From Candidatus Levyibacteriota bacterium (GTDB taxonomy: Bacteria; Patescibacteriota; Microgenomatia; Levybacterales; UBA12049): DNA of 64,000 nt. Of this stretch, positions 1 to 64,000 are shown in pieces. The stretch covers positions 36,954 through 100,953 of the forward strand of contig JACPLG010000005.1 in the NCBI GenBank assembly GCA_016186625.1, read 5' to 3'. Under the pieces are notes generated by a model. That model made no database searches, was not told the DNA's origin, and saw only the letters and a list, made by a program, of their open reading frames with translations. Made by a program: the position numbers and the translations under genes. Positions within the stretch are counted from its first letter, which is position 1, and each line of letters starts with the position of its first letter.

Positions 1-410
1 CAACCCATAGAGCCAATATCCTTTCAGCAAATTATAATGACGTCGGCTTTTCTGTGAAATCGGGAAGACTTGCGGGAGAGCAAACTTTTTTAGTAGTTCA
101 GGAACTTGGCAGTAAGAGGATTTTGCCTGCAGTAAATCGGAGTCCGTCTCAAAATCAAAAAAGTGTCGCAGCTAAAAGAGTTTTAGGCTTTGAGATTGGT
201 TCTTATCTTCCTATCAAGCCTAATTTTTCAAAATCTTCAGAGCTTGTTTTACTGATACTTCTCTTGTTTATAGCGGTTTTTTTAATAGATCTGATTATAA
301 TTGAGAGGAGAAAAATTACAAGGTTTGTCGGACATAATCTTGATCATGCAATATTTTTGTCAATAATAATTTTGATTATATCCATATTCAATACAGGAAT
401 GGTGCTTTAA
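1..410 (+). CDS. hypothetical protein, probably 5'-truncated by the window edge; C-terminal hydrophobic segment
   Basis: The frame of the listed ORF 54..410 stays open back to base 3 with no stop. The hydrophobic C-terminus LVLLILLLFIAVFLIDLIII is visible in the translation. Confidence 0.3.
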   Translation, partial: THRANILSANYNDVGFSVKSGRLAGEQTFLVVQELGSKRILPAVNRSPSQNQKSVAAKRVLGFEIGSYLPIKPNFSKSSELVLLILLLFIAVFLIDLIIIERRKITRFVGHNLDHAIFLSIIILIISIFNTGMVL

Positions 411-673
411 TGAAAAAAAACCATACAACATATTATATTCTATTAGCATCAATACTCTTGGCTGGTTTTATATTAATTTTAAGTGCTCATCCAGACAGAG
501 GGCTTCAGATGAGCCTAGTTATTGGACTAAGCTTTGCTTATGTACTTGTTGGGATACTTCATCATTTGATAAACCATGATTTAGTGGCTAAAATTGTGAT
601 AGAATACGTTCTTGTTGCAAGTCTTGGTATTGCAACAGCTTTTTTTGTATTCAAAGGAGGATTTGGTTTTTAA
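410..673 (+). CDS. small integral membrane protein (2-3 TM helices), unknown function
   Basis: 87-aa ORF with strongly hydrophobic segments. Its start codon overlaps the stop of the previous ORF (ATGA-style). Confidence 0.4.
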   Translation: MKKNHTTYYILLASILLAGFILILSAHPDRGLQMSLVIGLSFAYVLVGILHHLINHDLVAKIVIEYVLVASLGIATAFFVFKGGFGF

Positions 674-718
674 TAACCTGTTTGGCAAGTTCAGGAGAAT
701 GTTAAGTTTAATCAAAAT

Positions 719-1435
719 ATGAAAGGTGTAATTTTAGCAGGGGGATTAGGTACTCGCCTTTATCCCTTAACGCATGTAACTAACAAGCATTTGCTTCCGG
801 TTTATGATAAACCGATGATTTTTTATCCTATAGAAACATTGGTTAAAGCAGGCATAAAAGACATACTGATAGTTACAAGTGGTCCCCACGTGGGACATTT
901 CTTAGGAATTCTAAAAAACGGAAATGAACTGGGGGTAGATCATCTTGAATATGCCTATCAGGAAAAACCTGACGGAGGAATTGCAGATGCGCTGTCTTTG
1001 GCAGAAAGCTTTGCAGATGAGGAGCCAATAACCGTGATTTTAGGAGATAACACAACGGATGCAGACATAAGTGAAGAAGTGACCAGCTTCAAAGACGGAG
1101 CATTGGCTTTTCTTAAAGAGGTAAGAGATCCTGAGAGATTTGGGGTTGCGTTTTTCGACGAAAATAAAAATATAACAGGAATAGAAGAAAAGCCTAAAAA
1201 TCCAAAAAGCAATATGGTAGTGACCGGAGTTTATATTTACGACGGGAAAGTGTTTGGGCACATCAGAAGTTTAAAACCCTCCGATAGAGGTCAGCTTGAG
1301 GTAACTGATTTAAATAATATTTATATTAAGAATGGAGAATTTAAATGGGCAGAATTGGATGGGTTTTGGAGCGATGCGGGTACATTTGACAGTCTTTTTG
1401 CCGCAAGTAAATACTGGGCAGAAAAAAATAAATGA
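719..1435 (+). CDS. rmlA: glucose-1-phosphate thymidylyltransferase (short-form RmlA-like sugar nucleotidyltransferase)
   Basis: N-terminal MKGVILAGGLGTRLYPLT...LLPVYDKPMIFYP matches the RmlA signature closely. DPERFGV, EEKP and VTGVYIYD motifs are present. Its stop overlaps the rmlB start. Confidence 0.85.
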   Translation: MKGVILAGGLGTRLYPLTHVTNKHLLPVYDKPMIFYPIETLVKAGIKDILIVTSGPHVGHFLGILKNGNELGVDHLEYAYQEKPDGGIADALSLAESFADEEPITVILGDNTTDADISEEVTSFKDGALAFLKEVRDPERFGVAFFDENKNITGIEEKPKNPKSNMVVTGVYIYDGKVFGHIRSLKPSDRGQLEVTDLNNIYIKNGEFKWAELDGFWSDAGTFDSLFAASKYWAEKNK

Positions 1436-2439
1436 AGATTTTAGTAACTGGCGGAGCCGGTTTTATCGGCTCCAACTTTATCCTCTATTGGGTTAAAAAT
1501 TATCCTCAAGATCAAATTATAAACTTTGATAAGCTAACCTACGCCGGAAATTTAGAAAATCTTAAGGATATTGAGAAGAATCCAAGCTATTCTTTTGTCA
1601 AAGGCGATATTTGCAATGTCTCGGAGGTTGATATAGCAATGCGGGGAGTTGATTGGGTAGTTCACTTTGCAGCCGAGAGTCATGTGGACAGATCAATCAT
1701 GGAGCCGGCTGCGTTTGTTATGACAAATGTTGTTGGAACGCAAGTTCTACTTGACGCTTCCCTAAAAAATAATATTAAACGCTTTCACCATGTATCAACA
1801 GATGAGGTATTTGGGCAACTCTTACTAGATTCTGATCAAAAGTTTAACGAATCAACCCCGTATAATCCAAGGAGTCCCTATTCTGCAAGTAAAGCAGGCT
1901 CTGACCATTTGGTCCGCTCCTATCACTATACCTTCGGTCTTCCAATTACAATTACAAATTGCTCTAATAATTTTGGTCCGTACCAATTTCCGGAAAAAAT
2001 AATTCCACTAGCGATTACAAATCTAATTGAAGGTAAAAGGATTCCAATCTATGGCGATGGTTTGCATGTTCGCGATTGGTTATATGTTGAAGATCACTGC
2101 AGCGCAATTGATCTGGTTTTGTCAAAAGGAAAAGTGGGGGAAACGTATTGTGTGGGAGGCATGAGCGAAGACATAAATAATCTGGAAGTTGCAAAAAAAA
2201 TTGTCCGAATTTTAGGTAAGAGTGAAGATATGATTGAGTTTGTGAAAGACAGGCCGGGGCATGACCGCCGCTATGCAGTTGAGTGGTCGAAAATAAAAAA
2301 AGAACTGGGATGGGAGCCCTTGCATTCGTTCGATCAGTGGCTTGAGGAGACTATTTCTTGGTATAAGAAAAATGAAAATTGGTGGAGGAAAGTAAAAAGC
2401 GGGGAATATAAGAAATATTACGAGCAACAATACAAATGA
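1432..2439 (+). CDS. rmlB: dTDP-glucose 4,6-dehydratase
   Basis: MKILVTGGAGFIGSNF Rossmann start, SHVDRS, YSASKAGSD (YxxxK) and PITITNCSNNFGPYQFPEKIIP, all typical of RmlB. Confidence 0.9.
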   Translation: MKILVTGGAGFIGSNFILYWVKNYPQDQIINFDKLTYAGNLENLKDIEKNPSYSFVKGDICNVSEVDIAMRGVDWVVHFAAESHVDRSIMEPAAFVMTNVVGTQVLLDASLKNNIKRFHHVSTDEVFGQLLLDSDQKFNESTPYNPRSPYSASKAGSDHLVRSYHYTFGLPITITNCSNNFGPYQFPEKIIPLAITNLIEGKRIPIYGDGLHVRDWLYVEDHCSAIDLVLSKGKVGETYCVGGMSEDINNLEVAKKIVRILGKSEDMIEFVKDRPGHDRRYAVEWSKIKKELGWEPLHSFDQWLEETISWYKKNENWWRKVKSGEYKKYYEQQYK

Positions 2440-2912
2440 TTAACTGCAGGTTTGAAAACGGGAGAAAAACCAGTCTTCGCCATTGCGTTGTAGATGCTCT
2501 AGTTATAGACAAAGGAAAAATTCTTTTAATAAAAAGGGCCCCACGTCTTCTAAATGGAGGAAAATATGCAGTTATTGGCGGATATATCGAAAGAGACGAA
2601 GATTCAAAACAAGCTCTCATAAGAGAAGCAAAAGAGGAAACAGGATATCATATTATGCCTGTTGAATTGTTTCGAATCGCTGATAATCCGGACAGGCCAC
2701 AAGAAGATAGGCAAAACGTCGCATTTTTCTACCTTGCAAAAGTTATAAAAAAAATCGGAGGAGGAAATGACGAAGTAAGCGAAATTAGGTGGTTTGATTT
2801 AAACAATTTGCCTCCAAAAAATCTGTTTGCCTTTGATCATTATGGAACGATTGAGTTGTATAAAAGATATCTTAAGAAAAAATTTCCACTCCCATTTGTT
2901 GGGAAGATATAA
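2436..2912 (+). CDS. NUDIX hydrolase
   Basis: Nudix box GGYIERDEDSKQALIREAKEETG (Gx5Ex7REUxEExGU). Confidence 0.8.
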   Translation: MINCRFENGRKTSLRHCVVDALVIDKGKILLIKRAPRLLNGGKYAVIGGYIERDEDSKQALIREAKEETGYHIMPVELFRIADNPDRPQEDRQNVAFFYLAKVIKKIGGGNDEVSEIRWFDLNNLPPKNLFAFDHYGTIELYKRYLKKKFPLPFVGKI

Positions 2913-3056
2913 CTCCAATTTCTTACATCCGCTTCTTAAAAATGGTAAAATAGATTGTTAGGAGGAGAGAGAACTCCATTGTTATTATTGTTTAATTGTT
3001 GGACTTAGACCTTTTAACAATGCAGCAATTGAACAATTAAGCAATTTGGTATTTAT

Positions 3057-4346
3057 ATGACTATTACTTTTATTGGACATGGTTATGTAGGTCTTGTTAC
3101 AGCAGCGGTTTTTGCAGATTTTGGTAATACGGTTCATGTTATAGGGCACACACCTGAGAAAATTAATAATTTAAAAAAGGGAATAATTCCATTTTTTGAA
3201 CCAGGCCTAGCAGAGCTGGTAAAAAAGAATGTTGAAGCAGGCAGATTACTGTTTAGCCTTGATTATGACCCAGGGGTTAAACAGTCTGACATTGTTTTTA
3301 TTGCTGTTGGAACACCTCCCCAAAAAACAGGAGATGCAGAACTTTCTACTGTATATGATGTGGCCGAAAAATTAGGTAAAAACTTAAAAAATTATACAGT
3401 TGTAGCCACAAAAAGTACAGTTCCCCCTGGGACAAATAAAAGGATTGAGCGCCTTATTTCAGAAGTTTTGCCCAAAGATGCAACTTTTGATATTGCTTCA
3501 GTTCCAGAATTTTTACGGGAAGGAACAGCAATTGAGGACACACTTCATCCGGACAGAGTTGTAATCGGAACGAAGAGCCCAAGAGCTAGAAGATTATTAA
3601 TTGATCTTCACAAACCGATAGATGGAACATTCGTAAATACAAACCTTGAAACGGCAGAACTTATAAAATATGCAGCAAATTCTTTTCTTGCAACAAAAAT
3701 TTCTTTCGCAAATGCAATAGCAAAATTATCAGAACTGGTCCATGCGGACGGCGTAAGGGTGCTTGACGGAATCGGATTTGACAAAAGAATTGGAAGAGCA
3801 TTTCTATATCCGGGTGCAGGGTACGGCGGGAGCTGTTTTCCAAAAGATGTAAAAGCTTTAATTTCAATTGCGAGCGATAATGATTACGATTTTGCCCTGC
3901 TAGATCAAGTTGAAGAAATAAATAGACAAGCAAAAAGAGATATTGTGAGAAAAGCACGAAAAATCTTAGGAGAAGTAGCGGGTAAAAAAGTGGCAGTTTT
4001 GGGACTTGCATTTAAACCAAACACGGATGACATGAGAGACGCGCCTTCAATTGATATTATTGAGCTTCTCAAAAAAGAAGGGGCCAAGGTTATTGCTTAT
4101 GATCCTAAAGCAATGGAAAATGCAAAAAAAATCATTAATGACATCGAGCTTGGAGAAAATATTTATGAAACAGTAAAAGCAGCAGATCTTATTCTATTTC
4201 TAACTGAGTGGAATGAGTTCAAAGAAGCTGACCTTTTGAAAATTAAAAAACTCATGAAAACACCAAACATTATTGACGGAAGAAATATTTACAATCCGCA
4301 GCAAATTATAAAATTAGGCTTTTCCTATATTGGGGTAGGAAGATGA
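3057..4346 (+). CDS. ugd: UDP-glucose 6-dehydrogenase (UDP-glucose/GDP-mannose dehydrogenase family)
   Basis: N-terminal ITFIGHGYVGLVTAAVFADFG, catalytic GGSCFPKDV, and ~430 aa length. A UDP-glucuronate decarboxylase gene lies downstream. Confidence 0.85.
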   Translation: MTITFIGHGYVGLVTAAVFADFGNTVHVIGHTPEKINNLKKGIIPFFEPGLAELVKKNVEAGRLLFSLDYDPGVKQSDIVFIAVGTPPQKTGDAELSTVYDVAEKLGKNLKNYTVVATKSTVPPGTNKRIERLISEVLPKDATFDIASVPEFLREGTAIEDTLHPDRVVIGTKSPRARRLLIDLHKPIDGTFVNTNLETAELIKYAANSFLATKISFANAIAKLSELVHADGVRVLDGIGFDKRIGRAFLYPGAGYGGSCFPKDVKALISIASDNDYDFALLDQVEEINRQAKRDIVRKARKILGEVAGKKVAVLGLAFKPNTDDMRDAPSIDIIELLKKEGAKVIAYDPKAMENAKKIINDIELGENIYETVKAADLILFLTEWNEFKEADLLKIKKLMKTPNIIDGRNIYNPQQIIKLGFSYIGVGR

Positions 4347-4385
4347 TCCCACTTCGCCTAGGCTACGGGGGACAAGCAAGAGTTT

Positions 4386-5336
4386 ATGAAAAAGGCTTTG
4401 GTAACAGGAATTTCAGGATTTGCAGGAAGCCATTTGGCAGACTACCTCCTTCAGACCGGCCAATACGATTTAAGCGGAACCTATTTGGACGAAAATAGTT
4501 TGAAAAACCTTAATAATCCGGCTAAAATCCGACTACAAAAGTTGAATTTATTAGATGAAGACGCAACAGAAGAATTCATAAGAAAAGAAAAACCAGACAT
4601 TTTATTTCATCTTGCAGCATTAACCTCTCCAAGAAATAGCTTTGATAGCCCAAAAGAGACTTTTATTAATAATATTTCTGCACAGATTAATATTCTTGAG
4701 TCAGTTAAGAAAAATAAAACTGAGACCCGAATTCTTGTTGTTTCTTCTGCTGAAGTTTACGGTTTAGTCTCATCGGAAAATTTGCCTATCGATGAAGACG
4801 CTCCTTTCAATCCAACCAACCCTTATGCAGTATCAAAGCTTGCTCAGGATTTTCTTGGGCTTCAATACTATCTTTCGGATAAACTCAAAATTGTAAGAGT
4901 TAGGCCTTTTAATCATGTAGGGCCCAGACAATCTCCTCGATTCGTAATTTCAGCATTTGCAAAACAGATTGCAGAAATTGAGAGAGGAAAAGGAAAAATT
5001 ATGAAAGTGGGAAAGTTGGCAGCACGCCGTGACTTTACGGATGTAAGAGATATGGTAAAAGCATACACTCTTGCGCTTAATATGGGAGAGTTAGGAGATG
5101 TATACAATCTGGGGAGAGGCAGGTCATATAGAATTTCAGAAATCCTTGAGATGTTAAAAAAAATGAGTAGCGTAAAAATATCAGTAGAAACAGAACCTGC
5201 TCTTTTGAAGCATTCGGACGATCGTGAGCTTTTATGTGATTTTTCCAGGTTTGAAAAGTTGACGGGTTGGAAGCCAGAAATACCGATTGAAAAAACCCTT
5301 CAGGATACGTTAGACTATTGGAGGAATCAGGTTTAA
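4386..5336 (+). CDS. rmd: NAD-dependent epimerase/dehydratase, most like GDP-4-dehydro-6-deoxy-D-mannose reductase (Rmd)
   Basis: [16 protein letters not shown] Rossmann motif, YAVSK (YxxxK), ~316 aa, immediately upstream of gmd. Assigning it to the Rmd subfamily rather than Fcl is an inference. Confidence 0.55.
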
Positions 5337-5337
5337 T

Positions 5338-6312
5338 ATGCCAAAAGCCCTTATTACTGGAATTACAGGTCAAGACGGGCCTTACCTTGCAGAATTTCTT
5401 TTGTCAAAAGGTTACCATGTTTATGGTCTGGTTAGAAGGCTAAGTACTCCAAATCTAGAGAATATCCATCATATAAGAGACCAGGTTGAACTTTTATCTG
5501 GCGATCTTCTGGATCAGGGATCAATAACTGACGCAATTTCAGAGACTGAACCGGATGAAGTCTACAATTTGGCTGCACAATCTTTTGTTAAGGCTTCTTG
5601 GGAACAGCCGGTTCTTACTGGGGAGTTCACTGCGCTGGGAGTAACGCGTGTACTTGAAGCAATAAGAACGGTAAATCCTAAAATTAAGTTTTATCAAGCA
5701 TCTTCATCTGAGATGTTTGGTAAAGTTACAGAAAGCCCGCAAAAGGAAACAACCAGATTTCACCCAAGGAGTCCGTATGGGGTTGCAAAAGTCTACGGTC
5801 ACTACACCACAGTTAATTACCGAGAAAGTTATGGAATCTTCGCTTGCTCGGGGATTCTCTTTAATCACGAATCTCCTCGGAGAGGCATAGAATTTGTAAC
5901 AAGAAAGATAAGTAATGGTGTTGCCAGAATTAAGTTAGGGAAACAGAAAAAATTAGAGTTGGGAAGTCTTGAGCCAAAAAGAGACTGGGGATTTTCAGGA
6001 GATTATGTTGAGGCAATGTGGCTTATGCTTGCCCAAGACAAGCCTGATGATTATGTTGTAGCAACTGGTGAAAACCATTCAGTCAGAGAATTTGTAGAGC
6101 TTGCTTTTGAAGCAGTAGAAATAAAAAATTGGGAGGACTTTGTAATTTCAAATGTTTCGCATCACCTAAGACCGGCAGAAGTAGATTATCTGGTTGGAGA
6201 TGCAAGTAAGGCCAGAAAAGTTCTGGGATGGAAGCCAAAGACCACTTTTAGGCAGTTGGTGGAGATGATGGTAAAAGCTGATTTAGAGCTTGAAAAGAGG
6301 AATAAGACATAA
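5338..6312 (+). CDS. gmd: GDP-mannose 4,6-dehydratase
   Basis: [34 protein letters not shown] is the canonical Gmd N-terminus. SSSEMFG and [10 protein letters not shown] are also present. Confidence 0.9.
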
Positions 6313-7271
6313 TGCAAACTATTCTCGTGGCAGGCGGATCCGGCTTTATTGGTTCAAATCTTTGCGAGAATCTTCTAAAGCGGGGCAACAAAATAATTTG
6401 CGTTGATAATTTTTTAACCAGCACTCACAGAAATATTGCTTCTTTTGAGGGAAATCCAAGCTTTACTTTTATTAAACATGATATAACTAGACCTCTTAGT
6501 CTTAAAGAGAAAATAGATGCCATATATCATCTTGCTTCTGCGGCCTCTCCTAATCATCACAGCAGAATTAGTTATCATGCATATCCCAAAGAAACAATGC
6601 TTGCTAATACGTCGGGAACTTTTCTGTTGCTCGGGCTCGCCCAGAAAAATAAAGCAAAATTTTTATTCGCATCCTCCTCTGAAGTTTATGGAGATCCATT
6701 AGAACACCCCCAAAAAGAGGATTACAGGGGAAATACCTCAACTACAGGTCCTCGTTCAGTTTATGATGAATCAAAGAGATTTGGCGAGACAATTACTGCA
6801 TATTTTAATAGAGAGAAAAACCTAGATACTAGAATTGCAAGAATATTTAATACCTATGGCCCAAAAATGATAAAAGAAGACATGAGAATGATTATTACGT
6901 TTATAACACAGGCCCTTGAAGGAGTGCCCATTACTATTTTTGGAGACGGAAAACAAACAAGGCCTCTTTGTTTTATTGATGATCTGGTGGATGGTTTGGT
7001 AAGGCTAATGGAATCACCTCAAGCAAAGGGAGAAGTTGTCAACTTGGGCTCAACGGACGAGCACACAGTTTTGGAGTACGCAGAGATAGTTAAGAGATTG
7101 ACAAATTCGAAAAGCGAAATAATATTTAGTGAAAAATTACCCCAGGACGACCCTACAAAAAGAAGACCTGATATTGAAAAAGCAAATAAGCTTTTAAGTT
7201 GGGAACCAAAAGTGTCACTTGAGGAAGGCTTGAAAAAAACTATAGAATATATCAGGAGCCATAATAGCTAA
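6312..7271 (+). CDS. uxs: UDP-glucuronate decarboxylase (UDP-xylose synthase)
   Basis: GGSGFIGSNLCENLL start, CVDNFLTS, SSSEVYGDPLEHPQKEDY and SVYDESKRFGE motifs typical of UXS. ugd lies upstream. Confidence 0.8.
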   Translation: MQTILVAGGSGFIGSNLCENLLKRGNKIICVDNFLTSTHRNIASFEGNPSFTFIKHDITRPLSLKEKIDAIYHLASAASPNHHSRISYHAYPKETMLANTSGTFLLLGLAQKNKAKFLFASSSEVYGDPLEHPQKEDYRGNTSTTGPRSVYDESKRFGETITAYFNREKNLDTRIARIFNTYGPKMIKEDMRMIITFITQALEGVPITIFGDGKQTRPLCFIDDLVDGLVRLMESPQAKGEVVNLGSTDEHTVLEYAEIVKRLTNSKSEIIFSEKLPQDDPTKRRPDIEKANKLLSWEPKVSLEEGLKKTIEYIRSHNS

Positions 7272-7353
7272 ATAACTGAATGGTTACATAGTTAATTGAA
7301 AAGTTTTTATCAAACAATTTAGCTATGCTAACCATCCTGACCATTTTAGCCAT

Positions 7354-8535
7354 GTGGTATTTTTTATGAAAGCAGTAATTATACTTCCAACTTATAACGA
7401 AAAAGGAAATGTTGAGCGTTTAATTACAATTCTTGAGGAAGAGATATTTCCAAAAATAAAGAATTATGAAATGTATATCTTAGTCGCAGATGACAATTCT
7501 CCAGACGGAACCGCAGATGAGGTGAGAAAACTAATGAAAAAATGGAAAAATATTGATTTAAATCTAGGTGAAAAACATGGACTTGGTGCAGCGTACGTAA
7601 GAGCAATGGACTGGGCAATTAAAGAAATGAATGCAGACATTGTTTTTGAGATGGATGCAGACTTGTCCCACGACCCGACAAAAATTCCACTTTTTCTGAA
7701 AAAGATAGATGAAGGATTTGATATGGTTATTGGGACAAGATATAGCGGAGGAGGATCTATTCCAAAGAATTGGGGAATCAGTAGAAAAATCCAGTCAGTT
7801 GTCGGAAATTTGGTTGTAAGATCAATTCTGATGAGATTCTGGGTTCATGACTGGACAGGAGGCTTCAGGGCCCTTAGGAAAGAAGTGTTTTTAAAAGAGA
7901 AAGATGAATTAACAGCTTTTAGAGGTTACACATTTCAGGTATCATTTTTACACAAAGCAATTCGTGACGGTTTTAAAGTAGCAGAAATCCCTTTCCATTT
8001 TTTAGATAGAACGCTTGGGAGATCAAAAATCGTTCCGCGGGAATATATTATTGACTTATTAAAATATGTCATAACTGCCAGATTTTGGGAACTAGTTCGC
8101 TCCCCTTTTTTAAAATACGCAATTACTGGTTTTATTGGGTATTTAATTAATGCCATCTCTCTTGAGATTTTTTCTGAATTTTTCAAACTTGCTCCATTCT
8201 TTGCGGCAGCGTTTTCTGCTGAGCTTTCAATCATTTGGAATTTTATAGTTAATAATTTCTGGGCATTTGGAAAATATAAAATTACAAGTCCTTGGAAAGT
8301 ACTTCTCAAATTCCCGCAATTTAATTTGGTTTCATTCGGGTCTCTTCTAATAATAGCAACAGTTGTATTTCTGGGAACATATATTTTCGGCAACACCACT
8401 TTTGTGCGGCAAATTTCTTTAATTATTGCAATAGGATTTTTTGTCATCCCATATAGCTACTCCATGTATAATATCTTTATATGGAAAAGATGGCACATTT
8501 CTTATCTTTCAAAACTCCAGGAAAAATTAGGTTAA
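7354..8535 (+). CDS. family-2 glycosyltransferase (Dpm1/polyprenyl-phosphate sugar synthase-like) fused to a C-terminal GtrA-like membrane domain
   Basis: ILPTYNE, DDNSPDGT and DADLSHDP (DxD) motifs, followed by a 4-TM tail (GtrA-like). The true start may be the internal ATG at 7366 (MKAVIIL). Confidence 0.8.
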   Translation: MVFFMKAVIILPTYNEKGNVERLITILEEEIFPKIKNYEMYILVADDNSPDGTADEVRKLMKKWKNIDLNLGEKHGLGAAYVRAMDWAIKEMNADIVFEMDADLSHDPTKIPLFLKKIDEGFDMVIGTRYSGGGSIPKNWGISRKIQSVVGNLVVRSILMRFWVHDWTGGFRALRKEVFLKEKDELTAFRGYTFQVSFLHKAIRDGFKVAEIPFHFLDRTLGRSKIVPREYIIDLLKYVITARFWELVRSPFLKYAITGFIGYLINAISLEIFSEFFKLAPFFAAAFSAELSIIWNFIVNNFWAFGKYKITSPWKVLLKFPQFNLVSFGSLLIIATVVFLGTYIFGNTTFVRQISLIIAIGFFVIPYSYSMYNIFIWKRWHISYLSKLQEKLG

Positions 8536-10070
8536 AGCCAGAATGGTTTCCCGTATTTCTGATAATTGCTTTTGGTTTTTTTCTGCGTATTTTCAAAGTA
8601 AGAGATTATATTTTGTTTTTGGGCGATGAAGGAAGAGATGCTTTAGTAGTTTATGGCATCCTTCATGGAGATTTAACGCTACTTGGTCCAACCAGCTCTG
8701 TTGGCGGATTTTTTCTAGGCCCAATTTACTACTACATGATGGCTCCTTTTATGATTCTTTCAAATTTTGATCCAGTTGGCCCCGCAATCATGGTAGTTTT
8801 GTTTGGTCTTGCCACAATTTATTTAGTTTACAGGATAGGGTATGAATTTTTTGGAAGAGGGGCAGGGCTAATTGCTAGTTTTCTTTATGCAATAAGCCCA
8901 ATTGTAATTGCCTATTCGCGCTCCTCCTGGAATCCGAATGTTTTCCCGTTTTTTACAATATCAAGTCTTTATATTTTGTATAAAGCAATTTCAAGAAATA
9001 AACTTCGACTTTTTGTATTAGCGGGAATCCTAATGGGAATTAATTTACAAATACATTATTTGGCTACTTTTGTGGGAGCAATTATGTTTTTCTATGTTTT
9101 GTTTTCAACTTTGAGTTTTCGCGCTGACACCATTGCTAATCTTCTCAAACGCTATCTTAGTCTTTTTTTCGGTTTTTTAATAGGCTTTTCTCCATTTATA
9201 GCTTTTGAACTGCGACATCAATTTGCCAATAGTCAAAATATAATTCGCTTTATTTTCAACTCCGAAGAGACAGGTGCTGGGCAACTTTTTTTTGCAAATA
9301 TTCAACATGTTTTTGCTCGACTTTTCCCAGGATTAATCTTTAGTTATCCTGATTTTTCTAAATTTTCAAAATTTGATCCATTTATACTCCAGTTATGGCT
9401 TAATCTTGCAATATTTATTGGGCTTGTTAGCACAATATTTTTCATTATTCAATTTTTGAAATCAGTAAAAACTGGGAATAAAAAATATGAATACTCACTC
9501 ATTTTTGCTTGGATGGCCTTAGGTATTGGACTCTTTGGGCTCTATAATAAATCAATATATGATTACTATCTTGGATTTCTTTTTCCAGTCCCCTTTTTGC
9601 TCGTAGGCTTGTTATTTTCAGAAATTACAAAAATTCTCAATAAGCCGGGAAAAGTTTTTGTAGCCCTGGCTTTATTTGGGCTTTTCTTTCTTAATCTCAA
9701 ATTCACCCCAATCGCTTATTTAGGAAATCGCCAAGTAGATCAGGTTAAGATGATTTCCCACTTCATTCTCTCAAAAACAGAGGGCAAGCCATTTAACTTT
9801 GCCCTTATTACCGGAGGAAATTCAGATCATGCTTACAGATATTTTATGAAGCTAGCTGGGCGAGATCCTGTGGTTATAAAAGGACTTGATGTGGATCCGC
9901 AGCGAAAATCCGCAACTGATCAGTTATTTATTGTTTGTGAGACAATACCTTGTTATCCATTGGGATATTCTCTTTGGGAGGTTGCAGGATTCGGCAGAGC
10001 GGAAATTGTGAGAGAGTGGGACGTATCAGTTCTTAAAGTTTACAAACTTGTCCATTATGAAGGCGAATAA
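8481..10070 (+). CDS. GT-C membrane glycosyltransferase (ArnT/PMT family 39/83-like)
   Basis: ~12 hydrophobic helices. Acidic DE motif (LGDEGRDALVVY) in the first extracytoplasmic loop. Sits directly downstream of a polyprenyl-phosphate sugar synthase-like GT2. Confidence 0.65.
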   Translation: MEKMAHFLSFKTPGKIRLKPEWFPVFLIIAFGFFLRIFKVRDYILFLGDEGRDALVVYGILHGDLTLLGPTSSVGGFFLGPIYYYMMAPFMILSNFDPVGPAIMVVLFGLATIYLVYRIGYEFFGRGAGLIASFLYAISPIVIAYSRSSWNPNVFPFFTISSLYILYKAISRNKLRLFVLAGILMGINLQIHYLATFVGAIMFFYVLFSTLSFRADTIANLLKRYLSLFFGFLIGFSPFIAFELRHQFANSQNIIRFIFNSEETGAGQLFFANIQHVFARLFPGLIFSYPDFSKFSKFDPFILQLWLNLAIFIGLVSTIFFIIQFLKSVKTGNKKYEYSLIFAWMALGIGLFGLYNKSIYDYYLGFLFPVPFLLVGLLFSEITKILNKPGKVFVALALFGLFFLNLKFTPIAYLGNRQVDQVKMISHFILSKTEGKPFNFALITGGNSDHAYRYFMKLAGRDPVVIKGLDVDPQRKSATDQLFIVCETIPCYPLGYSLWEVAGFGRAEIVREWDVSVLKVYKLVHYEGE

Positions 10071-10085
10071 AATTGACCTAATTAA

Positions 10086-10160
10086 CCTAATTTCTAAAAA
10101 AGCACCAATTTCTAAATTGGGAATTCTTTAGGTCAATTAGAAATTAGGAATTAGAAATTA
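10086..10160. repeat. array of AATTTCTAA / TTAGAAATT 9-mers (2 direct + 2 inverted copies) with flanking AATTGACCTAA / TTAGGTCAATT inverted repeat
   Basis: Copies of AATTTCTAA and its complement read directly at 10090-10098, 10108-10116, 10138-10146 and 10152-10160. Outer inverted 11-mers lie at 10071-10081 and 10128-10138. Confidence 0.5.
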
Positions 10161-10313
10161 CAAACAATGGAAGAAGGGAAACCTAAAAGTAAAAGAAGCC
10201 TAAGGGTTCAAAATTATCCATTATGTAATAGTTTAATAGGCGATATGCCGGGAAGCCACGACGCTTATTGCCCCAACTGTGGTTTCAAAGACCCATGTTT
10301 TAAATATTTTACC

Positions 10314-10334
10314 TTCCCACATTCCATGTGGGAA
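10314..10334. repeat. conserved hairpin repeat TTCCCACAT-TCC-ATGTGGGAA (copy 1 of 4)
   Basis: 9-bp perfect stem with a 3-nt loop. The same motif recurs at 46995-47015, 52483-52503 and 53367-53399. A 26-nt flank is shared with copy 3. Confidence 0.7.
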
Positions 10335-10449
10335 CACGATTTAACATTCACGCAATTCCTGCTCGAGCAGAATTTTTGAGGTTTACTTCTGCAAGGCGTG
10401 GCCCTGGAGAACTTGTAGTCGCTACAAAGACCCTGCTGTGAGTAGCTGC

Positions 10450-10959
10450 CTATTTTGGATGACTCAATTCGTATTGCTTTGCGCCAACTATTCCCCGTAG
10501 CTGCCTTAAAGCCCTTGTTCCATAATCAAAATAGCCTCTTGAACCACGCTCGGTTATTCTATCTTGCATTAGTCCAACAACATAGTCTTCTTGGCATCCT
10601 ACGATTTTCCCCTCGGGCGTAAGAAATATTAATCGAGGAGGCATGTCTCTCTCGTCAGGCACCGTTGCTACATGAAGTAGAGAAATTTCTGTTTTCTCTA
10701 CACCATCCTTAATAAATCTATAACATGGAATTCTAGGAAATAAACCTAATTCTGTTACACTTTTAGCCCACGCCTGAAGCTGAGGCTTGATTTGCCAAGC
10801 AACTACATCTTCAACATGAGAATCTATTATTTCATCTAAAGACTCCACGGACTCATTCAATCCACTATGTACAATTTCTAATTGTGAAAAATTTTCTAAT
10901 TCTTGCATGATACACCTCTTTTCTATAGGCCTAAAATTTAGGCTGGCGTTATTATACAC
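10450..10959 (-). CDS. hypothetical protein
   Basis: 169-aa ORF. I recognise no motif. Confidence 0.35.
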   Translation of the reverse strand: MYNNASLNFRPIEKRCIMQELENFSQLEIVHSGLNESVESLDEIIDSHVEDVVAWQIKPQLQAWAKSVTELGLFPRIPCYRFIKDGVEKTEISLLHVATVPDERDMPPRLIFLTPEGKIVGCQEDYVVGLMQDRITERGSRGYFDYGTRALRQLRGIVGAKQYELSHPK

Positions 10960-11104
10960 CTTTTATATTTATATATATTTATTAATTAAAATTAGCCTCA
11001 AAATGGGGCATTTTTGTCTCTTGACAAGGCTGAACTTAAAGGTCCGACCTTGGTTAGGCTCATGTTAAGGACGGACCTTTGCTTATTTGGCTTAGACTTC
11101 GTAG

Positions 11105-11140
11105 CGCAAAGAAAAATCCCGCACTATTACGTAACGGGAT
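11105..11140. terminator. bidirectional intrinsic terminator-like hairpin AAAAATCCCG-N13-CGGGATTTTT
   Basis: Perfect 10-bp inverted repeat with A/T runs on both sides. Lies just 3' of the minus-strand zinc-ribbon gene. Confidence 0.5.
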
Positions 11141-11199
11141 TTTTCTGTAGTGTTTCTTGAAGATAAATAATTGCGATCTCCAAGAAATTAGTCTGCAAT

Positions 11200-11343
11200 T
11201 TAAGCACGTCCTATCTTGTACATTCCTGTACCACAGACTGGACACTTTCCTTTAAGAGCAGGCTTACCATTTTTCATGGTTACCGGTTGTGCATTTGGAT
11301 CGTCTCTTTTTGCTCTACACTTTACACAATACATTGTTGCCAT
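11200..11343 (-). CDS. small zinc-ribbon protein (DUF5679-like, 47 aa); not in the supplied ORF track (below its length cut-off)
   Basis: Minus-strand translation MATMYCVKCRAKRDDPNAQPVTMKNGKPALKGKCPVCGTGMYKIGRA* carries two CxxC pairs. ATG at 11343, TAA at 11200-11202. Confidence 0.6.
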   Translation of the reverse strand: MATMYCVKCRAKRDDPNAQPVTMKNGKPALKGKCPVCGTGMYKIGRA

Positions 11344-11375
11344 ACAATTCACCCCCTTTCATTAAACAGTTAAGT

Positions 11376-11696
11376 TTACATTCGGTTTAAAACAAGAAAT
11401 AACACAACCTGGGCTATTATTATTGCCCCAGTTACAATTGCGGTTTTCCTAATGTCGTTAATTACATAAGCATATGAGGAAAGAGTGTAGCTTTTGGTTT
11501 GTGGCAACTCAAATGTAGGCAGTTGCAATTTCTCCCTTTTTTCGGCAGAAGAGCTTTCTTGACTATGTGATTTAGCCGCAACGCTTTCACCTACTTGAGT
11601 AGAAGGAGTCACAAGATGATACAAAACGTGCCTTTTATCGGCAAGAATCTTTTGTTTTTTGGTTCTTTTCTTTGCCATTATTTGGCGTAGCCTCAA
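11376..11696 (-). CDS. hypothetical protein with C-terminal transmembrane anchor
   Basis: Basic N-terminus, S/E-rich middle, hydrophobic C-terminus TAIVTGAIIIAQVVLFLVL. Confidence 0.35.
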   Translation of the reverse strand: MRLRQIMAKKRTKKQKILADKRHVLYHLVTPSTQVGESVAAKSHSQESSSAEKREKLQLPTFELPQTKSYTLSSYAYVINDIRKTAIVTGAIIIAQVVLFLVLNRM

Positions 11697-11761
11697 CTAT
11701 GGCTACAAAGGCAAGATACACTATTGACATCGTGCCTGTCAAGAGGCTAACATAAATATCT

Positions 11762-12232
11762 ATGCTCCCAAATTTCACTCCACTTCTTTTAATCCTGAGC
11801 TTTGCTTGGCTTGTCGGTCTAACTATATTATTTTGGAGAATGCTTGTTCACTACAATAAATTAATTCAAGGGGGAGGTAAGGAAGGCATCAGAGGACTTT
11901 TAGAGCAGGTTCTCAAAGAAAGTAGGGAAAATAAAAAGGATATTGAAAATCTAAGGAGCTATTGTGATAAGATAGAAAAAGAGGGCCATTTTCATATACA
12001 GAAAGTCGGACTTCTGAGATTTAATCCTTTTAAGGATACGGGTGGAGATCAAAGTTTTATACTATCCCTGGTGGATAAAGATGACACCGGGGTTATTATT
12101 TCAGGACTATATTCCCGATCCGGCCTTAGATGGTATGCTAAAAAGGTAGAAAGAGGCAAAGGCATTGAGCATGAGCTGTCCGATGAAGAAAAAAGGGCTT
12201 TGAGGCAAGCCGTAAATACAAAAAATTCATAA
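11762..12232 (+). CDS. membrane-anchored protein, DUF4446-like
   Basis: N-terminal TM followed by the QKVGLLRFNPFKDTGGDQSFILSLVD block that I associate with DUF4446. Family assignment is from memory. Confidence 0.4.
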   Translation: MLPNFTPLLLILSFAWLVGLTILFWRMLVHYNKLIQGGGKEGIRGLLEQVLKESRENKKDIENLRSYCDKIEKEGHFHIQKVGLLRFNPFKDTGGDQSFILSLVDKDDTGVIISGLYSRSGLRWYAKKVERGKGIEHELSDEEKRALRQAVNTKNS

Positions 12233-12235
12233 TTT

Positions 12236-13405
12236 ATGCTTAAAGATAAGAAAATACTACTCTTTGCGTTAATTGTTTACGTTCTTTCTACAGGATCCTC
12301 CTATCTCCTTTTCACAAAATCACCCCTTGCGCAAAAATTCACCTCTCCCATCTCTCCTCCAACCATTGATTCAAGTGGAGAAATAGTTTTTGATGAATCT
12401 CTTCCCAAAACAGAAGCTTGCCCAATAAATGGAGCTAAATACTCAAAACAACAAAAAGCCTGGTGGGAAAAACATAGGCCTTTGGGGATAATGATTGAAA
12501 ATCATGAAAATGCCCGTCCCCAATCAGGACTAAATTCCGCAGATATAGTTTATGAAGCGGTGGCTGAAGGGGGTATCACTAGAACCCTAGCTATTTATCA
12601 TTGCGGCCCCCCCGTTCAGGTAGGCCCCATAAGATCGGCCCGAACTTATTTTCTGGACTGGATCTCGGAATATGGAGACAGCCCCTTATATGTTCATGTT
12701 GGGGGAGCTAATACTCCCGGGCCAGCTGATGCCCTCGGGCAAATTAATGATTATAGATGGGGAAGCTATAATGATCTAAATCAGTTTTCAATTGGCTTTC
12801 CTACTTTTTGGAGAGATTACAATAGGCTAGGACACGCAACAGCAACAGAACATACAATGTATTCCACAACAAGCAAATTGTGGGATTTTGCAGCCAAAAA
12901 TAGAAAATTATCAAATAAAAATGAAGATGGGACGCCTTGGGATGAAGAATTTGTTCCATATGTGTTTAAGGATGATGCATCAGGCGGGGAAAGAGGCTCT
13001 TCGCAGGGTGTTCATATTGAATTTTGGGAAAATGCCCCAGACTACAATGTTGATTGGACATTTGATAGAGTCTCAAACCAATACAGCCGAAAAAATGGCA
13101 ACGTTCCCCATATTGATAAAAACACTGGAAAACAGCTGACAGCAAAAAACCTCATTATTTTATACATGCAGGAAAGAAACGCAAACGATGGATATGAAAA
13201 CAATATTCATCTACTTTATAGGAATAAAGGGACCGGAAAGGCTCAGGTATTTATGGATGGACGGGAAATAGAAGCTACCTGGAGTAAAAAGACGAGAACA
13301 GACAAAACACTGCTAACTGATAAGAATGGAAACGAGATAAAATTTGTAAGAGGTAGGATTTGGTTTCATATTTTGCCCCTGGAAGGTGTAGTAAGAGTAA
13401 AATAG
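12236..13405 (+). CDS. DUF3048 (YerB-like) secreted/lipoprotein
   Basis: N-terminal signal-like helix. The RPQSGLNSADIVYEAVAEGGITRTLAIYH block resembles the conserved DUF3048 core. Confidence 0.55.
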   Translation: MLKDKKILLFALIVYVLSTGSSYLLFTKSPLAQKFTSPISPPTIDSSGEIVFDESLPKTEACPINGAKYSKQQKAWWEKHRPLGIMIENHENARPQSGLNSADIVYEAVAEGGITRTLAIYHCGPPVQVGPIRSARTYFLDWISEYGDSPLYVHVGGANTPGPADALGQINDYRWGSYNDLNQFSIGFPTFWRDYNRLGHATATEHTMYSTTSKLWDFAAKNRKLSNKNEDGTPWDEEFVPYVFKDDASGGERGSSQGVHIEFWENAPDYNVDWTFDRVSNQYSRKNGNVPHIDKNTGKQLTAKNLIILYMQERNANDGYENNIHLLYRNKGTGKAQVFMDGREIEATWSKKTRTDKTLLTDKNGNEIKFVRGRIWFHILPLEGVVRVK

Positions 13406-13468
13406 AAATAGTTTGAAATAGTTTACTAATCCTCAAATATCGAGTACAATAAGTGCCATAATTTATTT

Positions 13469-14044
13469 ATGCTATCTGATCTTATAACATCCCGCTCCCG
13501 TGTGAAACTTTTAAATGTATTTTTATCATACCCTTCAGATATGCTTCATGTGCGTGAGCTTGTCCGGCGGACCGGAGATGAGATAAATGCCGTCCGGCGT
13601 GAACTCTCATATCTTGAGAAAAAAGGAATTTTAAGCCGCGAGCCCCGCGCTAACAGAGTTTATTACTTCCTGTCAAAAAACTACGAATTTTATTATGATC
13701 TCCTCAGAATCGGAAGCAAAGCTATTGGTATTGGAGAAACAATCTTAAAAAATCGAGTTAAGTTGGGTAGGATAAAATACGCAATGCTTTCCGGCAAATT
13801 TGCGAGAAAACTTCCCAAGGGGCCGGAAGAAGTGGATTTACTGGTAGTTGGGGCAATTGTTTTGCCAGAGCTGGCACTACTTGTTAGAGAAGAAGAAAAA
13901 AGAATTGATAGTGAAATTAACTATACAGTTATGACAGATGATGAGTTTGATTTCAGGAAGAAAAAAAGAGATCCGTTTATCCTTTCAATTCTTTATGGAT
14001 CACGTGTAATGCTAATTGGGGATGAAGAATCTATGCTGTCATGA
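13469..14044 (+). CDS. winged-helix DNA-binding domain protein with uncharacterised C-terminal domain
   Basis: N-terminal ArsR/MarR-like HTH region (LHVRELVRRTGDEINAVRRELSYLEKKGIL). Stop overlaps the secD start. Confidence 0.4.
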   Translation: MLSDLITSRSRVKLLNVFLSYPSDMLHVRELVRRTGDEINAVRRELSYLEKKGILSREPRANRVYYFLSKNYEFYYDLLRIGSKAIGIGETILKNRVKLGRIKYAMLSGKFARKLPKGPEEVDLLVVGAIVLPELALLVREEEKRIDSEINYTVMTDDEFDFRKKKRDPFILSILYGSRVMLIGDEESMLS

Positions 14045-15387
14045 AAAATCCAAGGCTTATTTTCGCCTTTATAATTCTTCTAACACTGATATCTGCCTTT
14101 GTTAATCTTCCCGGAAATATTCGCTTATTTAATTTTGAGAGAAGCTTTAAATATAACCCGAATTATTTTCTCCAAAAATATAACTTTTCCAAGGAACTAG
14201 CTTTCCGCCAAGGTCTTGATTTAAAAGGCGGAGTTAGTATTACTTTTAAGGCGGAAGTTGAAAAGCTGCCCACAGGAGAGCGAGATAAAGCTCTTGAAAG
14301 CTCCAGGGTGGTAATTGAGCGACGAATTAATCTTTATGGAGTTTCAGAACCCCTAATTCAAACAGCAAAAGTTAATAAAGACTCTAGAATCATAGTCGAG
14401 CTTCCCGGAGTAACGGATGTTAAGGCGGCGATTAACTTAATAGGAGCAACAGCCCAGCTAACCTTTTGGGAGGAGGCGGCAACAGTCTCAGCTGAGGTTG
14501 CAACCTCATCAGCCTATCCAATTAACGCAGATATATCGGGTTTGGGGCCACTGAAACAAACAGATTTAACAGGCTCGGATCTTAGCTCATCTTCGGTTGT
14601 TTTTGATCCAAATACCGGAACACCTCAGGTTCAGCTGAAATTTAATTCCGAGGGATCAAGAAAGTTTGCTGAAATTACCAAGAGAAATGTTGGAAAACCT
14701 GTTGCGATTGTCTTGGATAATCTGGTAATAACCGCTCCAAGCGTTAATGAGGCAATTCTTACAGGAGACGCTGTAATTTCAGGCAACTTTGCCCAGGAGC
14801 AGGCAAAAGCACTAAGCACTCAGCTTAACGCAGGAGCACTTCCTATTTCTTTAAGTGTATTAGAGCAACATGTGGTAGGTCCAACCTTAGGACAGGAGTC
14901 ACTCCAAAAAAGTTTACTAGCCGGAATCATTGGTTTTATAACTATTATTGCATTTATGGTTTCTTTATATAGAAGATTGGGAGTGTTAGCCAGTATTGCT
15001 CTACTCATATATGCACTACTCAACCTTGCTGTCTTTAAAATAAGCAGTCTTACCCCGTATGGAATAACACTTACCTTGGCAGGAATCGCAGGTTTTATTC
15101 TTTCAATTGGAATGGCGGTGGACGCAAATATTCTGATTTTTGAGAGGGTTAAGGAAGAAATGCGGGCGGGAAAAGGGAGAAGCTCCTCAATTGAGCTTGG
15201 GTTTTCTCATGCTTGGACATCAATTAGGGACTCCAATGTTTCAACTCTTATCACCTGTGTGATTCTTTATACTTTTGGCACCGGAATTGTAAGAGGGTTT
15301 GCGCTTATTTTGGCAATTGGAGTATTAATTTCTATGTTTTCGGCAATAACTATAACACGAACTTTCTTAAGACTTGTTTATAAGTAA
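14041..15387 (+). CDS. secD: protein translocase subunit SecD
   Basis: N-terminal TM, periplasmic domain with GLDLKGGVSITFKA, and a C-terminal 6-TM block (LTLAGIAGFILSIGMAVDANILIFERV). Confidence 0.9.
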   Translation: MKNPRLIFAFIILLTLISAFVNLPGNIRLFNFERSFKYNPNYFLQKYNFSKELAFRQGLDLKGGVSITFKAEVEKLPTGERDKALESSRVVIERRINLYGVSEPLIQTAKVNKDSRIIVELPGVTDVKAAINLIGATAQLTFWEEAATVSAEVATSSAYPINADISGLGPLKQTDLTGSDLSSSSVVFDPNTGTPQVQLKFNSEGSRKFAEITKRNVGKPVAIVLDNLVITAPSVNEAILTGDAVISGNFAQEQAKALSTQLNAGALPISLSVLEQHVVGPTLGQESLQKSLLAGIIGFITIIAFMVSLYRRLGVLASIALLIYALLNLAVFKISSLTPYGITLTLAGIAGFILSIGMAVDANILIFERVKEEMRAGKGRSSSIELGFSHAWTSIRDSNVSTLITCVILYTFGTGIVRGFALILAIGVLISMFSAITITRTFLRLVYK

Positions 15388-15490
15388 GTCAAAAGTCAAA
15401 ACTCAAAACTCAAAAATCAAAGTAAAAAGTTTAAGAGTACAAAATTTTTTGATTTTGAATTGTAATTTTGCCTTTTGCATTTTGAATTTT
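15388..15490. repeat. AT-rich tandem heptad repeats (5x NTCAAAA) followed by inverted copies (TTTTGNN x3-4) in the secD-secF spacer
   Basis: gtcaaaa/gtcaaaa/ctcaaaa/ctcaaaa/atcaaag at 15388-15422. Complementary ttttgcc/ttttgca/ttttgaa at 15467-15487. Confidence 0.5.
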
Positions 15491-15501
15491 TAATTTAGTT
15501 T

Positions 15502-16401
15502 ATGAATATTATTGGTAGGAAAAAATTATATTTTTTAATTTCACTTTTGGTGATGTTGCCGGGATTAGTCTCGCTTGCTCTATATGGGCTTAATCTTTCA
15601 ATAGATTTTACAGGAGGAAGTAGGATGATAATATCTTTTAGCAAAAACGTTTCGGAGGAGGAAACTAAGTTTATTAGCTCAGATCTGGAGAAGCGGAATA
15701 TAAAGGTTTTATCTATTGAGCCGTCAGGAAAAACCGCAATTGTTAGAACATCTCCAATTGATGAGAGGCAAAACTCGGAGTTTAATAAGGATTTGAAGGC
15801 AAAATATAGAGAGGCAATTCAGGAAGAATTCTCAACAATAGGACCAACAATTGGCGGAGAAACTACCAGAAATGCCGTAAAAGCAGTCTTTTTTGCCTCG
15901 CTATTGGTAGTGGTTTACATATCTTTGGTTTTTAGGTCTGTTCCAAAACCGGCTAGCAGTATAAGGTTTGGTATCTCAACTATATTTGCACTAATCCATG
16001 ATGTTTTGGTTGTAGTTGGTGTATTTTCAATTCTCGGTCATTTCTTAAGCGTTGAAATAGACGCTCTTTTTGTAACAGCGCTTCTTACGATTATTGGATT
16101 TTCAGTCCATGACACAATTGTTGTTTTTGACAGGATCCGAGAGAATTTAGGAAAAAATGTCAATGCAAGCTTTGCCCAAGTTGTTAATGATTCAATTCTT
16201 CAAACAATCGGCCGCTCTCTTAATACATCAATCACGGTTTTACTTGTTCTGTTCGCTTTACTTCTGTTCGGCGGCGAGAGTATCAGATGGTTTGTAGTGG
16301 CACTGATTGTGGGTATCGCGTCAGGTACGTATTCCTCAATATTCAATGCCTCACCAATATTGGTGGTCTGGCACGAATGGAGCCAAAGACAAAGTAAATA
16401 G
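15502..16401 (+). CDS. secF: protein translocase subunit SecF
   Basis: Signature LSIDFTGGS, and a 6-TM domain with HDVLVVVGVFSIL and FSVHDTIVVFDRIREN. Confidence 0.9.
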   Translation: MNIIGRKKLYFLISLLVMLPGLVSLALYGLNLSIDFTGGSRMIISFSKNVSEEETKFISSDLEKRNIKVLSIEPSGKTAIVRTSPIDERQNSEFNKDLKAKYREAIQEEFSTIGPTIGGETTRNAVKAVFFASLLVVVYISLVFRSVPKPASSIRFGISTIFALIHDVLVVVGVFSILGHFLSVEIDALFVTALLTIIGFSVHDTIVVFDRIRENLGKNVNASFAQVVNDSILQTIGRSLNTSITVLLVLFALLLFGGESIRWFVVALIVGIASGTYSSIFNASPILVVWHEWSQRQSK

Positions 16402-16420
16402 CAAATAGGAAATAGCAAAG

Positions 16421-16852
16421 ATGAAAGCGGGAATAGATTATATAGGAGTGTCAGCGGGAGCATTGATAGTAAACAAAAAAGGTGAAATTCTTCTAACAAA
16501 AAGAAGCATGAAGGCACGAAACGAAAAAGGAAAATGGGAAGCTCCAGGAGGTCAAGTCCATTTTGGTGAGACTAGAGAGTAAGCAATAAAAAGAGAGATT
16601 AAAGAGGAATTAGGAGTCAATATTGAGATTATTCGAACTCTACATACAACTGATGAAATTTTAGAAAAAGATAAACAACATTGGGTTCCAACTACGTTTT
16701 TGGTAAAAATTAAAAGAGGCCAAACACCTAAAGTTTTGGAACCAGAAAAATGTGACCAAATTGGTTGGTTTAATCTCAATAAACTTCCGTCACCAATCTC
16801 GTATGTAACATCACTTGACATTAAAGAATTCAAAAGACAGTTAAGACGATAA
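16421..16852 (+). pseudogene. NUDIX hydrolase gene interrupted by an in-frame TAA inside the Nudix box
   Basis: Single frame reads MKAGIDYIGVSAGALIVNKKGEILLTKRSMKARNEKGKWEAPGGQVHFGETRE*AIKREIKEELGV...RQLRR*. The TAA at 16580-16582 sits where Gln sits in the E. coli MutT box, consistent with CAA->TAA. No ATG exists downstream of the stop. Confidence 0.6.
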
Positions 16853-16890
16853 TTTTTTATTTTAGCCTTGCAAGGCGTCCCCTTGCAAAG

Positions 16891-17343
16891 CTAGGGGGAG
16901 AGTTTGGAGCGGACAATTCCAGAAACCATACCCATGTCGGATTTGCCTTTGAGTTTGGCGCCGAGCACGCCCATGACTTTTCCCATGTCTCCCATTGTTG
17001 AGGCTCCGGTTTCAGATATTGTTTGTTCAACTATATTTCGAACATCTTCTTCTGACATTTGTTCGGGCAGAAAACCTTCTAATATTTTTAGTTCGCTTTG
17101 CTCCTTATCAACTAACTCCTGTCTTCCTGCTTTTTTAAATTCTTCAATAGAATCTTTCCTTTGTTTTGCCTCTTTTTGGATTACTGAAAGAACGTCTTCT
17201 TCGGAAGCAACATATCCTGCGCCGCCTTTTTGAATCTCATAATAATTAACTGCGGAGAGCAAAAGCCGAAGAACAGAAGTTCGCAGCTCGTCACGAGCCA
17301 TCATTGACTGCTTTAATTCTTCTTGGAGTTTTTGCTTATCCAC
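16891..17343 (-). CDS. GatB/YqeY domain-containing protein
   Basis: Full-length similarity to the YqeY fold (MDKQKLQEELKQSMMARDELRTSVLRLLLSAV...LPEQMSEEDV). Confidence 0.8.
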   Translation of the reverse strand: MDKQKLQEELKQSMMARDELRTSVLRLLLSAVNYYEIQKGGAGYVASEEDVLSVIQKEAKQRKDSIEEFKKAGRQELVDKEQSELKILEGFLPEQMSEEDVRNIVEQTISETGASTMGDMGKVMGVLGAKLKGKSDMGMVSGIVRSKLSP

Positions 17344-17422
17344 TCTCTGATTATAGCAAAGTTATTCAAAAAGTTATTTGAAAAACAACAAAGCAAATAG
17401 AAGAACAAGATGTAATAAAATT

Positions 17423-17445
17423 ATCCGTTGTCTAGTCAACGATAC
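17423..17445. repeat. direct repeat TCGTTGTCTAGTCAAC(G/A)ATAC (copy 1; imperfect palindrome CGTTGnCTAGnCAACG)
   Basis: 21 of 22 positions match the copy at 17878-17900. The two copies flank the TrpR/YerC-like gene. Confidence 0.6.
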
Positions 17446-17459
17446 AAAATTACTCTAAA

Positions 17460-17873
17460 TTACTTACGTTTTACGTCTTTTCTATTGAAACCAGTATATT
17501 CATTTCTCTTGAAAACCAATTGTGATCCTCCGGTTTTACTATATCTCTTATTTCTATATTCTTTTTCAACTAGCAATCCGCGTCTTCGAATAAGATTATA
17601 ACAATCTGGGCGTGCATCCATGAGTCTCATAACGTGAACTATTGTATTTTTACCGACCTTGAGTTCTCTACTTATTTCATCTATTCCAACTCCTGAAGAT
17701 ATGTACTCAGCAATTAATATCCTTCGACCTATTTTTAGACGTTCGTCCAAAGTTAACAGTCCGTTGATTATCTCTTCCACCTCATTTCCATCTGTTGCAG
17801 CTAAGAAAGAGTCTCTTAATCTATTAAGCGCTTCGTAAATTGCTTCCTTCTCAAGAAATTTATATCTTCTCAT
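17460..17873 (-). CDS. TrpR-like YerC/YecD family DNA-binding protein
   Basis: LLTLDERLKIGRRILIAEYISSGVGIDEISRELKVGKNTI resembles the YerC/YecD helix-turn-helix. The listed ORF starts at a TTG (17930). An in-frame ATG at 17873 (MRRYKFLEKE) is the more likely start. Confidence 0.55.
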   Translation of the reverse strand: MRRYKFLEKEAIYEALNRLRDSFLAATDGNEVEEIINGLLTLDERLKIGRRILIAEYISSGVGIDEISRELKVGKNTIVHVMRLMDARPDCYNLIRRRGLLVEKEYRNKRYSKTGGSQLVFKRNEYTGFNRKDVKRK

Positions 17874-17877
17874 AAAG

Positions 17878-17900
17878 TATCGTTGTCTAGTCAACAATAC
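17878..17900. promoter_or_regulatory. direct repeat copy 2 / operator-like imperfect palindrome just upstream of the TrpR-like gene start
   Basis: TATCGTTGTCTAGTCAACAATAC sits 5-8 nt upstream of the ATG at 17873 on the coding strand. A TATAGT -10-like hexamer lies just beyond it. Confidence 0.45.
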
Positions 17901-17995
17901 TATAGTTACAAATAATCTATAGGTTTTCAAGTATTTATTTGAGGTGGATAGTAATTAAATTGAGATTGTTAGGATTGAATTAATTGGAGATGAAA

Positions 17996-18784
17996 TTAAC
18001 CGATGAGTCTTCCCAGACCTTTCTGCTTGCTTTTTTTAAAAGCAAAAGTAAACAGCAAAATTGATAATATCAAATAGAATATGTTTAATGCAAAGCTTAC
18101 AAAAATCTTATCTGCAGAAATAGTGTTCAAAAAAATGTGTTGCCTCATGGCTTCAAAAACATAGCTTGAAGGAATTAAAAGAGATATTTTTTGCGCCCAG
18201 TCCGGTAAGATAGATAGCGGATAATAAATTGCAGAAAAAGGGACTATGATGTATGCTCCAGTCCAAGCAAGAGTTTGCGCTTTCAGGCCATACCTAATTA
18301 TTATCGAAGCGACAATAAATCCGATTACCCAACCGGTTATACCAAGATTTATAAAAATAGGGACAAGCCATGCGCCAAACTGGAAGAAAGCGTACTTATA
18401 CAAAATGAACGCAGTTGCTGCGGAGAACACCAGGCTTATAGACATTTTTGTCCCACCGTAAATAATTACCGATGTAATCCACTCTGAAAGTTTAAGAGGT
18501 GAAGAAAATATATTGACTAAATTCCTGTCCCACAATTCGGTCAAAAGATTTACGGTTATTTCATACTGGGATCGCCAAGTGATAACCCAGAAGATAAGCC
18601 CTGTTAAAAGAACGGTTGTCGTTTCTTTTGGATTCTGACTAAGGCTCGCAAAGTACAGACCCGTAATTCCCCAAACCAGAATATCCATAACAGGCCAATA
18701 GAACATGTCGGATAATCTGTCATAACTGCGAATTAAAGTATAAAAATACCTTTTGTTCATCGCATATATTCTTTGCAAGCTCAT
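17996..18784 (-). CDS. ABC-2 type transporter permease
   Basis: 6 TM helices with an ABC-2 topology. Start overlaps the ATPase gene stop. Confidence 0.7.
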   Translation of the reverse strand: MSLQRIYAMNKRYFYTLIRSYDRLSDMFYWPVMDILVWGITGLYFASLSQNPKETTTVLLTGLIFWVITWRSQYEITVNLLTELWDRNLVNIFSSPLKLSEWITSVIIYGGTKMSISLVFSAATAFILYKYAFFQFGAWLVPIFINLGITGWVIGFIVASIIIRYGLKAQTLAWTGAYIIVPFSAIYYPLSILPDWAQKISLLIPSSYVFEAMRQHIFLNTISADKIFVSFALNIFYLILSILLFTFAFKKSKQKGLGRLIG

Positions 18785-19713
18785 AGTCTCCCTCCGGGCC
18801 GGAGGCCTCCTTTCGAAACTTTAAGAAAGAAATCTTCAAGATCAGGTTTGTTAATTGAAATATCTTGAAAGTTAATCTTGTTATTCGTAAGCATTGTTAG
18901 AAAATTTGAAATTTTTTTGCTTTCAACACTTATGTAAAACATACTTCCATCTCTTTTGTATTTAATTTTCTGATCTTCAAAAACTTCTTCCGCCTTTTTA
19001 TAGTCTTTTATTAAAATCTCCATTTGGGAGACGGTTATTTGATTTGCTAAATTTTCAGGCGTGTCTTCTGCAATGATTTTCCCATGATTAAGAATTATCA
19101 CTCGGTCACACATTTCTTCAACTTCCCCCATATTGTGGGATGTAAAAAGCATGCTGACTTTATATTCTTTTTGCTCTTTTTTTAAAAACTCTCTAATCTT
19201 TACAGCAATTTCAGGATCAAGGGATGCAGTCGGCTCATCCAAAAGAATAATTTCGGGATAATTTAAAAAAGCTTTTGTCAAAAGAAGTCTTGCCCGTTCT
19301 CCAGCGGAAAGAGAGTTTACTTCCTTTTCTCTCAAATGGTTGATTTCAAACTCAGAAAGTAATTTATCAATTCTTTTCTTTTTATTTGGAATTTCATAAA
19401 GGTCAGCATAAATTGATAGAACTTGATCAACTGTAAAAAGCCAAGGTAGAGAAATATAGGCAGATGAAAAATTAACTCTTTTGAGAATTTCACTTCTTGC
19501 CTTTTTGAATGTTTTCCCAAAATATGAAATCTGTCCGCTTGTGGGCTCCATTACATCCAAAAGCATATAGATAGTTGTTGTTTTACCTGCGCCATTTGGT
19601 CCAAGAAGACCAAGAATTTCCCCCTCGTTCAGAGAAAAAGAAACACGGTCCACTGCCGTAAAATCACCAAATTGTTTTGTAAGGTTTTTGACCTCTAATA
19701 CTTTATTTAACAT
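18781..19713 (-). CDS. ABC transporter ATP-binding protein
   Basis: Walker A GPNGAGKTT, signature LSAGERARL, Walker B ILLDEPTASLD, H-loop TSHN. Confidence 0.85.
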   Translation of the reverse strand: MLNKVLEVKNLTKQFGDFTAVDRVSFSLNEGEILGLLGPNGAGKTTTIYMLLDVMEPTSGQISYFGKTFKKARSEILKRVNFSSAYISLPWLFTVDQVLSIYADLYEIPNKKKRIDKLLSEFEINHLREKEVNSLSAGERARLLLTKAFLNYPEIILLDEPTASLDPEIAVKIREFLKKEQKEYKVSMLFTSHNMGEVEEMCDRVIILNHGKIIAEDTPENLANQITVSQMEILIKDYKKAEEVFEDQKIKYKRDGSMFYISVESKKISNFLTMLTNNKINFQDISINKPDLEDFFLKVSKGGLRPGGRL

Positions 19714-19729
19714 AAAAAAACTAAGGAGG

Positions 19730-21079
19730 TTACTGAAGCTCTCTTATTCTATTTAATAGATAATTTCTGTTATTTTTAGACAAATCTTCATCAACTTCCT
19801 CAAAAAGTTTTTGCAAAATTTCCCCTACGCGGGGACCTGGCTTTAAGTTTAACACTTTCATAACGTCATTTCCATCAATTTTAAGATCATTTAATGCAAA
19901 TGGTTTTGGCGCCAACTCCCCCGCTACTCTTTCTTTGAATTTTTTAAGCCGCCAGGATTCAGCGGTTTGTGTCCCTCCACCAAGCCGGTCCCCAATTCTA
20001 AGATCCATCATGTCTCCGACATTTTCAACTCCAATTCTTCTAATAAATCTTCTGACTGCTGCATCAGATAAATTTTCATTGACAGAAAACATATGCCACC
20101 TAATTAAAGTTACAATTTTTGTTGTTTCTTTTTTTGAAAATTTAAGCCTCTGACAAATCTCGTAAGCAATATTAGCGCCGGACACCTCATGGTTATAAAA
20201 GGTGACAAGTCCTTCTTTATCTTTTCCTGCAACTTTAGGTTTGCCAACGTCATGAAGAAGAGCTGCAAATCTGACAATCGGATCTTTGGACGGGCAGTGC
20301 TTTAAAGACATTATGTTATGAGTAAAAACATCTGTTGTGTGATGACGGCCGGGCCGGGCCTGCGAAACTCCAACTCCTTCTAAAAGTTCGGGTAATATAA
20401 ATTCCAAAAGCCCGGATTCTTTTAAAAGCATTATCCCTTTGGTAGGGTCCGGGCTTGATAAGATTTTTAAAAGCTCATCTCTAATCCGCTCGGCGGAAAT
20501 ATGTTTAATAAGGGCTGAGTCCTCCTTAATTTCTTTTCCTGTTGCCTCATCAATGTCAAAACCAAGCTGTGCTGCTAACCGAACTCCACGCATAAGACGC
20601 AGGGCATCCTCTTTAAACCTTTCCTTTGGATTTCCAACAGTTCTGATAATATTTTTTTTAATATCAGACTTTCCTTCAAAAGGATCGATAAACTCTACTT
20701 CTCTGCCGGCAACTTTCATAGCAACAGCGTTTAGTGTAAAATCCCGGCGGGATAAATCTTCTTCAATTGTTTTTCCCCAAGATACTTTGTCCGGACGGCG
20801 TCTGTCAGAATAACCATGTTCGGTCCGAAAAGTTGTGATTTCAACTATGCCAAGATTCTTAACGGGAATTCCTACAGTTCCAAACTGATTGTTATAATAT
20901 CCATCTTCAAAAAGTTTGAGAATTTGCTTAGGAGTGGCGCTAGTTGTTAAGTCCCAGTCTTTTACAGGAAGTCCCATGAGAATGTCTCTTACGCATCCTC
21001 CCACAAAATAAACATCAAAACCCGACTTTTTAAGAGTGTCATATATTTTCTTTATTTTCTCTGGGATAGCTTTAGTCAT
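19730..21079 (-). CDS. cca: CCA-adding enzyme (tRNA nucleotidyltransferase with HD domain)
   Basis: FVGGCVRD, DWDLTT and RRD motifs of the polymerase beta-like head, plus C-terminal HD motifs (HDVGK). The likely start is the ATG at 21079 (MTKAIPEK). The listed ORF carries a 29-aa N-terminal extension. Confidence 0.85.
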   Translation of the reverse strand: MTKAIPEKIKKIYDTLKKSGFDVYFVGGCVRDILMGLPVKDWDLTTSATPKQILKLFEDGYYNNQFGTVGIPVKNLGIVEITTFRTEHGYSDRRRPDKVSWGKTIEEDLSRRDFTLNAVAMKVAGREVEFIDPFEGKSDIKKNIIRTVGNPKERFKEDALRLMRGVRLAAQLGFDIDEATGKEIKEDSALIKHISAERIRDELLKILSSPDPTKGIMLLKESGLLEFILPELLEGVGVSQARPGRHHTTDVFTHNIMSLKHCPSKDPIVRFAALLHDVGKPKVAGKDKEGLVTFYNHEVSGANIAYEICQRLKFSKKETTKIVTLIRWHMFSVNENLSDAAVRRFIRRIGVENVGDMMDLRIGDRLGGGTQTAESWRLKKFKERVAGELAPKPFALNDLKIDGNDVMKVLNLKPGPRVGEILQKLFEEVDEDLSKNNRNYLLNRIRELQ

Positions 21080-21084
21080 ATTGT

Positions 21085-21105
21085 TTGAAGATTTGCTCTT
21101 TGTTA
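21085..21105. promoter_or_regulatory. near-palindrome CTTTGTTATA-g-TATAGCAAAG in the divergent cca/recJ promoter region
   Basis: 10-bp inverted repeat (9 of 10 positions) centred between the two divergent starts. Confidence 0.35.
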
Positions 21106-21132
21106 TAGTATAGCAAAGAAAAGAAGATATAA

Positions 21133-22896
21133 ATGAAAAAGTGGGATTTACTAAATAAAAAATCATCTCTTCGACAAACTCAGGACAAGAAAATAAAATC
21201 TAAAAAATTGGATACGGATAAATTGGTTCGAATCCTCCTTAAAAATCGAGGGATTAAAACAAAAAAAGAAGCCCAAGAGTTTTTGAGCCTAAAACTGGAA
21301 AGTTTGGATATTAATAAACTTGGGATAGACAAAAAGGACTTGAATAAAACTTTAAAAAGAATAAAAACCGCAATTGAGAAAAAAGAGCAAATAATTATTT
21401 TTGGCGACTATGATGCGGATGGGATATGTGGCACTGCAATTCTCTGGGAGACTCTGCATAGTCTTGGGGCCAATGTGTTGCCTTATATTCCCAACAGGAT
21501 TGAGGAAGGATACGGTTTATCCCTTGCGGGAATATCAAATTTAAAAAATAAAATATCAAATATAAAATTGGTGATAACAGTGGACAATGGGATTGTGGCA
21601 AATGACGCTGTTGAGTTTGCAAAAAGTTTAGACATCGATGTAATCATCACCGACCACCACGTACCTTCTAAAACTTTGCCCAAAGCTTTTGCAATTGTAC
21701 ACTCAACAAAAGTCTGCGGAGCGGGTGTGGCCTGGTTTCTCTCTCAAGAGATCGTTCGGGGTCCTGTCTCGCTTCACCCCCGCCCGACATCCTCATCCGC
21801 CAGCGGGCGGACTGCGGGTGCTCGTCGGGGGTCCCCCGCGCTCACCACCCCTCACCCCGATCACCTTGATCTCGTAGCGATTGCAACAGTTGCGGATTTA
21901 GTCCCGCTTGTTGGCCCAAATAGAATTCTTGTTAAGTTTGGGCTAGAAGAGCTTAAAAATACGAAAAGAGTTGGTTTGCAAGCGCTATATGATGAGGCAA
22001 GAATTGAAAGAGATAATATAGATACTTATACGATTGGACATATTGTTGCTCCAAGATTAAATGCTATGGGCAGGCTTGAAGAGGCAATGGACAGTCTTAG
22101 GCTTATTTGCACAAGAGACAAAAAAAGGGCAAATGTTTTGGCTAAGAAATTAGGAGAGATAAATAGAGTAAGACAGCGCCTCACAATTGATACTTTTATC
22201 CATGCCAGAGAGAGAGCCAACAAAAATACTCTCAAAAAACTACTTTTTGTTTATCATGAGTCTTATGAGCAAGGTGTGATTGGGTTGGTGGCTGGGAGAC
22301 TAACAGAGGAATATTATCTCCCATCAATAGTACTTTCAAAGGGAGAAAAGTTTAGTAAAGCTTCTGCTCGTTCTGTCTCGGGGCTAAACATAATAGAGTT
22401 TATAAGGGAAGCCGGAGAGTTTCTGGTTGATGCCGGGGGACACCCTATGGCTGCGGGTTTTACTATTGAGACAACAAAAATTCCACTTCTTGAAAAGAAA
22501 TTCGAAGAGCTTTCCAGGAGATTAATTTCAGACGACCATTTGGTCAGAAGACTAAAAATTGATTGCGAATTGCCTGTTTCTTATTTAACACTTGAATTAT
22601 TCGATTCGATATCGAAATTAGAACCATTTGGCATGAAAAACCCAACACCTGTTTTTTTAAGCAAAGGTTTGGAAATCACTGATATGCGATTAGTGGGAAT
22701 AGACGCAAAACATCTTAAATTAAAAATAAAAGATCAAATCTCAAATCTAACCATTGATGGGATTATTTTTAATTATGATAGTTCGATTGGTTTAAAGATC
22801 GGGGATAAAGTAGATGTTGTTTATTCAATAGAGATGAATGAATGGAACGGAAACAAGAAATTAGAACTTAAGATAAAAGATATTAAAAGTTCCTAG
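21133..22896 (+). CDS. recJ: single-stranded-DNA-specific exonuclease RecJ (DHH/DHHA1)
   Basis: IIFGDYDADGICGTAIL, VITDHH, LDLVAIATVADLVPL and a GGHPMAAG DHHA1 motif. Contains an in-frame GC-rich insert (see the repeat at 21755-21866). Confidence 0.85.
   Translation: MKKWDLLNKKSSLRQTQDKKIKSKKLDTDKLVRILLKNRGIKTKKEAQEFLSLKLESLDINKLGIDKKDLNKTLKRIKTAIEKKEQIIIFGDYDADGICGTAILWETLHSLGANVLPYIPNRIEEGYGLSLAGISNLKNKISNIKLVITVDNGIVANDAVEFAKSLDIDVIITDHHVPSKTLPKAFAIVHSTKVCGAGVAWFLSQEIVRGPVSLHPRPTSSSASGRTAGARRGSPALTTPHPDHLDLVAIATVADLVPLVGPNRILVKFGLEELKNTKRVGLQALYDEARIERDNIDTYTIGHIVAPRLNAMGRLEEAMDSLRLICTRDKKRANVLAKKLGEINRVRQRLTIDTFIHARERANKNTLKKLLFVYHESYEQGVIGLVAGRLTEEYYLPSIVLSKGEKFSKASARSVSGLNIIEFIREAGEFLVDAGGHPMAAGFTIETTKIPLLEKKFEELSRRLISDDHLVRRLKIDCELPVSYLTLELFDSISKLEPFGMKNPTPVFLSKGLEITDMRLVGIDAKHLKLKIKDQISNLTIDGIIFNYDSSIGLKIGDKVDVVYSIEMNEWNGNKKLELKIKDIKSS
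21755..21866 (+). repeat. GC-rich (~70 % GC) ~110-bp element inserted in-frame in recJ; homologous to an intergenic element at 28104-28203
   Basis: Begins TTCGGGGTCCTG, identical for 12 nt to the element at 28104, and ends ...CACCCCTCACC, matching CACCCCTCAAC in the other copy. Has an internal CCGCCCG/CGGGCGG inverted repeat. Encodes the low-complexity peptide RGPVSLHPRPTSSSASGRTAGARRGSPALTTPHPDH. Confidence 0.65.
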
Positions 22897-24307
22897 CTGT
22901 TGGAACAGTTTCTGGTTCTAAACCTAGGGCTCTTGACCATACTTTTATCTTTTCATACTGCTCAGGTCTGGATAAAGATTTTAACTGAGCCTGTCTTCTG
23001 TTTGTTTTTAAAGTTATATCAAATTCTCCTAGTTTCCCTTTTTCTCTAAGAATTGCAGCAAGACGAGTGAAGAGACGAGTAGAATCCGCTATTAACCGTT
23101 TGTCAATTTTTCTATATATCCCCTTTGCTAGTTTAATTTTATTGTCAACCGTCAAGTTGGGAGATTCAAAGGATGCATCTAGATCATGTTGAGTCTCTAA
23201 ATTTCCCGTAGTCATTTCTGTCCAAAGCCTACTACTTATTCCGAAAGTTTTTAGCAGAAGTTCTTCAGTCATTGATCTAATTTCTTGCATCTTAACCACT
23301 CTTGTTATCATAGGTCCTGCTGTAGCATCCAGAATCAATAAGTGCGCTTTTTCATCTGCAATTTCTGAGGGAAGCCCTTGATCTATAGTTAGTTGTTTCC
23401 ATTGGGTAGTATAAGCAAGAGCTCTCTGATTTATAGAATTGGATAAATCGGCATACAATTTTTCTGCCAGAGCTAGTTGTTGTGTGTGGTTAGCACTAGC
23501 CATTTCAAATGCTGTTCTCATTGCTTCAATATTAATCCCATCAGGATTAAGATCTTGCCAAAGCCTAAGGTAAATTGGGTAATTTGAAATCAATAAATCT
23601 TCTCTTTGGGTTCTTAATGATCTTAATTTTTTTATTTTATCTTCTCTTCGAGCAGGCTTAAATTCCCTAGTAGCTGCAAGGCTCTCTTTTTCTACCAATT
23701 CTTGAGTAATTCCGGCATCTCCTTTTAAAGCTGCAATCGTGACAAGATCAGCATCAAATCTGTCTTCTATTAAAAGCTCCAAATTTCTTTTCATATCGTC
23801 CACCATTCTTAGTCTAAGATCTGAAGATCGTCCTCTGTAGGCCTTATCAGCCCGAACCTTAAATCGTCTTATGTCTTGAGATGATATTCCTTCAATGCCA
23901 AGGACAGCTGCATATTCTCTTAAATATCCTTCAAATCTTCTTGATCCTCCAATCTCAGTTAGGATTCGTCTAGGAGAAATTCTTTCTAAAAGTCCCAATT
24001 CTCTATCTGTATCGGTAAGAATCTCTGCTCTCCTGGCGTTTTCTGCTGGATCAAAGGGATTATAAGGAAGGTGATGCTGCTCATAATCCTCTATTATAAT
24101 AGGAGGATCGAATAGGGCTGGGGTCCCGGTATTAACTGATTGGGATATGTCTGACATGGAGCCTGGAGGCTGAAATAATCTTTCCTGCCCAAAAATTTGT
24201 TGAGTATCTAATGAGGAGCTACCTACAGGAGCATCATCTGGGACTCGTTGTGGCCGCACTAAAGCTTCTTGGCCATCTGCATTTATAGGTTGTAGTCTTT
24301 CGCCCAT
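22883..24307 (-). CDS. hypothetical protein (474 aa), compositionally atypical
   Basis: L/R/E/A/Q-rich and K/I/N-poor, unlike neighbouring genes. GC is visibly higher than the flanks. I recognise no motif. Confidence 0.4.
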   Translation of the reverse strand: MGERLQPINADGQEALVRPQRVPDDAPVGSSSLDTQQIFGQERLFQPPGSMSDISQSVNTGTPALFDPPIIIEDYEQHHLPYNPFDPAENARRAEILTDTDRELGLLERISPRRILTEIGGSRRFEGYLREYAAVLGIEGISSQDIRRFKVRADKAYRGRSSDLRLRMVDDMKRNLELLIEDRFDADLVTIAALKGDAGITQELVEKESLAATREFKPARREDKIKKLRSLRTQREDLLISNYPIYLRLWQDLNPDGINIEAMRTAFEMASANHTQQLALAEKLYADLSNSINQRALAYTTQWKQLTIDQGLPSEIADEKAHLLILDATAGPMITRVVKMQEIRSMTEELLLKTFGISSRLWTEMTTGNLETQHDLDASFESPNLTVDNKIKLAKGIYRKIDKRLIADSTRLFTRLAAILREKGKLGEFDITLKTNRRQAQLKSLSRPEQYEKIKVWSRALGLEPETVPTARNF

Positions 24308-24439
24308 ATATTTTCTGGATTTATCTTAAATATTTTGATCCTTTTTGAATTGTTTTGTCAACTAGGAAAGATTACAGATTGTGCTTAATTTTAACATATC
24401 TTATAGTAGTTAGTCAAGTAAAATTGAGATAACCTTAGA

Positions 24440-24739
24440 TTAATTCGAGGTTGGTTTAGGAGAAATCGGAGGAGCTGGAGCAATAACTTGAGGGGGAGTT
24501 CCTAATGGTTCAAATCTAGCTCTTGCAGCTATAGCAACTCTTGCTAAAACAACAGTTTTACCATCTATTTCACCCGTAACGCTTGCAGGAAAAGATTCCC
24601 CTGGTCGAACTTCCACATAAGCGCCTTGTGCCTGCTCCATAACTCCTACAGGATGGAATCCAAGGTCATCTAGCGTTAACTGTTGTCTTTCCGATTCTCC
24701 CTTCATACAATAATTAGACTCAAAGTATATTTTAACCAA
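24440..24739 (-). CDS. hypothetical small protein with proline-rich C-terminus
   Basis: 99-aa ORF upstream of and co-oriented with the 474-aa hypothetical. A/V/P-rich. The start may be the internal Met (MKGESER). Confidence 0.3.
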   Translation of the reverse strand: MVKIYFESNYCMKGESERQQLTLDDLGFHPVGVMEQAQGAYVEVRPGESFPASVTGEIDGKTVVLARVAIAARARFEPLGTPPQVIAPAPPISPKPTSN

Positions 24740-24780
24740 TACTTCTTGTCAAGGCAAGAACAAAAATATACAATACGTTT

Positions 24781-26124
24781 ATGCAAAGGACGCTTGCAAA
24801 AGACACTCTGGACAAGATCGGCGAGGAAGTTTTACTCCGGGGCTGGGTTTTAACAGTAAGATCCCACGGCAAAATTGCCTTTTTTGACCTGCGAGACAGA
24901 AGCGGGACACTTCAGATTGCAGCTTTTGATCCCAAACAAGTTCAAAACGTAAACTCTCTTTCTCAGCAGGATGCAGTTGAGGTTGTGGGAAAAGTTAAGA
25001 AAAGAGAAGGGAAATTTGTTAATCCAAATACTCCTTTGGGAACAGTTGAGATTGAGGCATCAAAAGTTTCCATAGTCGCAAAAGCAAAGGAACTTCCATT
25101 TGACATGGGAGGAAAAGACCTTCTCTTGGAACTGCCCACACTTTTTGATCACCGCTCACTTGCTCTAAAACACCCAAAAATTGCCAAGATATTTAAAGTC
25201 CAGGCCGCTCTTTCCTCGGAATTTCGAAAAGCCGCTCAAGAGCTTGATTGTGTGGAAATTTTTGTTCCAACTATTGCCAAAGGAGCTACAGAAGGAGGAG
25301 CCGAGGTTTTCAAAGTGGATTATTACGGAAGTCAAGCTTTCTTGACCCAAAGCCCGCAGCTTTACAAGCAAATTATGGTGGGTGTATATGAGCGGGTATG
25401 GACAATTGCCAAGGCTTATAGAGCAGAGCCATCAGTTACAACAAGGCATTTGTCAGAGGCAACTCAAATGGATATTGAAATAGGATTTATTGAGAATTTC
25501 GAAGAGCTCTTAGACGCTTTAGAGTTCGTAGGAACAACAATGATAAAGAACGCCTCGGAAAAGAATAAAGATATACTTTCAGAGTTTGGTATTGAGGCGC
25601 CACTGGTTCCTACCAAAGTTCCGCGCCTGACTCTTAGAGAAGCGCAAGAAATTGTTTCAAAACGAACAGGGCGTGATCTTTCAAAAGAATTAGATTTAAA
25701 TCCAGAAGATGAGAAGGAAATTTGGCTGTGGGCAAAAGAGGAACATAAATCTGATTTTGTGACCATTACTCATTTTCCCACTAAAAAAAGAGCTTTTTAC
25801 ACAATGCCAGACCCCCAGGATCCCCAGTACAGCCTTTCTTATGACTTACTGTTTAAAGGACTGGAAATTCTTTCGGGAAGCCAGCGAATCCATAAGCTTG
25901 ATGAGTTAACCAAGCGAATGAAGGAAAAAGGAGTTGACCCAGGCAGTTTTGGCATGTATCTTGCGGCTTTTTTATATGGGATGCCACCTGAGGGCGGTTT
26001 TTCTTTTGGACTGGAACGGGTAACAATGAAGCTTTTAGAGCTATCTAATGTGCGGGAAGCTTCGCTTTTCCCCAGAGACATGGAGCGTGTAGATGAGAGG
26101 CTTTCCGGAAATCAAAATAAATAA
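24781..26124 (+). CDS. aspS: class-II aspartate--tRNA ligase, archaeal/short type (an Asn-specific enzyme cannot be excluded)
   Basis: N-terminal OB anticodon-binding domain. Class II motif 2 region (FRAE) and motif 3 (GGFSFGLERVTM...FPRD). ~447 aa. Confidence 0.7.
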   Translation: MQRTLAKDTLDKIGEEVLLRGWVLTVRSHGKIAFFDLRDRSGTLQIAAFDPKQVQNVNSLSQQDAVEVVGKVKKREGKFVNPNTPLGTVEIEASKVSIVAKAKELPFDMGGKDLLLELPTLFDHRSLALKHPKIAKIFKVQAALSSEFRKAAQELDCVEIFVPTIAKGATEGGAEVFKVDYYGSQAFLTQSPQLYKQIMVGVYERVWTIAKAYRAEPSVTTRHLSEATQMDIEIGFIENFEELLDALEFVGTTMIKNASEKNKDILSEFGIEAPLVPTKVPRLTLREAQEIVSKRTGRDLSKELDLNPEDEKEIWLWAKEEHKSDFVTITHFPTKKRAFYTMPDPQDPQYSLSYDLLFKGLEILSGSQRIHKLDELTKRMKEKGVDPGSFGMYLAAFLYGMPPEGGFSFGLERVTMKLLELSNVREASLFPRDMERVDERLSGNQNK

Positions 26125-27031
26125 GAGAAAGATATTTTATCTTTTGATACTAGGGTTTACTTTTGCGGTTTTTTTAATTCTTGCATACATAAATATAGCG
26201 CTTAAAAGACAAAATTCAGATTTGGAGATTTATCCAAAACCTCTTATTTATAATTCCCAAAAATATCCACAGATTAAAAATCATCAAGAAGTATTTATTT
26301 CTGCGAAAGGGGCTGTGGTTCTTGACAGGGACTCATATGTAGTCCTTTATGAAAAGAATCCAAAATTAAGGTTTTCTCCCGCCTCAACTACTAAAATCAT
26401 GACCGCTCTTGTAGCTTTGGAATACTTCAAATTGGATGATATTTTGACCATATATCAATCAAATGTTGAAGGCTCTAATATTACTTTTGAGCAGGGGGAA
26501 CAGTTTACTTTTGAAAATTTGCTTTATGCACTGATGCTTCCTTCAAGTAATGACGCAGCCTCGGCGATTGCCCAGAATTATCCGGGCGAAGAAGCGGCTT
26601 TTGTTGCCAAAATGAATGAGAAAGCCAAGGAGCTTCACCTAACTGATACATTTTTTGGTGAGCCGATAGGGCTTTTAGATGAGAAAGTTTACACAACCCC
26701 ACTTGATTTAGCGCGTCTTGCGGCGCAGGCTCTTGAGAATTCTACCTTGGCAAAAGTTGTTTCAACCAGAAATAGAGAGATAGTAAGCCTTCAGGGCAAA
26801 AATTATTCTTTGTATAATATCAACAGGCTTTTAGATTTGCCAGGAGTAAGCGGAGTAAAAACGGGTTTTACAGAGGGAGCAGGAGAAGTATTAGTAACCT
26901 CAAAAAAGATCTCGGGAGAAGGGGCAGAAATAGTAATCGTTGTAATGCAAAGCGAAGATCGTTTTTTGGACACTCAAATTTTACTTGAGTTTTTAAACAA
27001 CAATATTAATTACTTATCCATTCAGCCTTAA
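26093..27031 (+). CDS. D-alanyl-D-alanine carboxypeptidase (peptidase S11, low-molecular-weight PBP)
   Basis: N-terminal TM. Active-site SxxK (ASTTK), SxN (SSN) and KTG (VKTGFT) motifs are all present. Confidence 0.75.
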   Translation: MRGFPEIKINKRKIFYLLILGFTFAVFLILAYINIALKRQNSDLEIYPKPLIYNSQKYPQIKNHQEVFISAKGAVVLDRDSYVVLYEKNPKLRFSPASTTKIMTALVALEYFKLDDILTIYQSNVEGSNITFEQGEQFTFENLLYALMLPSSNDAASAIAQNYPGEEAAFVAKMNEKAKELHLTDTFFGEPIGLLDEKVYTTPLDLARLAAQALENSTLAKVVSTRNREIVSLQGKNYSLYNINRLLDLPGVSGVKTGFTEGAGEVLVTSKKISGEGAEIVIVVMQSEDRFLDTQILLEFLNNNINYLSIQP

Positions 27032-28049
27032 CCGCTGAGACATAAGCAATAAAGTCATTAGCCCCTTCAAACACAATGACCGGAAGCAAATAATCCTGAG
27101 ATCTTCCTTCTACATAAAAACCAAGGTAAACTTTTTTGATGACAATATTTAGGTCTGTCCCTTCATAGGAGGCTATATAAGCTTCCCCTTTTCTTAAGTC
27201 TTCAAAAGCTTCCTGGGCAGTTTTAATAGGATAAGCTGCACCTTCATCTAACACTTTCTGATAAAAGAATCTTGCATTAACTATTTGAGGGCCCGATTCC
27301 CCTCTCGCAACCACCAAATTCATGACAGAGGCATTTCCGTTAGGATAGACAATCACTATATCATCTATGTCTTTCTGGAAAAAATATACACTAATAAGCT
27401 TTGCTTTTGAAATGTTTGTTACAGGACCTAAAATCCCATTATTTAAGTCATAAAATTCTGTTCTGGTCTTGCCTTGATCAATATCCTCAGAGAAAAACCC
27501 TAATGTTTGTAAAAAATTTTGGGCAACGCTGATTGCCTCGTTCTCATTCGGGAGATTAACAGCCGAAAGCACCCCAGGATCAGAAAGATATGAGGAATAT
27601 AGATTAAAGGATGACATATTAATATTTAAAACAAGACTTTTAGGAGGTGGCCCAGGAGCTGTGAATCGGTACAAAGATTCGGATAAAGCCTGCGGAGTTG
27701 AGTTAAAGTCAAGCGCTATAGCTTTTTCCATTGTCCGTTGAACAGCTAGAAGATCAGGTCCAGGCTTGTCCATTTTGTAGACATTGGATCTGTCCGGAAA
27801 ACTGGGCAACTCACCTGAAATAGTATCAATTGTAAAAGTGAATTTCTTTTTTATTCCCTCTGGAAAAAAAATCTTAGGCAATTTTCCAAAAGATGCAGTA
27901 GGAGCGGGCGGGGGTGTTGGAGAAACTGCCTCTTTGATAAGAAATATAATTCTTATCAAAATAAATGAGACAACAAGAATTGCTATTATTATTCCGAGCC
28001 ATTTAGCAACAGAGAGGAATTTAGCTCTGAAATTACTTAAAGTAGGCAT
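27006..28049 (-). CDS. hypothetical membrane-anchored extracytoplasmic protein
   Basis: N-terminal TM (WLGIIIAILVVSFILIRIIFLI) followed by a P-rich linker and a soluble domain. I recognise no motif. Confidence 0.35.
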   Translation of the reverse strand: MPTLSNFRAKFLSVAKWLGIIIAILVVSFILIRIIFLIKEAVSPTPPPAPTASFGKLPKIFFPEGIKKKFTFTIDTISGELPSFPDRSNVYKMDKPGPDLLAVQRTMEKAIALDFNSTPQALSESLYRFTAPGPPPKSLVLNINMSSFNLYSSYLSDPGVLSAVNLPNENEAISVAQNFLQTLGFFSEDIDQGKTRTEFYDLNNGILGPVTNISKAKLISVYFFQKDIDDIVIVYPNGNASVMNLVVARGESGPQIVNARFFYQKVLDEGAAYPIKTAQEAFEDLRKGEAYIASYEGTDLNIVIKKVYLGFYVEGRSQDYLLPVIVFEGANDFIAYVSAVKAEWISN

Positions 28050-28103
28050 GTATTGAGTATAAGGCAGTTTTTAGTTACAATGCAAGGTGAGAGGAATGTT
28101 TGT

Positions 28104-28203
28104 TTCGGGGTCCTGCCACTCGTTTCCCTCCCGCCAGTGCTCGTTCACGAAACACTGAGCTCCGCGCTGTCGGGAGCCCTTCCACTCGTGTCACCCCTCA
28201 ACA
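28104..28203 (+). repeat. GC-rich ~100-bp element in the gltX 5' region; second copy of the recJ-inserted element; terminal inverted repeat GTTTGTTtcGGGG...CCCCtcAACAAAC
   Basis: Starts with TTCGGGGTCCTG. Contains a CTCCCG...CGGGAG inverted repeat. Ends ~20 nt before the gltX ATG. Confidence 0.6.
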
Positions 28204-28222
28204 AACAAAATAAAATAATAAT

Positions 28223-29617
28223 ATGGTAAGAACACGGATTGCGCCAAGTCCAACTGGGTTTCCCCATATCGGAACTGTCTATCAGGCGCTTTTTAATTAT
28301 TCTTTTGCTAAAAAAAACAAAGGTTCATTTATAGTTCGTGTTGAAGATACTGATCAAACCCGAATAGTTCCGGGCGCAGAGGAAAAAATATTTGAGGCAC
28401 TGGACTGGTTTGGTTTGCCCGAAGACGAAAGTCCGCGAAAAGGCGGAGATTTTGGGCCATATAGGCAATCTGAACGCCTGGAAATTTACAAGAAATATTT
28501 ATCCGAGCTTATTGAAAAAGGAGGAGCCTATTTTTGTTTTTGTACAAAAGAAAGACTGGATGCGCTGCGGGCAAGCCAGTCTGCGGCTAAGCAGCCCATT
28601 ATGTATGATGGCAACTGTCGCGGACTTTCCTTGGAAGAAGCAAAAAAAAGACTAAGCAATGAACCCCATGTAGCGAGATTGAAAATTCCCCACACCCGGA
28701 AATTAATAACAAGAGATGAAATTAGAGGGGATGTTGAGTTTGACCCGACACTTACTGAAGACTCTATTTTGATGAAATCGGACTTCTTTCCAACATACCA
28801 TTTTGCAGTGGTGGTTGATGATCACTTGATGAAAATAACACACGTTATTAGAGGTGAGGAATGGCTTTCATCTTTGCCAAAACATATTGTTATCTATGAT
28901 TATTTTGGTTGGGAAAAACCTTTGTTTTACCACACGCCCAATCTTAGAAATCCTGACAAGTCCAAGCTTTCCAAGCGTCACGGTCACGCAAATATAGATT
29001 GGTATAGGAAAGAAGGATTTTTACCTGAAGCAATTTTAAATTTCCTCTGCCTTATGGGGTGGAGTTACCCGGACCAGCGGGAAGAATTCGATCTATCGGA
29101 GTTTATTAATCTTTTTGACCCCAAAGATCTCAAACCGGTTGGCCCAATTTTTGACCTTACAAAACTTGAATGGCTCAATGGAGTCTGGATTAGAAATATG
29201 TCAGTCCAAGATTTAAGGAAACGACTTGAAAAATTTTATAAAGATGACAAGGACTTTAGTGTAATTTTTGAAAGCCGTCATATAGATCTTATGATTGGCC
29301 TTGCCCAAAGCAGAATGAAAAAACTTTCAGAGTTTCGAAGTCTTGTCATTGCGCCTCAAAAACAGAGGCAGTTTAGCGAGGAGGAAAAAGAGACAGGCAA
29401 AAAGCTTTTGGGAGTTCTTCAAGAAATAAATCATACCGACTGGAGGGAAGATATAATCCTCAACTATTTAAAGAATTTTAGAGATGAGGAGGGAGTTTCA
29501 ATGAAACTGATTTATTTTCTGATTACCGGCAGGGAACAGGGTCTTCCACTTATCGAAACAATGGTAAAAATTGAAGGAAGGGACCAAATCCTGGAGAATC
29601 TTAAGAAAAGAGTTTAG
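28223..29617 (+). CDS. gltX: glutamate--tRNA ligase
   Basis: MVRTRIAPSPTGFPHIGTVYQALFNY (HIGH-type motif) and KLSKRHG (KMSKS-type). Confidence 0.9.
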   Translation: MVRTRIAPSPTGFPHIGTVYQALFNYSFAKKNKGSFIVRVEDTDQTRIVPGAEEKIFEALDWFGLPEDESPRKGGDFGPYRQSERLEIYKKYLSELIEKGGAYFCFCTKERLDALRASQSAAKQPIMYDGNCRGLSLEEAKKRLSNEPHVARLKIPHTRKLITRDEIRGDVEFDPTLTEDSILMKSDFFPTYHFAVVVDDHLMKITHVIRGEEWLSSLPKHIVIYDYFGWEKPLFYHTPNLRNPDKSKLSKRHGHANIDWYRKEGFLPEAILNFLCLMGWSYPDQREEFDLSEFINLFDPKDLKPVGPIFDLTKLEWLNGVWIRNMSVQDLRKRLEKFYKDDKDFSVIFESRHIDLMIGLAQSRMKKLSEFRSLVIAPQKQRQFSEEEKETGKKLLGVLQEINHTDWREDIILNYLKNFRDEEGVSMKLIYFLITGREQGLPLIETMVKIEGRDQILENLKKRV

Positions 29618-29619
29618 CA

Positions 29620-30213
29620 ATGGAAGAATTTGTCCTGTTGGCAAGACCATTTTGGGTGAATCTTTTGATATTGGTTCCAATTCTTTTGTTTTTTTACTTT
29701 CGCAAAAACAAACTTGCGATTTCCCGAAAAACTCTTTTTTACACTTTTCTGTTTGGTGCTTCCTTTGGGGTAATTGAGGCAAGTGTTCTTATATATCTAA
29801 GAGCTGCAACAGGGCTTCTTCCAGGATTCGAAGGAACAATATTTGATGTATGGAGACAGAGCTACGAGATTTACTACAACCAGGAGATGCTAGAGAGGCA
29901 ACTTCCAATGAGCCTGCGAGTGTTCGAATTAATTCGTGAAATAGGAACTATGGTTATGCTTTGGGCAGTCGCATTTATAGCTGCTTCAAAATGGAAGGAA
30001 AGATTTGCGATATTCCTCTTTTCTTTTGCAGCTTGGGATATTTTCTATTACATCCATCTTTGGGCAACTGTTCGCTGGCCGAAAAGCCTGACAACGCCTG
30101 ATGTTTTGTTTTTAATTCCCGAGCCCTGGTTTGCCCAAGTCTGGTTCCCGATTTTAGTAAGCGGCGCTACCATGTTTGGAATTATTATAAATTTAAGAAA
30201 GAAAACTAAATAG
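29620..30213 (+). CDS. integral membrane protein, unknown function
   Basis: 5-6 hydrophobic helices. I recognise no motif. Confidence 0.4.
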   Translation: MEEFVLLARPFWVNLLILVPILLFFYFRKNKLAISRKTLFYTFLFGASFGVIEASVLIYLRAATGLLPGFEGTIFDVWRQSYEIYYNQEMLERQLPMSLRVFELIREIGTMVMLWAVAFIAASKWKERFAIFLFSFAAWDIFYYIHLWATVRWPKSLTTPDVLFLIPEPWFAQVWFPILVSGATMFGIIINLRKKTK

Positions 30214-30215
30214 CC

Positions 30216-30917
30216 TTACTTATGATGGCCCATTTTGTAGGAGATGAAATTCGCGGATCGGAAAATTCCAAAAGTAAAAAAGATTGACATAAATAAGTAT
30301 TTCAAGGTCGTTCTTACCACACCATCTTCATAGAATCTTCGCGGAGAAACATAGATAGAAAGGTGAAGCATGGCAGATTTATTTTTTCTTCCAACTCTTC
30401 GTATGAATTCAATATCTTCAAATTTTATTGACGTATCAAAACCTCCACCTTTTTCAAATACCGTCTTTCTAATGATGATGCAGCAGCCAGCACCTGAAGG
30501 AAGAAACCTTTGATAAAGGGAAAACCCGAAATTATACAAATACATAGAAGCTATTAAAAGAGGATGTTTTGTGCGTGCAAGATAAAAAGGACATGCAATA
30601 TCAAGGTTTTTACGTTCAAATTCACCCAATGCTTTCTGCAAAAAATCGTGGGCTATTTCAGTGTCTGCATCGATAAAGATAATTAGCTCATTGTTTGCAT
30701 GTTTTGCACCAAGATTTCTCTGCCCCGCAATTGACGGAGGAGCTTGAAGAATTTTTACATTTTTATATTTTTTTACAATTTTAAGAGTTCTATCTGCTGA
30801 GTAAGCGTCAACAACAATTATCTCATCTGCTTTTTTGGTCTGATTTTCAAGATTTTCTAAGATTCCTCCAATATATTTCTCTTCATTTAGAGTCGGGATG
30901 ACAACAGTAGTTTTCAT
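30216..30917 (-). CDS. family-2 glycosyltransferase
   Basis: VVIPTLNEEKYI, VVDAYSADRT and FIDADT (DxD) motifs. Confidence 0.75.
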   Translation of the reverse strand: MKTTVVIPTLNEEKYIGGILENLENQTKKADEIIVVDAYSADRTLKIVKKYKNVKILQAPPSIAGQRNLGAKHANNELIIFIDADTEIAHDFLQKALGEFERKNLDIACPFYLARTKHPLLIASMYLYNFGFSLYQRFLPSGAGCCIIIRKTVFEKGGGFDTSIKFEDIEFIRRVGRKNKSAMLHLSIYVSPRRFYEDGVVRTTLKYLFMSIFFTFGIFRSANFISYKMGHHK

Positions 30918-30943
30918 GTCACGCCTAGTATATCAGAAGGAGA

Positions 30944-31624
30944 CTAGTAAGATACGAATTTTTGAATTTTGGCTTTTTTTTGAAGATCTTCAATTAATTT
31001 TTGCGTTTTCCCCTGAATCTTTTCCTGCCTTAATGATTCTCTTGCCTGTGTTTTCTTTTGCTCATCCGTTGTTCCTTCCGGGAAAAGACTTTTGTTCTGC
31101 GTAATATAGTCTCCCATCTCCTTATCGGATATTTTTATATCCTCACCGGCTAATTTCTGGACTGAAAGTTGCAGCCCAATCTCGTTTCTCAACTCGTTTC
31201 TGGTCATGCTTTGTCGCTGCAGGGCTTGGTCAAGAGTTGTGCCTTGAGACTTTAAGTTTGCCTCAATTTTTACAATTTCAGAATCAATCTCGGATGGCGT
31301 AGCCGATACACCTTTATTCCTTACTTCCTGGAGGATTAATTTTTTAATTATCAGATTCTCAAGTACTGCCTCTCCGCTTTGGTTCTCAAGATTCTTAATT
31401 ACCGAGATTCTTGTTATTGGTTCTCCGTTTACTATTGCGGCAACAAAAAGTCCTTTATAAAGATAAAGAAGAATTACCACTATTAAAATTAACAGAGCCA
31501 GAACAGCTGTTAATTTTTTATTTCTTAAGAATGTATCTTTGTTAAGTTTAATTTTACCAGGCAGAGATGTTTGGGTTTTTTCAACTGCAGGACTTGGGGT
31601 TTTTGCTCTTGACTTTCTTGCCAT
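30944..31624 (-). CDS. SurA N-terminal-domain-like periplasmic chaperone (no PPIase domain recognisable)
   Basis: Signal/anchor helix followed by the IVNGEPITRISVIKNLENQSGEAVLENLIIKKLILQE pattern typical of SurA/PrsA N-domains. The likely start is the ATG at 31624 (MARKSRAK). Confidence 0.45.
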   Translation of the reverse strand: MARKSRAKTPSPAVEKTQTSLPGKIKLNKDTFLRNKKLTAVLALLILIVVILLYLYKGLFVAAIVNGEPITRISVIKNLENQSGEAVLENLIIKKLILQEVRNKGVSATPSEIDSEIVKIEANLKSQGTTLDQALQRQSMTRNELRNEIGLQLSVQKLAGEDIKISDKEMGDYITQNKSLFPEGTTDEQKKTQARESLRQEKIQGKTQKLIEDLQKKAKIQKFVSY

Positions 31625-31714
31625 CTGAAAATTATAGCATAACCGGGAAGTAAAGATACAAACAAATTTAAGGTACCTATTTACTCTTGTCTCTTTCTTT
31701 ATTAGCATGTAAAT

Positions 31715-32443
31715 ATGCCCAGGAAAAAAAATCGTACCTCAAAGAGCAGAAAAATTTTCCATCAGTATATCTTAGCGTTTGTAGTAAGCCTATTTATAGT
31801 TTCCGGATTCTTTTATTGGAACTGGGCAAACTCTTCTAATAAGGAAGAATGCGCAAATTCAATAAGCTGTATTAATGATCTTTCAGGAAAAATTGATCCA
31901 ACTCAAAAAGAGGGAGAATTTATGGGTCAAAAAATAAAAATCCCAGAACTTGTTGCTCAAAGTCCGCAGTCTCAAGTAGTTTTAGGCGATTCATCTTCAA
32001 ATAAACACATTTACATAGATTTGACCAACCAAAAGCTTTACGCTAAAGAGGGAGACAAGACTATCTACGAGTTTCTTGTTTCTACTGGTAAGTGGGGGAG
32101 GACTCCAACGGGAAATTTTATTACCTGGATAAAGCTAAGAGCAGCCAAGATGGAGGGGGGAAGTAAAGCACTGGGCACTTATTATTATCTTCCAAATGTT
32201 CCTTATATTATGTATTTTCATGGTAGTGGAATTCCCAAATGGCGAGGGTATGGAATCCACGGAGCGTACTGGCATAACAACTTTGGTCATCCCATGAGCC
32301 ACGGATGCATAAATATGAGGATTGAGGAAGCAAGACTTTTGTACGATTGGGCAAGTCCTCCAACAGAAGGACACACAACTCTTGTTGATGCCAATAGTCC
32401 TGGGACGCCTATTACAATCTACGGCACCGCCCCGTGGCAATAA
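31715..32443 (+). CDS. L,D-transpeptidase (YkuD domain)
   Basis: Catalytic block IHGAYWHNNFGHPMSHGCINM (His ... SHGC), preceded by an N-terminal TM. Confidence 0.8.
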   Translation: MPRKKNRTSKSRKIFHQYILAFVVSLFIVSGFFYWNWANSSNKEECANSISCINDLSGKIDPTQKEGEFMGQKIKIPELVAQSPQSQVVLGDSSSNKHIYIDLTNQKLYAKEGDKTIYEFLVSTGKWGRTPTGNFITWIKLRAAKMEGGSKALGTYYYLPNVPYIMYFHGSGIPKWRGYGIHGAYWHNNFGHPMSHGCINMRIEEARLLYDWASPPTEGHTTLVDANSPGTPITIYGTAPWQ

Positions 32444-32716
32444 TATGAAAATAATAATTTTTGGCAAAAGTAGTGACTTAGAGGATCTTTTAATAATTAT
32501 TGCCTATATCTTGATCCTTATTCTAATAGCTGCTTTAATTTGGATTTTGATTAGCCCGTTCCTTGCAGTTTTAGTCTCAATTCTTGTCTCATATCTTTTT
32601 TATCTTCGGAAAATCATTGGCAGAAAATAGTCTAAAACTGGATTTATTAGCCTCAATAAAAAAATTTGGGCACTTTACGCTTACTCAGAAAAAACAAATT
32701 TGGTATAGTTACACAT

Positions 32717-33901
32717 ATGTTAAAAATCAATGAGCGGTCGCTTGCTCTTCACAAAAAACATCAGGGGAAGATTGCAACTGTTCCCATAGTTCCCATAAAA
32801 ACCAAAGAAGATCTATCACTTGCCTATACTCCGGGTGTTGCTGCGGCAAGCAGTCTGATTGCCAAAAATCCTATGCTTTCTTATGACTATACGTGGAGGG
32901 GGCGGGCTGTTGCTGTGGTGTCTGACGGCTCGGCGGTGTTGGGACTGGGAAACATAGGCCCTGAAGCGGCACTTCCCGTGATGGAGGGCAAGGCGCTGCT
33001 GCTTAAGGAATTTGGCGGGGTGGACGGCGTGCCTCTAGTTATAAACACTCAGGACGCCTCGGAGATTGTCCGGTTTGTTACCCATATTGCTCCGTCTTTT
33101 TCCGGCATTCTTTTGGAAGATATCAGTGCGCCCCGGTGCTTTCAGATAGAAGAAGAACTCTTAGGAATCGGGATACCGGTCTTTCATGATGATCAGCACG
33201 GGTCAGCGATTGCGGTAAGAGCGGCTCTTAAGAATGCGGCGAAGGTAGTGGGAAAGGAGTATGGTAATCTTCGGGTAGTGATTGTCGGCGCGGGAGCGGC
33301 AGGGCTTGCCACCGCCAAGATGCTTCTTGGCTTAACCTGTCAAAGTGATTTTTGTGAGATTATACCGGGAGGGCTACGGGTAAAAGATGCCATCATTGTC
33401 GATAGGGCGGGGGCCCTCTTTCCCGGAAGAGCTGATCAAAATATATATAAGCAGGGATTAGCCAGCGTGTCCAACATCGACCGCAAAAGTGGGACACTTG
33501 CCGAGGTTATTCAAGGCGCAGATGCGCTGATCGGAGTTTCCGGGCCAAACAATATTACGCCTGAGAATATACGACGCATGGCTCCTCACCCAATCGTATT
33601 TGCCATGGCCAACCCCGTACCCGAGATTATGCCCGATGAGGCCAGACGAGCAGGGGCGGCAGTAGTTGCAACAGGAAGGAGCGACGTTCCTAACCAAATC
33701 AATAACGTCCTGGTATTTCCCGGCGTTTTTCGGGCTGTTAAGGAGGGAAGGTTAAAAACTATTACACCGGAGATGAAACTGGCCGCATCAGACGCGTTGG
33801 CAGGATTAGTAACAAAGCCTACAGAAGATCACATTATCCCCGATCCGTTTTTTCCGAGGCTTGCAGAGACCATCGCCCATGCGATGCTAAAAAAGGCATA
33901 A
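32717..33901 (+). CDS. NAD(P)-dependent malic enzyme (short form, no PTA domain); markedly GC-rich relative to its surroundings
   Basis: LAYTPGVAAAS, VVSDGSAVLGLGNIGPEAALPVMEGKALL and VVIVGAGAAGLA motifs. The likely start is the ATG at 32717 (MLKINERSLALHKKHQGKI). Confidence 0.85.
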   Translation: MLKINERSLALHKKHQGKIATVPIVPIKTKEDLSLAYTPGVAAASSLIAKNPMLSYDYTWRGRAVAVVSDGSAVLGLGNIGPEAALPVMEGKALLLKEFGGVDGVPLVINTQDASEIVRFVTHIAPSFSGILLEDISAPRCFQIEEELLGIGIPVFHDDQHGSAIAVRAALKNAAKVVGKEYGNLRVVIVGAGAAGLATAKMLLGLTCQSDFCEIIPGGLRVKDAIIVDRAGALFPGRADQNIYKQGLASVSNIDRKSGTLAEVIQGADALIGVSGPNNITPENIRRMAPHPIVFAMANPVPEIMPDEARRAGAAVVATGRSDVPNQINNVLVFPGVFRAVKEGRLKTITPEMKLAASDALAGLVTKPTEDHIIPDPFFPRLAETIAHAMLKKA

Positions 33902-33916
33902 TTTTTGTCCTTTGAC

Positions 33917-33981
33917 TCTGGTTCGACTTGCTCACCAGTCGCTCAGGATGTTCTCCTGCTATAGCTGTGAGCGCAGTCGAA
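33917..33981. other. imperfect 15-bp inverted repeat (GTTCGACTTGCTCAC ... GTGAGCGCAGTCGAAC) immediately 3' of tRNA-Gln
   Basis: Both arms read directly. The ~30-nt loop is GC-moderate. Possibly a terminator or processing hairpin for the tRNA transcript. Confidence 0.4.
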
Positions 33982-33985
33982 CAGC

Positions 33986-34054
33986 TGCTGGACTTGGATT
34001 CGAACCAAGATGAGCGGATTCAGAGTCCGCTATCCTACCATTAGATGATCCAGC
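33986..34054 (-). tRNA. tRNA-Gln (anticodon CUG)
   Basis: Minus-strand sequence GCTGGAT...GCGGA-CTCTGAA-TCCGC...CTTGG-TTCGAAT-CCAAG-TCCAGC-A. The acceptor stem pairs, the T-loop is canonical, and the anticodon loop CU-CUG-AA has U33 and A37. The D-arm is short, so the ends are +/- 2 nt. Confidence 0.7.
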
Positions 34055-34124
34055 AAGGCGTACTAATTTTATCTCATTGAGGCTAATAAATCCAGTTTAA
34101 ACCTACTTACTTCCAAAAATATTT

Positions 34125-34607
34125 TTGTTATACTTATTCATAATGAGCGTGCCAGACAGAATTCAAGAAGGGCTGCGGTGGAATAATCTCCATCATTTAC
34201 TTCTACTCTGGACACCAAATATATTTAATCCGTATAAGCTGATTGCCAATCTTAGGCATCCTATCGGTGAAGTATTTCATACCAATCATAAACAGCGCCC
34301 TGTCAAAAGAACGGATGAAACGCAGTATTACATAGTGGAACACAGGCTTTTTGGAAGACTCGTAACAGTTGATGTTGTTATTCCTACTACATTTCAAAAA
34401 GGGATAATTCTTAGAATAAAACAACTGTTTAACAGAAGATTTTACTATGGTCATGACAGAGATTTCCCACGACCATTTATATTGGTAAATAGAACATTTG
34501 TTAATGATGACTTTGACCAAAAGAGATTTTTAAAGAGAATGTGGGATGAGTTAAGAAGATCAGGGATTTCGAACATTAAGTTTGCAGTAAGATTTGCGGA
34601 AAACTAG
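34125..34607 (+). CDS. hypothetical protein
   Basis: 160-aa ORF. I recognise no motif. Convergent with the downstream membrane-protein genes. Confidence 0.3.
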   Translation: MLYLFIMSVPDRIQEGLRWNNLHHLLLLWTPNIFNPYKLIANLRHPIGEVFHTNHKQRPVKRTDETQYYIVEHRLFGRLVTVDVVIPTTFQKGIILRIKQLFNRRFYYGHDRDFPRPFILVNRTFVNDDFDQKRFLKRMWDELRRSGISNIKFAVRFAEN

Positions 34608-34924
34608 CGTTTTTTGAGGGAGGTAGAGAGGAAGCTAATTAGAAGATATAAAAGGAGCATTTGCCATAAAACTATTGAAATTAGGGTGGTGCTTAAGAAA
34701 AGACTGATTAACTCCCGCTTTAGGTCATAAACCACAATAAGAAGTGAGGCAATTTTCCCGGTAATTAGTAAAATTCCAAGCCCAATTAAAGGACTTATGA
34801 TAACTGGCAAAAGTACAGGACGCCTAACTGTTTCTCTTACCGAGACATAAGGGTGAAACGTAAGCCCAAGAAGTGTTTTAGTCCAGACATATGCAACGTA
34901 AATAAAAAAAGTTCTTTTTCTCAT
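34604..34924 (-). CDS. small integral membrane protein
   Basis: 3 hydrophobic helices. Last gene of the sigma-factor operon. Confidence 0.35.
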   Translation of the reverse strand: MRKRTFFIYVAYVWTKTLLGLTFHPYVSVRETVRRPVLLPVIISPLIGLGILLITGKIASLLIVVYDLKRELISLFLSTTLISIVLWQMLLLYLLISFLSTSLKKR

Positions 34925-35148
34925 ATGGTCCTAAATATTTTAAGGACAAAATCAGTATAACTTCCCCCAAAAATTCCCCTGAAAAGAAGAGTGATCAGAA
35001 AAGCTAAAGGAACTAAGATTCTGTAAGGATGGTGTCCAAGCCAAAGGCTAACTGTTGAGAAAACTTTTGAAAATGGCATATCTCTGACTATTCTCTCCTG
35101 CTCACGGGCTCTTTGTTGAAGCTTTAAAATAAATTCACCCTCGTTCAT
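34921..35148 (-). CDS. small membrane protein downstream of the ECF sigma factor (candidate anti-sigma factor)
   Basis: The listed ORF 34921..35220 overlaps the sigma-gene 3' end. The internal ATG at 35148 (MNEGEFILKLQQRAREQ...) gives a plausible 75-aa protein with one TM helix. The function is inferred from position only. Confidence 0.3.
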   Translation of the reverse strand: MNEGEFILKLQQRAREQERIVRDMPFSKVFSTVSLWLGHHPYRILVPLAFLITLLFRGIFGGSYTDFVLKIFRTI

Positions 35149-35668
35149 AAAGGATTTGGAATTGCCGCCTTGCTCTAAAAAGTAGCGATTCCGTGGCTTT
35201 AAAAGAAAGATTAAATTCAAGAGCTATTTGTTTAATAGGTATGTTATCTTCATAATGGAGTCTTAGTATCTTTCTATATTTTTCAGAAAGAGCATAGAGA
35301 GTTTTTTCAATTTTAACTCTTATCCTATTTTTTTCAAACTGGAATTCAGGCTGGTGTACCTCTTTGTCGATTATCTCAAGATAAGGAATTTGAGACAGAA
35401 GTATAGACTTTATTTTTCTCTTTCTGTAGTAATCAACCATCTTATTATGGGCAATTTTAAAAAGCCAAGCAGTTAAGTTTGAATTTCTCTGAAGAAGCTG
35501 CAGGGAATCAATTGCCTCAAGAAAAACATCATTTGTCAGATCCTCGGCGTCTTCTTTTGAAGGCAAGCGGTGAGCAAGATAATTTAAAATCTTTGGGGAG
35601 TTTGACTTATAAAATTCACTTACCGATTGGGGATCTCCGCTTTTTACCTTATCGATCAGACTTCCCAT
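35135..35668 (-). CDS. ECF-type RNA polymerase sigma-70 family factor
   Basis: Region 2 (EDAEDLTNDVFLEAI, NLTAWLFKIAHNKMVDYYRKRK) and region 4 HTH (IKQIALEFNLSFKATESLLFRARRQF). The likely start is the ATG at 35668 (MGSLIDKVKSGD). The listed ORF's 71-aa N-terminal extension runs through a GC-rich non-coding segment. Confidence 0.8.
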   Translation of the reverse strand: MGSLIDKVKSGDPQSVSEFYKSNSPKILNYLAHRLPSKEDAEDLTNDVFLEAIDSLQLLQRNSNLTAWLFKIAHNKMVDYYRKRKIKSILLSQIPYLEIIDKEVHQPEFQFEKNRIRVKIEKTLYALSEKYRKILRLHYEDNIPIKQIALEFNLSFKATESLLFRARRQFQILYERG

Positions 35669-35739
35669 AAGAAGTATTATACACAATTTTGGAGTTTTTC
35701 CGCCAGCATTTACCCTTCGCCTTTTCGATTCTATACGAA

Positions 35740-35815
35740 TACGGCTGCCTCCAGACCTGCCTGCCGGCAGGCAGGGGCGGGCAGGCATGGAGCATTGCTT
35801 GGAGGACAAGTTGGT
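35740..35815. promoter_or_regulatory. GC-rich structured segment with a perfect 20-bp palindrome CCTGCCTGCCGGCAGGCAGG (35756-35775) in the divergent sigma/HMG-CoA-reductase intergenic region
   Basis: The palindrome reads directly. Flanking CCTCCAG...CTTGGAGG complementarity extends the hairpin. A TTGACT...TATATT promoter-like pair follows at ~35833-35862. Confidence 0.5.
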
Positions 35816-35879
35816 GCGAATGATTTTTTGACTTTTTACGACTATATTAGTAAGGCTTATTGCGGCCAAAAAATCGTTC

Positions 35880-37052
35880 ATGAACTTAAGAGATTACGGA
35901 TTAGCTTCGGATAGACGAACAGTTTTAGAAAAAGAACTTAAGCTTACTCTTCCAAATATTGGCTCGTTTACCTTGGACGAAAAAATTGCAAGTTCCAGAA
36001 ATTGCGAAAACATGATTGGAGTAGCACAAGTGCCAATTGGGATTGCAGGACCGTTAAAAGTTCAAAGTTCAATCCATTCGGCAAGCTCAGGACAAGCGTT
36101 CAAAGTTCAAAGTTATTATCTGCCTTTGGCGACGACAGAGGGGGCGTTGGTGGCATCGGTTAATAGAGGATGTAAAGCAATAACAGAATCTGGAGGGGCT
36201 GTCTCATATGCGTATCGCGTTGGACAAACAAGAGGACCTGTCTTTTCAGTTAAAAACCTGGAAGAACAGAAGAAAGTTTATGACTGGATAAAAAAGAATG
36301 AAGCAAAACTAGGAAAAGTTGCAGAATCTAACTCTCAGCATTTAAAACTTTTAAGAATAAAAGTTCGGGGACTGTCAAATTACTTGTTTGTTCGATTTTA
36401 TTTTAATACGGAGGATGCCATGGGTATGAATATGGTAACAATTGCAACCCAGAAAGCGTCAGAATTAATTGAAAAAGAAACAGGAGCAAGACTTATTTCT
36501 GTTGCAGGGAATTTTGATATAGATAAAAAACCATCCTGGCTTAATTTTATAAACAATCGCGGCTTTAAAGTCTGGTCTGAGGTGGTTCTAACAAAAAAAG
36601 TTCTCAAAGATGTTCTAAAAACTAATGCTGACAAATTTTTTGAAGTATGGCTTTCCAAATGTATGATCGGATCTGCAATGTCAGGTTCGTTAGGTTTTAA
36701 CGCTCAATATGCAAATATAATTGCAGCGCTTTTTATAGCAACAGGTCAGGACCCAGCCCATGTTGCGGAGGCAAGTATGGGGATTACAACAGCAAAAGTT
36801 TTACCAAACGGAAATCTTTCAGTCTCAATTTATTTGCCTGACTTAAGCATAGGAACAGTTGGTGGGGGAACTGGACTAGCAACGCAGCAGGAAGCGCTTT
36901 CGATATTGGGTGTTGCCGGCGCAGGAAATGTCGAAAAATTCGCTGAAATTGTTGGAGCAGCAGTTTTGGCAGGAGAAATTTCATTGATATCAAGTTTGTC
37001 CGAAGGAAGTTTGGCGATTGCTCATGAGAAACTAGGGAGAGGACTGAGATAA
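35880..37052 (+). CDS. hydroxymethylglutaryl-CoA reductase, class I (archaeal/eukaryotic type)
   Basis: EDAMGMNMV motif, LATTEGALVAS, GTVGGGT and a C-terminal HxxLG. Confidence 0.85.
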   Translation: MNLRDYGLASDRRTVLEKELKLTLPNIGSFTLDEKIASSRNCENMIGVAQVPIGIAGPLKVQSSIHSASSGQAFKVQSYYLPLATTEGALVASVNRGCKAITESGGAVSYAYRVGQTRGPVFSVKNLEEQKKVYDWIKKNEAKLGKVAESNSQHLKLLRIKVRGLSNYLFVRFYFNTEDAMGMNMVTIATQKASELIEKETGARLISVAGNFDIDKKPSWLNFINNRGFKVWSEVVLTKKVLKDVLKTNADKFFEVWLSKCMIGSAMSGSLGFNAQYANIIAALFIATGQDPAHVAEASMGITTAKVLPNGNLSVSIYLPDLSIGTVGGGTGLATQQEALSILGVAGAGNVEKFAEIVGAAVLAGEISLISSLSEGSLAIAHEKLGRGLR

Positions 37053-37088
37053 TTTGAAATTCGAAATTTAAAATTGAAAATTTAAAGT

Positions 37089-38123
37089 ATGGCTGGAATT
37101 GTTAGTTACGGAGCATACATCCCTAAATATAGAATTAAACTTTCTGAAATTGTCAAGGTCTGGCAAAAAGATGAAGAAGAAATAATAGGTGGCCTTAAAG
37201 TCTTGGAAAAAAGTGTCCCGGGAGTTGATGAGGATGCAGTGACAATTGGAATTGAGGCAGGAAAAAGAGCTCTTGAGATGGCTGGACTCGCTCCTTCGAA
37301 AATTGGATGTGTTTACTTTGGATCCGAAAGCCATCCATATGCTGTTAATCCTTCATCTTCAATTGCGGCAGAATATCTGGGCATTGGACCGAATTATTTT
37401 GCTGCAGATTTAGAGTTTGCCTGTAAAGCTGCAACAGCCGGGATGCAAGTTGCCAATGCTTTGATTGAAAGCAATAAGATAAAATACGGACTCGCAATTG
37501 GCGCGGACACTGCCCAGGGCAAACCACATGATGCACTCGAATATACTGCAGCAGGCGGTGGTGTTGCTATTATTTTGGGAAAAGGGAGAGAAGTAATTGC
37601 CGAAATTTTAGATACTTCTTCTGTTACTTCGGATACCCCTGATTTTTGGAGAAGAGACGGAATGCGCTATCCTTCACATTTTGGCCGCTTCACTGGAGAA
37701 CCAGCATACTTTATGCATATTGTTTCTGAGGGAAAGAAACTTCTTGAAAAAAGTAAAATTAAACCACAGGACTTTGCCTACGCCGTATTTCATATGCCAA
37801 ACGGAAAGTTTCCTAGAGTTGCTGCTAAGAAATTAGGTTTCACTCCAGAACAAATAGCGCCGGGCCTGGTAGTTAATAGAATCGGCAATCCTTATTCAGC
37901 CTCTTCCCTAATGGGACTGGCCAAAGTTCTGGATATTGCCAAGCCGGGCCAGCGAATATTTTTTGTTTCATATGGATCAGGAGCAGGCTCTGACGGGTTT
38001 ATTTTTGAGACAACAAAAAATATAGTTTCAAAACAAAAAAAGACTGTACCGGTTGAGGTACAAATTGAAGACAAAATATACATTGACTACCCAACATATC
38101 TCAAGTTTACCCACACACTATGA
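37089..38123 (+). CDS. hydroxymethylglutaryl-CoA synthase, archaeal type
   Basis: MAGIVSYGAYIPKYRIKLSEI N-terminus, catalytic Cys block (FACKAATAG), and a ~345 aa thiolase-fold size. Confidence 0.85.
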   Translation: MAGIVSYGAYIPKYRIKLSEIVKVWQKDEEEIIGGLKVLEKSVPGVDEDAVTIGIEAGKRALEMAGLAPSKIGCVYFGSESHPYAVNPSSSIAAEYLGIGPNYFAADLEFACKAATAGMQVANALIESNKIKYGLAIGADTAQGKPHDALEYTAAGGGVAIILGKGREVIAEILDTSSVTSDTPDFWRRDGMRYPSHFGRFTGEPAYFMHIVSEGKKLLEKSKIKPQDFAYAVFHMPNGKFPRVAAKKLGFTPEQIAPGLVVNRIGNPYSASSLMGLAKVLDIAKPGQRIFFVSYGSGAGSDGFIFETTKNIVSKQKKTVPVEVQIEDKIYIDYPTYLKFTHTL

Positions 38124-39259
38124 TACACATATTGGGCGTTGCAACCACTGAATTTGGAGAACTTTGGAAGAAGTCTCCAAGAGCTTTAGCAAAACAGGCT
38201 GCGGAGGGAGCGCTGGAAGACGCAGGGCTAAAAATTAGTGATATTGATGCTTTGTTTGTAGGAAACATGCTTGCGGGAATTCTTGGAAATCAGGCAAATC
38301 TTGGTTCTTTATTTGCAGAAGAGCTAGGTTTGAGCGTCCCTGCGATAAGAGTTGAAGGGGCATGTGCTTCAGGTGGATTAGCACTTCATAGCGGCGTTAA
38401 TGGTATTTTATCAGGTCAATACAAAACCGTGCTGGCTTTGGGAGTTGAGAAGATGACAGACTCAGGACAGGATGAAGTTACAACAGGACTTATGGCCGCA
38501 GGGTCTGACAGTGAAAGAATGGCGGGCGCAACTTTTCCGGGGATTTATGCCCTTATGGCCCAGGCGTATTTGGAAGAATTTGGAATCTCTGAAGAAACCT
38601 TGGCCGGAGTTTCTGTTAAAAACCATTACCATGGGAGTCTTAACGACAAAGCGCAATTCCGCCGCGTGGTGACAGTTGAAGATGTTATGAGTAGCGGGCG
38701 AATTGCAGACCCACTGAAGCTTTTAGACTGTTCTCCTATTTCCGATGGGGCATCGGCAGTAGTGATAAGCTCGGAAAATTTAAGAAAAAGAAAACCCGTT
38801 TATGTCAGCGCCTCAGAAGTTGCCACAGACACTCTTGCTCTTCACGATAGAAAATCTTTCACGTCTTTGTCATCGGTTGTGAGAGCGTCCAAAAATGCTT
38901 ATAAAAAAGCAGGAATTAGCCCGTCGGACGTTGACGTTTCGGAAATTCATGATTGTTTTTCAATTGCCGAGGCAATTGCCGTTGAGGATTTAGGTTTTTC
39001 AAAAAGAGGAGAGGGTGCCAAAGATATTGCAACGGGAAAAATGACTTTAGGCAAGGGTAAAGTTATTACAAATCCCTCAGGTGGGCTTAAAGCATGCGGG
39101 CACCCCGTGGGAGCAACAGGGATTAAGCAGATTGTTGAGATTACCCAGCAGCTAAGAGGTGAGGCAGGAGGCAGGCAAGTAAAAAGAGCAAAAATAGGAT
39201 TAACTCATAATGTGGGAGGATCAGGAGCAGTAGCAGTAATCCACATTCTCAAAAATTGA
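38120..39259 (+). CDS. acetyl-CoA acetyltransferase (archaeal-type thiolase that partners HMG-CoA synthase)
   Basis: GACASGGLALH active-site Cys region and a C-terminal GHPVGATG motif. Start overlaps the HMGS stop. Confidence 0.85.
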   Translation: MIHILGVATTEFGELWKKSPRALAKQAAEGALEDAGLKISDIDALFVGNMLAGILGNQANLGSLFAEELGLSVPAIRVEGACASGGLALHSGVNGILSGQYKTVLALGVEKMTDSGQDEVTTGLMAAGSDSERMAGATFPGIYALMAQAYLEEFGISEETLAGVSVKNHYHGSLNDKAQFRRVVTVEDVMSSGRIADPLKLLDCSPISDGASAVVISSENLRKRKPVYVSASEVATDTLALHDRKSFTSLSSVVRASKNAYKKAGISPSDVDVSEIHDCFSIAEAIAVEDLGFSKRGEGAKDIATGKMTLGKGKVITNPSGGLKACGHPVGATGIKQIVEITQQLRGEAGGRQVKRAKIGLTHNVGGSGAVAVIHILKN

Positions 39260-39260
39260 C

Positions 39261-39563
39261 ATGATTACAACACCGGTAAAACTTTGGAGAAGACAAAAAG
39301 AAGTAGCCAGACATTTAGGACGGGAAGGTAAAATAATTTCTTGGACAATTATTAGAGTTCCTCCAAAAGCCTTTCTCAATGAAACACCCTATCCTGTTGT
39401 GATAGTTAAGATGGAAAATGGAGAAAAAATGATTGGACAGCTTGTAGACTGGCAAGATGAAGATTTGGCAGTTGGCAGAAAAGTCGTGGCAGTACTAAGA
39501 CGCTTGTTTTCAGGCGATAGCGAGAGTATAATTGCCTACTATATTAAGTTTAGGCCTATATGA
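39261..39563 (+). CDS. DUF35 OB-fold/zinc-ribbon-like scaffold protein of the thiolase-HMGS complex
   Basis: ~100-aa protein directly after the thiolase, as in archaeal thiolase/HMGS/DUF35 operons. Has the KMENGEKMIGQLVDW OB-like segment. Confidence 0.65.
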   Translation: MITTPVKLWRRQKEVARHLGREGKIISWTIIRVPPKAFLNETPYPVVIVKMENGEKMIGQLVDWQDEDLAVGRKVVAVLRRLFSGDSESIIAYYIKFRPI

Positions 39564-40615
39564 AGAGTATAAGAATCTCTGCCCCCGGGAAGCTACATTT
39601 ACTTGGAGAACATGTTGTTGTCTATAACAAGCCGGCAATTCTTGCAGCGGTTGATAAAAGATGTTTTGTAGAAATAACTCCTAGAAAAGATAAGAAAATT
39701 AAAGTATTGTCTCGAAATTACAATACTTCGACACTACGTCGTATCGAAGAAATTGTCGAAAAGTTTGAGAAAGCCCAAAAAGACTGGGAAACTTATAATG
39801 AAAATAATGACGTTTCTCTTTTGAAATCAATTACCAAGGACCCACTGGATTATCCTCAAGCAATAGTCGGACAATTTTTAAATTATTATAAAATAAAGAA
39901 AGTTGAAGGATTTGATTTAGTTATTGATTCACAGATTCCTGTTGGGTCCGGAATGGGATCATCTGGTGCTTTGTCTGTTTCAATAATCGGAGCATTGTCT
40001 TTGTTTGCGGGTAAACCTTTTAATAAAAAGATAATTAACGAAATTGCATTTTTGGCAGAGCAAAAGAAACATGGCAAGCCTTCAGGGGGAGATAATTCAA
40101 CAAGCTGCTATGGAAAATTAGTCTGGTTTAAAAAAGACGAGGGGATAAAACCATTAGGTTTTGGAGTTTCAGAAAAGATTTCAAAGAATTTCTATGTTAT
40201 AAACACAGGCACGCCTAAAGAGACAACTGGGGAGATGGTGAGTCGAGTTCGCGATCTATTCTCAAAACGAGAATTATTTGTCCAGGAGATTCTGGATAGA
40301 CAGGAAGAACTGGTAAAAGATTTGAAATTGGCTCTTGAAAAAAATATTCCGAGACAAGTTCCAGGTATTATAAAAAACGGAGAAAGAAATCTCCAAAAAT
40401 TAGGAGTTGTCTCGCCTTTTGTTCGGGGTTTAATCAGAAAAATAGAGGAAAGCGGTGGAGCTGCTAAAATCTGCGGAGGGGGAGGAAAAACCAAAGCAAC
40501 AGGAATAATTTTGATTTATCACACTGACTTGCAAAATCTTAAAAAAGTGCTACAATCCCACAATCTAAATCCAACTCAGCTTACATTGGGAGTTGAAGGA
40601 TTAAGAAAAGAATAA
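39560..40615 (+). CDS. mvk: mevalonate kinase (GHMP kinase)
   Basis: SAPGKLHLLGEHVVVYNKPAI N-terminus and GHMP motif PVGSGMGSSGALSV. Confidence 0.8.
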   Translation: MKSIRISAPGKLHLLGEHVVVYNKPAILAAVDKRCFVEITPRKDKKIKVLSRNYNTSTLRRIEEIVEKFEKAQKDWETYNENNDVSLLKSITKDPLDYPQAIVGQFLNYYKIKKVEGFDLVIDSQIPVGSGMGSSGALSVSIIGALSLFAGKPFNKKIINEIAFLAEQKKHGKPSGGDNSTSCYGKLVWFKKDEGIKPLGFGVSEKISKNFYVINTGTPKETTGEMVSRVRDLFSKRELFVQEILDRQEELVKDLKLALEKNIPRQVPGIIKNGERNLQKLGVVSPFVRGLIRKIEESGGAAKICGGGGKTKATGIILIYHTDLQNLKKVLQSHNLNPTQLTLGVEGLRKE

Positions 40616-40616
40616 T

Positions 40617-41699
40617 ATGACAGTTACTGAACAAGTAGACAGGAGAGGCCCAAGTGGTCCGAAATTTCATGATGAATCTTTAATGCCAGTTACGATGGGT
40701 ACTCCTTATCGTGTTCCAGATTATGCTTATCCGAATTGGGGCTTGGTGTATGAAGGAGAAGAAAAAGCTACTGCCGCATACAGAGCTGAGTGGGCAGAGG
40801 GTAACAAAGATCAACTTGGCTTAGTAACGAGAGCAATAGTAGAAGCGGGTTATGGAAATTTTCCTGCGCTTCTTAGGGAATCTGCCGCAAGAGCTATTAG
40901 GGAATTAGTTACATACAGAGGAGAGTCAGTTAAAATTCTTGATATTGGGGCAGGGCCAGGAACATCTGCGGATGAAGTATATGAAGCCTTAGATTCCGTA
41001 ACGCGAAGCCACACAGATATGTATCTTGTGGATCCTTCTCCAGATAGTCTTGTTGATGCAAAAGTACGCTTAGAAGGAAAAGGAAGATTTAATTTCTTTC
41101 TTCAGGGTTCAGACAGCGATATGTTACCCAATATAGATTCAAACACATTTGATGTAGTTTTGGGTGTGGCGTCAGTTCATCATCACGCTAAAATACCTTT
41201 TGAAGAATACAATCGCGTTCTTAAGCCGGGGGGATTTTTAGTTTTAGCAGATTGGCATCAGCCCTTATGGGAGCACCCGGGATCAGTTTTTGATTTTCTA
41301 GAGCAAATAGATTGGCCAAGAAAAGAAGAAGGATTAGATAATTGGCTGAGGGTTTACCCAAAGGCAGTCAATATGCCGCCACCTCCACGTAACCCTGCTG
41401 ATAGACAAGCTATAATCGAAATTACGGAGTTTTGGAAAGCATATCAAAGAATTTCTAGGGAGGCGAATCTAGGTCCAAATGCAATATGGCCGCTTGAAGG
41501 ACATAGGCCAGTAGCAAGATATGTAAAGGCAATGAAAGAAGCCGGATTCGATCTTGAAACTCCAGATATTGATAGGCTAATTAGGAATGGTGTTATTTCT
41601 CGAAATCCGCATCAAATTCTTCCAGACTCAAGTCTTTTACAGCTTTCTGTTGCACAAAAACCAAGAGATCATGAACGTACAGCAAGAATCGCAGCCTAG
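40617..41699 (+). CDS. class I SAM-dependent methyltransferase, embedded in the mevalonate operon
   Basis: Motif I ILDIGAGPGTSADEV, acidic motif II (MYLVDPSPD) and post-I VLKPGGFLVLADW. Has ~95-aa N-terminal and ~140-aa C-terminal extensions. GC is higher than the flanking genes. Confidence 0.7.
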   Translation: MTVTEQVDRRGPSGPKFHDESLMPVTMGTPYRVPDYAYPNWGLVYEGEEKATAAYRAEWAEGNKDQLGLVTRAIVEAGYGNFPALLRESAARAIRELVTYRGESVKILDIGAGPGTSADEVYEALDSVTRSHTDMYLVDPSPDSLVDAKVRLEGKGRFNFFLQGSDSDMLPNIDSNTFDVVLGVASVHHHAKIPFEEYNRVLKPGGFLVLADWHQPLWEHPGSVFDFLEQIDWPRKEEGLDNWLRVYPKAVNMPPPPRNPADRQAIIEITEFWKAYQRISREANLGPNAIWPLEGHRPVARYVKAMKEAGFDLETPDIDRLIRNGVISRNPHQILPDSSLLQLSVAQKPRDHERTARIAA

Positions 41700-41716
41700 A
41701 ATAAAACAGCTAAAAT

Positions 41717-42808
41717 ATGAGCGCTCCTGTTGAAAGAAGCCAAAGAACTTTACAGAGAAATATGGATCTGTTGATGCGATATCACGTAGCACAATCAGGC
41801 GGAGAAGTTTCAGAAGCGCATAGCCCAACGCATCTCAGAACTACTGCTAGACTTACTGAATTAGGAGGAATTTTGTATGGATTCTCTCCAAGAGAATTTG
41901 ATCTAGCTCACTTTGCAGGAGATTTCCATGATCTGGTTAGGTCACCAAGCGAAGACCCGAGTCTAAAAGATGAGGAAGTTAGCGCCAGACAAGCCGTGCT
42001 AATAATGGAGATGATGAGCGATAGAGGAGTTTTTGCCACTGATTCTCAGGAAAGAGAAGCAGTTAGATTTGCTATTAAAAATCAGGGAAAAGCTCCAATT
42101 TCTTTCCTGGACGGTTCCACAAGAGATGAGGTACCGCAGGATTTGGGTGATAGAATCCATGCAGCACTGTTTATTGCAGATAAAATTGAAGCAAATGGAG
42201 CAAGAGTAATCGCCAGAAGATCGAGTTTTGTAGCGGGAGATAGGCTTCATAATCCAGATGGTGATTGGCAAAAATTTGGTTTTGTTCCGGATAAAGACGA
42301 GGCATTAGTTGTGGCCATTGAGAGTTTGCTCAGACTTGGAATAATAAATCCTCAATATATTTATCCTGGAAAAATAAGGAGAATTATAGACCCATTGTAT
42401 GAGGTTCAAAGAGAATTTGTTAAAGGAGTATTTAAAGCAAAAGGACTTAAAGTAGGAGATGCGGCAAAGCTACTTTTAGAAAGAAAAAGGGATGATGGTA
42501 AAAACATGCTAGAAGCGAGGAAATTATCTGCTCCTGACAACGTTGAGGAGCTTGTCGCTTTTTTGCAAGAAAAAACAGGAATTACAGATGATGCAATTGA
42601 ATCAACAACGGAAGATGTTGCCAATTCGGCTATAGAAACAGTACTTTATTTCAGCAGAGACTATAAAGCAGATTTGGATAGACTGATAGCTGATTGGCTA
42701 CCAAGAGGAGAATCGGCTGAGCGATGGCAACGTCAAATGGTGGAGTATGCAGAAGGAAACTGGTTTAAGCAGGCAAGAGAACAAATTTCTTCTGATACAA
42801 TAAGTTAA
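41717..42808 (+). CDS. HD-domain metal-dependent phosphohydrolase-like protein with a C-terminal extension
   Basis: The His...HD...D pattern (HSPTHL ... HFAGDFHDLVR ... D) is visible in the first 150 aa. The remainder has no recognisable motif. Confidence 0.5.
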   Translation: MSAPVERSQRTLQRNMDLLMRYHVAQSGGEVSEAHSPTHLRTTARLTELGGILYGFSPREFDLAHFAGDFHDLVRSPSEDPSLKDEEVSARQAVLIMEMMSDRGVFATDSQEREAVRFAIKNQGKAPISFLDGSTRDEVPQDLGDRIHAALFIADKIEANGARVIARRSSFVAGDRLHNPDGDWQKFGFVPDKDEALVVAIESLLRLGIINPQYIYPGKIRRIIDPLYEVQREFVKGVFKAKGLKVGDAAKLLLERKRDDGKNMLEARKLSAPDNVEELVAFLQEKTGITDDAIESTTEDVANSAIETVLYFSRDYKADLDRLIADWLPRGESAERWQRQMVEYAEGNWFKQAREQISSDTIS

Positions 42809-43780
42809 GTGAATAAAATAACTGTTTCGGCGCCGGGGAAGTTGATGCTATATGGTGAGCACGCTGTTGTCTATAACCACCCGTGTTTGGTTACCGCAGT
42901 TGACCAGAGAATTCGTTTAACCGCAGAAGTCTTGGAAAGTTCGAACTTCGAACTTGAGGCAAGTGATGTTAAAGTCTCAAATTATAAAAAACCATTAAAT
43001 AAATTAGGAAAAGGGGATATTCCAAAAGGTGCGCAGTTTGTTGAGATAGCGGTAAAAAATACTGCAGAGCAGTACTCAATAAAAAATAAAGGATTAAGAA
43101 TAACTACGAGTTCAGAGTTTTCTTCTAAGTTTGGATTTGGATCATCAAGTGCTTCAACAGTCTGTACTGTTTTTGCACTCTCGAAATTATTTGGTCTGAA
43201 ACTTTCCAAGAAGCAATTGTTCGATATCGCATATAAAACAGTTTTGGACATTCAAGGAAAAGGATCTGGATTTGATGTGGCAGCAGCGGTCTTTGGCGGA
43301 ACAGTTTATTTTGTAACCGGTGGAAAAAAGATTGAGCCATTAAACATCGATAGTCTACCATTGATCGTTGGATACAGTGGAATAAAGGCAGATACTGTAA
43401 CTCTAATTAATCAAGTAAAAGAAAAGTTTGCTGATAATCAAAAAAGACTCGATGAGATATACAATGAGATTGATCGACTTGTTGAGAAAGTAAAACCAAA
43501 AGTTATTAATAAAAGTTGGAAAGCTGTTGGGACAGCTATGTCATCTAACCAAAAACTTCTTAAAGAGCTTGGAGTAAGCATTAAGAAGCTCGACAAAATG
43601 ATTGAAGGTGCAATAAAAGCTGGAGCGTATGGCGCAAAATTATCTGGAGCAGGCGGAGGAGATTGTATGATTGCACTTTCGCCAGAAAAAGTCCGTTCAA
43701 AAGTTGAAAAAGCTATCGAAAAAGCTGGAGGAGAAGTCATCAAAATTACCACAAACGCAGAAGGTGTTAGAATAGAATAA
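42809..43780 (+). CDS. GHMP kinase; candidate phosphomevalonate kinase (or second mevalonate-family kinase)
   Basis: SAPGKLMLYGEHAVVYNHP N-terminus and GHMP motif FGFGSSSASTV. Sits between mvk and the decarboxylase gene. Confidence 0.6.
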   Translation: MNKITVSAPGKLMLYGEHAVVYNHPCLVTAVDQRIRLTAEVLESSNFELEASDVKVSNYKKPLNKLGKGDIPKGAQFVEIAVKNTAEQYSIKNKGLRITTSSEFSSKFGFGSSSASTVCTVFALSKLFGLKLSKKQLFDIAYKTVLDIQGKGSGFDVAAAVFGGTVYFVTGGKKIEPLNIDSLPLIVGYSGIKADTVTLINQVKEKFADNQKRLDEIYNEIDRLVEKVKPKVINKSWKAVGTAMSSNQKLLKELGVSIKKLDKMIEGAIKAGAYGAKLSGAGGGDCMIALSPEKVRSKVEKAIEKAGGEVIKITTNAEGVRIE

Positions 43781-43782
43781 TA

Positions 43783-44745
43783 ATGAAAGCTACAGCTCAG
43801 ACGCCCTCTAATATAGCATTTGTTAAGTATTGGGGAAGGAAGGACGAAGAATTAAGGCTTCCAGAAAATGGAAGTATTTCCATGAATCTTTCAGGGCTTG
43901 TAACAACTACAACTGTTGAGTTTAGCGATAAGTTCGAGCAAGATGAAATTATTATAAATAGCGTCAAAGAAGATTTAGAAAATAATAGGGCAGTAAAACA
44001 CTTAGACAGAGTTCGATCGCTGGCAAAAATAAACTTAAAAGCAAAAGTTAATACTTCAAATAATTTTCCAACGGGAACCGGCCTTTCCTCATCAGCATCA
44101 GGTTTTGCAGCTCTTACTGTGGCCGCGGCTTCAGCGGCCGGTTTAAAATTATCAGAAAAGGATCTTTCGATATTAGCAAGACAAGGATCAGGATCTGCCT
44201 GCCGTTCAATTCCTGACGGATTTGTTGAGTGGTTGGATGGAGACTCAAGCGATACATCCTATGCTGTTTCCATTTTCCCTCCAGACTACCTTGATATTGT
44301 AGATGTGGTGGTAGTTGTATCAACAGAGAAAAAATTTCTGGCAACTTCTGAAGGACAAAAAACTGCCAGAACCAGCCCCTTTTTTGAAACCAGACTTAAT
44401 TTGATCAGAAATAAAATAAATCGAGTAAAAAAAGCCATCGAGGATAAAAACTTTTCAGAATTCGGAGAATTGATTGAAAGGGAAGCCTTAGAGTTTCACT
44501 CAATTCTGTTTACTTCTGCCCCCCCGTTGTTTTATTGGACACCAGAGACAGTTAAAATTATGAAGTACGTTCAGGCCCTAAGAAGAGAAGGATTGGAATG
44601 TTATTTTACGATTAATACCGGCCAGGATGTCCATGTTATTTGCAAGAAAGAAGACTCAGAAAATGTTTCAAAAAAACTTTCAGAAATTCCGGAAGTTCGA
44701 AATACGATTATTAATTTCCCATCCCCCGGCGCCCATTTGGTTTAA
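43783..44745 (+). CDS. diphosphomevalonate (or phosphomevalonate) decarboxylase, MVD family
   Basis: NIAFVKYWGRKDEELRLPENGSISMNL N-terminus, and a GTGLSSSASGFAAL GHMP-like P-loop. Confidence 0.8.
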   Translation: MKATAQTPSNIAFVKYWGRKDEELRLPENGSISMNLSGLVTTTTVEFSDKFEQDEIIINSVKEDLENNRAVKHLDRVRSLAKINLKAKVNTSNNFPTGTGLSSSASGFAALTVAAASAAGLKLSEKDLSILARQGSGSACRSIPDGFVEWLDGDSSDTSYAVSIFPPDYLDIVDVVVVVSTEKKFLATSEGQKTARTSPFFETRLNLIRNKINRVKKAIEDKNFSEFGELIEREALEFHSILFTSAPPLFYWTPETVKIMKYVQALRREGLECYFTINTGQDVHVICKKEDSENVSKKLSEIPEVRNTIINFPSPGAHLV

Positions 44746-44748
44746 TTG

Positions 44749-45804
44749 TCACATTGTATACGTGAGAAGGGCCATGGTGTTGTTTTCGTGTACCCCAAGC
44801 CCGTCGATTGCATAATATCTTTTTTTCTTTTTCATATTTTCCATGTTCGATATTATAAAACCTTTAGTATAGCTTTCGATTACTCCCGGGTGGATATAAT
44901 ATTTTCTACAAGTTGCCGGTCGATTCCTAAGAAAGTTTGCTACTTCTTTAACTGTTGCTACAATATTTTCTTTTGCGAAATTTTCCTCTTCGGTTATTCC
45001 AAGTTTGTTAAAGCGAATCGCAGCCAAGACTGTCCCGCCCCAAGTCCTGAAGTCTTTTGCGGTAATATCTTCTCCTGTAATTTCTCTTAAATATTCATTA
45101 ACATCATATGAATCAATCGTTTGAATTTGCCCATTTTCATCAAAATATTGGAAAAGATCCTGTCCTGGAATATCTTTAATACGCCTTAGAATTCTGGCAA
45201 CTTTTTTATTTCTTATACTTACCTTGTGATAGACTCCGCTTTTGCCTTTAAACTGGAAAACTACTTTATCAGTGGAATTTACTCTTCCGTGTCTTTTTTG
45301 AAGAGTAGTCAGGCCAAATGAATTATTATCTTCAGCATATTCTTCATTACCAACCCTGATTAGTGTATTTTCAAGCAGCCAAACAACTGTTGCAAGGACT
45401 ATCTCTCGTGTAAGCTTACCTTCCTCCATGTCGTAGCGCACTTTATTTCTTATTTTTGGAAGATGGCGGGCAAAATCCATAATGTGGGTAAATTTTTCTC
45501 CCTGGCTCATTTTTAGGTAGAGCGGATGATAGCGGTATTGTTTTCTTCCTCTTTTGTCATATCCAGTTGCCTGAATGTGGCCATTTGAGTAGGGAGCAAT
45601 CCAGACGTTTTTGTACGCAGGGGGAATCATTAGTTTGTTTATCCGATCAATTGTTGCCTGGTCGGTTATCCTTTTTCCGTCGGTATTAAAATAAACAAAT
45701 TTGTCCCCGATTATTTTGCGTGAGTAGCCGGGCAATTCAACCTTGCTATAGCGAAGACTTACACCTTTTAAGATGTCTTCCGTAGCCATAACCCGATTAT
45801 ACAC
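44749..45804 (-). CDS. DNA topoisomerase IB (bacterial/poxvirus type)
   Basis: N-terminal ELPGYSRKIIGDKFVYFNTDGKRI...YKNVWIAPYSNGHIQATGYDKRGRKQYRYHP resembles the TopIB core. Length ~350 aa. Confidence 0.75.
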   Translation of the reverse strand: MYNRVMATEDILKGVSLRYSKVELPGYSRKIIGDKFVYFNTDGKRITDQATIDRINKLMIPPAYKNVWIAPYSNGHIQATGYDKRGRKQYRYHPLYLKMSQGEKFTHIMDFARHLPKIRNKVRYDMEEGKLTREIVLATVVWLLENTLIRVGNEEYAEDNNSFGLTTLQKRHGRVNSTDKVVFQFKGKSGVYHKVSIRNKKVARILRRIKDIPGQDLFQYFDENGQIQTIDSYDVNEYLREITGEDITAKDFRTWGGTVLAAIRFNKLGITEEENFAKENIVATVKEVANFLRNRPATCRKYYIHPGVIESYTKGFIISNMENMKKKKRYYAIDGLGVHENNTMALLTYTM

Positions 45805-45813
45805 AATTTCAAA

Positions 45814-46893
45814 TTATAAACGTACGAGCGCTGCTGTCCAGGTAAGACCGGCGCCATAACCGACCAGCAGTCCAATATCTCCCGCCTGAATTTTCCCTTC
45901 TGCCAAACCGTCTTGTAAATCAAAAGGGATTGAAGCGGAAGAAGTGTTGCCATACTTAAGTATTCCGCGGCCATAGTGTCTAGCATTTCCAATTCCAAAC
46001 GTTCCAAGCCCATCAACCATACGAATACTCGCCTGATGATGTAGTACAAAAGTAGCGAGCTCTATATCAACTTCCGGCCCAAGCAGTTCCGCAATATTAG
46101 CTTTATTGATTCTTCCAAAATATCGTTTTAATTCCGGTCCTACCATTTCAAATTGATCTGCGTACGGAGGCCGCCTTACTGTTAGATATGTATCATCCTC
46201 GTGATAATTCGGCGTTCTCATTCTTAACAACCCTTCAGTATCTTTTTCATGTTGTACTGTGGACGCTTCAACCATCAGATCTTCTCCGTAAGTAAATTGC
46301 ATAGCTATTGCCCTATCAGATAAGATTAAACGCGATTTAGAACTGTCTTCTTCTGGCGGCGGGAGAGTCCGGCGATAACCTGTTTCATCCACAACTATAA
46401 GCACACTTTGTCCTTTCGGATCTTTTTGCCGGAGCCAGTCAAGCGCAACAACGAAGCCTGAGCATGCAGTCGAAACTGTATGGGTATTTTGTAAATTTGC
46501 CGGCGCTAAGGGTTTTTCTAAACCTAATTCTGTGACGTTGGCAATAAGGCTTTCTCTTACTTGATTTGCTCTTTGCTGCTTGTCCGGATTATCTGGATCA
46601 AACGGAGGCAAATGGCTTGCACTGACTATCATAATATCAGGTGTTTGCCCTGTCCTTTTTACTAAAGCTTTTGCTACTTTTTCTGCAGCAGAAGCAGATT
46701 CTTCTTCGGTTGCTTCATGTAAAACTGAGGGGCCAAGCTTAGTACGAAAGTCGTAATCAGGAAGTAAGCCAAACTCCGCTAAATACGCGGCATCAATTAT
46801 AATTCTTTCTGTTGGAGTAAATCGTTCAAATTGTATGCCTTGAACTGGTAGTCCAAGCCGTTCCCTTATTTCAGCTACTGTTTCAGCGCCCAT
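45814..46893 (-). CDS. 3-oxoacyl-ACP synthase III (FabH)-like thiolase-fold condensing enzyme; GC-rich relative to flanks
   Basis: Catalytic Cys (VSTACSGFVVAL), His (HHQAS) and Asn (GNTSSASIP), with a C-terminal GYGAGLTWTAALVRL. The N-terminal third is atypical for FabH. Confidence 0.65.
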   Translation of the reverse strand: MGAETVAEIRERLGLPVQGIQFERFTPTERIIIDAAYLAEFGLLPDYDFRTKLGPSVLHEATEEESASAAEKVAKALVKRTGQTPDIMIVSASHLPPFDPDNPDKQQRANQVRESLIANVTELGLEKPLAPANLQNTHTVSTACSGFVVALDWLRQKDPKGQSVLIVVDETGYRRTLPPPEEDSSKSRLILSDRAIAMQFTYGEDLMVEASTVQHEKDTEGLLRMRTPNYHEDDTYLTVRRPPYADQFEMVGPELKRYFGRINKANIAELLGPEVDIELATFVLHHQASIRMVDGLGTFGIGNARHYGRGILKYGNTSSASIPFDLQDGLAEGKIQAGDIGLLVGYGAGLTWTAALVRL

Positions 46894-46994
46894 GAACTAA
46901 TATAGTACCATCTAATTGCAACTGAATTTTTGTTAGATAGATACTCTGATATAATTGCCCCATTTTTTGGCTGAATAACCTGAGAAAATCTTGC

Positions 46995-47015
46995 TTCCCA
47001 CATTCCAAGTGGGAA
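46995..47015. repeat. conserved hairpin repeat, copy 2 (TTCCCAC-ATTCCAA-GTGGGAA)
   Basis: Same stem as copies 1, 3 and 4. Lies in the divergent intergenic region. Confidence 0.6.
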
Positions 47016-47044
47016 AGCAGAGTAGATGATTCATCAATGTATTC

Positions 47045-47080
47045 TAGCACAGTTTTCCGCTCGAGCGGAAAACTGTGCTA
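47045..47080. promoter_or_regulatory. 36-bp perfect palindrome TAGCACAGTTTTCCGCTC|GAGCGGAAAACTGTGCTA
   Basis: The 18-bp arms are exact reverse complements around a CTCGAG centre. Lies 80 bp upstream of the 47160 gene and ~150 bp upstream of the divergent KAS-III-like gene. Confidence 0.7.
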
Positions 47081-47139
47081 ATTTCCTAACCCCTTAATAT
47101 AAACATTAAAGTTTAAGATTTTGTCTTCGTAGCATAACG

Positions 47140-47156
47140 TCTTCTGCTATAATTGC
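47140..47156 (+). promoter_or_regulatory. promoter TCTTCTGCTATAATTGC (extended -10 TGcTATAAT); TATAAT ends 6 nt before the ATG, predicting a leaderless mRNA
   Basis: TATAAT at 47148-47153, start codon at 47160. The same 17-mer is repeated at 47613-47629. Confidence 0.55.
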
Positions 47157-47159
47157 GAC

Positions 47160-47612
47160 ATGAAGAATAAGCAAAAACTTTTAAAGTATCTTAAGAGCAG
47201 AGATTTGATGATTTTGGCAACGAATGGGCCAACCGCCTCAACGTTTTATTATGGAATAGATGATGATTTTAATTTCTACATTGTAACTTCTCCAAATTCT
47301 GAACATGCAAAGAATTTTATCAAAAATCCCAATGTCGCTTGCGTGATTACTGATACAAATCAAAAAATGTTTGAAACCAAAAATAAAAGCGGAGTCCAGA
47401 TTAAAGGAGTGGTTAAACAAGTTTCGAGTGGTCAACTTAAAAAAGCGCTTAATGTTTGGGCTCATGCAAATAAAGAAATGGCAGAAAAGTTTTTTAAAAA
47501 TATCAGTGAGGGAAAATGGAAAGACAAAGTTTATCTAATTAAACCAAGAGAAATTAAATGGTTTAATGAAAAGCTTTACGGAGAACAAGGGACAGAAACA
47601 TTTAGATTCTAA
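47160..47612 (+). CDS. pyridoxamine 5'-phosphate oxidase-like FMN-binding split-barrel protein (general stress protein 26-like)
   Basis: LKSRDLMILATNGPTASTFYYGIDDDFNFYIVTSPNSEHAKNFIKNPNVA pattern typical of the PNPOx-like fold. Confidence 0.6.
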   Translation: MKNKQKLLKYLKSRDLMILATNGPTASTFYYGIDDDFNFYIVTSPNSEHAKNFIKNPNVACVITDTNQKMFETKNKSGVQIKGVVKQVSSGQLKKALNVWAHANKEMAEKFFKNISEGKWKDKVYLIKPREIKWFNEKLYGEQGTETFRF

Positions 47613-47629
47613 TCTTCTGCTATAATTGC
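47613..47629 (+). promoter_or_regulatory. second copy of the TCTTCTGCTATAATTGC promoter, directly after the stop of the PNPOx-like gene; would drive a ~160-nt leader or small RNA ahead of the HAD gene
   Basis: Exact 17-nt direct repeat of 47140-47156. The leader contains the palindromic hairpin TTTGACACTACGTCGTGTCGAAG (47638-47660). Confidence 0.5.
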
Positions 47630-47794
47630 TCCCATTTCTTTGACACTACGTCGTGTCGAAGTTTTTGACACATTATTAGAATCTAACACTTTAGGTTCAC
47701 GCCCTTGGGGTGTAAAGCTATAGAGCACGCCAGAAATTGACAGTGCTGGTCAATTCCAGAAAAACTTCCTAAAGTGTTATAATTAGCTCGTTTT

Positions 47795-48661
47795 ATGGCA
47801 GAATCGGTTATTGCAATTATCTTTGATTTTGACGAGACCTTAGGCCCCGATACTATCTCCCTTTTTCTTCAGCAACAGAAAATCAAACCAGCGCAGTTTT
47901 GGAGCGGCGTAAATGAAATGGTTTCGGACGGTTGGGATCCGCCACTTGCATATATGCATAAGATGCTAGTTTTATCCCAAGAAGGTAAGCTCGATATTTC
48001 AAAAAAGTCTCTTATTAAAAACGGTAAAAGTTTGAAATTGTTTCCCGGTTTGCCTAGTGTATTTTCAGAACTTCGAGACTTTGTTAATAAAAACACTCAG
48101 TTAAAACCCGCTAGGGTATCACTTGAATTTTATATCGCAAGTGGAGGTCTTGAGGAAATAATAAGAGCGACAAAAGTTGAGTCCGAAATAGATGGAATTT
48201 TTGGATGTAATTTTGCCTACGATAAAAAGGGAAATGCAATTGGAATCAAATCGGCAATCTCTTTTACAGAAAAAACCCGATATATCCACGGTATAAGAAA
48301 AGGAATAGATACAAAAGAGCTCAGGAATAATCCGTACAGAATTAATGATGCAATAAGCCTGGATCAACAGAGAATCCCGTTTTCTCAAATGATTTATATA
48401 GGAGACGGACCAAGCGATATTCCATGCTTGTCCATGATAACTCATAATGGTGGGACAGGAATCGGAGTCTCAGCTCCATCCGGAACTTTTAAAAAAGGAT
48501 ACGAGTTAGCAAGAGGAAAAAGAATAACTGTTGGACCATATACTGCCAATTATAAAAAAGGATCTGACATGAGAAAAGTTTTGGAGGAGACAATCCTTAG
48601 AATAGGACTTGAAATTGGCATGGAGAGAAGGAAAAATATTGTGAACGCCCCAGGCCACTAA
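47795..48661 (+). CDS. HAD-superfamily hydrolase
   Basis: Motif I IIFDFDETL (DxDxT) and motif IV IYIGDGPSDIPC. Confidence 0.55.
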   Translation: MAESVIAIIFDFDETLGPDTISLFLQQQKIKPAQFWSGVNEMVSDGWDPPLAYMHKMLVLSQEGKLDISKKSLIKNGKSLKLFPGLPSVFSELRDFVNKNTQLKPARVSLEFYIASGGLEEIIRATKVESEIDGIFGCNFAYDKKGNAIGIKSAISFTEKTRYIHGIRKGIDTKELRNNPYRINDAISLDQQRIPFSQMIYIGDGPSDIPCLSMITHNGGTGIGVSAPSGTFKKGYELARGKRITVGPYTANYKKGSDMRKVLEETILRIGLEIGMERRKNIVNAPGH

Positions 48662-48700
48662 ATTGGATTTAGATTGAGATTTGTAATATCATAAGATCAA

Positions 48701-49246
48701 ATGGAACAAAATTCACCAATAGCAAGGACCTCGATTTCCGGTTTGTTGTTAATTCAAAGGCCGACGATATCAGATGACCGGGGATTTTTTAGAGAACCTG
48801 TGAGAATAAAAGAAATTGAAGAAGCAGCAGGAATCTCGTTCCCAGTTGCACAAATGAACCATGCCCGCTCTTCTAAAAATACATTAAGAGGAATTCATAT
48901 TGCTCCGTGGAATAAACTAGTCTATGTCACAAAAGGCAAAGTCCAGGCGGTTATAGCTGATTTGAGAGAAAATTCCGGGACTTTTGGGAAATATGAATCG
49001 TTTATTATTGGAGACGAAAACCGTGCAAGTATTTTTGTTCCTTCAGGCTTTGGCAATTCGTATGTAGTTTTAAGCGATGATGCAGACTATGTTTATCTTA
49101 CGGATCAAGAATGGGCGCCGGACAAAGAGTTTGGAGTAATTTGGAACGATCCTGACCTTAATATAAAATGGGAATTTGAAGGCGAGCCGGTTCTTTCCGA
49201 AAAAGACCAGCAAAACCCCACCCTTAAAGAAATTTTCCCCAAGTAA
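48701..49246 (+). CDS. rmlC: dTDP-4-dehydrorhamnose 3,5-epimerase-like cupin (RmlC family)
   Basis: LLLIQRPTISDDRGFFRE, RGIHIAPWNKLVYVTKGKVQAVIADLR and GFGNSYVVLSDDADYVY, the RmlC beta-barrel pattern. Confidence 0.7.
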   Translation: MEQNSPIARTSISGLLLIQRPTISDDRGFFREPVRIKEIEEAAGISFPVAQMNHARSSKNTLRGIHIAPWNKLVYVTKGKVQAVIADLRENSGTFGKYESFIIGDENRASIFVPSGFGNSYVVLSDDADYVYLTDQEWAPDKEFGVIWNDPDLNIKWEFEGEPVLSEKDQQNPTLKEIFPK

Positions 49247-49304
49247 AGTCCTTGACTAACTCTATTCCAAAGTGGTCTACTTATATTAGAGGTAAAAATT
49301 TTTT

Positions 49305-50375
49305 ATGAACATCAAAACCGTTACTCACGGGAGTATGACTTTTGCAGTTGTTCAAAGCCCGCAAGAGCTTGAGATAAAGGAGCTTAAAAAAAACTATAAT
49401 TTTAGCTCAATTCATTTAGAAGACTATCTTAGCAGGAAACAATTCCCGAAAATAGAAACTGCCGGAGAATATACTCTTATTGCATTGGATTTTCCCCATG
49501 TGGAAAGCCCAGAGGATGGAAAAAGTGATGAAAAAGTCAAAAAAGAGAGTTCAGATCTTGAGAAAGATAATGTGCCCAAGAAAGAATTTACCACAACAAT
49601 AAAAGATATAATAATCACTCCTGTTGTCCTGCCGACAAAATTACTATTCAGCGAATCTCATAAAAAGAGAATTAATACCTCCCATGTAAATTTTTTTATC
49701 GGGAAAGATTATTTAGTGGTTCTTCATGACGAAAAGACCCCACAGATAGATGAAATTTTCAATTTAATCCAGAAAACTCTTCAGAACAGGGAACAGCTTA
49801 TGGGGAGCGGACCGTATTATCTTTTTTACCGCATTGTAAATCATTTGGTTGATTCAACATATTTGGTTATGAGAGAGATTTCAACCATGATAGATGATAT
49901 AGACATACATCTTCTTAAAAATAACCCGCCACTTAGCGTTGTTGAGGACATTTCTGTTACCAGACGAAACATAGTGTTTTTAAAATCAATGATTGAGCCA
50001 TCTCTTCATATTTTTTCAGATCTTGCAAACGGCAAGCACGAAGAATTTAATAAAACAGACAGAGTTTACTGGAACAGCATCTCAAACCACTTACAGAAAA
50101 CAAAGTATAGGCTCCACAGCAGCCAAGAGCTTATTGAAGGGATTACCTTAAGCCATGAATCACTGCTGACTGCAAAAACAAATGAGATAGTAAAAGTTCT
50201 GACTATGTTTACCGCAATTCTTCTGCCTCTTACTCTTATTGCCAGTATTTACGGAATGAATATAGTAGGACTCCCTTTGGCGGAGGAACCGGGTGCGTTG
50301 GGCACATTAATACTTGCCATGATATTAATAGGCCTTATGATGATTTTAGGTTTTAGAATAAAGAGATGGTTTTAA
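49305..50375 (+). CDS. corA: CorA-family magnesium/cobalt transporter
   Basis: C-terminal two TM helices with the YGMN motif (IYGMNIVGLP). Confidence 0.8.
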   Translation: MNIKTVTHGSMTFAVVQSPQELEIKELKKNYNFSSIHLEDYLSRKQFPKIETAGEYTLIALDFPHVESPEDGKSDEKVKKESSDLEKDNVPKKEFTTTIKDIIITPVVLPTKLLFSESHKKRINTSHVNFFIGKDYLVVLHDEKTPQIDEIFNLIQKTLQNREQLMGSGPYYLFYRIVNHLVDSTYLVMREISTMIDDIDIHLLKNNPPLSVVEDISVTRRNIVFLKSMIEPSLHIFSDLANGKHEEFNKTDRVYWNSISNHLQKTKYRLHSSQELIEGITLSHESLLTAKTNEIVKVLTMFTAILLPLTLIASIYGMNIVGLPLAEEPGALGTLILAMILIGLMMILGFRIKRWF

Positions 50376-50396
50376 TTTGACCAAATAGGAAGTTTT

Positions 50397-51767
50397 ATGG
50401 AAAAGAAACTTGAAAAAATTGTGGGGGCGCCGGCTGACGTACTGGACAAAACAATAAATTTTTCAGAAAACGTTGCAAAAAATCAAACAGTTAAAAAAGC
50501 CGGCGAATATTGGCGCAATCTTGGCCCCGGTCTTACAACAGGCGCATCTGATGATGATCCGTCAGGAATTGCCACTTATTCTCAAGCTGGAGCATCTTAT
50601 GGATTCCAGCTTTTGTGGATGGCTCCCTTTACTTTTCCCCTGATGTCAATTGTCCAGGAAATGTGCGCGCGAATAGGTTTGGTGACTGGCCGCGGGCTTG
50701 CGGCCAACATAAGAATTCACTTTCCAAAATGGGTTTTATATGTTTGTACGGGACTTTTATTTTTTGCTAACACACTTAATATCGGTGCAGATCTTGGAGC
50801 AATGGCGCGATCTACACAGCTTATTTTTCCGGATATAAGATTTGTAACGCTGGTTTTTGGGTTTGCAATTGTAAGCCTTGGGCTTCAAATCTTTGTAAGC
50901 TATGAAAAGTATGCCAGGTATTTGAAATGGATGGCGCTTGTACTTCTTTCTTATATCCTTTCAGCCCTTAGCGTTAATTTGGATTTTAAGGAACTTTTAA
51001 GAAATACATTAATTCCCACGATTAAATTCTCACGCGAACAAATTGTTCTTATTGCGGCAATTTTGGGAACTACAATTTCTCCGTATCTTTTTTTCTGGCA
51101 AACATCGCAGGAGGTAGAAGACAGAATCTCGCACGGAGAAACAACCATAAAACTCAGACAGGAAGCTGTATCGGATAAGGAAATAAAAATAATGCGCCAG
51201 GACGTCTGGTCAGGAATGTTTTTATCAAATCTCGTCATGTTTTTTATAATTGCCGCAACAGCCGCAACGCTTTTTGCAAATGGAATTACGTCTATCACAA
51301 CAGTTGAAGAAGCGGCTGAGGCACTCCGCCCAATTGCCGGGGATCAGGCTTTTCTTTTATTCACCTTTGGGGTAATAGGAACAGGAATGTTAACAATACC
51401 GATTTTAGCAGGCTCAGCATCATATGCCATATCTGAGAGCTTTGGGTGGAAATTCGGTCTTTACAGAAAATTAAAAGAGGCAAATGCATTTTACGGAATA
51501 ATCATTATTTCAACTTTTCTTGGGGTTGCACTCAACTTTGTAGGAGTAAATCCAATAAAAGCTTTGATTTTGGCAGCCGTTGTAAACGGACTTGTTGCGC
51601 CGGTTATTCTAATATTAATAATCATTCTAAGCAGTAATAAAAAAATTATGGGAAATAGAGCAAATCATCCATTCACAACAATCCTGGGACTTTTTATCAC
51701 CAACATCATGATTTTGGTAGGGGCGTTGACTCTAATTTTTTCATTCTCCTCTTTATCGCTATTTTAA
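50397..51767 (+). CDS. NRAMP-family divalent metal transporter
   Basis: DDDPSGIATYSQAGASYGFQLLW (DPGN-type motif), 11-12 TM helices, ~456 aa. Confidence 0.75.
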   Translation: MEKKLEKIVGAPADVLDKTINFSENVAKNQTVKKAGEYWRNLGPGLTTGASDDDPSGIATYSQAGASYGFQLLWMAPFTFPLMSIVQEMCARIGLVTGRGLAANIRIHFPKWVLYVCTGLLFFANTLNIGADLGAMARSTQLIFPDIRFVTLVFGFAIVSLGLQIFVSYEKYARYLKWMALVLLSYILSALSVNLDFKELLRNTLIPTIKFSREQIVLIAAILGTTISPYLFFWQTSQEVEDRISHGETTIKLRQEAVSDKEIKIMRQDVWSGMFLSNLVMFFIIAATAATLFANGITSITTVEEAAEALRPIAGDQAFLLFTFGVIGTGMLTIPILAGSASYAISESFGWKFGLYRKLKEANAFYGIIIISTFLGVALNFVGVNPIKALILAAVVNGLVAPVILILIIILSSNKKIMGNRANHPFTTILGLFITNIMILVGALTLIFSFSSLSLF

Positions 51768-51785
51768 AACTATTATAATAAGTGA

Positions 51786-52466
51786 ATGTTCTCAAAAAAG
51801 CAGATTAATCTTCTAGTTTCAGCGATTATCATTTTGATATCAGCCGTTGCTATTGTACTCTCCGATAATTCTTCAAAGCTCTCGCCCTCTTTTAAAAATG
51901 AATCTATTTCTTCTACTCCGGAAAGTCTTTATGAGGAAGAAGTGCTCGGCCAATCATTACTTTCTTCAGGAGTACCGGTTTTGCCAACTGCTCCTGATAA
52001 GATTGCGGAGGAAGATTCGGACAACCAGGAAAGCGAGCAAGTGGATGAGGCAGGATACAGGGTTGTGAAGATTGTTGACGGAGATACCTTGGACGTTGAA
52101 ATTGACGGAAAAATTGAGCGTTTAAGACTTATCGGAATAGATACTCCCGAGACAGTAGACCCCCGAAAAAGCGTTAAGTGCTATGGACGTGAGGCTAGTA
52201 ACAAGGCAAAAGAGTTACTCGAGGGTCAGTTCGTTAGCTTGGAATCAGACGAAACACAAGGAGAGCGGGATAAATATAAAAGGCTTCTTCGTTATGTTTT
52301 CCTTGCGGATGGCACCAATTTTAATTTGTACATGATTGCCGAAGGTTACGCCCATGAATATACCTATGCCAACCCCTATAAATATCAAGTCGAGTTTAGG
52401 CAAGCAGAAATTGATGCCCGAGAAAATTCAAGGGGCCTTTGGAATCCACAAGTCTGTCCTAATTAA
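51786..52466 (+). CDS. thermonuclease (staphylococcal nuclease homologue), membrane-anchored/secreted
   Basis: VKIVDGDTLDVEIDGKIERLRLIGIDTPET and YVFLADGTNFNLYMIAEGYA SNase motifs. N-terminal TM. Confidence 0.8.
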   Translation: MFSKKQINLLVSAIIILISAVAIVLSDNSSKLSPSFKNESISSTPESLYEEEVLGQSLLSSGVPVLPTAPDKIAEEDSDNQESEQVDEAGYRVVKIVDGDTLDVEIDGKIERLRLIGIDTPETVDPRKSVKCYGREASNKAKELLEGQFVSLESDETQGERDKYKRLLRYVFLADGTNFNLYMIAEGYAHEYTYANPYKYQVEFRQAEIDARENSRGLWNPQVCPN

Positions 52467-52482
52467 AAATTTGAACTCTAGC

Positions 52483-52503
52483 TTCCCACATTCCATGTGG
52501 GAA
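52483..52503. repeat. conserved hairpin repeat, copy 3 (TTCCCACAT-TCC-ATGTGGGAA)
   Basis: Identical over 26 nt to copy 1, including the flanking GGGAACAC. Lies just after the thermonuclease stop. Confidence 0.7.
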
Positions 52504-52572
52504 CACAGATTGAAAAAGAGGTAGGCTTCGCCCACTTGTTGGGGAAATCTATAACTTGCTATAATTCCTCCT

Positions 52573-53358
52573 ATGAAACTTTTGTGCTTAAATCTTTGGG
52601 GCGGTCAGGTTTACAAACCGCTTTTAGAATTTATTAAACAGCAAAAAGATGTTGATATTTTCTGCTTTCAAGAAGTTATGCAATCTTCGGTCAGCAAATT
52701 CAGTAACAAGGCAAAGACAGATGTCTATAATGATCTTTCAAAAATTCTTAAAAACTATACTGGTTTTTTGGCAACACCAATTCTTTCAGGTTTTGATCTC
52801 AAGGAAAAAGTTGACTTTGACCTAAAATTTGGCCAGGCAACCTTTGTCAAAAAAGGAATCAAAGTAGTGTCTGATGAGACCTATTTTGTTTATGGACAAA
52901 AAGGGCCGGTTTCTTTTTGGAAGATAGAAAAGAATACAAGAAGATATCTTGATATTCCGCGAAATATGCAGTGTCTAGTTATTGACCAGGGCAATAAAAA
53001 AATTTTAATAGGGAACCTGCATGGCTTTTGGATGCCAGTATCAAAAAAGGATTCACCGCACCGAATAAGACAGTCAAATAAAATAAGGGAAATTTTTGAT
53101 CAGCACCCTGGCCCAAAAATTCTTTGTGGGGATTTTAATCTCAGACCTGAGACAAAAAGCATGAAAATACTTGAGGAGAATATGAGAAATTTAATTGTTG
53201 AATACGGGATAGAAAGTACGAGGAGCAAGCATCATAGAAGGACAAATAAATACGCGGATTATATTATGGTATCTGCGGATATTAAGATAAATCGATTCGA
53301 AGCAATGGATGCGCATGTCTCGGACCATTTGCCACTACTTTTAGAGTTTTCGGTTTAA
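52573..53358 (+). CDS. endonuclease/exonuclease/phosphatase (EEP) family protein
   Basis: MKLLCLNLWGG, CFQEV and C-terminal SDHLPL motifs characteristic of the EEP fold. Confidence 0.7.
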   Translation: MKLLCLNLWGGQVYKPLLEFIKQQKDVDIFCFQEVMQSSVSKFSNKAKTDVYNDLSKILKNYTGFLATPILSGFDLKEKVDFDLKFGQATFVKKGIKVVSDETYFVYGQKGPVSFWKIEKNTRRYLDIPRNMQCLVIDQGNKKILIGNLHGFWMPVSKKDSPHRIRQSNKIREIFDQHPGPKILCGDFNLRPETKSMKILEENMRNLIVEYGIESTRSKHHRRTNKYADYIMVSADIKINRFEAMDAHVSDHLPLLLEFSV

Positions 53359-53366
53359 GTTCGTAA

Positions 53367-53399
53367 TTTGAGTTCCCACTTTCCATGTGGGAACTCAAA
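53367..53399. repeat. conserved hairpin repeat, copy 4, extended to a 13-bp stem (TTTGAGTTCCCAC-TTTCCAT-GTGGGAACTCAAA) between convergent genes
   Basis: Perfect 13-bp stem read directly. Overlaps the nth stop codon region. Confidence 0.7.
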
Positions 53400-54012
53400 G
53401 AATAAAACTTCTGAGGGGACAATTTTGGTGTTTGCAACGGGCAGGGCAATACTTCCTTCCGTAGTCAATAAGAAGATAAGTAACTGCCCCCCAATCTTTT
53501 TTTGGAACAACTTCCATTAAGTCTTGCTCGATTTTGTTAGGATTTGCTTGCTGAGACAATCCAAACAAGTTTGATAAGCGCTTAACATGTGTATCAACCG
53601 CTATTCCTTCATTTTTTTCATAAATATTAAAAAGCAGCACATTTGCCGTTTTTCTACCAACTCCGGGAAGTTTAACCAACTCTTCCATTGAATCCGGAAG
53701 TTTACCACCGTATTGTTTGCTTACAATCTCCAAAGCTGATTTTATATTTTTAGCCTTACCTCTATAAAGGCCAATTCGTTTGATATCTTTTTCAAACTCG
53801 GGGAGAGGGACTCTTAGGTAATCAATTAAAGTTCGATACTTTTTGAAAAGATCTGCGGTGACCACATTCACTTGTTTGTCTGTAGTTTGCGCTGACAAAA
53901 CTACTGCCACAAAAAGTTCGATTGGAGTAGTGTAATTTAAAGCTATCTTGGTCTTTGGAAACAGCTTTTTGAGTTCTGAAATTAAAATTTGCGTTCTTTC
54001 TTTTTTATCCAT
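53395..54012 (-). CDS. nth: endonuclease III
   Basis: HhH-GPD (LPGVGRKTANVLL), catalytic Lys/Asp, and a C-terminal 4Fe-4S cluster loop C-x6-C-x2-C-x5-C (CPARCKHQNCPL). Confidence 0.85.
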   Translation of the reverse strand: MDKKERTQILISELKKLFPKTKIALNYTTPIELFVAVVLSAQTTDKQVNVVTADLFKKYRTLIDYLRVPLPEFEKDIKRIGLYRGKAKNIKSALEIVSKQYGGKLPDSMEELVKLPGVGRKTANVLLFNIYEKNEGIAVDTHVKRLSNLFGLSQQANPNKIEQDLMEVVPKKDWGAVTYLLIDYGRKYCPARCKHQNCPLRSFIL

Positions 54013-54102
54013 TCAAAGATTATATCAGAGGATCAATGTTTCTACTCACAATTTAATCTAATTGACACAAAGACAAAGACGTTTTATAATCCCTCGCATA
54101 TT

Positions 54103-54915
54103 ATGGCAATAGCAGAATATGGTCCCAGAAGCTCTGATGGTACACCTACGGTGGATTCATTGGAAGCAATCTACATATCTATCTGGTCGGGAAACGCTAA
54201 TATAGCGAGTAGACTACGCCCTCGAATAGCAGCGATACCCTTTTCTCCTTATTGGAGCGATAGGTTTAAGGACTTTGCAACCCTAGGAAGATATAATGTT
54301 GTGCCTGGGCAATTATTTGCACAAACTATTTATGAAGTCTCAAAACAACAAGAAGGAGAGGAGTTAAATAGAACTGTAGCTATTGAATTAGGAATTCACT
54401 CTGGGGAAGCAGTTTTGGAAGCAGCTATTGATCTTCCTCTTTCACCAGAAGCAGTTTCTTTACCCGAACTTGATCTGGAGCCTTTACCTCAGGCTTTATT
54501 GGCCATACGACTAGCTATAGAAACATCTAAATATATACTGCATCCTGCTCCTAGAGTAATATCTGATAGTTGGATCTATTTTATTCAGCGCCTTGCTTCG
54601 GAAGATTCAATAAAGTACAGTGCTCTGTCTGCTGAATTGATGAGGAAGTTGGGAAATACAGCCATTGAAGTTCAATCTATTAGAGCAGAGGAGGCGGGAT
54701 TGCTAGGGGGATTTAACGATTTTAACAGAGATCACGAAATAAGCTGCGCAATAGCGGAAGTCTTAGCCCATCATTTTCCCACAATTGTCCTTCAAGGATT
54801 AACAGAGGCTCCGAAATACGTTTTTTATGAGCCTAGGTTAGGAGGTAGACTAAACCCGCCCGTTCCAGAAGAAGATCTGCTTGAAAGAAATGTCTCGCCT
54901 GTATTAACTGAATAA
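54103..54915 (+). CDS. hypothetical protein (A/L/E/P-rich, compositionally atypical)
   Basis: The listed ORF begins at 53989 and overlaps the nth start. The internal ATG at 54103 (MAIAEYGPRSSDG) is more plausible. I recognise no motif. Confidence 0.35.
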   Translation: MAIAEYGPRSSDGTPTVDSLEAIYISIWSGNANIASRLRPRIAAIPFSPYWSDRFKDFATLGRYNVVPGQLFAQTIYEVSKQQEGEELNRTVAIELGIHSGEAVLEAAIDLPLSPEAVSLPELDLEPLPQALLAIRLAIETSKYILHPAPRVISDSWIYFIQRLASEDSIKYSALSAELMRKLGNTAIEVQSIRAEEAGLLGGFNDFNRDHEISCAIAEVLAHHFPTIVLQGLTEAPKYVFYEPRLGGRLNPPVPEEDLLERNVSPVLTE

Positions 54916-54939
54916 TCTGTTATCTCTTACTTGTTCATT

Positions 54940-55452
54940 TCAGGATTTTTTGTCAGATGTGGCAACAGGGGACTTTTCAAGAGCGGTTATCTTTTGCTGA
55001 ATGAACGCCATAGCATTTTTAATATCATCCAAGTCTTTCTGAATATCATGAACGTCTTCTTCCAGCTCTTCTTGAACTTTTTCTTCCTCCTCTTCTTCCT
55101 GTTCCTCTTCAAGCTCACGGTATGTGTCAACAAGGGTTTGTCTATTTTGATTAATCATAATAAATGTTGCCAAGAAAATTGCCTCAAGAGAAACAAGCAT
55201 GGTGAGAAGTCCATAAGGAAATGGGTCAAACGATTTTATGTAACTATGTAAATATCCGGTGGAATTTATAACAAACCAAAGACTGAACCAAATGACATGG
55301 AAATAGACAAAGGGCATGCTTCCTGCCCAATTACTGATAAACTCTGCAAGTTTTCCCTCAACAGAGTGCATTTTCTTAAGCACCTGCTCGGGCTTGGTGC
55401 CTTCGGGAAGGCCCAGGGGAAGCAGGGTGATATTTTCTTTTTTCTTTCTCAT
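54940..55452 (-). CDS. DUF1003 membrane protein with acidic coiled-coil C-terminus
   Basis: FDPFPYGLLTMLVSLEAIFLATFIMINQNRQ matches the DUF1003 core. An EEEQEEEEEE run follows. Confidence 0.55.
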   Translation of the reverse strand: MRKKKENITLLPLGLPEGTKPEQVLKKMHSVEGKLAEFISNWAGSMPFVYFHVIWFSLWFVINSTGYLHSYIKSFDPFPYGLLTMLVSLEAIFLATFIMINQNRQTLVDTYRELEEEQEEEEEEKVQEELEEDVHDIQKDLDDIKNAMAFIQQKITALEKSPVATSDKKS

Positions 55453-55635
55453 AATCTAATTTTAGTCTCATAACTTTGATTGTCAACCCCTTCGTCCAAG
55501 CAATGTTTGCTGTCTTCAGCCCGATTGTTCATCAGGCTTTTGACTTTCAAACATGCTTGTCCTCTCAAATTTCTTCGAAATTTGGACCTCTGCGGAGGGG
55601 ATTATTGCGGTCTGCGCTCTTGAGTAAATAGGAGC

Positions 55636-55669
55636 TTGACATCTAGCAGATGCTATGATAGAGTGCTAA
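55636..55669 (+). promoter_or_regulatory. lon promoter: TTGACA (55636-55641), 17-bp spacer, TAGAGT (55659-55664); contains an exact CIRCE right half-site GAGTGCTAA (55661-55669) with a degenerate left half CTAGCAGAT
   Basis: Hexamers and spacing read directly. The ATG at 55674 lies 9 nt after the -10, so the leader is very short. Confidence 0.5.
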
Positions 55670-55673
55670 TACC

Positions 55674-58043
55674 ATGGAGAAAGTAGTCCCTATAATACCT
55701 ATAAGAGACGGGATAATTTTCCCAAATACAGACTCGGTTTTGACTTTTGGCAGGCCAAAAAGCTTAGCAGCCCTAGAGATTTCATTCTCGCAGGAGCGAA
55801 TTGTCTGTTTTGTACTGCAAAAAAGTGCAAGAGTTAATGACCCCCGACCTTCAGATATATTCACAATCGGAACGCTTTGCCGAATTGAGCGAATGATTAA
55901 GACTGAAGGAGAAATTAACGCGCAAGTCAGAGGCGTTTCAAGAATAAAAATAAAATCTTTTCATGAGAATGAAAATTTTCTCATTGGACATGTTGAGGAA
56001 CTCGAAGAAGAATTGGACGATTCCGCAGAAGTAAAAGCCCTTTGTAATCACCTCACAAATGAATTCCGCCGGGCCATGAATCTTGGTAAAACCGCAGATT
56101 TTCTTATTTTTATGAACATCATGTCACCTGATAATCCTCCGGCGCAGCTTTCCGATTTAATTGCATCTGTTTTAGATTTAAAACCTTCTCAAAAACAGGA
56201 ACTGCTTGAGATGACAAATGTAAAGGCAAGGCTAGAAAGAGTAGCTGAGCTCCTTGCAAAAGAAATAAAAGTATTGGAGCTTGAGAAAAAAATTGCATCA
56301 AAGACTCAAGAGAGGTTTGAAAAAGGAGCAAGGGAGGTAATGCTTAGAGAGCGGCTCAAGACAATTGAAAAAGAACTGGGGGAGTCTGATGAGGATAATG
56401 AGATTAGGGAGCTTATGACAAAAATTAAAGAAGCAGGAATGCCTGAAGAGATTGAAGAGAAAGCCAGAAAAGAGGCCAAAAAACTAGCTCAAATGGCTCA
56501 ATTTAATCCCGAAGCAGGATATATTAGAAATTATCTGGATTGGCTAATTGATCTTCCCTGGAGTAAGGAAAGTAATGGAAGTTTAGATATCAAAAAGGCT
56601 GAAAAAATGCTAAACGATGACCATTTTGGTCTCAAGGATGCGAAAGAGAGGATTGTTGAATATCTGGCAGTTCAGAAGCTGGCTGGAAAAATGAAAGGGC
56701 CAATTCTTTGTTTTGTTGGCCCGCCGGGCGTTGGAAAAACTTCTATTGGAAAGTCTATTGCCCACGCACTGGGACGCGAATTTGTTAAAGTTTCTCTGGG
56801 TGGCATAAGAGACGAAGCTGAAATAAGAGGGCACAGAAGGACCTACGTTGGCGCTTTGCCAGGACGCATTATCCAAGGCATAAAAGATGCAGGGACAAAA
56901 AATCCGGTATTTATGCTTGATGAGATTGATAAAGTAGGCACAGATTTCAGGGGAGATCCGTCTTCAGCTCTTCTTGAGGCGCTTGATCCTGAGCAAAATT
57001 CAGCTTTTTCAGACCATTATCTTGAAGTCCCTTTTGATTTGTCTAATGTTATGTTTATTACAACCGCAAATGTTTTATTCACAATTCCTCCGGCGCTACG
57101 TGATCGCTTGGAAGTTATCAATTTTGCAGGCTATACCCATGATGAGAAGTTTCATATTGCAAACGATTTTTTAATCAAAAAACAGATGGAATCACATGGA
57201 CTGACCAGCAGGGAAATCGAAATTACAGACGGAGGTCTCAAGTTTATTATCGAACACTATACAAGAGAAGCGGGGGTTAGAAATTTGGAACGTCAAATTG
57301 CAAGTCTTCTTCGTAAAGTTGCCAAGCTTGTAGCTGAAGGCAAGAAAAATAAGGTTACAATTACTTCAAAGAATGTTACAAAATTTCTAGGGCCTATAAA
57401 AATGCGCTCAACTATTATTGAGAAAAAAGACGAAGTAGGTATGGCAACAGGACTTGCCTGGACCGAGGCTGGCGGAGATATTTTGTTCATCGAAGTTGCT
57501 CTAATGCCCGGAAAAGGAGACCTTCTTCTGACGGGACAGCTTGGGGATGTTATGAAGGAATCCTGCCGTGCTGCTTTATCCTATGTCAGAGCCCGCGGAA
57601 TTCAGTTTGGTCTTTCTCCTAAATTTTTCCAAAAGATTGATGTTCATGTCCATGTACCTGAGGGCGCCGTTCCAAAAGACGGTCCTTCAGCGGGTATTGC
57701 CATAACTTCCGCTATTGTCTCGGCTCTTTCCAAAATTCCGGTTCGCCGAGTAGTTGGAGCAACAGGCGAGGTTACGCTTCGCGGCCGAGTATTGGAAATT
57801 GGCGGAGTTAAGGAAAAAGTGATAGCGGCGCACCGCGCAGGGCTTAAAACTATAATTTTGCCAAAAGATAATAAAAAAGATCTAATTGACGTACCGAAAG
57901 AAGTTATGAGAGATCTGGAATTTAAATTTGTAACGCATATGGATGATGTTTTAGACATTTCTCTTACAAAACAAATTGGTCGCGAAAAAGCTATAGCAGC
58001 ACATCCTGTTCTTCACGCAGCCTCCCCTACGAAAGCTGACTAA
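55674..58043 (+). CDS. lon: ATP-dependent Lon protease (LonA)
   Basis: LON N-domain, Walker A GPPGVGKTS, Walker B, sensor motifs, and catalytic Ser/Lys (PKDGPSAGIA ... K). Confidence 0.9.
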   Translation: MEKVVPIIPIRDGIIFPNTDSVLTFGRPKSLAALEISFSQERIVCFVLQKSARVNDPRPSDIFTIGTLCRIERMIKTEGEINAQVRGVSRIKIKSFHENENFLIGHVEELEEELDDSAEVKALCNHLTNEFRRAMNLGKTADFLIFMNIMSPDNPPAQLSDLIASVLDLKPSQKQELLEMTNVKARLERVAELLAKEIKVLELEKKIASKTQERFEKGAREVMLRERLKTIEKELGESDEDNEIRELMTKIKEAGMPEEIEEKARKEAKKLAQMAQFNPEAGYIRNYLDWLIDLPWSKESNGSLDIKKAEKMLNDDHFGLKDAKERIVEYLAVQKLAGKMKGPILCFVGPPGVGKTSIGKSIAHALGREFVKVSLGGIRDEAEIRGHRRTYVGALPGRIIQGIKDAGTKNPVFMLDEIDKVGTDFRGDPSSALLEALDPEQNSAFSDHYLEVPFDLSNVMFITTANVLFTIPPALRDRLEVINFAGYTHDEKFHIANDFLIKKQMESHGLTSREIEITDGGLKFIIEHYTREAGVRNLERQIASLLRKVAKLVAEGKKNKVTITSKNVTKFLGPIKMRSTIIEKKDEVGMATGLAWTEAGGDILFIEVALMPGKGDLLLTGQLGDVMKESCRAALSYVRARGIQFGLSPKFFQKIDVHVHVPEGAVPKDGPSAGIAITSAIVSALSKIPVRRVVGATGEVTLRGRVLEIGGVKEKVIAAHRAGLKTIILPKDNKKDLIDVPKEVMRDLEFKFVTHMDDVLDISLTKQIGREKAIAAHPVLHAASPTKAD

Positions 58044-58421
58044 TTGGAAGGTATCAAGGGTACCACATGTATCAGAAGTATCACGGGGAGAACTGTTCGA
58101 GTGTTGACAAACTTATCAATTTGTGGCATTAATTAGTTAATGGCTAAAAGAAAGGTAAGAAGATCAACTCATCACAAAGTAACTTGGGCCGGATTTTCCA
58201 CATCCCAGCTCATAATTATATTCACAATCTTTATCCTTTTCGTCATCTTCTACTTGATGTAGATTTGCAGTTTATACCCCTGACCGGATTGAAATCGATG
58301 TGCGAAGCTATTCCACATCGGAAGTGGAATAGGTATGCGCATCGGGAAAGTTTAGATTTGTTTTGAGGTTTAATTTGAGGTAAGATAGGCACAGGCCGCC
58401 ATCGCCCGCCGGCCAAAGCGA

Positions 58422-58495
58422 GGCCCCATCGTCTAGTGGTTTAGGATATCTGGTTCTCATCCAGAAGATCAGGGGTTCGAATCCCCTTGGGGCTA
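58422..58495 (+). tRNA. tRNA-Glu (anticodon CUC)
   Basis: GGCCCCA-TC-GTC-TAGTGGTTTAG-GAT-A-TCTGG-TTCTCAT-CCAGA-AGATC-AGGGG-TTCGAAT-CCCCT-TGGGGCT-A, 74 nt. Close to E. coli tRNA-Glu. No encoded CCA. Confidence 0.75.
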
Positions 58496-58499
58496 CAGA

Positions 58500-58614
58500 G
58501 GCCAAGCGGGCAGGTCTAGTGGTTCAGGACATCGGGTTCCCCGCCAGCAACGCTTTGCGTAGCAATTTTCGGGCTGGTCATCCCGAAAATCACGGGTTCG
58601 ACTCCCGTTGGCGG
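58500..58614 (+). ncRNA. tRNA-like element of unresolved structure (canonical D-arm and T-arm/3' acceptor; ~35-40 extra nt in the anticodon region; no complementary 5' acceptor strand found)
   Basis: GTCTAGTGGTTCAGGAC duplicates the tRNA-Glu D-arm. ACGGG-TTCGACT-CCCGT-TGGCGGT-A is a canonical T-arm plus acceptor 3' strand. TCGGG...CCCGA could form an anticodon stem bracketing a 44-nt insert. Confidence 0.3.
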
Positions 58615-58662
58615 TACGCCTCGTCAAACTCTTCAGGGTGAGCTTCAGATTTAACTCAGCAC

Positions 58663-58688
58663 AAGCAATTTGTTTGCTTTTTTTCTTT
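58663..58688 (+). terminator. intrinsic terminator AAGCAA-tttgt-TTGCTT followed by a T-run
   Basis: 6-bp stem plus TTTTTTCTTTCTT, directly after the tRNA cluster. Confidence 0.5.
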
Positions 58689-58690
58689 CT

Positions 58691-58698
58691 TGTATAAT
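58691..58698 (+). promoter_or_regulatory. extended -10 promoter TGTATAAT; predicts a leaderless transcript starting at the GTG at 58705
   Basis: TG-n-TATAAT reads directly. 6 nt separate it from the in-frame GTG. Confidence 0.45.
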
Positions 58699-58704
58699 CC
58701 AATT

Positions 58705-59466
58705 GTGGCTGATAAAGTTTATCTTTCTGTTGTAATTCCCTCTTACAATGAAATGCCAAATCTTCGAAAGGGGGTACTCGACAAGATTGATCACTATCTT
58801 TCCCGTCAAAAATATTCTTGGGAAGTAATTATTGTGGATGATGGCTCAGATGACGGGTCATGGGAATTCTTTGATGAATTTGTTAAAGAAAACAGGAACT
58901 TCCGCCTTATTAAAGGTTCGCACTTGGGAAAAGCAGGTGCAGTAACAGCGGGAATGCTTGAAGCCAAAGGAGAAGTTCGATTGTTTACAGATATGGACCA
59001 GGCAACACCAATTGAGGAGACAGAAAAACTTCTGCCGTTTGCTGGTGAAGGTTTTGATCTAGCTATTGGTTCACGAAGCACCAACCGCAAAGGCTCACCG
59101 TTTTCCCGCAGAATTATGTCCCGCGGCATGATTGTTCTTAGGAAATTGATGGTGGGTTTGTATAACATAGAAGATACTCAGTGCGGATTTAAGATATTTA
59201 CAGAAGAAGCTGCCAATAAGCTTTTTAAAAAAATTTATGATTTTCATCACGGTTTTTCAAAGATTCACGGATCAAATGTAGCTGCAGGATTTGATATAGA
59301 GCTCCTATATCTTGCAAATAAGTTTGGTTATAAAATCAAAGAAGTTCCGGTTGAGTGGCTTTATGTTGAGTCAAGACGCGTCAGCCCGATTAATGATTCA
59401 ATCAATGGAATTGTGGATTTACTCCGAATAAGAGCAAATATTTTTAAAAAAGCTTACACCAATTAA
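58705..59466 (+). CDS. family-2 glycosyltransferase (polyprenyl-phosphate sugar synthase-like, CsbB/GtrB-type)
   Basis: LSVVIPSYNE, IIVDDGSDDGS and DMDQATP (DxD) motifs. The listed ORF starts at a TTG (58690). No in-frame ATG precedes the conserved N-terminus, so GTG 58705 is proposed. Confidence 0.7.
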   Translation: MADKVYLSVVIPSYNEMPNLRKGVLDKIDHYLSRQKYSWEVIIVDDGSDDGSWEFFDEFVKENRNFRLIKGSHLGKAGAVTAGMLEAKGEVRLFTDMDQATPIEETEKLLPFAGEGFDLAIGSRSTNRKGSPFSRRIMSRGMIVLRKLMVGLYNIEDTQCGFKIFTEEAANKLFKKIYDFHHGFSKIHGSNVAAGFDIELLYLANKFGYKIKEVPVEWLYVESRRVSPINDSINGIVDLLRIRANIFKKAYTN

Positions 59467-59467
59467 A

Positions 59468-60616
59468 ATGCAGAAATTTTTAATTACTTCCTGGATTTTT
59501 TTTGCCGTCCTTCTACTTTTATATTCTTTTACCCAGGTAGATTTAAGCCTAACCCTTTCTCAATTGTCAATTTGGCAGGAAATTCAGCGGTCCTTTCAGC
59601 AGATAGGCTATTTCCAAAGACCTTTATCTACTCTTATTTTTCTTCTAATTGCTGTTTTAATGTTTGCTCTTTATGCCCTGACTCTTGTTCAGGTTAAAAA
59701 GAAAAAAATAAGCCGCAGATACTTGTTTGGAATAGTCCTCGCTATATCCGGCATATTGTTTTTTTCTTATAACGCATTTTCTTATGACCTGTTTAATTAT
59801 ATTTTTGATGCCAAGATATTCACTTTCTATTTTCAGAATCCTTATTTTCATAAGCCCTTAGATTTTCCGCAAGATCCTATGCTTTCATTTATGCACTGGA
59901 CTCATAGAGTTTATCCGTATGGCCCTACTTGGCTTTTTTTGACAATTCCTCTTTCTTTTTTTGGTTTTAATATTTTCCTCTTAACTTTTTACCTTTTTAA
60001 ATTTTTATCAGTTGTCTCCTTTGTTGCTGCCGCACTTCTTATAGAAAAAATTGCCAAAAAAATTGGAGTCAATTCTTTATTTGCGGTTGGGGTATTTTCA
60101 CTCAATCCTCTGGTGATTATTGAATCTCTTGTTTCTTCCCATAATGATATTGTTATGGTGGCATTCGGACTTTTATCTCTTTTCATGTTTTTTGAAAGAA
60201 AATTTTTCGGCTCGCTATTTTGGCTTATGGTCTCAATCGGTGTTAAATTCGCAACAGTCTTTATGCTCCCTGCATATTTTGCAAAAAAGTTTTTTGAGGT
60301 TAATAACACAAAATTCTTCCTTATATTGACTCTTTCTATGCTTGTTGCTTTATTTTTGGCAACCCTAAGAACGACATTTCAACCTTGGTATTTTCTTTTT
60401 GTTTTACCTTTTTCCGCTTTTATTTCAGAGAAAAAATATATTTTAATTCCTACTTTTGTAATTTCCCTGTCTTCACTTATTTTTTACGCCCCTTTTTTAT
60501 ATTTTGGCAATTGGGATCCGCCAATACCAACATACCTAAACGCATTAATGATATCATCAATCGTTGTTTCAATATTGATAGTTATTGTTGTCAAGATATC
60601 AAACGTTAAACATTAA
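59468..60616 (+). CDS. polytopic membrane protein (possible GT-C/DUF2029-like glycosyltransferase)
   Basis: ~11 hydrophobic helices. Positioned between the GT2 and GT-C genes. Family assignment is tentative. Confidence 0.4.
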   Translation: MQKFLITSWIFFAVLLLLYSFTQVDLSLTLSQLSIWQEIQRSFQQIGYFQRPLSTLIFLLIAVLMFALYALTLVQVKKKKISRRYLFGIVLAISGILFFSYNAFSYDLFNYIFDAKIFTFYFQNPYFHKPLDFPQDPMLSFMHWTHRVYPYGPTWLFLTIPLSFFGFNIFLLTFYLFKFLSVVSFVAAALLIEKIAKKIGVNSLFAVGVFSLNPLVIIESLVSSHNDIVMVAFGLLSLFMFFERKFFGSLFWLMVSIGVKFATVFMLPAYFAKKFFEVNNTKFFLILTLSMLVALFLATLRTTFQPWYFLFVLPFSAFISEKKYILIPTFVISLSSLIFYAPFLYFGNWDPPIPTYLNALMISSIVVSILIVIVVKISNVKH

Positions 60617-60760
60617 ATAGTAAATATTTTCAGAACACTCAGATGATTACTCAGATTACCGGAAAGGTCAGGCAATCAGAAAGTCAGAGGACCGGAATTC
60701 CGAAACGCTGATCTTCTGAGAACATCTGGTTCACTGAGTATTCCGAGTTTTCCGAAAGCG

Positions 60761-62281
60761 GTGTATAATTCTTTTATGGATATAATTTCAAAGCATTCAA
60801 AATTAATTTTGTTTTTTGTTGGCTTGTCTGTCCTCTATTTCATAACACGTCTTTATAACATAACGGAGCTACCCCTTTTTACTGATGAGGCAATTTACAC
60901 ACGCTGGTCTCAGATTGCCAGATTTGATGCAGCCTGGCGCTTCATTTCTTTAACTGACGGAAAGCAGCCCTCTTTTGTCTGGCTTGACATGGCTCTTATG
61001 AGGTTTGTTTCGGACCCTCTTCTTGCAGGACGCTTAGTCTCGGTAGCTTCAGGATTTTTGGGAATGGTAGGAATCTTTTTTTTGGCCAAAGGAATCTTTA
61101 AGAGCAAAAAAACAGGATTACTCACTTCATTTATTTACGCAGTTTTTCCTTTTACTTTGGTATACGATAGGATGGCGCTTTATGAATCTTTAGTTGCCAC
61201 AACTATAATTTGGGGGATTCTTTTTCACGTGCTTTTAGTCAGGAAAATAAGACTTGATATAGCGCTAATCTTAGGGTTTATAATAGGATTTGGGGTTTTA
61301 ACAAAAAGCTCAGCTTTTTTTCTAATATACCTGTTTCCGTTGTCTCTTCTTCTTTTTGATTTTAAACAAAAAAATAGAGTCCTGCAGCTTGCTAAATGGG
61401 CCGGACTTGCAGCTCTTTCAACCGCAATAGGATATGGATTTTACTCAGTTCTTAGACTTTCTCCCTTCTTCCATATAATTGAAGAAAAAAATGGACTATT
61501 TGTATATCCATTTAATGAGTGGATTAATCATCCCTTTGAATTTTTCCAAGGAAACTGGAATGGTCTTATGGATTGGCTAATTGGATATTCTACTATCCCT
61601 TTTCTAATCATTGTCATTTTATCTTTTGTTATAGGACGAAAAAAATTATTAAAAGAAAAGCTTTTTTTACTTCTCTGGTTTTTTGTACCATTCGTAGCTC
61701 TTGCTCTTTTTGGAAGAATACTTTATCCAAGATTTATATTATTTATGACAATACCACTGCTAGTTTTAGGGGCATACTCAATAATATATATGATAGACAA
61801 GGTAGCGAAAAATTATCAAAAAGTCATAATTTTACTGTTTGCTTTTGGACTCATGTTGCGGTCTGATTATTACATTCTTACCGATTTTGCCAGGGCTCCA
61901 ATTCCAAAAGCAGATACTGATCAGTTTATAAACGCCTGGCCGGCAGGTGGTGGTGTCAGGGAAATTGTGGCATTTCTTGATCAAGAATCAAAAAAAGGCA
62001 AAATATATGTTGCAACGGAGGGAACTTTTGGATCGCTCCCAACATATGCAACAGAAATTTATCTAGATATGAATAAAAACATAGAAAAAAGAGGAATTTG
62101 GCCAACAACCCCACAAATTCCCGAGGATCTAGTTGAAAAAGCCGAAACCATGAGAGTGTTTTACGTTTTCAATGACTCCCAAAGCCCTCCTCCTGCGTAT
62201 CCAGTAAAACTAATTGCAAAATATCAAAAAGGGATAGGTGACTCCTACATGAGCCTTTATGAAGTTCTTCCAAATCGTTAA
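60761..62281 (+). CDS. GT-C membrane glycosyltransferase (PMT/ArnT family 39/83-like)
   Basis: First-loop acidic motif LFTDEAIYTRWSQ, multiple TM helices, ~500 aa. Confidence 0.65.
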   Translation: MYNSFMDIISKHSKLILFFVGLSVLYFITRLYNITELPLFTDEAIYTRWSQIARFDAAWRFISLTDGKQPSFVWLDMALMRFVSDPLLAGRLVSVASGFLGMVGIFFLAKGIFKSKKTGLLTSFIYAVFPFTLVYDRMALYESLVATTIIWGILFHVLLVRKIRLDIALILGFIIGFGVLTKSSAFFLIYLFPLSLLLFDFKQKNRVLQLAKWAGLAALSTAIGYGFYSVLRLSPFFHIIEEKNGLFVYPFNEWINHPFEFFQGNWNGLMDWLIGYSTIPFLIIVILSFVIGRKKLLKEKLFLLLWFFVPFVALALFGRILYPRFILFMTIPLLVLGAYSIIYMIDKVAKNYQKVIILLFAFGLMLRSDYYILTDFARAPIPKADTDQFINAWPAGGGVREIVAFLDQESKKGKIYVATEGTFGSLPTYATEIYLDMNKNIEKRGIWPTTPQIPEDLVEKAETMRVFYVFNDSQSPPPAYPVKLIAKYQKGIGDSYMSLYEVLPNR

Positions 62282-64000
62282 AGAAAAAATATGGCTTATT
62301 TTTTTAGTTGTAATTCCTCTGTTATTTTTTTATCAGACGATTTTTTTTGGCAGAATTCCTTTTCCGGGAGATCTTCTTGTAGGTGAATATAACCCTTATA
62401 ACTCTTATCCTTTTTTGGGCTACGTCCCCGGGAGTTATCCAAATAAAGCACAAAACTTTGACGTTATAGAATTATTATATCCAGCTAAATTTTTAAGCAT
62501 AGAATCGTTTAAAAATTTTCAGCTTCCACTTTGGAATCCATATAATTTTTCAGGAAGTCCTCACCTAGCAAGCCTTCAGTCCGGCTCTTTATATCCTTTA
62601 AATTTGATCTTTTTTATCTTGCCATTTGTTTATGCGTGGAGTTTTTATATATGGTTGCAATTTATTTTGGCGGGAATTTTCACATACATATTACTTCGTG
62701 AACTTCGAATAGGATCTGTGGGCAGCTTTTTTGGAGCTCTAAGCTTTACATTCTCTTCATTTTTTGTGGTCTGGATAGAATACGGGAATATAGGACATTC
62801 TATCCTTTGGCTGCCTCTATTGATATGGTTATCTTTGAGATTTGTCAAAAAGCCAACTTTAGGAACATATTTTATTATGATAGCCGGGCTTACCTCATCT
62901 ATCCTAGCGGGGTATATTCAGACATCTTTTTATCTCTTTATTTTTCTCATGTTTTTCACCTTGTTTAACATCATATTTTTAAACGAGAAAGATAGATTGA
63001 GAAAAATAGTAATAATGCTTCCTATTTTTGTTTTTCCTGTATTTTTGTCTGCAGCCCAGCTGATTCCTATGCTAGAGCTATTTAATAGTTCAAGTAGATC
63101 ATCTTATATGATTTCTTCTATGATTAATTCACTTATTCCGAAGTTTCATATAATCACTCTTTTTGTGCCAGATTTCTTTGGCAATCCCGCTACGAGGAAT
63201 TATTGGCTGGAAGGCACATATATAGAAAGAGTGTCTTATATTGGAATACTGCCTTTGCTATTTGCTATTTATTCTGTATTGAAAAGACAAAAACCTACTG
63301 TGTTATTTTTCGCATCCTCTTCGTTAGTTATCTTATTATTAACTTTTGACAACATAATTAGCAGAACCTTTTATTCACTAAATCTACCTTTTGTTTCTAC
63401 TGCTGTTCCAACAAGGATAATGTATTTATTTTGTTTTTCGACGAGCATTTTAGCTGCGTTTGGTTTTGACCTTTTTGAGAAAAATAAAAAAAGAGATAAC
63501 ACTTTTATTATATCATTATTTGCCTCAGGATTAATTTTCATTTCACTTTGGCTATATGTATTGCTTGCTCCCGATTTTTTCAAAAACGAGTCCTTAACTA
63601 CGAATCTAGCTATTTCTAAAAGAAATTTAATTTTACCTACCATGATTTTGGGCGTAGGATCAGTATTGGCGCTGGGCCTTTATAAGTTAAAAAATTTTAA
63701 AAAATACATATTACTTGCTCTACTTCTCTTAACAGTATTTGATCTCTTTTATTTCTTTCAAAAGATTACCCCATTTTCTCCAAGTCAATCAGTTTATCCA
63801 ACAACAGAAGTCATGTCCTATCTAAAGAGTGTTCAGGGAATTGATCGATCGTGGGGATATGGGAGCGGATATATAGAATCAAATATCCAGACTTACGAAA
63901 AAATTTATTCATCTGACGGATATGATGCCCTTCACCTAAAAAGATATGGAGAGCTTTTATCTACTTCAGATGATGGAAATATCTCAGAAAATATTGCAAG
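62259..64000 (+). CDS. YfhO-family polytopic membrane protein (3' end beyond window); not in the supplied ORF track
   Basis: ATG at 62259, overlapping the previous gene by 23 nt, opens a frame (MKFFQIVKEKIWLIFLVVIPLLFFYQTIFFGRIPFPGDLL...) with no stop through the end of the window. It has >12 hydrophobic helices. The YfhO assignment is by general architecture and is tentative. Confidence 0.5.
   Translation, partial: MKFFQIVKEKIWLIFLVVIPLLFFYQTIFFGRIPFPGDLLVGEYNPYNSYPFLGYVPGSYPNKAQNFDVIELLYPAKFLSIESFKNFQLPLWNPYNFSGSPHLASLQSGSLYPLNLIFFILPFVYAWSFYIWLQFILAGIFTYILLRELRIGSVGSFFGALSFTFSSFFVVWIEYGNIGHSILWLPLLIWLSLRFVKKPTLGTYFIMIAGLTSSILAGYIQTSFYLFIFLMFFTLFNIIFLNEKDRLRKIVIMLPIFVFPVFLSAAQLIPMLELFNSSSRSSYMISSMINSLIPKFHIITLFVPDFFGNPATRNYWLEGTYIERVSYIGILPLLFAIYSVLKRQKPTVLFFASSSLVILLLTFDNIISRTFYSLNLPFVSTAVPTRIMYLFCFSTSILAAFGFDLFEKNKKRDNTFIISLFASGLIFISLWLYVLLAPDFFKNESLTTNLAISKRNLILPTMILGVGSVLALGLYKLKNFKKYILLALLLLTVFDLFYFFQKITPFSPSQSVYPTTEVMSYLKSVQGIDRSWGYGSGYIESNIQTYEKIYSSDGYDALHLKRYGELLSTSDDGNISENIA

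Follow-up and report, generated by a model that had tools for sequence, protein, structure and literature searches.

Which element is the short hairpin that recurs, almost unchanged, at four sites in a 64-kb stretch of Patescibacteria DNA? We refer to this whole stretch, at its full length of 64,000 nt, as the window. The core of the hairpin, TTCCCAC-N-TTCCA-N-GTGGGAA (pattern TTCCCACNTTCCANGTGGGAA), matched the window four times, each time with 0 mismatches (Table 1). None of 100 dinucleotide-preserving shuffles of the window contained a match, which bears out the four-copy conserved family noticed in a sequence-only reading of this DNA. When we searched the window for TCCCAC and GTGGGA separated by any loop of 3-15 nt, we found no site beyond the same four, and when three mismatches were allowed the extra matches were only the reverse strands of these copies. 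Folded as single-stranded DNA, the four copies reached -8.0 to -13.6 kcal/mol (z -3.4 to -7.4 against shuffles). Their cores of 21-33 nt fold as hairpins, i.e., they have the size and the stem-loop form of REPs, and all four copies in the 64 kb lie outside long ORFs.

Table 1. Hairpin copies and accompanying palindromes in the 64-kb window, with single-stranded DNA folds.
Feature	Position	Strand	Start of core match	Sequence and structure	Fold
REP copy 1	10314..10334	+	10314	TTCCCACA TTCCA TGTGGGAA, 9-bp stem as folded	-8.0 kcal/mol, z -5.2
REP copy 2	46992..47019	+	46995	core 46995-47015, A/A mismatch at the loop-closing pair	-8.2 kcal/mol, z -3.4
REP copy 3	52483..52503	+	52483	flanks CTAGC...CACAGAT	
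REP copy 4	53367..53399	+	53373	core 53373-53393, perfect 13-bp stem 53367-53379 / 53387-53399	-13.6 kcal/mol, z -7.4
Weak second palindrome	10354..10374	.		TTCCTGCTCGAGCAGAA, 20 nt 3' of copy 1	weak, z -0.55
Second palindrome	47045..47080	.		perfect 18-bp arms TAGCACAGTTTTCCGCTC/GAGCGGAAAACTGTGCTA, 30 nt 3' of copy 2	-18.6 kcal/mol, z -9.8

The most trivial answer is an artefact of chance or composition, or a functionless local duplication. There are indeed just four copies in the window, and 25 bases are identical between copies 1 and 3 (C + 21 + CAC; the sequence-only reading had counted 26). We give this answer practically no weight and regard it as already refuted, given that the shuffles were empty (0/100) and that the exact core occurs more than 100 times in unrelated genomes (see below). 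Beyond about 25 nt the flanks of the copies are unrelated, hence the copies are not segmental duplications.

The hairpins had been described as lying at gene ends, which is strictly correct for two of them. Copy 3 lies 16 nt past the stop of an SNase-family gene (51786-52466), with the next gene 69 nt on, and copy 4 lies 14 nt past the stop of an Exo_endo_phos gene (+), with the stop codon of a convergent HhH-GPD gene (-) under its right arm. Copy 1 is in the middle of a 379-nt convergent spacer, 243 nt and 115 nt from the stops of a PMT_2 glycosyltransferase gene (+) and of an unknown gene (-). Copy 2 is placed where a FabH-like gene (-) and a PNPOx gene (+) diverge, in their 5'-5' spacer. 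The stem of copy 2 is lengthened by the flanks TGC/GCA, and its 3' flank (AGCAGAGTAGAT) is similar to the conserved 3' flank of the hairpin family described below. The 13-bp stem previously ascribed to copy 4 was found again and is perfect. We also agree with the initial observation that the hairpins lack a U-tract: a T-run directly 3' of the hairpin is present at none of the four copies, a terminator scan of the window called none of them, and terminator-like sites in the window were not in excess over shuffles. All the window copies are singletons, with no REPIN doublets or BIME arrays. The comparison with REP/BIME repeats made from the sequence therefore stands for the REP part and is weak for the BIME part.

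The hairpins generate spurious short ORFs in the window (peptide FPHSMWE). The G+C content is ~38% and the cumulative GC skew climbs along the entire window. We considered a replication-linked orientation bias, given four copies on the same strand and a positive skew, but four copies are too few to establish it (two-sided p = 0.125), and the idea is further weakened by the inversion of the loop at an orthologous site (see below).

We identified exact matches to the core in at least 104 stretches of species-representative genomes. We estimate that chance alone would yield about four matches (19 fixed bases, ~1.2e12 positions). Among the matches listed, the Patescibacteria include Levybacteria, Daviesbacteria, Microgenomates and others. 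The other taxa among them are Pseudomonas, Thiotrichaceae, other Gammaproteobacteria, Campylobacterota, Chloroflexota, Planctomycetes, and Lentisphaerae. Several other genomes carry many copies, with at least 5-8 exact copies each. Many exact matches lie 2-30 nt past the stop of a sense-oriented gene, and in co-directional spacers, using crude ORF calls, the sense orientation was commoner (29 in sense, 15 in antisense). The hairpin was found in both orientations in relatives. Some copies are even part of genes: in-frame hairpins add 7-11 residues within the alanine racemase, the phosphoglycerate kinase, the DNA polymerase III delta' and the PMT_2 glycosyltransferase of relatives. We rejected a phage origin, having found no exact match to the core among 2.9 million viral contigs. 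The search of Rfam 15 gave no match at the window hairpins at E values up to 5, nor any in five related loci at E values up to 1, and likewise none at the gathering thresholds.

The many instances reveal the structure of the element. In 87 distinct instances the loop-closing pair covaries (GC 27, UA 16, CG 12, AU 10), and so do the two pairs next outside the fixed core. The covariation score was reached by none of 500 shuffles, and the signal was lost when the partner columns were slid. Since both the closing and the outer pairs covary, the true structure is a stem of 8-10 bp that closes a conserved loop of 5 nt, TTCCA. A G-T is frequent at the first outer pair (28 of the 87 instances). Outside the stem there are conserved flanks that do not form a palindrome (5' yTCG, 3' yGCAkA), and the element therefore has a polarity. 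The canonical 5' GT[AG]G foot is absent from the family. In its place, proteobacterial matches read on the reverse strand show GTATGCA or GTCTGCA, and the window copies TCTGTG, TCTGCT, ATCGTG or TTTGAG. Doublet-like composites are present in Campylobacterota and proteobacterial loci.

Some other identities were considered and rejected. N-UUCCA-N resembles the loop of tRNA-Gly(UCC), but the hairpin is not a mimic of this anticodon loop because covariation makes the two N positions a Watson-Crick pair, so that the loop is reduced to 5 nt and the stem has at least 8 bp. CRISPR repeats were discarded since the copies are not in a regularly spaced array, and integron attC sites since reading the flanks by eye brought up no R'/R'' boxes of the attC type.

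We then turn to the genes that accompany the hairpin in other genomes. A Y1_Tnp gene (PF01797) was present in 11 of the 104 motif-chosen loci, among the matches listed, with a hairpin 6-25 nt past its stop, at or within 33 nt of its start, or both. In five Patescibacteria loci (L005, L044, L075, L077, L102) the hairpin lies 6-25 nt past the transposase stop, and most of these have a second hairpin ~22 nt upstream of the start. In two Campylobacterota loci (L009, L042) the gene encodes a Y1 protein of ~178 aa that is ~24% identical to the Microgenomates type, and the same core stands on both sides in inverted orientation (CTCG-hairpin-TGCATA / TATGCA-hairpin-CGAGA). A tnpA-REP gene with flanking REPs is termed a REPtron, and inverted pairs of REPs are termed REPINs; the REPs that flank a REPtron are usually inverted. 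The arrangement in L009 and L042 is that of a classical REPtron. In the Microgenomates loci, the gene has its two flanking hairpins in direct orientation.

A search with the protein returned 4929 relatives at E <= 1e-10, mainly from Daviesbacteria, Levybacteria and Microgenomates, and most of the protein clusters correspond to about one contig each. We selected three independent loci by protein identity only: L111, taken from a 1.1-Mb contig of Daviesbacteria, L113 and L114. Each of them has a hairpin before the gene, one inside it (at about residue 146), and one just past its stop; the hairpin before the gene often has the loop TTGACGA. Hairpins flanking their cognate Y1 gene, the arrangement that makes a REPtron, were thus found in relatives among motif-chosen and protein-chosen loci alike. 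This gives substance to the early suggestion of a REP-like palindrome or protein-recognition hairpin: the element is a widespread repeat that flanks a Y1/HUH transposase gene in relatives. The hairpin that follows the RAYT gene in L077, L102 and L114 has exactly the 21-mer of copies 1 and 3. The hairpin inside the gene has a fixed position, in frame and directly after the tyrosine motif, and encodes FPLxxWE. Of 120 homologues, 71 retain the stem-encoded FPL..WE, and the residues encoded by the loop are free to vary. In the three Daviesbacteria loci L111, L113 and L114 the gene is located between tRNA-synt_1b (a class-Ib tRNA synthetase) and the ATP synthase operon. Such a conserved neighbourhood is what vertical inheritance of a domesticated gene would lead one to expect; an insertion sequence would not be expected to show it. 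We found no tnpB-like gene adjoining the transposase in these loci.

The Microgenomates type of the protein is 215-235 aa long and scores 40-46 bits with PF01797 (cut-off 23). The HuH motif PNHFHLL is present in 94 of 120 homologues. An AlphaFold model built with 26 homologues had a mean pLDDT of 79 and a pTM of 0.79. Its best Foldseek match among solved structures was 4ER8_A (E 7.8e-5, target-normalised TM 0.64, 14% identity over the structural alignment), a structure of the REP-associated tyrosine transposase of E. coli (TnpA-REP / YafM) in complex with a REP hairpin. The next fold matches were the transposases of IS608, ISDra2, and IS200. The protein failed to pass the NCBIfam equivalog NF047646 REP_Tyr_transpos (45.5 and 35.4 bits for a cut-off of 80). 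A single-sequence search of the PDB with the transposase gave no match, and a profile search of the PDB gave only ISDra2 TnpA, weakly (E 0.1). Judging from its predicted fold and its motifs, the transposase is RAYT-like and belongs to a distant subfamily, not to the E. coli-type equivalog. The tyrosine motif, YIHRN(P/S/A), is present, including in the homologue P0062 described next. Class 2 TnpA-Y1, to which the REP-associated transposases belong, is recognised by the signature Y---NP (PMC6006769).

The 64-kb window itself contains no Y1_Tnp gene. Its proteins are MBI2621320-MBI2621367 (four exact matches, MBI2621320.1 to MBI2621367.1), encoded in a 116,414-bp contig of a metagenome-assembled genome (MAG) labelled Candidatus Levybacteria bacterium. 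Levybacteria are Patescibacteria, also called the candidate phyla radiation (CPR), and groundwater runs SRR12113383-SRR12113430 contain this population. P0062 corresponds to MBI2621608.1, recorded as 'transposase [Candidatus Levybacteria bacterium]' and encoded in a 238,547-bp contig; it is 70% identical to the Daviesbacteria protein and has both NHFH and YIHRNP. Its accession is 241 numbers above those of the window proteins, in a genome of about a thousand genes, and by this numbering MBI2621608.1 is almost certainly in the same assembly as the window. The sequence-only reading had advised looking for a RAYT/IS200-like transposase elsewhere in the genome, and this homologue very probably is one in the window's own genome.

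If the hairpins are mobile, orthologous sites should differ in their content. Using the Exo_endo_phos protein encoded between copies 3 and 4 in a metagenome scan, we obtained seven orthologous loci (63-85% protein identity), with the gene order Nramp - SNase - Exo - HhH-GPD. The spacer of copy 3 is empty of hairpin in L117, L119 and L120, and contains a decayed TTCCAC...GTGGAA hairpin in L118 and L122. The site of copy 4 is filled in L120 and in L118, where the loop is CTCCA. It is also filled in L117, with a loop that is exactly reverse-complemented (ATGGAAA vs TTTCCAT). L119 and L123 have only a left-arm remnant, and L121 has an empty site. The presence of filled, empty, decayed and inverted sites for two of the four copies indicates turnover. 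Gain, decay and inversion are the pattern expected of a mobile repeat, not of a fixed regulatory site.

We thus have a structured and polar hairpin repeat that is physically tied to the gene of a Y1 protein with a RAYT fold and that turns over at orthologous sites. We read the four hairpins of the window as REP-type repeats that are recognised, and copied or moved, by a RAYT-like Y1/HUH transposase encoded elsewhere in the genome, and give this reading a probability of about 0.8. By analogy with E. coli TnpA-REP and IS608 TnpA, the RAYT-like protein would bind the hairpin on single-stranded DNA, e.g., at the replication fork, would read the non-palindromic foot as a guide that places the cut, and would cut and rejoin beside the hairpin, thereby copying or moving it. 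By the same kind of analogy, copies would be seeded mostly in short spacers past genes, where they are tolerated or do little harm. The hairpins may have a secondary role in mRNA 3' ends, as stabilisers or attenuators. We know of no biochemical activity for this transposase subfamily. Some observations count against the REP reading: the window has no Y1_Tnp gene, the GT[AG]G foot is missing, and the copies are singletons. So do the direct orientation of the hairpins around the Microgenomates gene and the NCBIfam score below the cut-off. Finally, the sense bias past stops (29 vs 15) could reflect selection at the level of RNA.

The last point leads to a different explanation, in which the hairpins act first of all as RNA, at mRNA 3' ends, and are selected independently of any transposase. 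They could then be factor-dependent terminators, blocks to 3' exonucleases, or sites for RNA-binding proteins. Copies 3 and 4 are indeed placed 14-16 nt past stop codons, many exact matches closely follow the stops of sense genes with the bias just mentioned in co-directional spacers, and the frequent G-T at the first outer pair (28/87) would be a G-U wobble in RNA. A preprint reports that E. coli REPs are active in 3' UTRs (bioRxiv 10.64898/2026.03.23.713779), which also fits an RNA role. Yet, there is no U-tract and the terminator scan showed nothing above shuffles, copy 2 is in a divergent promoter spacer, and the hairpins of relatives occur in both orientations as well as in frame within coding genes. 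The exactly inverted loop at the orthologous site of L117 and the lack of a match to any Rfam family point in the same direction. An RNA role also leaves the tight and repeated flanking of the transposase gene unexplained, and we find it improbable as the primary function of the hairpins.

The association with a transposase gene could have another cause: the hairpins could be the leftover ends of autonomous insertion sequences of the IS200/IS605 type, or of MITE-like derivatives (PATEs), without a domesticated REP/RAYT system. The protein is a Y1 transposase, the hairpins on both sides of the Microgenomates gene are in direct orientation, as at the two ends (left and right) of IS608, and the profile search among solved structures found only ISDra2 TnpA, even if weakly (E 0.1). 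However, the gene has the same neighbours in different Daviesbacteria, most protein clusters are on about one contig, and there is no adjoining tnpB-like gene. Furthermore, the tyrosine signature is Y---NP (class 2, TnpA-REP) where IS200 has Y---Q, the fold is closest to a RAYT structure and not to IS608, and each dispersed copy consists of one hairpin instead of a left end paired with a right end. We therefore hold this origin to be very unlikely, even more so than a primary RNA role.

Taken as REP-type repeats, the hairpins can be compared with the known systems. They are similar to the REP/BIME of E. coli in that they are short hairpin palindromes dispersed in spacers, mostly at gene 3' ends, with a non-palindromic foot beside the stem. 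The partner Y1/HUH gene resembles that of the E. coli RAYT: it is flanked by hairpins, it is apparently in single copy, as we infer here, and the model of the relatives' protein matches 4ER8 best. They differ from the E. coli REP in the foot, which is (G)TmTGyA and not GTAG, and in the stem of 8-10 bp with the conserved 5-nt loop TTCCA. Unlike BIMEs, the window copies are singletons and not arrays. The protein (~215 aa) differs from the E. coli RAYT by its 14% identity and its score below the NCBIfam cut-off, and its host is not a proteobacterium but a member of the Patescibacteria with a small genome.

One published REP is particularly close. The REP of the Desulfatibacillum alkenivorans ACL04004.1 REPtron, GTATGCA-TTCCCACGC-AAA-GCATGGGAA-CGAG (Quentin et al. 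2018, PMC6006769, Table S1), has the stem TTCCCAC / (G)TGGGAA, and its GTATGCA...CGAG is the reverse complement of CTCG...TGCATAC, a layout that we saw in proteobacterial and Campylobacterota matches. Since it is the reverse-strand reading of this form, the element type is already on record as a REP, in a single row. This row ('GTATGCATTCCCACGCAAAGCATGGGAACGAG') was found manually and has no subclass, and the study describes no cross-phylum family (PMC6006769). The loop of the D. alkenivorans REP is GCAAAGC, whereas it is N-TTCCA-N here, and the flanks in the window (CTAGC...CACAGAT and similar) have diverged from its flanks.

Read from its motifs only (NHLH, WQ, YIHQNP, SS, ~178 aa), the Campylobacterota protein of L009 and L042 is like TnpA-Y1 subclass 2.6 (Bertels Group 5), which was reported mostly from Bacteroidetes, with 'atypical secondary structures' (PMC6006769). 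Its flanking REPs are inverted; the lineage of the window uses the other, ~24%-identical, type of protein. The missing GT[AG]G foot is comparable with the 'atypical' REPs of subclasses 2.6 and 3. The Microgenomates protein (NHFH, FQ, YIH(R/L)NP, SS, 215-235 aa) is, also by motif reading, like the second motif variant of subclass 2.1 (Bertels Group 1). No REP-like sequences were reported near the genes of this subclass (PMC6006769), in contrast with the Microgenomates gene, which is consistently flanked by REPs. As in subclass 2.4, where REPs are in frame inside tnpA-REP, the hairpin is in frame within the transposase coding sequence; here, it is fixed just after the Y motif, as FPLxxWE, and kept in 71/120 homologues. 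The IS200/IS605 elements (IS608, ISDra2) also combine a Y1 transposase with small hairpins, which the transposase recognises on single-stranded DNA, and the direct orientation of the Microgenomates hairpins is a further likeness. The present system differs from them in having neither tnpB nor a multi-copy gene, and in its conserved neighbourhood, its Y---NP signature and its single dispersed hairpins.

These comparisons suggest a wider reading, which we propose tentatively and consider possible but rather doubtful. The core and the asymmetric foot would mark one ancient or horizontally spread superfamily of REPs, served by at least two RAYT subfamilies (~24% identity) in eight or more phyla, CPR included. 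The gene in CPR has three fixed hairpins (one ~22 nt ahead of the start codon, one in frame just behind the catalytic tyrosine motif, and one just past the stop), and their positions suggest that the protein might regulate or process its own gene through its REP. If this superfamily exists, a type of RAYT thought to be devoid of REPs (subclass 2.1-like) would have them.

To our knowledge, nearly all work on REP/RAYT systems has been on Proteobacteria, and there is still debate over what the host gains from them. Our literature search found neither the exact hairpin sequence and its variants nor a report of a RAYT or a REPIN in Patescibacteria/CPR. The kind of element is known; what is new is the host phylum, for which we found no prior description. 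It is unusual in the lack of the GTAG foot, in the conservation of a hairpin inside the transposase coding sequence, and in the in-frame copies in housekeeping genes of relatives. The genomes of CPR are small and have little spare DNA. A REP/RAYT system is informative in them for this reason, and suggests that REP-type repeats persist even under strong genome reduction. With a 21-nt core shared across phyla, a polarity defined by the foot and a hairpin inside the transposase gene, it offers a compact system for probing the role of RAYTs. The spurious ORFs, and the residues that in-frame hairpins add to proteins, matter for the annotation of CPR genomes.

Copies 1 and 2 are each followed by a second palindrome (Table 1). 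Both palindromes are centred on the 8-mer GCTCGAGC, which occurs twice in the 64 kb, each time within 20-30 nt downstream of a REP (copies 1 and 2). The GCTCGAGC palindromes look unrelated to the REP hairpin, and a palindrome with 18-bp arms beside REPs was absent from all the other AT-rich loci examined. The weak palindrome may be a companion module of copy 1, and the perfect one may be a companion module or an operator.

The REP hairpin can lie in frame within real genes of relatives, as we observed in five loci from other genomes: L022 (~3364), L089 (~2743), L008 (~2441 and a second site), L055 (~5808) and L044 (3910-3930). The genes holding it are those of alanine racemase, phosphoglycerate kinase, DNA polymerase III delta', a PMT_2 glycosyltransferase and an unknown 295-aa ORF, and in DNA polymerase III delta' the hairpin is read as the peptides SHIPGGN and SHLTSGN. 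The coding sequence of the REP-associated tyrosine transposase (RAYT) itself contains a conserved hairpin with the REP stem, directly after YIHRN, which encodes FPLxxWE (Table). Among the 120 closest RAYT homologues, 71 keep FP...WE, with variable residues in between. The RAYT homologue MBI2621608.1, almost certainly that of the window's own genome, reads FPLSMCE at this position, i.e., the stem is broken.

At the site orthologous to REP copy 4, the stem is unchanged and the loop is exactly reverse-complemented (ATGGAAA in L117, 2068-2088, vs TTTCCAT in the window, 53373-53393). L005 and L044 are syntenic, and the two hairpins flanking the RAYT gene are flipped in one relative to the other. 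Such reverse-complemented loops and flipped hairpins could result from inversion through the palindromic stem, or else from re-insertion. Other copies are compound: at L012 (~2376) a full hairpin is nested, with an additional TTCCCAC on one side and an additional GTGGGAA on the other, and at L011 (~3932) and L005 (~506) a full copy is half-duplicated, with an extra arm adjoining it. The nested and half-duplicated copies suggest insertion into, or beside, REPs that were already present. In Campylobacterota and others (L037, L047, L059, L084 and L101) the core hairpin is followed ~20 nt on by a related second hairpin, ACTCCCACTCAGGAGAGTGGGAGCGAGA, which is the inverted partner; together they form a doublet of ~75 nt that resembles a REPIN (an inverted REP pair) and is closed by TCTCG...CGAGA.

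In the stretch 52431-52545 of the window, REP copy 3 is bordered on one side by the SNase gene, whose present 3' end reads ...GLWNPQVCPN*, and on the other by a second, decayed copy of an SNase 3' end. The end of this gene looks as if it had been replaced by a REP-bearing segment. Upstream of the hairpin, the short ORF that is read through REP copy 1 encodes a CPNCG zinc-ribbon-like motif; the ORF had no Pfam match. Possible readings are a spurious ORF and a genuine small gene with a 3' end that the REP has altered.

The 8-mer GCTCGAGC occurs twice in the whole 64-kb window, each time as the centre of a palindrome placed 20-30 nt 3' of a REP, copy 1 in one case and copy 2 in the other. No comparable palindrome was found near the REPs of other AT-rich loci. 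These palindromes could be a second class of repeat or an operator.

Features in the window and in loci from other genomes
Feature	Location	Strand	Remarks
Hairpin inside RAYT gene	L111 10439-10459; L113 10439-10459; L114 10475-10495; L032 6482-6502; L040 793-813		
70-aa ORF	window 10167-10379	+	reading frame runs through REP copy 1
Palindrome after copy 1	window 10354-10374		
Palindrome after copy 2	window 47045-47080		18-bp arms, perfect; fold -18.6 kcal/mol
Decayed second copy of SNase 3' end	window 52509-52545		likeness to ...GLWSPSTCSGNK* ends of L117 and L120 (orthologous loci)
tRNA-Glu(CTC)	window 58422-58496		
tRNA match, 111 nt	window 58506-58616	+	Rfam 32.3 bits, just over the 29-bit gathering score
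T-box leader-like match	L114 7679-7958	-	82.3 bits, under the 93-bit gathering score; E 2e-16

Two RNA matches were also recorded. The Rfam tRNA match in the window is immediately preceded by tRNA-Glu(CTC), and ARAGORN called no tRNA at its position; candidate readings of the match are a tRNA that carries an insertion or intron and a tRNA in decay. The T-box leader-like match lies near the RAYT gene of a Daviesbacteria locus. Downstream of it are a gene without Pfam match and the prephenate dehydrogenase and tRNA-synt_1b genes.

Follow-up and report, generated by a model that had tools for sequence, protein, structure and literature searches.

A probable recent nonsense knockout of a MutT/NUDT1-like Nudix gene in a Patescibacteria population

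The DNA analyzed here, a stretch of 64 kb that we call the window, contains a Nudix hydrolase gene interrupted by an in-frame TAA. Our main reading, to which we give a probability of about 85%, is that a genuine and very recent nonsense mutation inactivated this MutT/NUDT1-like gene in one clonal population of uncultured, ultra-small Patescibacteria (CPR, Microgenomates-like). The stop is unique to the strain; the gene shows no decay elsewhere, and its orthologues are uninterrupted. A C>T change at 16580 would have turned CAA into TAA, and translation would then halt after Glu53, leaving a 53-residue fragment without the catalytic helix. Such a knockout would fit a wider pattern, in which CPR lineages appear to have inactivated and lost members of the orthogroup on repeated occasions, and the gene is presumably dispensable. 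It is an ordinary young pseudogene, in a family that shows a mild excess of TAA knockouts.

The Nudix frame opens with an ATG at 16421 and closes with a TAA at 16850-16852, and its translation matched exactly that of the initial annotation, which had reported the internal TAA at codon 54. The stitched frame, translated with X at the stop, was used as query against Pfam. It matched the NUDIX family (PF00293) at 72.9 bits (cut-off 21.1, E = 3e-20) over residues 10-122, and the domain therefore spans the stop. A regular-expression search placed the catalytic Nudix box at residues 44-66, which bears out the earlier placement of the stop inside this motif. The box, GQVHFGETRE*AIKREIKEELGV (the asterisk marks the stop), is an exact match to the consensus, with the stop at a variable X position; the nucleotide context of codon 54 is GAGACTAGAGAG-TAA-GCAATAAAAAGA. 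Both the domain score and the motif assign the frame to the NUDIX superfamily. The stop had been described as lying opposite a Gln of Escherichia coli MutT, and the aligned residue is indeed Gln48 of that enzyme. Coordinates of the features are collected in Table 1.

Table 1. Features of the Nudix locus in the window, and disrupted copies of the gene at orthologous loci (coordinates of the latter refer to their own sequences).
Feature	Sequence	Coordinates	Strand	Evidence or description
secD	window	14041-15387	+	Pfam SecDF_P1_head, SecD_SecF_C, Sec_GG (secD and secF jointly)
secF	window	15502-16401	+	Pfam SecDF_P1_head, SecD_SecF_C, Sec_GG (secD and secF jointly)
Shine-Dalgarno-like AGGAA 5' of the ATG	window	16407..16411	+	sequence inspection
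NUDIX hydrolase pseudogene	window	16421..16852	+	143 codon positions plus terminal TAA, one internal TAA
Residual 53-codon ORF, sole expected product	window	16421..16582	+	ORF reading; public gene calls
Nudix box, residues 44-66, GX5EX7REUXEEXGU	window	16550..16618	+	regex match
Premature stop TAA (codon 54), likely from CAA (Gln) by C>T at 16580	window	16580..16582	+	codon of L005, orthologues, contigs
89 intact codons 3' of the stop, now presumably untranslated	window	16583..16849	+	without indels or further stops
yqeY-like gene, convergent with the Nudix gene	window	16891..17343	-	PF09424, 169.7 bits
TAA replacing Tyr7 (TAC in 96%-identical L141)	L145	801-803		downstream frame intact
TAA replacing invariant Glu59	L051	4175-4177		downstream frame intact
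TAA replacing invariant Glu63	L136	1687-1689		downstream frame intact
TAA replacing Gln73	L115	254-256		downstream frame intact
Relic	L153	972-1274		decayed C-terminus; catalytic helix shortened in frame by 16 residues
Relic	L063	2150-2335		3' fragment, residues 80-141
Relic	L065	4390-4509		5' fragment, residues 1-40

The first question raised by such a stop in metagenome-derived sequence, where it amounts to a single-base difference, is whether the true codon is CAA and the TAA results from a sequencing, assembly or consensus error, one of the three alternatives of the initial annotation. The exact 53-aa product was found on 5 Logan contigs, each from a separate assembly of different runs (SRR12113422, SRR12113430, SRR12113383 and SRR12113384 among them). 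Four of these contigs were retrieved, and over 2.8-3.6 kb each matches the window at 100% identity, including the TAA. An exact look-up of the YqeY protein returned the same five contigs, and 5/5 carry the truncated Nudix gene; the public gene calls on them are exactly the 53-aa Nudix fragment. Also, the site at 16580-16582 is outside homopolymers and repeats. Because at least five independent single-run assemblies agree at a non-repetitive site, the TAA is, on strong evidence, genuinely in the DNA, and we consider an error of this kind very unlikely. No intact allele of the strain was found among 5.8 billion clustered proteins, in which the best homologue is 87% identical and no near-identical intact protein is on record, and a pattern with N at the mutated base, which admits either allele, gave 0 matches in the JGI metagenomes. 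A literature search on the SRR accessions returned no paper.

The single-run contigs all begin within secF, towards its 3' end (window positions 15962, 16074, 16101 and 16386), and a look-up of the exact 299-aa SecF among called genes found no record. These observations suggest a break of the assembly graph in the 3' part of secF, perhaps due to the co-occurring strain L005 in the same samples.

The nearest relative of the window gene, L005, comes from one of the same samples and is 86.7% identical at the protein level and 85.5% at the DNA level. At codon 54 it presents CAA, and the next relative (L069) presents CAG. Position 54 is most often Gln in the closest 39 homologues, and D, E, Q, H, A, T, N or V occupy it across 59 genome orthologues. 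As the nearest relative has CAA, a change of CAA to TAA is favoured, in agreement with the transition proposed initially; a single C>T at 16580, in a position tolerant of many residues, is thus the likely event.

The search of 5.8 billion proteins yielded 329 homologues at E<=1e-10, whose names, together with record titles, place the family in Patescibacteria/CPR (Levybacteria, Gottesmanbacteria, Roizmanbacteria, Saccharibacteria and others). Each of the 39 close homologues that we aligned is full length and has an amino acid at position 54, and a stop at this position was found in 0/59 other genome orthologues as well as in 0/39 close protein homologues. Comparison with orthologues had been recommended as a check, and intact Nudix genes proved to be present at the syntenic position, in secD-secF-nudix/yqeY order, in three GTDB genomes (L006, L007, L018) and three metagenome contigs (L067, L068, L069). 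Thus, the gene carries a disabling change relative to intact syntenic orthologues and this change is present in the assembled DNA, the two marks by which a nonsense pseudogene is recognized.

The age of the lesion was addressed by comparison with L005, to which the window gene is collinear without gaps. The dN/dS ratio (Nei-Gojobori) was 0.088 upstream of the stop (codons 1-53) vs 0.098 downstream of it (codons 55-143), with a dS of about 0.6-0.8. When amino-acid changes were polarised with five outgroups, the region downstream of the stop had accumulated 5 changes on the window branch (D67N, I105V, S118N, I129V, Y137F, all conservative) vs 6 on the L005 branch. Neutral drift of the 3' part over the whole terminal branch would be expected to produce about 60 non-synonymous changes at its 211 non-synonymous sites. 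Since the downstream dN/dS is near the upstream value and there are no indels, the stop appears very young, and we estimate that it arose in roughly the last tenth of the terminal branch or later. With the syntenic orthologues intact and a downstream dN/dS of 0.098, the "very recent inactivating mutation" is the one of the three initial alternatives that we retain. The undecayed 3' half fits "very recent" and "still translated" equally.

The second of these possibilities corresponds to the third initial alternative, i.e., read-through. In this scenario a near-cognate tRNA-Gln(UUG) would read UAA at a low level and insert the ancestral Gln, thereby restoring the wild-type enzyme, and a low-copy house-cleaning enzyme could tolerate the stop. 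The undecayed 3' half, the many residues tolerated at position 54 and the repeated, independent occurrence in the family of a single TAA followed by an intact frame are all in its favour. However, both release factors (RF1 and RF2) recognize UAA, which of the three stops is the one least prone to read-through in bacteria as well as in eukaryotes (PMC5289835). No RNA structure was found 3' of the stop, where the 121-nt fold around and after it was worse than shuffled sequences (z=+1.67), and Rfam gave no match over the stop region. The TAA-G context also ends 5 bona fide genes of the window. Two of the other family stops replace the invariant Glu59 and Glu63, positions at which a near-cognate insertion would mostly give an inactive enzyme. 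Finally, none of the stops is common to two diverged lineages of the family, so none has persisted, and no other orthologue has a stop at codon 54. A stop that is not conserved and has neither a leaky context nor a stimulatory structure does not look like a programmed one. Programmed read-through has therefore no support, and we found no evidence of background read-through by tRNA-Gln(UUG) at a useful level; overall we regard function through read-through as distinctly improbable.

Decoding of TAA as sense, through a change of code or a dedicated suppressor tRNA, was also considered. An in-frame stop inside a conserved domain is the usual first clue to stop reassignment (codes 4, 25) or programmed read-through, and the four other stops detected in the family are also TAA. 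The stop usage of the window speaks against it. Among 64 long non-overlapping ORFs, the terminators are TAA for 40, TGA for 13 and TAG for 11, and many of the TAA-ended ORFs abut the next gene. There is no in-frame stop in the 18,931 codons of the other genes of the window, and a screen of the window for same-frame segment pairs found the Nudix gene alone to be interrupted. Likewise, 407 flanking gene regions of related genomes contain no genuine in-frame stop. As TAA ends 40/64 ORFs and no other gene is interrupted, recoding of TAA is excluded, which upholds the earlier opinion that it was unlikely on a wholesale scale. A suppressor tRNA seems unlikely too: ARAGORN and Rfam detected no tRNA with a UUA anticodon in the 64-kb window, where they identified tRNA-Gln(CUG), tRNA-Glu(CUC) and, at 58506-58616, a tRNA-like element. 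The known bacterial stop reassignments all concern UGA (PMC8629427), whereas TAA is here the main terminator, at a site that is not conserved, in the only gene affected and without stimulatory structure. We consider sense decoding extremely improbable. An apparently gene-free region at 62282-64000, which could have been taken for another pseudogene, is in fact an ORF that runs off the window end.

The catalytic residues R58, E59, E62 and E63 are located 3' of the stop and are invariant in 40 aligned sequences. The ATG opens 53 amino acids alone, and an uninterrupted ORF for a full-length Nudix product is thus absent; the 53-residue fragment is devoid of the catalytic helix and of the C-terminal two thirds of the fold. 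The 89 downstream codons are free of Met, as reported initially, and the first canonical start in frame is a TTG at 16700, which would open a 50-aa ORF. An internal restart giving a split enzyme was ruled out, there being no ATG, GTG or TTG before codon 94, and an AGGAG that resembles a Shine-Dalgarno sequence corresponds simply to the EELG codons of the Nudix box. Hopping of the ribosome from GAG53 to codon 59, where GAG next occurs, was rejected on inspection, because it would delete the invariant Arg58. A product that stops at residue 53 and lacks the helix with Arg58, Glu59, Glu62 and Glu63 is expected to be a dead enzyme, and we infer that nothing is made past codon 53.

Only 19 nt separate the secF stop from the Nudix gene, which probably closes a secD-secF-nudix transcription unit, co-transcription being likely from this arrangement. 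No polar effect would be expected from the stop, because the gene is the last of the unit and faces a convergent gene. The 64-kb window as a whole has a GC content of 33-47% and dense coding. The second, intact Nudix gene at 2436-2912 that had been noticed earlier is confirmed by Pfam (63.1 bits), and it is 33% identical to the broken gene. In many related genomes, a second Nudix paralogue (30-40% identical) directly adjoins the orthologue (L016:3576-3986, L025:3567-3959, L084:88-477, L088:1057-1440 and L096:1981-2343, among others). Unlike these adjoining paralogues, the second Nudix gene of the window is 14 kb from the broken one.

Comparison with characterized enzymes suggests that the ancestral enzyme may have been a MutT/NUDT1-like nucleotide-pool sanitiser. 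Its best solved relatives are 4dyw, AtNUDT1, NUDT15 and MutT. E. coli MutT, an 8-oxo-dGTP diphosphatase and the founding Nudix enzyme, has the same fold family, a full Nudix box and a similarly small single domain (129 aa vs 143 here), and it is 42% identical over residues 12-66. However, the similarity is limited to the N-terminal half, and the window copy is disrupted and falls below the MutT equivalog cut-offs of NCBIfam (TIGR00586, 53.8 vs 97.9; NF008044, 45.8 vs 148). The MutT/NUDIX family protein of Burkholderia pseudomallei (PDB 4dyw) matched residues 10-139 at E=1.6e-21, Arabidopsis NUDT1 (AtNUDT1) and a Rickettsia ADP-ribose pyrophosphatase matched at about 4e-14 each, and human NUDT15 at 2.7e-10 to about 1e-9. 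Proteins 4dyw, AtNUDT1 and NUDT15, which among solved structures match best over the full length, have in common with the window frame the HW..P, EPEKC and GWF motifs 3' of the box. They differ from it in being intact, with substrates that are broad or differ among them (oxidised dNTPs, DHNTP, isoprenoid diphosphates, thiopurine nucleotides).

Recent, short-lived bacterial pseudogenes are typically recognized by one disabling substitution in a frame that is otherwise intact, with intact syntenic orthologues and occurrence in one strain. The window Nudix gene has all these marks. The only difference from ordinary young nonsense pseudogenes is that four further independent TAA knockouts were detected in the orthogroup, among 143 loci.

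These 143 orthologous loci comprise 61 from GTDB genomes, 80 from JGI metagenomes, those of the closest relatives and that of the window. Single in-frame stops are present in five lineages, all of them TAA, at codons 7, 54, 59, 63 and 73, i.e., four of five within codons 54-73. Three further copies (L153, L063, L065) are decayed or truncated, and they are older relics of the Nudix gene. The single stop described initially is thus placed in a wider setting: the stop itself stands, and the independent TAA knockouts in four other lineages were invisible from the window. The differing positions, together with the destruction of two invariant glutamates, argue against programmed recoding.

As a control, we used those flanking genes of these loci for which a second locus provided a homologue. 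A homology-free screen for interrupted genes was too noisy (175 candidates), and a homology-based screen was used instead, which recovered 237/255 planted TAAs. In 407 flanking gene regions (255 kb), it found no genuine single in-frame stop and one frameshift. With the window left out, since it had prompted the survey, 3/142 orthologues had stops by the criteria applied to the controls vs 0/407 regions (one-sided p of about 0.017 when calculated by gene and of about 0.008 by codon), in a comparison that is unfair in that the controls include essential genes (e.g., secDF) that cannot carry knockouts. The excess may therefore reflect dispensability only. From the codon content, TAA would be expected to make up 0.39-0.45 of nonsense paths, and the finding of four TAA out of four has a p of about 0.02-0.04. 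That every stop is TAA and that four of the five fall within codons 54-73 is slightly odd for purely random knockouts and stays mildly unexplained. The simplest reading is a dispensable enzyme that is repeatedly knocked out and then eroded, in the usual birth and death of pseudogenes.

The sole disrupted gene among the 407 control regions is a CMP/dCMP-deaminase-like gene beside a Nudix orthologue (L085:602-859), which is frameshifted relative to homologues with an identical start (L013, L086). The contig measures only 1.6 kb, so an assembly error is possible in this case.

A different account of the same family data is that the knockout was favoured or hitch-hiked, either because loss of a MutT-like enzyme creates a mutator that spreads along with linked beneficial mutations or because the enzyme is costly in some niches. 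It would explain the recurrent young knockouts, the excess of stops calculated above (3/142 vs 0/407) and the three further decayed copies. Also, a long-term dN/dS of about 0.09 combined with frequent knockouts confined to the tips resembles the dynamics of mutator alleles, such as the mutS and mutT mutators of enterobacteria. Against it, the protein scores under the MutT equivalog cut-offs, and the essential genes in the control set mean that dispensability alone may give the excess. Between L145, which carries a TAA, and the intact L141, 63% of substitutions are transitions and 14% are A:T<->C:G; this ordinary spectrum, in a low-power test on one pair, therefore holds no mutT signature. The five TAA-bearing contigs of the window strain are identical over 3 kb, with no sign of hypermutation. 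We consider a favoured or hitch-hiking loss unlikely. More generally, that the UAAs of the family are not dead ends, whether because UAA is read through sufficiently for a low-demand house-cleaning enzyme to stay active or because MutT-like knockouts are recurrently favoured as natural mutators among ultra-small symbiotic bacteria, seems to us a speculative proposition with little chance of being right.

If the Nudix gene is a plain, recent knockout, as we believe, the single case matters little, being one more young pseudogene. For annotation, the gene should be marked as disrupted and not as a 53-aa "Nudix protein", as in the public calls. It may also serve as a negative control for screens of stop-codon recoding, as a reproducible in-frame stop in a catalytic motif can be a plain knockout. 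At the level of the family, 5 single-TAA alleles plus 3 relics in 143 loci vs none in about 400 neighbours constitute a cheap lead on the evolution of gene loss or mutation rate in CPR.

Antisense to the dead 3' half of the Nudix gene there is an ORF of 93 aa at 16552-16833(-), which follows the yqeY stop in the same frame, and an 89-aa gene was called from it on one of the four identical public contigs. It was rejected as spurious: it has no Pfam match, and relatives do not conserve it as an ORF; among them the antisense openness opposite the Nudix gene ranges from 52 to 112 codons. The called gene is probably an artefact of the gene caller, filling the gap left by the pseudogene.

The tRNA-like element mentioned above is on the plus strand, directly 3' of tRNA-Glu(CUC) (58422-58496). 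It scores 32.3 bits with the Rfam tRNA model, is not detected by ARAGORN, and shows good D- and T-arms. Within its anticodon stem (UCGGG/CCCGA) there are 45 nt where 7 would be normal; when 38 nt are taken out, the loop becomes UUCUCAU, as in the neighbouring tRNA-Glu. Two G-G mismatches are present in the acceptor stem, and there is no UUA anticodon. A tRNA with an intron, a chimaera made of two tRNA halves and a tRNA pseudogene are all possible identities of this element.

Elsewhere in the window, a malic-enzyme gene with a TTG start at 32666-33901(+) (Pfam malic, Malic_M), which adjoins tRNA-Gln(CUG) at 33984-34055, coincides with a local GC peak, of 0.465 vs about 0.38.

What the first reader, a model, noticed from the sequence alone, without database searches (positions are those of the whole stretch)
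17423..17900. TrpR/YerC-like regulator gene bracketed by 22-bp direct repeats that are themselves imperfect palindromes
TCGTTGTCTAGTCAAC(G/A)ATAC occurs 15 nt past the stop (17423-17445) and 5 nt before the ATG (17878-17900) of the 138-aa TrpR-like gene. 21 of 22 positions are identical. The core CGTTGTCTAGTCAACG is a 14/16 palindrome around CTAG.

There are two readings. (a) The repeats are operators for autoregulation; the upstream copy overlaps the predicted transcription start just downstream of a TATAGT -10. (b) The gene is a small cassette inserted with duplication of a target sequence.
Basis: seen in the sequence. Interest (0 to 1): 0.5.

Follow-up and report, generated by a model that had tools for sequence, protein, structure and literature searches.

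The report
Repressor gene bracketed by its operators
A small Trp-repressor-like regulator gene in a Levybacteria (CPR) genome has near-identical CTAG-centred palindromes at both ends, and this bracket recurs in most relatives, so the repeats are most likely the regulator's own binding sites and not an insertion scar.

Summary
The repeat CGTTGTCTAGTCAAC(G/A)ATAC occurs at 17426-17445 and 17881-17900. These are the only two such sites in the 64-kb window. They bracket a 137-aa gene (17460-17873, minus strand) of the Pfam Trp_repressor family in a Candidatus Levybacteria genome.

Among 66 non-redundant orthologous loci, 61/65 have a palindrome about 16 nt before the ATG and 56/64 have one about 23 nt after the stop. 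Three relatives at only 32-36% identity show the same bracket.

The motif drifts between lineages, but the two copies within a genome drift together. The protein residues that track the motif centre best lie in the helix-turn-helix. The downstream copy is direct in 26 loci and inverted in 17. It is present whatever gene follows.

These results exclude a target-site duplication or cassette. They support the operator reading. The upstream site overlaps the -10/transcription start, which fits autorepression. The downstream site is a conserved second operator. Its role is unresolved: a loop partner or a 3' roadblock.

The gene is not a HisR/YerC or E. coli-type TrpR orthologue. I rate it a new variant of a known kind, of moderate interest.

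The parts
17878..17899 (-). Upstream operator: 22-nt pseudo-palindrome, TATTGTTGACT|AGACAACGATA in gene orientation. It extends to a 24-bp palindrome at 17877-17900. The centre lies 15 nt before the ATG.
   Evidence: Family matrix score 23.2. An equivalent site is present in 61/65 orthologous loci.
17423..17444 (-). Downstream operator: 22-nt pseudo-palindrome, TATCGTTGACT|AGACAACGGAT in gene orientation. The centre lies 26 nt past the stop codon. It is followed by AATTTTATT, so it also matches a weak terminator pattern.
   Evidence: Matrix score 27.7. Terminator-like pattern. An equivalent site is present in 56/64 orthologous loci. The identical 22-mer occurs in the 74%-identical relative L091.
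17460..17873 (-). Gene for a 137-aa TrpR-family helix-turn-helix protein with a conserved basic C-terminal tail (about residues 110-137).
   Evidence: Pfam PF01371, 33.2 bits against a cut-off of 27. Below the NCBIfam YerC/YecD and TrpR cut-offs. AlphaFold model with six helices. Best structural matches are TrpR/HisR structures. 100% identical to a Candidatus Levybacteria protein.
17899..17904 (-). Candidate -10 hexamer TATAGT abutting the upstream operator. There is no good -35: the nearest candidate, TTGAAA, lies 20 nt upstream.
   Evidence: Read from the sequence. The scan tool did not call a promoter here. In relatives the -10 is either the left arm of the operator or lies just upstream of it.
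17350..17358 (-). TGcTATAAT extended -10 element 6 nt before the GTG start of the downstream yqeY gene (16891-17343). This is a separate, probably leaderless promoter, about 80 nt downstream of the second operator.
   Evidence: The same TGnTATAAT-N5-7-start arrangement occurs in many orthologous loci.

Best explanation
Both repeats are binding sites (operators) for the TrpR-family protein encoded between them.

The protein probably binds as a dimer, or as tandem dimers, to the motif TAyCGTnGWCTAGWCnACGrTA. The upstream site covers the -10/transcription-start region and the short 5' leader, so the bound protein shuts off its own promoter (negative autoregulation).

The second site, kept 10-15 nt after the stop codon, is an auxiliary operator belonging to the same gene unit. 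It most likely does one of two things. It may cooperate with the upstream site through a roughly 450-bp loop that closes over the whole gene. Or it may act as a protein roadblock that defines the 3' end of the transcript.

What is shown: conservation, position, co-variation of the two sites, and co-variation with the recognition helix. What is inferred: binding itself, repression, and the role of the downstream site.
For: 1. The sites are unique to this gene. They are the only two matches in 64 kb. In 229 kb of related loci, nearly all extra matches also lie beside the gene.

2. The bracket is conserved. An upstream site occurs in 61/65 loci, a downstream site in 56/64, and both in 53/63 non-redundant orthologous loci at 50-76% identity. 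It also occurs in relatives at 32-36% identity whose palindromes have a quite different sequence.

3. The two copies co-evolve. The best 16-mer match between the two flanks is at least 14/16 in 53/63 loci, against 79/378 for cross-locus pairs. The Hamming distance between a locus's own two sites is 3.5/22 against 7.5/22 for cross-locus pairs (p = 2e-10).

4. The protein tracks the site. Residue 76, the second residue of the recognition helix, is Asn in 27/42 loci with a CTAG centre and in 0/22 with another centre. The three protein columns with the highest mutual information with the site centre (76, 80, 68) all lie in the helix-turn-helix.

5. The position fits repression. In 6 loci a TTGAC[A/T/G] -35 lies 17 nt (16 nt in one) before the left arm TAYCGT, so the arm is the -10. 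In about 12 loci a -10 ends about 7 nt before the site, so the site begins at the start point.

6. The motif resembles that of TrpR. It has an ACTAG core, and five loci carry tandem sites offset by exactly 8 bp (CTAG-N4-CTAG). The E. coli trp operator has the same spacing; PMC9413887 describes the GNACT half-site and the 8-bp spacer.

7. The fold is TrpR/HisR-like.

8. The downstream site is independent of the neighbouring gene. It is present in 13/14 loci with a convergent neighbour and in 34/37 with a co-directional one.
Against: No binding or expression data exist; everything is comparative.

The association between the helix-turn-helix and the motif is not corrected for phylogeny.

The loop version is not supported by spacing. 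Centre-to-centre distances (436-461 in 40 compact loci) show no helical phasing (R = 0.19 at every period tested). There is also no compensation between the upstream and downstream offsets (permutation P = 0.55). This is weak evidence, because phase dependence is expected to fade at about 450 bp (my knowledge).

The roadblock version is awkward, because the same protein already blocks initiation.

In the window the promoter is poorly defined: TATAGT has no proper -35.

At least eight loci lack the downstream site and four the upstream one. In L005 the pair brackets the neighbouring gene instead.
Confidence: 0.72

Rival explanations
1. RNA-level elements. The palindromes act as hairpins in the mRNA: a 5' stem that masks the start region and a 3' stem that terminates or stabilises the transcript. 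In this view they are not protein-binding DNA sites.
For: Both copies fold as RNA hairpins: -10.4 kcal/mol (z = -3.3) upstream and -9.8 kcal/mol (z = -1.5) downstream. The window's downstream copy matches a terminator pattern with a following T-rich tract. The downstream site hugs the stop codon. Upstream sites show more G-U-type than A-C-type mismatches (62 vs 26).
Against: The most conserved part, CTAG and its neighbours, would be the hairpin loop, which structure alone would not conserve. Only 10/57 downstream sites are followed by a T4+ run. Downstream sites show no G-U bias (46 vs 36, p = 0.32). The upstream bias comes largely from the centre pair and pair +/-9; the latter coincides with the -10-like TATCGT arm and a GGA just before the ATG. 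In loci where the left arm is the -10, half of the palindrome is not transcribed. A hairpin gives no reason for the 5' and 3' copies to share a sequence or to track the helix-turn-helix.
Confidence: 0.1
2. The sites are bound by some other factor, such as a global regulator, a methylation-linked protein that recognises CTAG, or a recombinase, and merely happen to flank this gene.
For: No direct evidence links the protein to the sites. CTAG-containing palindromes are recognised by many proteins (my knowledge).
Against: The sites occur only beside this gene in 64 kb and in the related flanks. They follow the gene across different neighbourhoods, including distant relatives with different motifs. 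The motif centre co-varies best with this protein's own recognition helix. No methyltransferase, restriction or recombinase gene was identified among the neighbours examined.
Confidence: 0.08
3. Insertion scar or mobile cassette. The gene was inserted with duplication of a target sequence, or it carries terminal repeats.
For: In the window the two copies are in direct orientation and bracket a single small gene. In L068 the downstream copy is part of a roughly 70-nt duplication of the gene's 5' end. In L005 identical 28-mers bracket a different gene.
Against: Orientation is direct in 26 loci, inverted in 17 and undecidable in 11. Neither a target duplication (always direct) nor terminal inverted repeats (always inverted) can give that mix. 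Synteny with CCA-adding enzyme, YqeY and SecDF is conserved. There are no mobility genes. The repeats persist and co-evolve over divergence down to 32% protein identity.
Confidence: 0.02
4. The downstream copy is simply the operator of the next gene's promoter, so the two sites belong to two separate regulated genes.
For: In many loci a co-directional gene (YqeY, an ABC ATPase, MetK-like, Frr-like) follows within 65-230 nt. In L068 the site is duplicated together with a start codon in front of a Nudix-like ORF. In three loci without the downstream site (L019, L039, L077), yqeY follows within about 20 nt, as in an operon.
Against: The site is equally present when the neighbour is convergent (13/14). 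It keeps a fixed distance from the regulator's stop codon (interquartile range 20-26 nt) but a variable distance (roughly 65-115 nt) from the next start codon. The next gene's own TGnTATAAT promoter lies far downstream of it, so the site does not overlap that promoter. No promoter consensus is aligned with downstream sites.
Confidence: 0.08

Closest known systems
E. coli TrpR and its operators (trpR autoregulation; tandem dimers on the trp, aroH and trpR operators)
   Same: Same Pfam family and fold. The operator contains ACTAG/CTAG. Tandem sites in relatives are offset by exactly 8 bp, as are the CTAG boxes of the trp operator (PMC9413887). The regulator's own gene carries an operator at its promoter.
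   Different: Fails the TrpR equivalog model (16.4 vs 67.25 bits). The site is a 22-24-bp palindrome centred on a single CTAG with conserved CGT/ACG at +/-6-8, not TGTACTNGTNNACNAGTACA. The protein has a conserved basic tail of about 40 residues. No trp genes are nearby. A second operator after the stop codon is not a feature of trpR (my knowledge).
HisR (B. subtilis YerC; YerC/YecD family, TIGR02531), the histidine repressor of Firmicutes
   Same: The nearest solved structures are HisR-type proteins: 3KOR, 3G1C, 3FRW. It is a small TrpR-family protein with a palindromic operator of about 20 bp, and about half of hisR genes are preceded by their own site (PMC9413887).
   Different: Below the family cut-off (23.2 vs 42.2 bits). 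The motif is not cacTTTA-N6-TAAAgtg. No his genes were seen in the genes examined around it. It is about 35 residues longer. HisR is not reported to have sites on both sides of its gene.
Dual-operator looping systems (lac O1/O2 at 401 bp; gal OE/OI; lambda OL-OR flanking cI-rexAB)
   Same: Two like operators several hundred bp apart, one at the promoter and one downstream. In lambda they bracket the repressor gene itself, and the loop sharpens autoregulation (my knowledge).
   Different: No evidence here of oligomerisation beyond the dimer. No helical phasing of the spacing. The downstream site lies exactly at the end of a single small gene.
Transcriptional roadblock repressors (for example PurR at purB, CodY/CcpA roadblocks in B. 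subtilis; my knowledge)
   Same: A repressor site placed downstream of the promoter that could stop elongating polymerase.
   Different: Known roadblock sites usually lie in leaders or inside genes to repress them. Here the site is after the stop codon of the regulator's own gene.

Membership tests
TrpR family (Pfam PF01371 Trp_repressor) | Sequence match above the curated gathering score | tested here: met
   33.2 bits against a cut-off of 27, residues 16-94. Most homologues carry a precomputed PF01371 hit.
TrpR family (Pfam PF01371 Trp_repressor) | All-helical TrpR fold with a helix-turn-helix (helices D and E) | tested here: met
   AlphaFold model with pLDDT 79 and six helices. The top Foldseek PDB hits are all TrpR/HisR structures, with target-normalised TM 0.73-0.82 and probability 1.00, although the E-values are only about 1e-2.
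E. coli-type TrpR (NCBIfam TIGR01321 equivalog) | Score above the equivalog cut-off | tested here: not met
   16.4 bits against 67.25.
E. coli-type TrpR (NCBIfam TIGR01321 equivalog) | Operator of the type TGTAcTnGTnnACnAgTACA (two GNACT half-sites with an 8-bp spacer) | tested here: inconclusive
   Single sites here are centred on one CTAG and so are not of this form. Five relatives carry tandem sites offset by 8 bp that recreate ACTAGT-N2-ACTAGT. Motif taken from PMC9413887.
HisR / YerC-YecD (NCBIfam TIGR02531) | Score above the family cut-off | tested here: not met
   23.2 bits against 42.2.
HisR / YerC-YecD (NCBIfam TIGR02531) | Operator cacTTTA-N6-TAAAgtg and linkage to histidine biosynthesis or uptake genes | tested here: not met
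   The motif is TAyCGTnGWCTAGWCnACGrTA. The neighbours are CCA-adding enzyme, an ABC-2 transporter, YqeY and SecDF. HisR features taken from PMC9413887.
Autoregulated repressor with an operator at its own promoter | Binding site overlaps the -35/-10/start of the regulator's own promoter | tested here: met
   By position only. The left arm is the -10 in 6 loci with a clear -35. The site begins at the predicted start point in about 12 loci. In the window TATAGT abuts the site. Binding itself was not tested.
Autoregulated repressor with an operator at its own promoter | The protein binds the site and represses transcription | not testable with these tools
   Needs EMSA or footprinting and a reporter assay. 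The indirect support is co-variation between the helix-turn-helix and the motif.
Looping dual-operator repression | Helical phasing or a constrained distance between the operators | tested here: inconclusive
   No phasing (R = 0.19) and no compensation (P = 0.55) in 40 compact loci. Phase dependence is expected to be weak at about 450 bp (my knowledge).
Looping dual-operator repression | The repressor forms tetramers or higher oligomers that bridge two sites | not testable with these tools
   Only a monomer model could be made. The conserved basic tail is a candidate for this role but is untested.
Target-site duplication / mobile cassette | Flanking repeats always in direct orientation, a variable genomic location, and mobility genes | tested here: not met
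   17 of 54 loci have the repeats inverted. Synteny is conserved. No mobility genes were identified in the neighbourhood.
Intrinsic (Rho-independent) terminator | G+C-rich hairpin followed at once by a U-run | tested here: inconclusive
   The window's downstream copy matches a loose pattern. Across the family only 10/57 downstream sites have a T4+ run within 15 nt, and the mean T content there is 39% against a 32% background.

The most novel reading that the evidence does not exclude
The bracket is an obligatory architecture of this CPR-specific TrpR subfamily. The regulator may define both ends of its own transcription unit: the start through the 5' operator and the end through the 3' operator. 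It could do this by closing a gene-sized loop or by acting as its own roadblock terminator. The unit would then be self-contained and insulated, and its only genomic targets would be its own flanks. The same bracket would occasionally be re-used for a neighbouring gene, as in L005 and L068.
Probability: 0.3. Interest if true: 0.65.

Novelty: new variant of a known kind. Interest (0 to 1): 0.5.

Why it matters
Almost nothing is known about transcriptional regulation in Candidate Phyla Radiation bacteria. They have very few regulators and cannot be grown alone.

This finding gives a concrete, testable regulator-operator pair for one of them. It comes with a natural series of dozens of co-evolved protein-site variants, which could be used to read out the recognition code of TrpR-family helix-turn-helix proteins.

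The conserved second operator directly after the stop codon is unusual. If it closes a loop or acts as a self-made terminator, it would be a compact way to insulate a gene in a genome with few classical terminators.

If it proves to be only an auxiliary operator, the locus is an ordinary autoregulated repressor.

Tried and rejected
1. Distance constraint or helical phasing between the two sites. There was none: R = 0.19 at periods 9.5-12, the covariance of the offsets was about 0, and the permutation P was 0.55. I had first thought distances clustered at 450-453. That impression did not survive proper site calling.

2. Calling sites by palindrome score alone failed, because AT-rich chance palindromes competed. 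I replaced it with an iterated symmetric matrix.

3. A promoter at the downstream site, on either strand. No aligned -35/-10 consensus was found. The weak hits come from the coding sequence at the gene's 3' end.

4. An intrinsic terminator as the general role of the downstream site. Few T-runs follow it.

5. RNA-hairpin selection, tested by G-U versus A-C mismatches. There is no bias at downstream sites. The bias at upstream sites comes largely from the centre pair and pair +/-9, where -10 and GGA constraints overlap.

6. Are downstream sites better palindromes than upstream ones? No (paired Wilcoxon p = 0.90).

7. Known RNA families: no credible hit in 16500-18500.

8. Literature on TrpR-like regulators in CPR: nothing found. 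The only relevant paper concerns HisR/YerC in Firmicutes.

9. A 22-nt 77% repeat upstream of both promoters (17360-17381 and 17921-17942). I judged it a chance match in AT-rich DNA and did not pursue it.

10. A genome-wide regulon scan was not possible.

Full report
**1. What is in the window.**
The minus strand of 16.9-21.2 kb carries five genes in this order:
- a CCA-adding enzyme (19730-21166)
- an ABC ATPase (18781-19713)
- an ABC-2 permease (17996-18784)
- a 137-aa gene (17460-17873)
- yqeY (16891-17343)

SecD and SecF lie on the other strand. The 137-aa protein matches Pfam Trp_repressor (33.2 bits, cut-off 27). It falls below the NCBIfam cut-offs for YerC/YecD (23.2 vs 42.2) and TrpR (16.4 vs 67.25). 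It is 100% identical to a hypothetical protein of a Candidatus Levybacteria metagenome-assembled genome. The start codon at 17873 is fixed by the alignment: all orthologues begin M[RK]RY.

**2. The observation.**
CGTTGTCTAGTCAAC(G/A)ATAC occurs at 17426-17445 and 17881-17900, with 19/20 identical and a spacing of 455. The 16-nt core is a 14/16 palindrome around CTAG. At up to 3 mismatches it is found nowhere else in the 64 kb, against 0.10 matches expected. In gene orientation the upstream copy reads aacTATAGTATTGTTGACTAGACAACGATACtttATG. A TATAGT hexamer therefore abuts it, and the palindrome ends 3 nt before the ATG.

**3. Relatives.**
I collected 5 loci from genomes, 80 from metagenomes and a few more by exact-protein look-up. 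After removing proteins at least 95% identical, 66 loci remained. Simply printing the flanks showed the pattern: almost every orthologue has a palindrome just before the ATG and a similar one just after the stop.

An iterated symmetric 22-nt matrix gave the consensus TAyCGTnGWCTAGWCnACGrTA. The 99th percentile of the background score was 2.9. With a threshold of 10 it called sites as follows:
- an upstream site in 61/65 loci, with the centre a median 16 nt before the ATG (interquartile range 14-19)
- a downstream site in 56/64 loci, with the centre a median 23 nt after the stop (interquartile range 20-26)
- both sites in 53/63 loci

The nearest relatives (74% and 70% identity) have the same two sites and no others in 4.7-7.4 kb. 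Three distant members (32-36% identity) are also bracketed, by palindromes of quite different sequence. L087 has TTCGCATATCCGCATGCGAA, matched 16/16 in inverted orientation. L090 has CTACCGTGCACTGTTGCACGGTAG. The subfamily itself is small: 71 clusters at 50% identity out of 1.84 billion representatives.

**4. The two copies co-evolve, and the protein tracks them.**
The motif differs between lineages. The centre is CTAG, CTGG, CTGT, ACAG or CTAT, and position +/-5 is free. Within a genome, however, the two copies agree:
- The best 16-mer match between the two flanks is at least 14/16 in 53/63 loci, against 79/378 for cross-locus pairs.
- The mean Hamming distance is 3.5/22 for a locus's own pair and 7.5/22 for cross-locus pairs. 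The own partner is among the closest 10% in 35/54 loci (Wilcoxon p = 2e-10).
- At the variable positions, same-locus agreement (0.76-1.0) far exceeds what the column frequencies predict (0.30-0.65).

Across the whole protein, the column with the highest mutual information with the site's central tetramer is residue 76. This is the Asn of VGKNT, the second residue of the recognition helix. Residues 80 and 68, also in the helix-turn-helix, come next. Asn76 occurs in 27/42 loci with a CTAG centre and in 0/22 with other centres (Fisher p = 1e-7). This test is not corrected for shared ancestry, so it is supportive and not proof.

**5. Why this is not an insertion scar.**
- The downstream copy is direct relative to the upstream one in 26 loci, inverted in 17 and undecidable in 11. 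A target duplication would always be direct, and terminal inverted repeats always inverted.
- The neighbourhood is stable housekeeping: CCA-adding enzyme upstream, with YqeY and convergent SecF/SecD downstream. An ABC transporter pair is optionally inserted after the regulator gene. In the window it lies before the gene.
- No recombinase or transposase was identified among the neighbours examined.

**6. Where the sites sit relative to promoters.**
Six loci have a clear TTGAC[A/T/G] -35 lying 17 nt (16 nt in one) before the left arm TAYCGT, so that arm is the -10 hexamer. In about a dozen others a good -10 ends about 7 nt before the site, so the site begins at the predicted start point. Both are classical positions for a repressor. 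In the window only a -10 (TATAGT) is recognisable, and the scan tool did not call a promoter there.

Downstream sites show no aligned promoter elements on either strand. The following genes have their own promoters. A TGnTATAAT lies 5-7 nt before the start codon of yqeY and of several other downstream genes, which implies leaderless transcripts. In the window it is at 17350-17358, about 80 nt beyond the second site.

**7. What the downstream site is not.**
- It is not tied to the next gene. It is present in 13/14 loci where the neighbour is convergent and in 34/37 where it is co-directional. The neighbour varies: YqeY, an ABC ATPase, MetK-like, Frr-like or SecF.
- It is not generally an intrinsic terminator. 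Only 10/57 sites are followed by a T4+ run. The window's copy does match a loose terminator pattern.
- It shows no sign of RNA-hairpin selection. G-U-type and A-C-type mismatches number 46 and 36 (p = 0.32). The conserved CTAG would fall in the hairpin loop.
- It is not a better palindrome than the upstream site.

**8. Loop or roadblock?**
Centre-to-centre distances in 40 compact loci span 436-461 bp. They show no helical periodicity and no compensation between the two offsets. This gives no support for a phase-constrained loop. It does not exclude a loop of about 450 bp, where torsional constraints are weak (my knowledge). A roadblock or 3'-end function would explain why the site hugs the stop codon, but it is redundant with repression of initiation. 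I could not separate these two by computation.

**9. Resemblance to TrpR binding.**
The predicted structure is a six-helix TrpR fold with a disordered but highly conserved basic tail, roughly VEKEY..KKY...GGS.LVFKRKEYTGFKRKDVKR. The best PDB matches are HisR-type proteins and E. coli TrpR, including both DNA complexes.

Five loci carry overlapping sites offset by exactly 8 bp, for example GACTAGTCGACTAGTC in L019. This repeats the ACTAGT-N2-ACTAGT arrangement of the E. coli trp operator, where half-sites are GNACT with an 8-bp spacer (PMC9413887). B. subtilis YerC is HisR, a histidine repressor with the motif TTTA-N6-TAAA (same paper). Neither that motif nor his-gene linkage applies here. The protein is therefore a separate, CPR-restricted branch of the TrpR family. 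Its ligand, if it has one, is unknown.

**10. Exceptions that inform.**
- L019/L022, L039 and L077 lack the downstream site, and yqeY follows within about 20 nt.
- L005 lacks the upstream site, but two identical 28-mers bracket the next gene, a 179-aa protein with no Pfam match. The bracket can therefore be applied to a target gene other than the regulator.
- In L068 the downstream site is part of a roughly 70-nt duplication that includes the first nine codons (MSRRYKFLS), fused to a Nudix-like ORF. This shows one way such sites can arise and be recruited.

**11. Verdict.**
Reading (a) is supported and extended. Reading (b) is refuted.

The most likely mechanism is negative autoregulation by a TrpR-family dimer, or tandem dimers, at a promoter-overlapping operator. 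A conserved second operator at the 3' end of the gene acts as a loop partner or roadblock.

The locus is a new variant of a known kind. The protein subfamily, its motif and the conserved bracketing architecture were not found described in the papers searched. The principle, an autoregulated helix-turn-helix repressor with auxiliary operators, is familiar.

Noticed in passing
window 17341-17358 (minus strand), and the downstream genes of L004, L008, L010, L019, L027, L039, L043, L052, L065, L077: An extended -10 element, TGnTATAAT, lies only 5-7 nt before the start codon of yqeY and of some other genes. This implies leaderless mRNAs as a common design in these Levybacteria.
   Followed up: partly
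window 17996-19713, compared with L001-L003, L016, L030, L092: The ABC ATPase / ABC-2 permease pair lies upstream of the regulator gene in the window. In many relatives it lies downstream of it, sometimes together with a C39 peptidase, and in others it is absent. The regulator with its two sites stays together as a unit.
   Followed up: partly
L005 3431-3458 and 4029-4056: Two identical 28-mers (GTGCCGTAGTCTATACTACGGCACTAAA) bracket the gene after the regulator gene, a 179-aa ORF with no Pfam match. The regulator gene in this locus has no upstream site.
   Followed up: partly
L068 1696-1957: The downstream site belongs to a roughly 70-nt duplication of the regulator's 5' end. The duplication includes the first nine codons (MSRRYKFLS), fused in frame to a Nudix-like ORF (REVREETGLEV...).
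   Followed up: partly
L012 (down), L019 (up), L035 (up and down), L041 (down), L054 (up): Overlapping double sites offset by exactly 8 bp (CTAG-N4-CTAG), the spacing of the CTAG boxes in the E. coli trp operator.
   Followed up: partly
L043, intergenic region after the regulator gene; L074, after the downstream site: Short tandem repeat arrays occur there...catcagtcattcacatcagtcatacacatcagtc... in L043, and aaaccaaaaac repeats in L074.
   Followed up: no
window 58506-58616 (+): Rfam reports a 111-nt tRNA match (32.3 bits) right after tRNA-Glu. ARAGORN did not call it. It may be an intron-containing or otherwise atypical tRNA.
   Followed up: no
L003, L004, L005 (record titles): These records are titled 'uncultured Gammaproteobacteria bacterium'. 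L003 and L004 nevertheless share the Levybacteria gene order (CCA-adding enzyme, regulator, YqeY, SecDF), and the L003 protein is also held under a Patescibacteria name. The taxonomic labels therefore look wrong. L005 shares only the regulator gene.
   Followed up: no
window 17460-17545 (protein residues about 110-137): The C-terminal tail is strongly conserved, with Y106, G115, G116, K122, Y126, G128, R131 and K132 nearly invariant. It is nevertheless predicted to be disordered (pLDDT about 45). It may be a DNA-contacting arm or an oligomerisation segment.
   Followed up: no
L006 (117 nt upstream of the gene) and L081 (250 nt upstream): These are extra high-scoring sites further upstream. L006 thus has three sites. 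L081 has no site adjacent to the gene but one at 250 nt, inside a 560-nt intergenic region.
   Followed up: no
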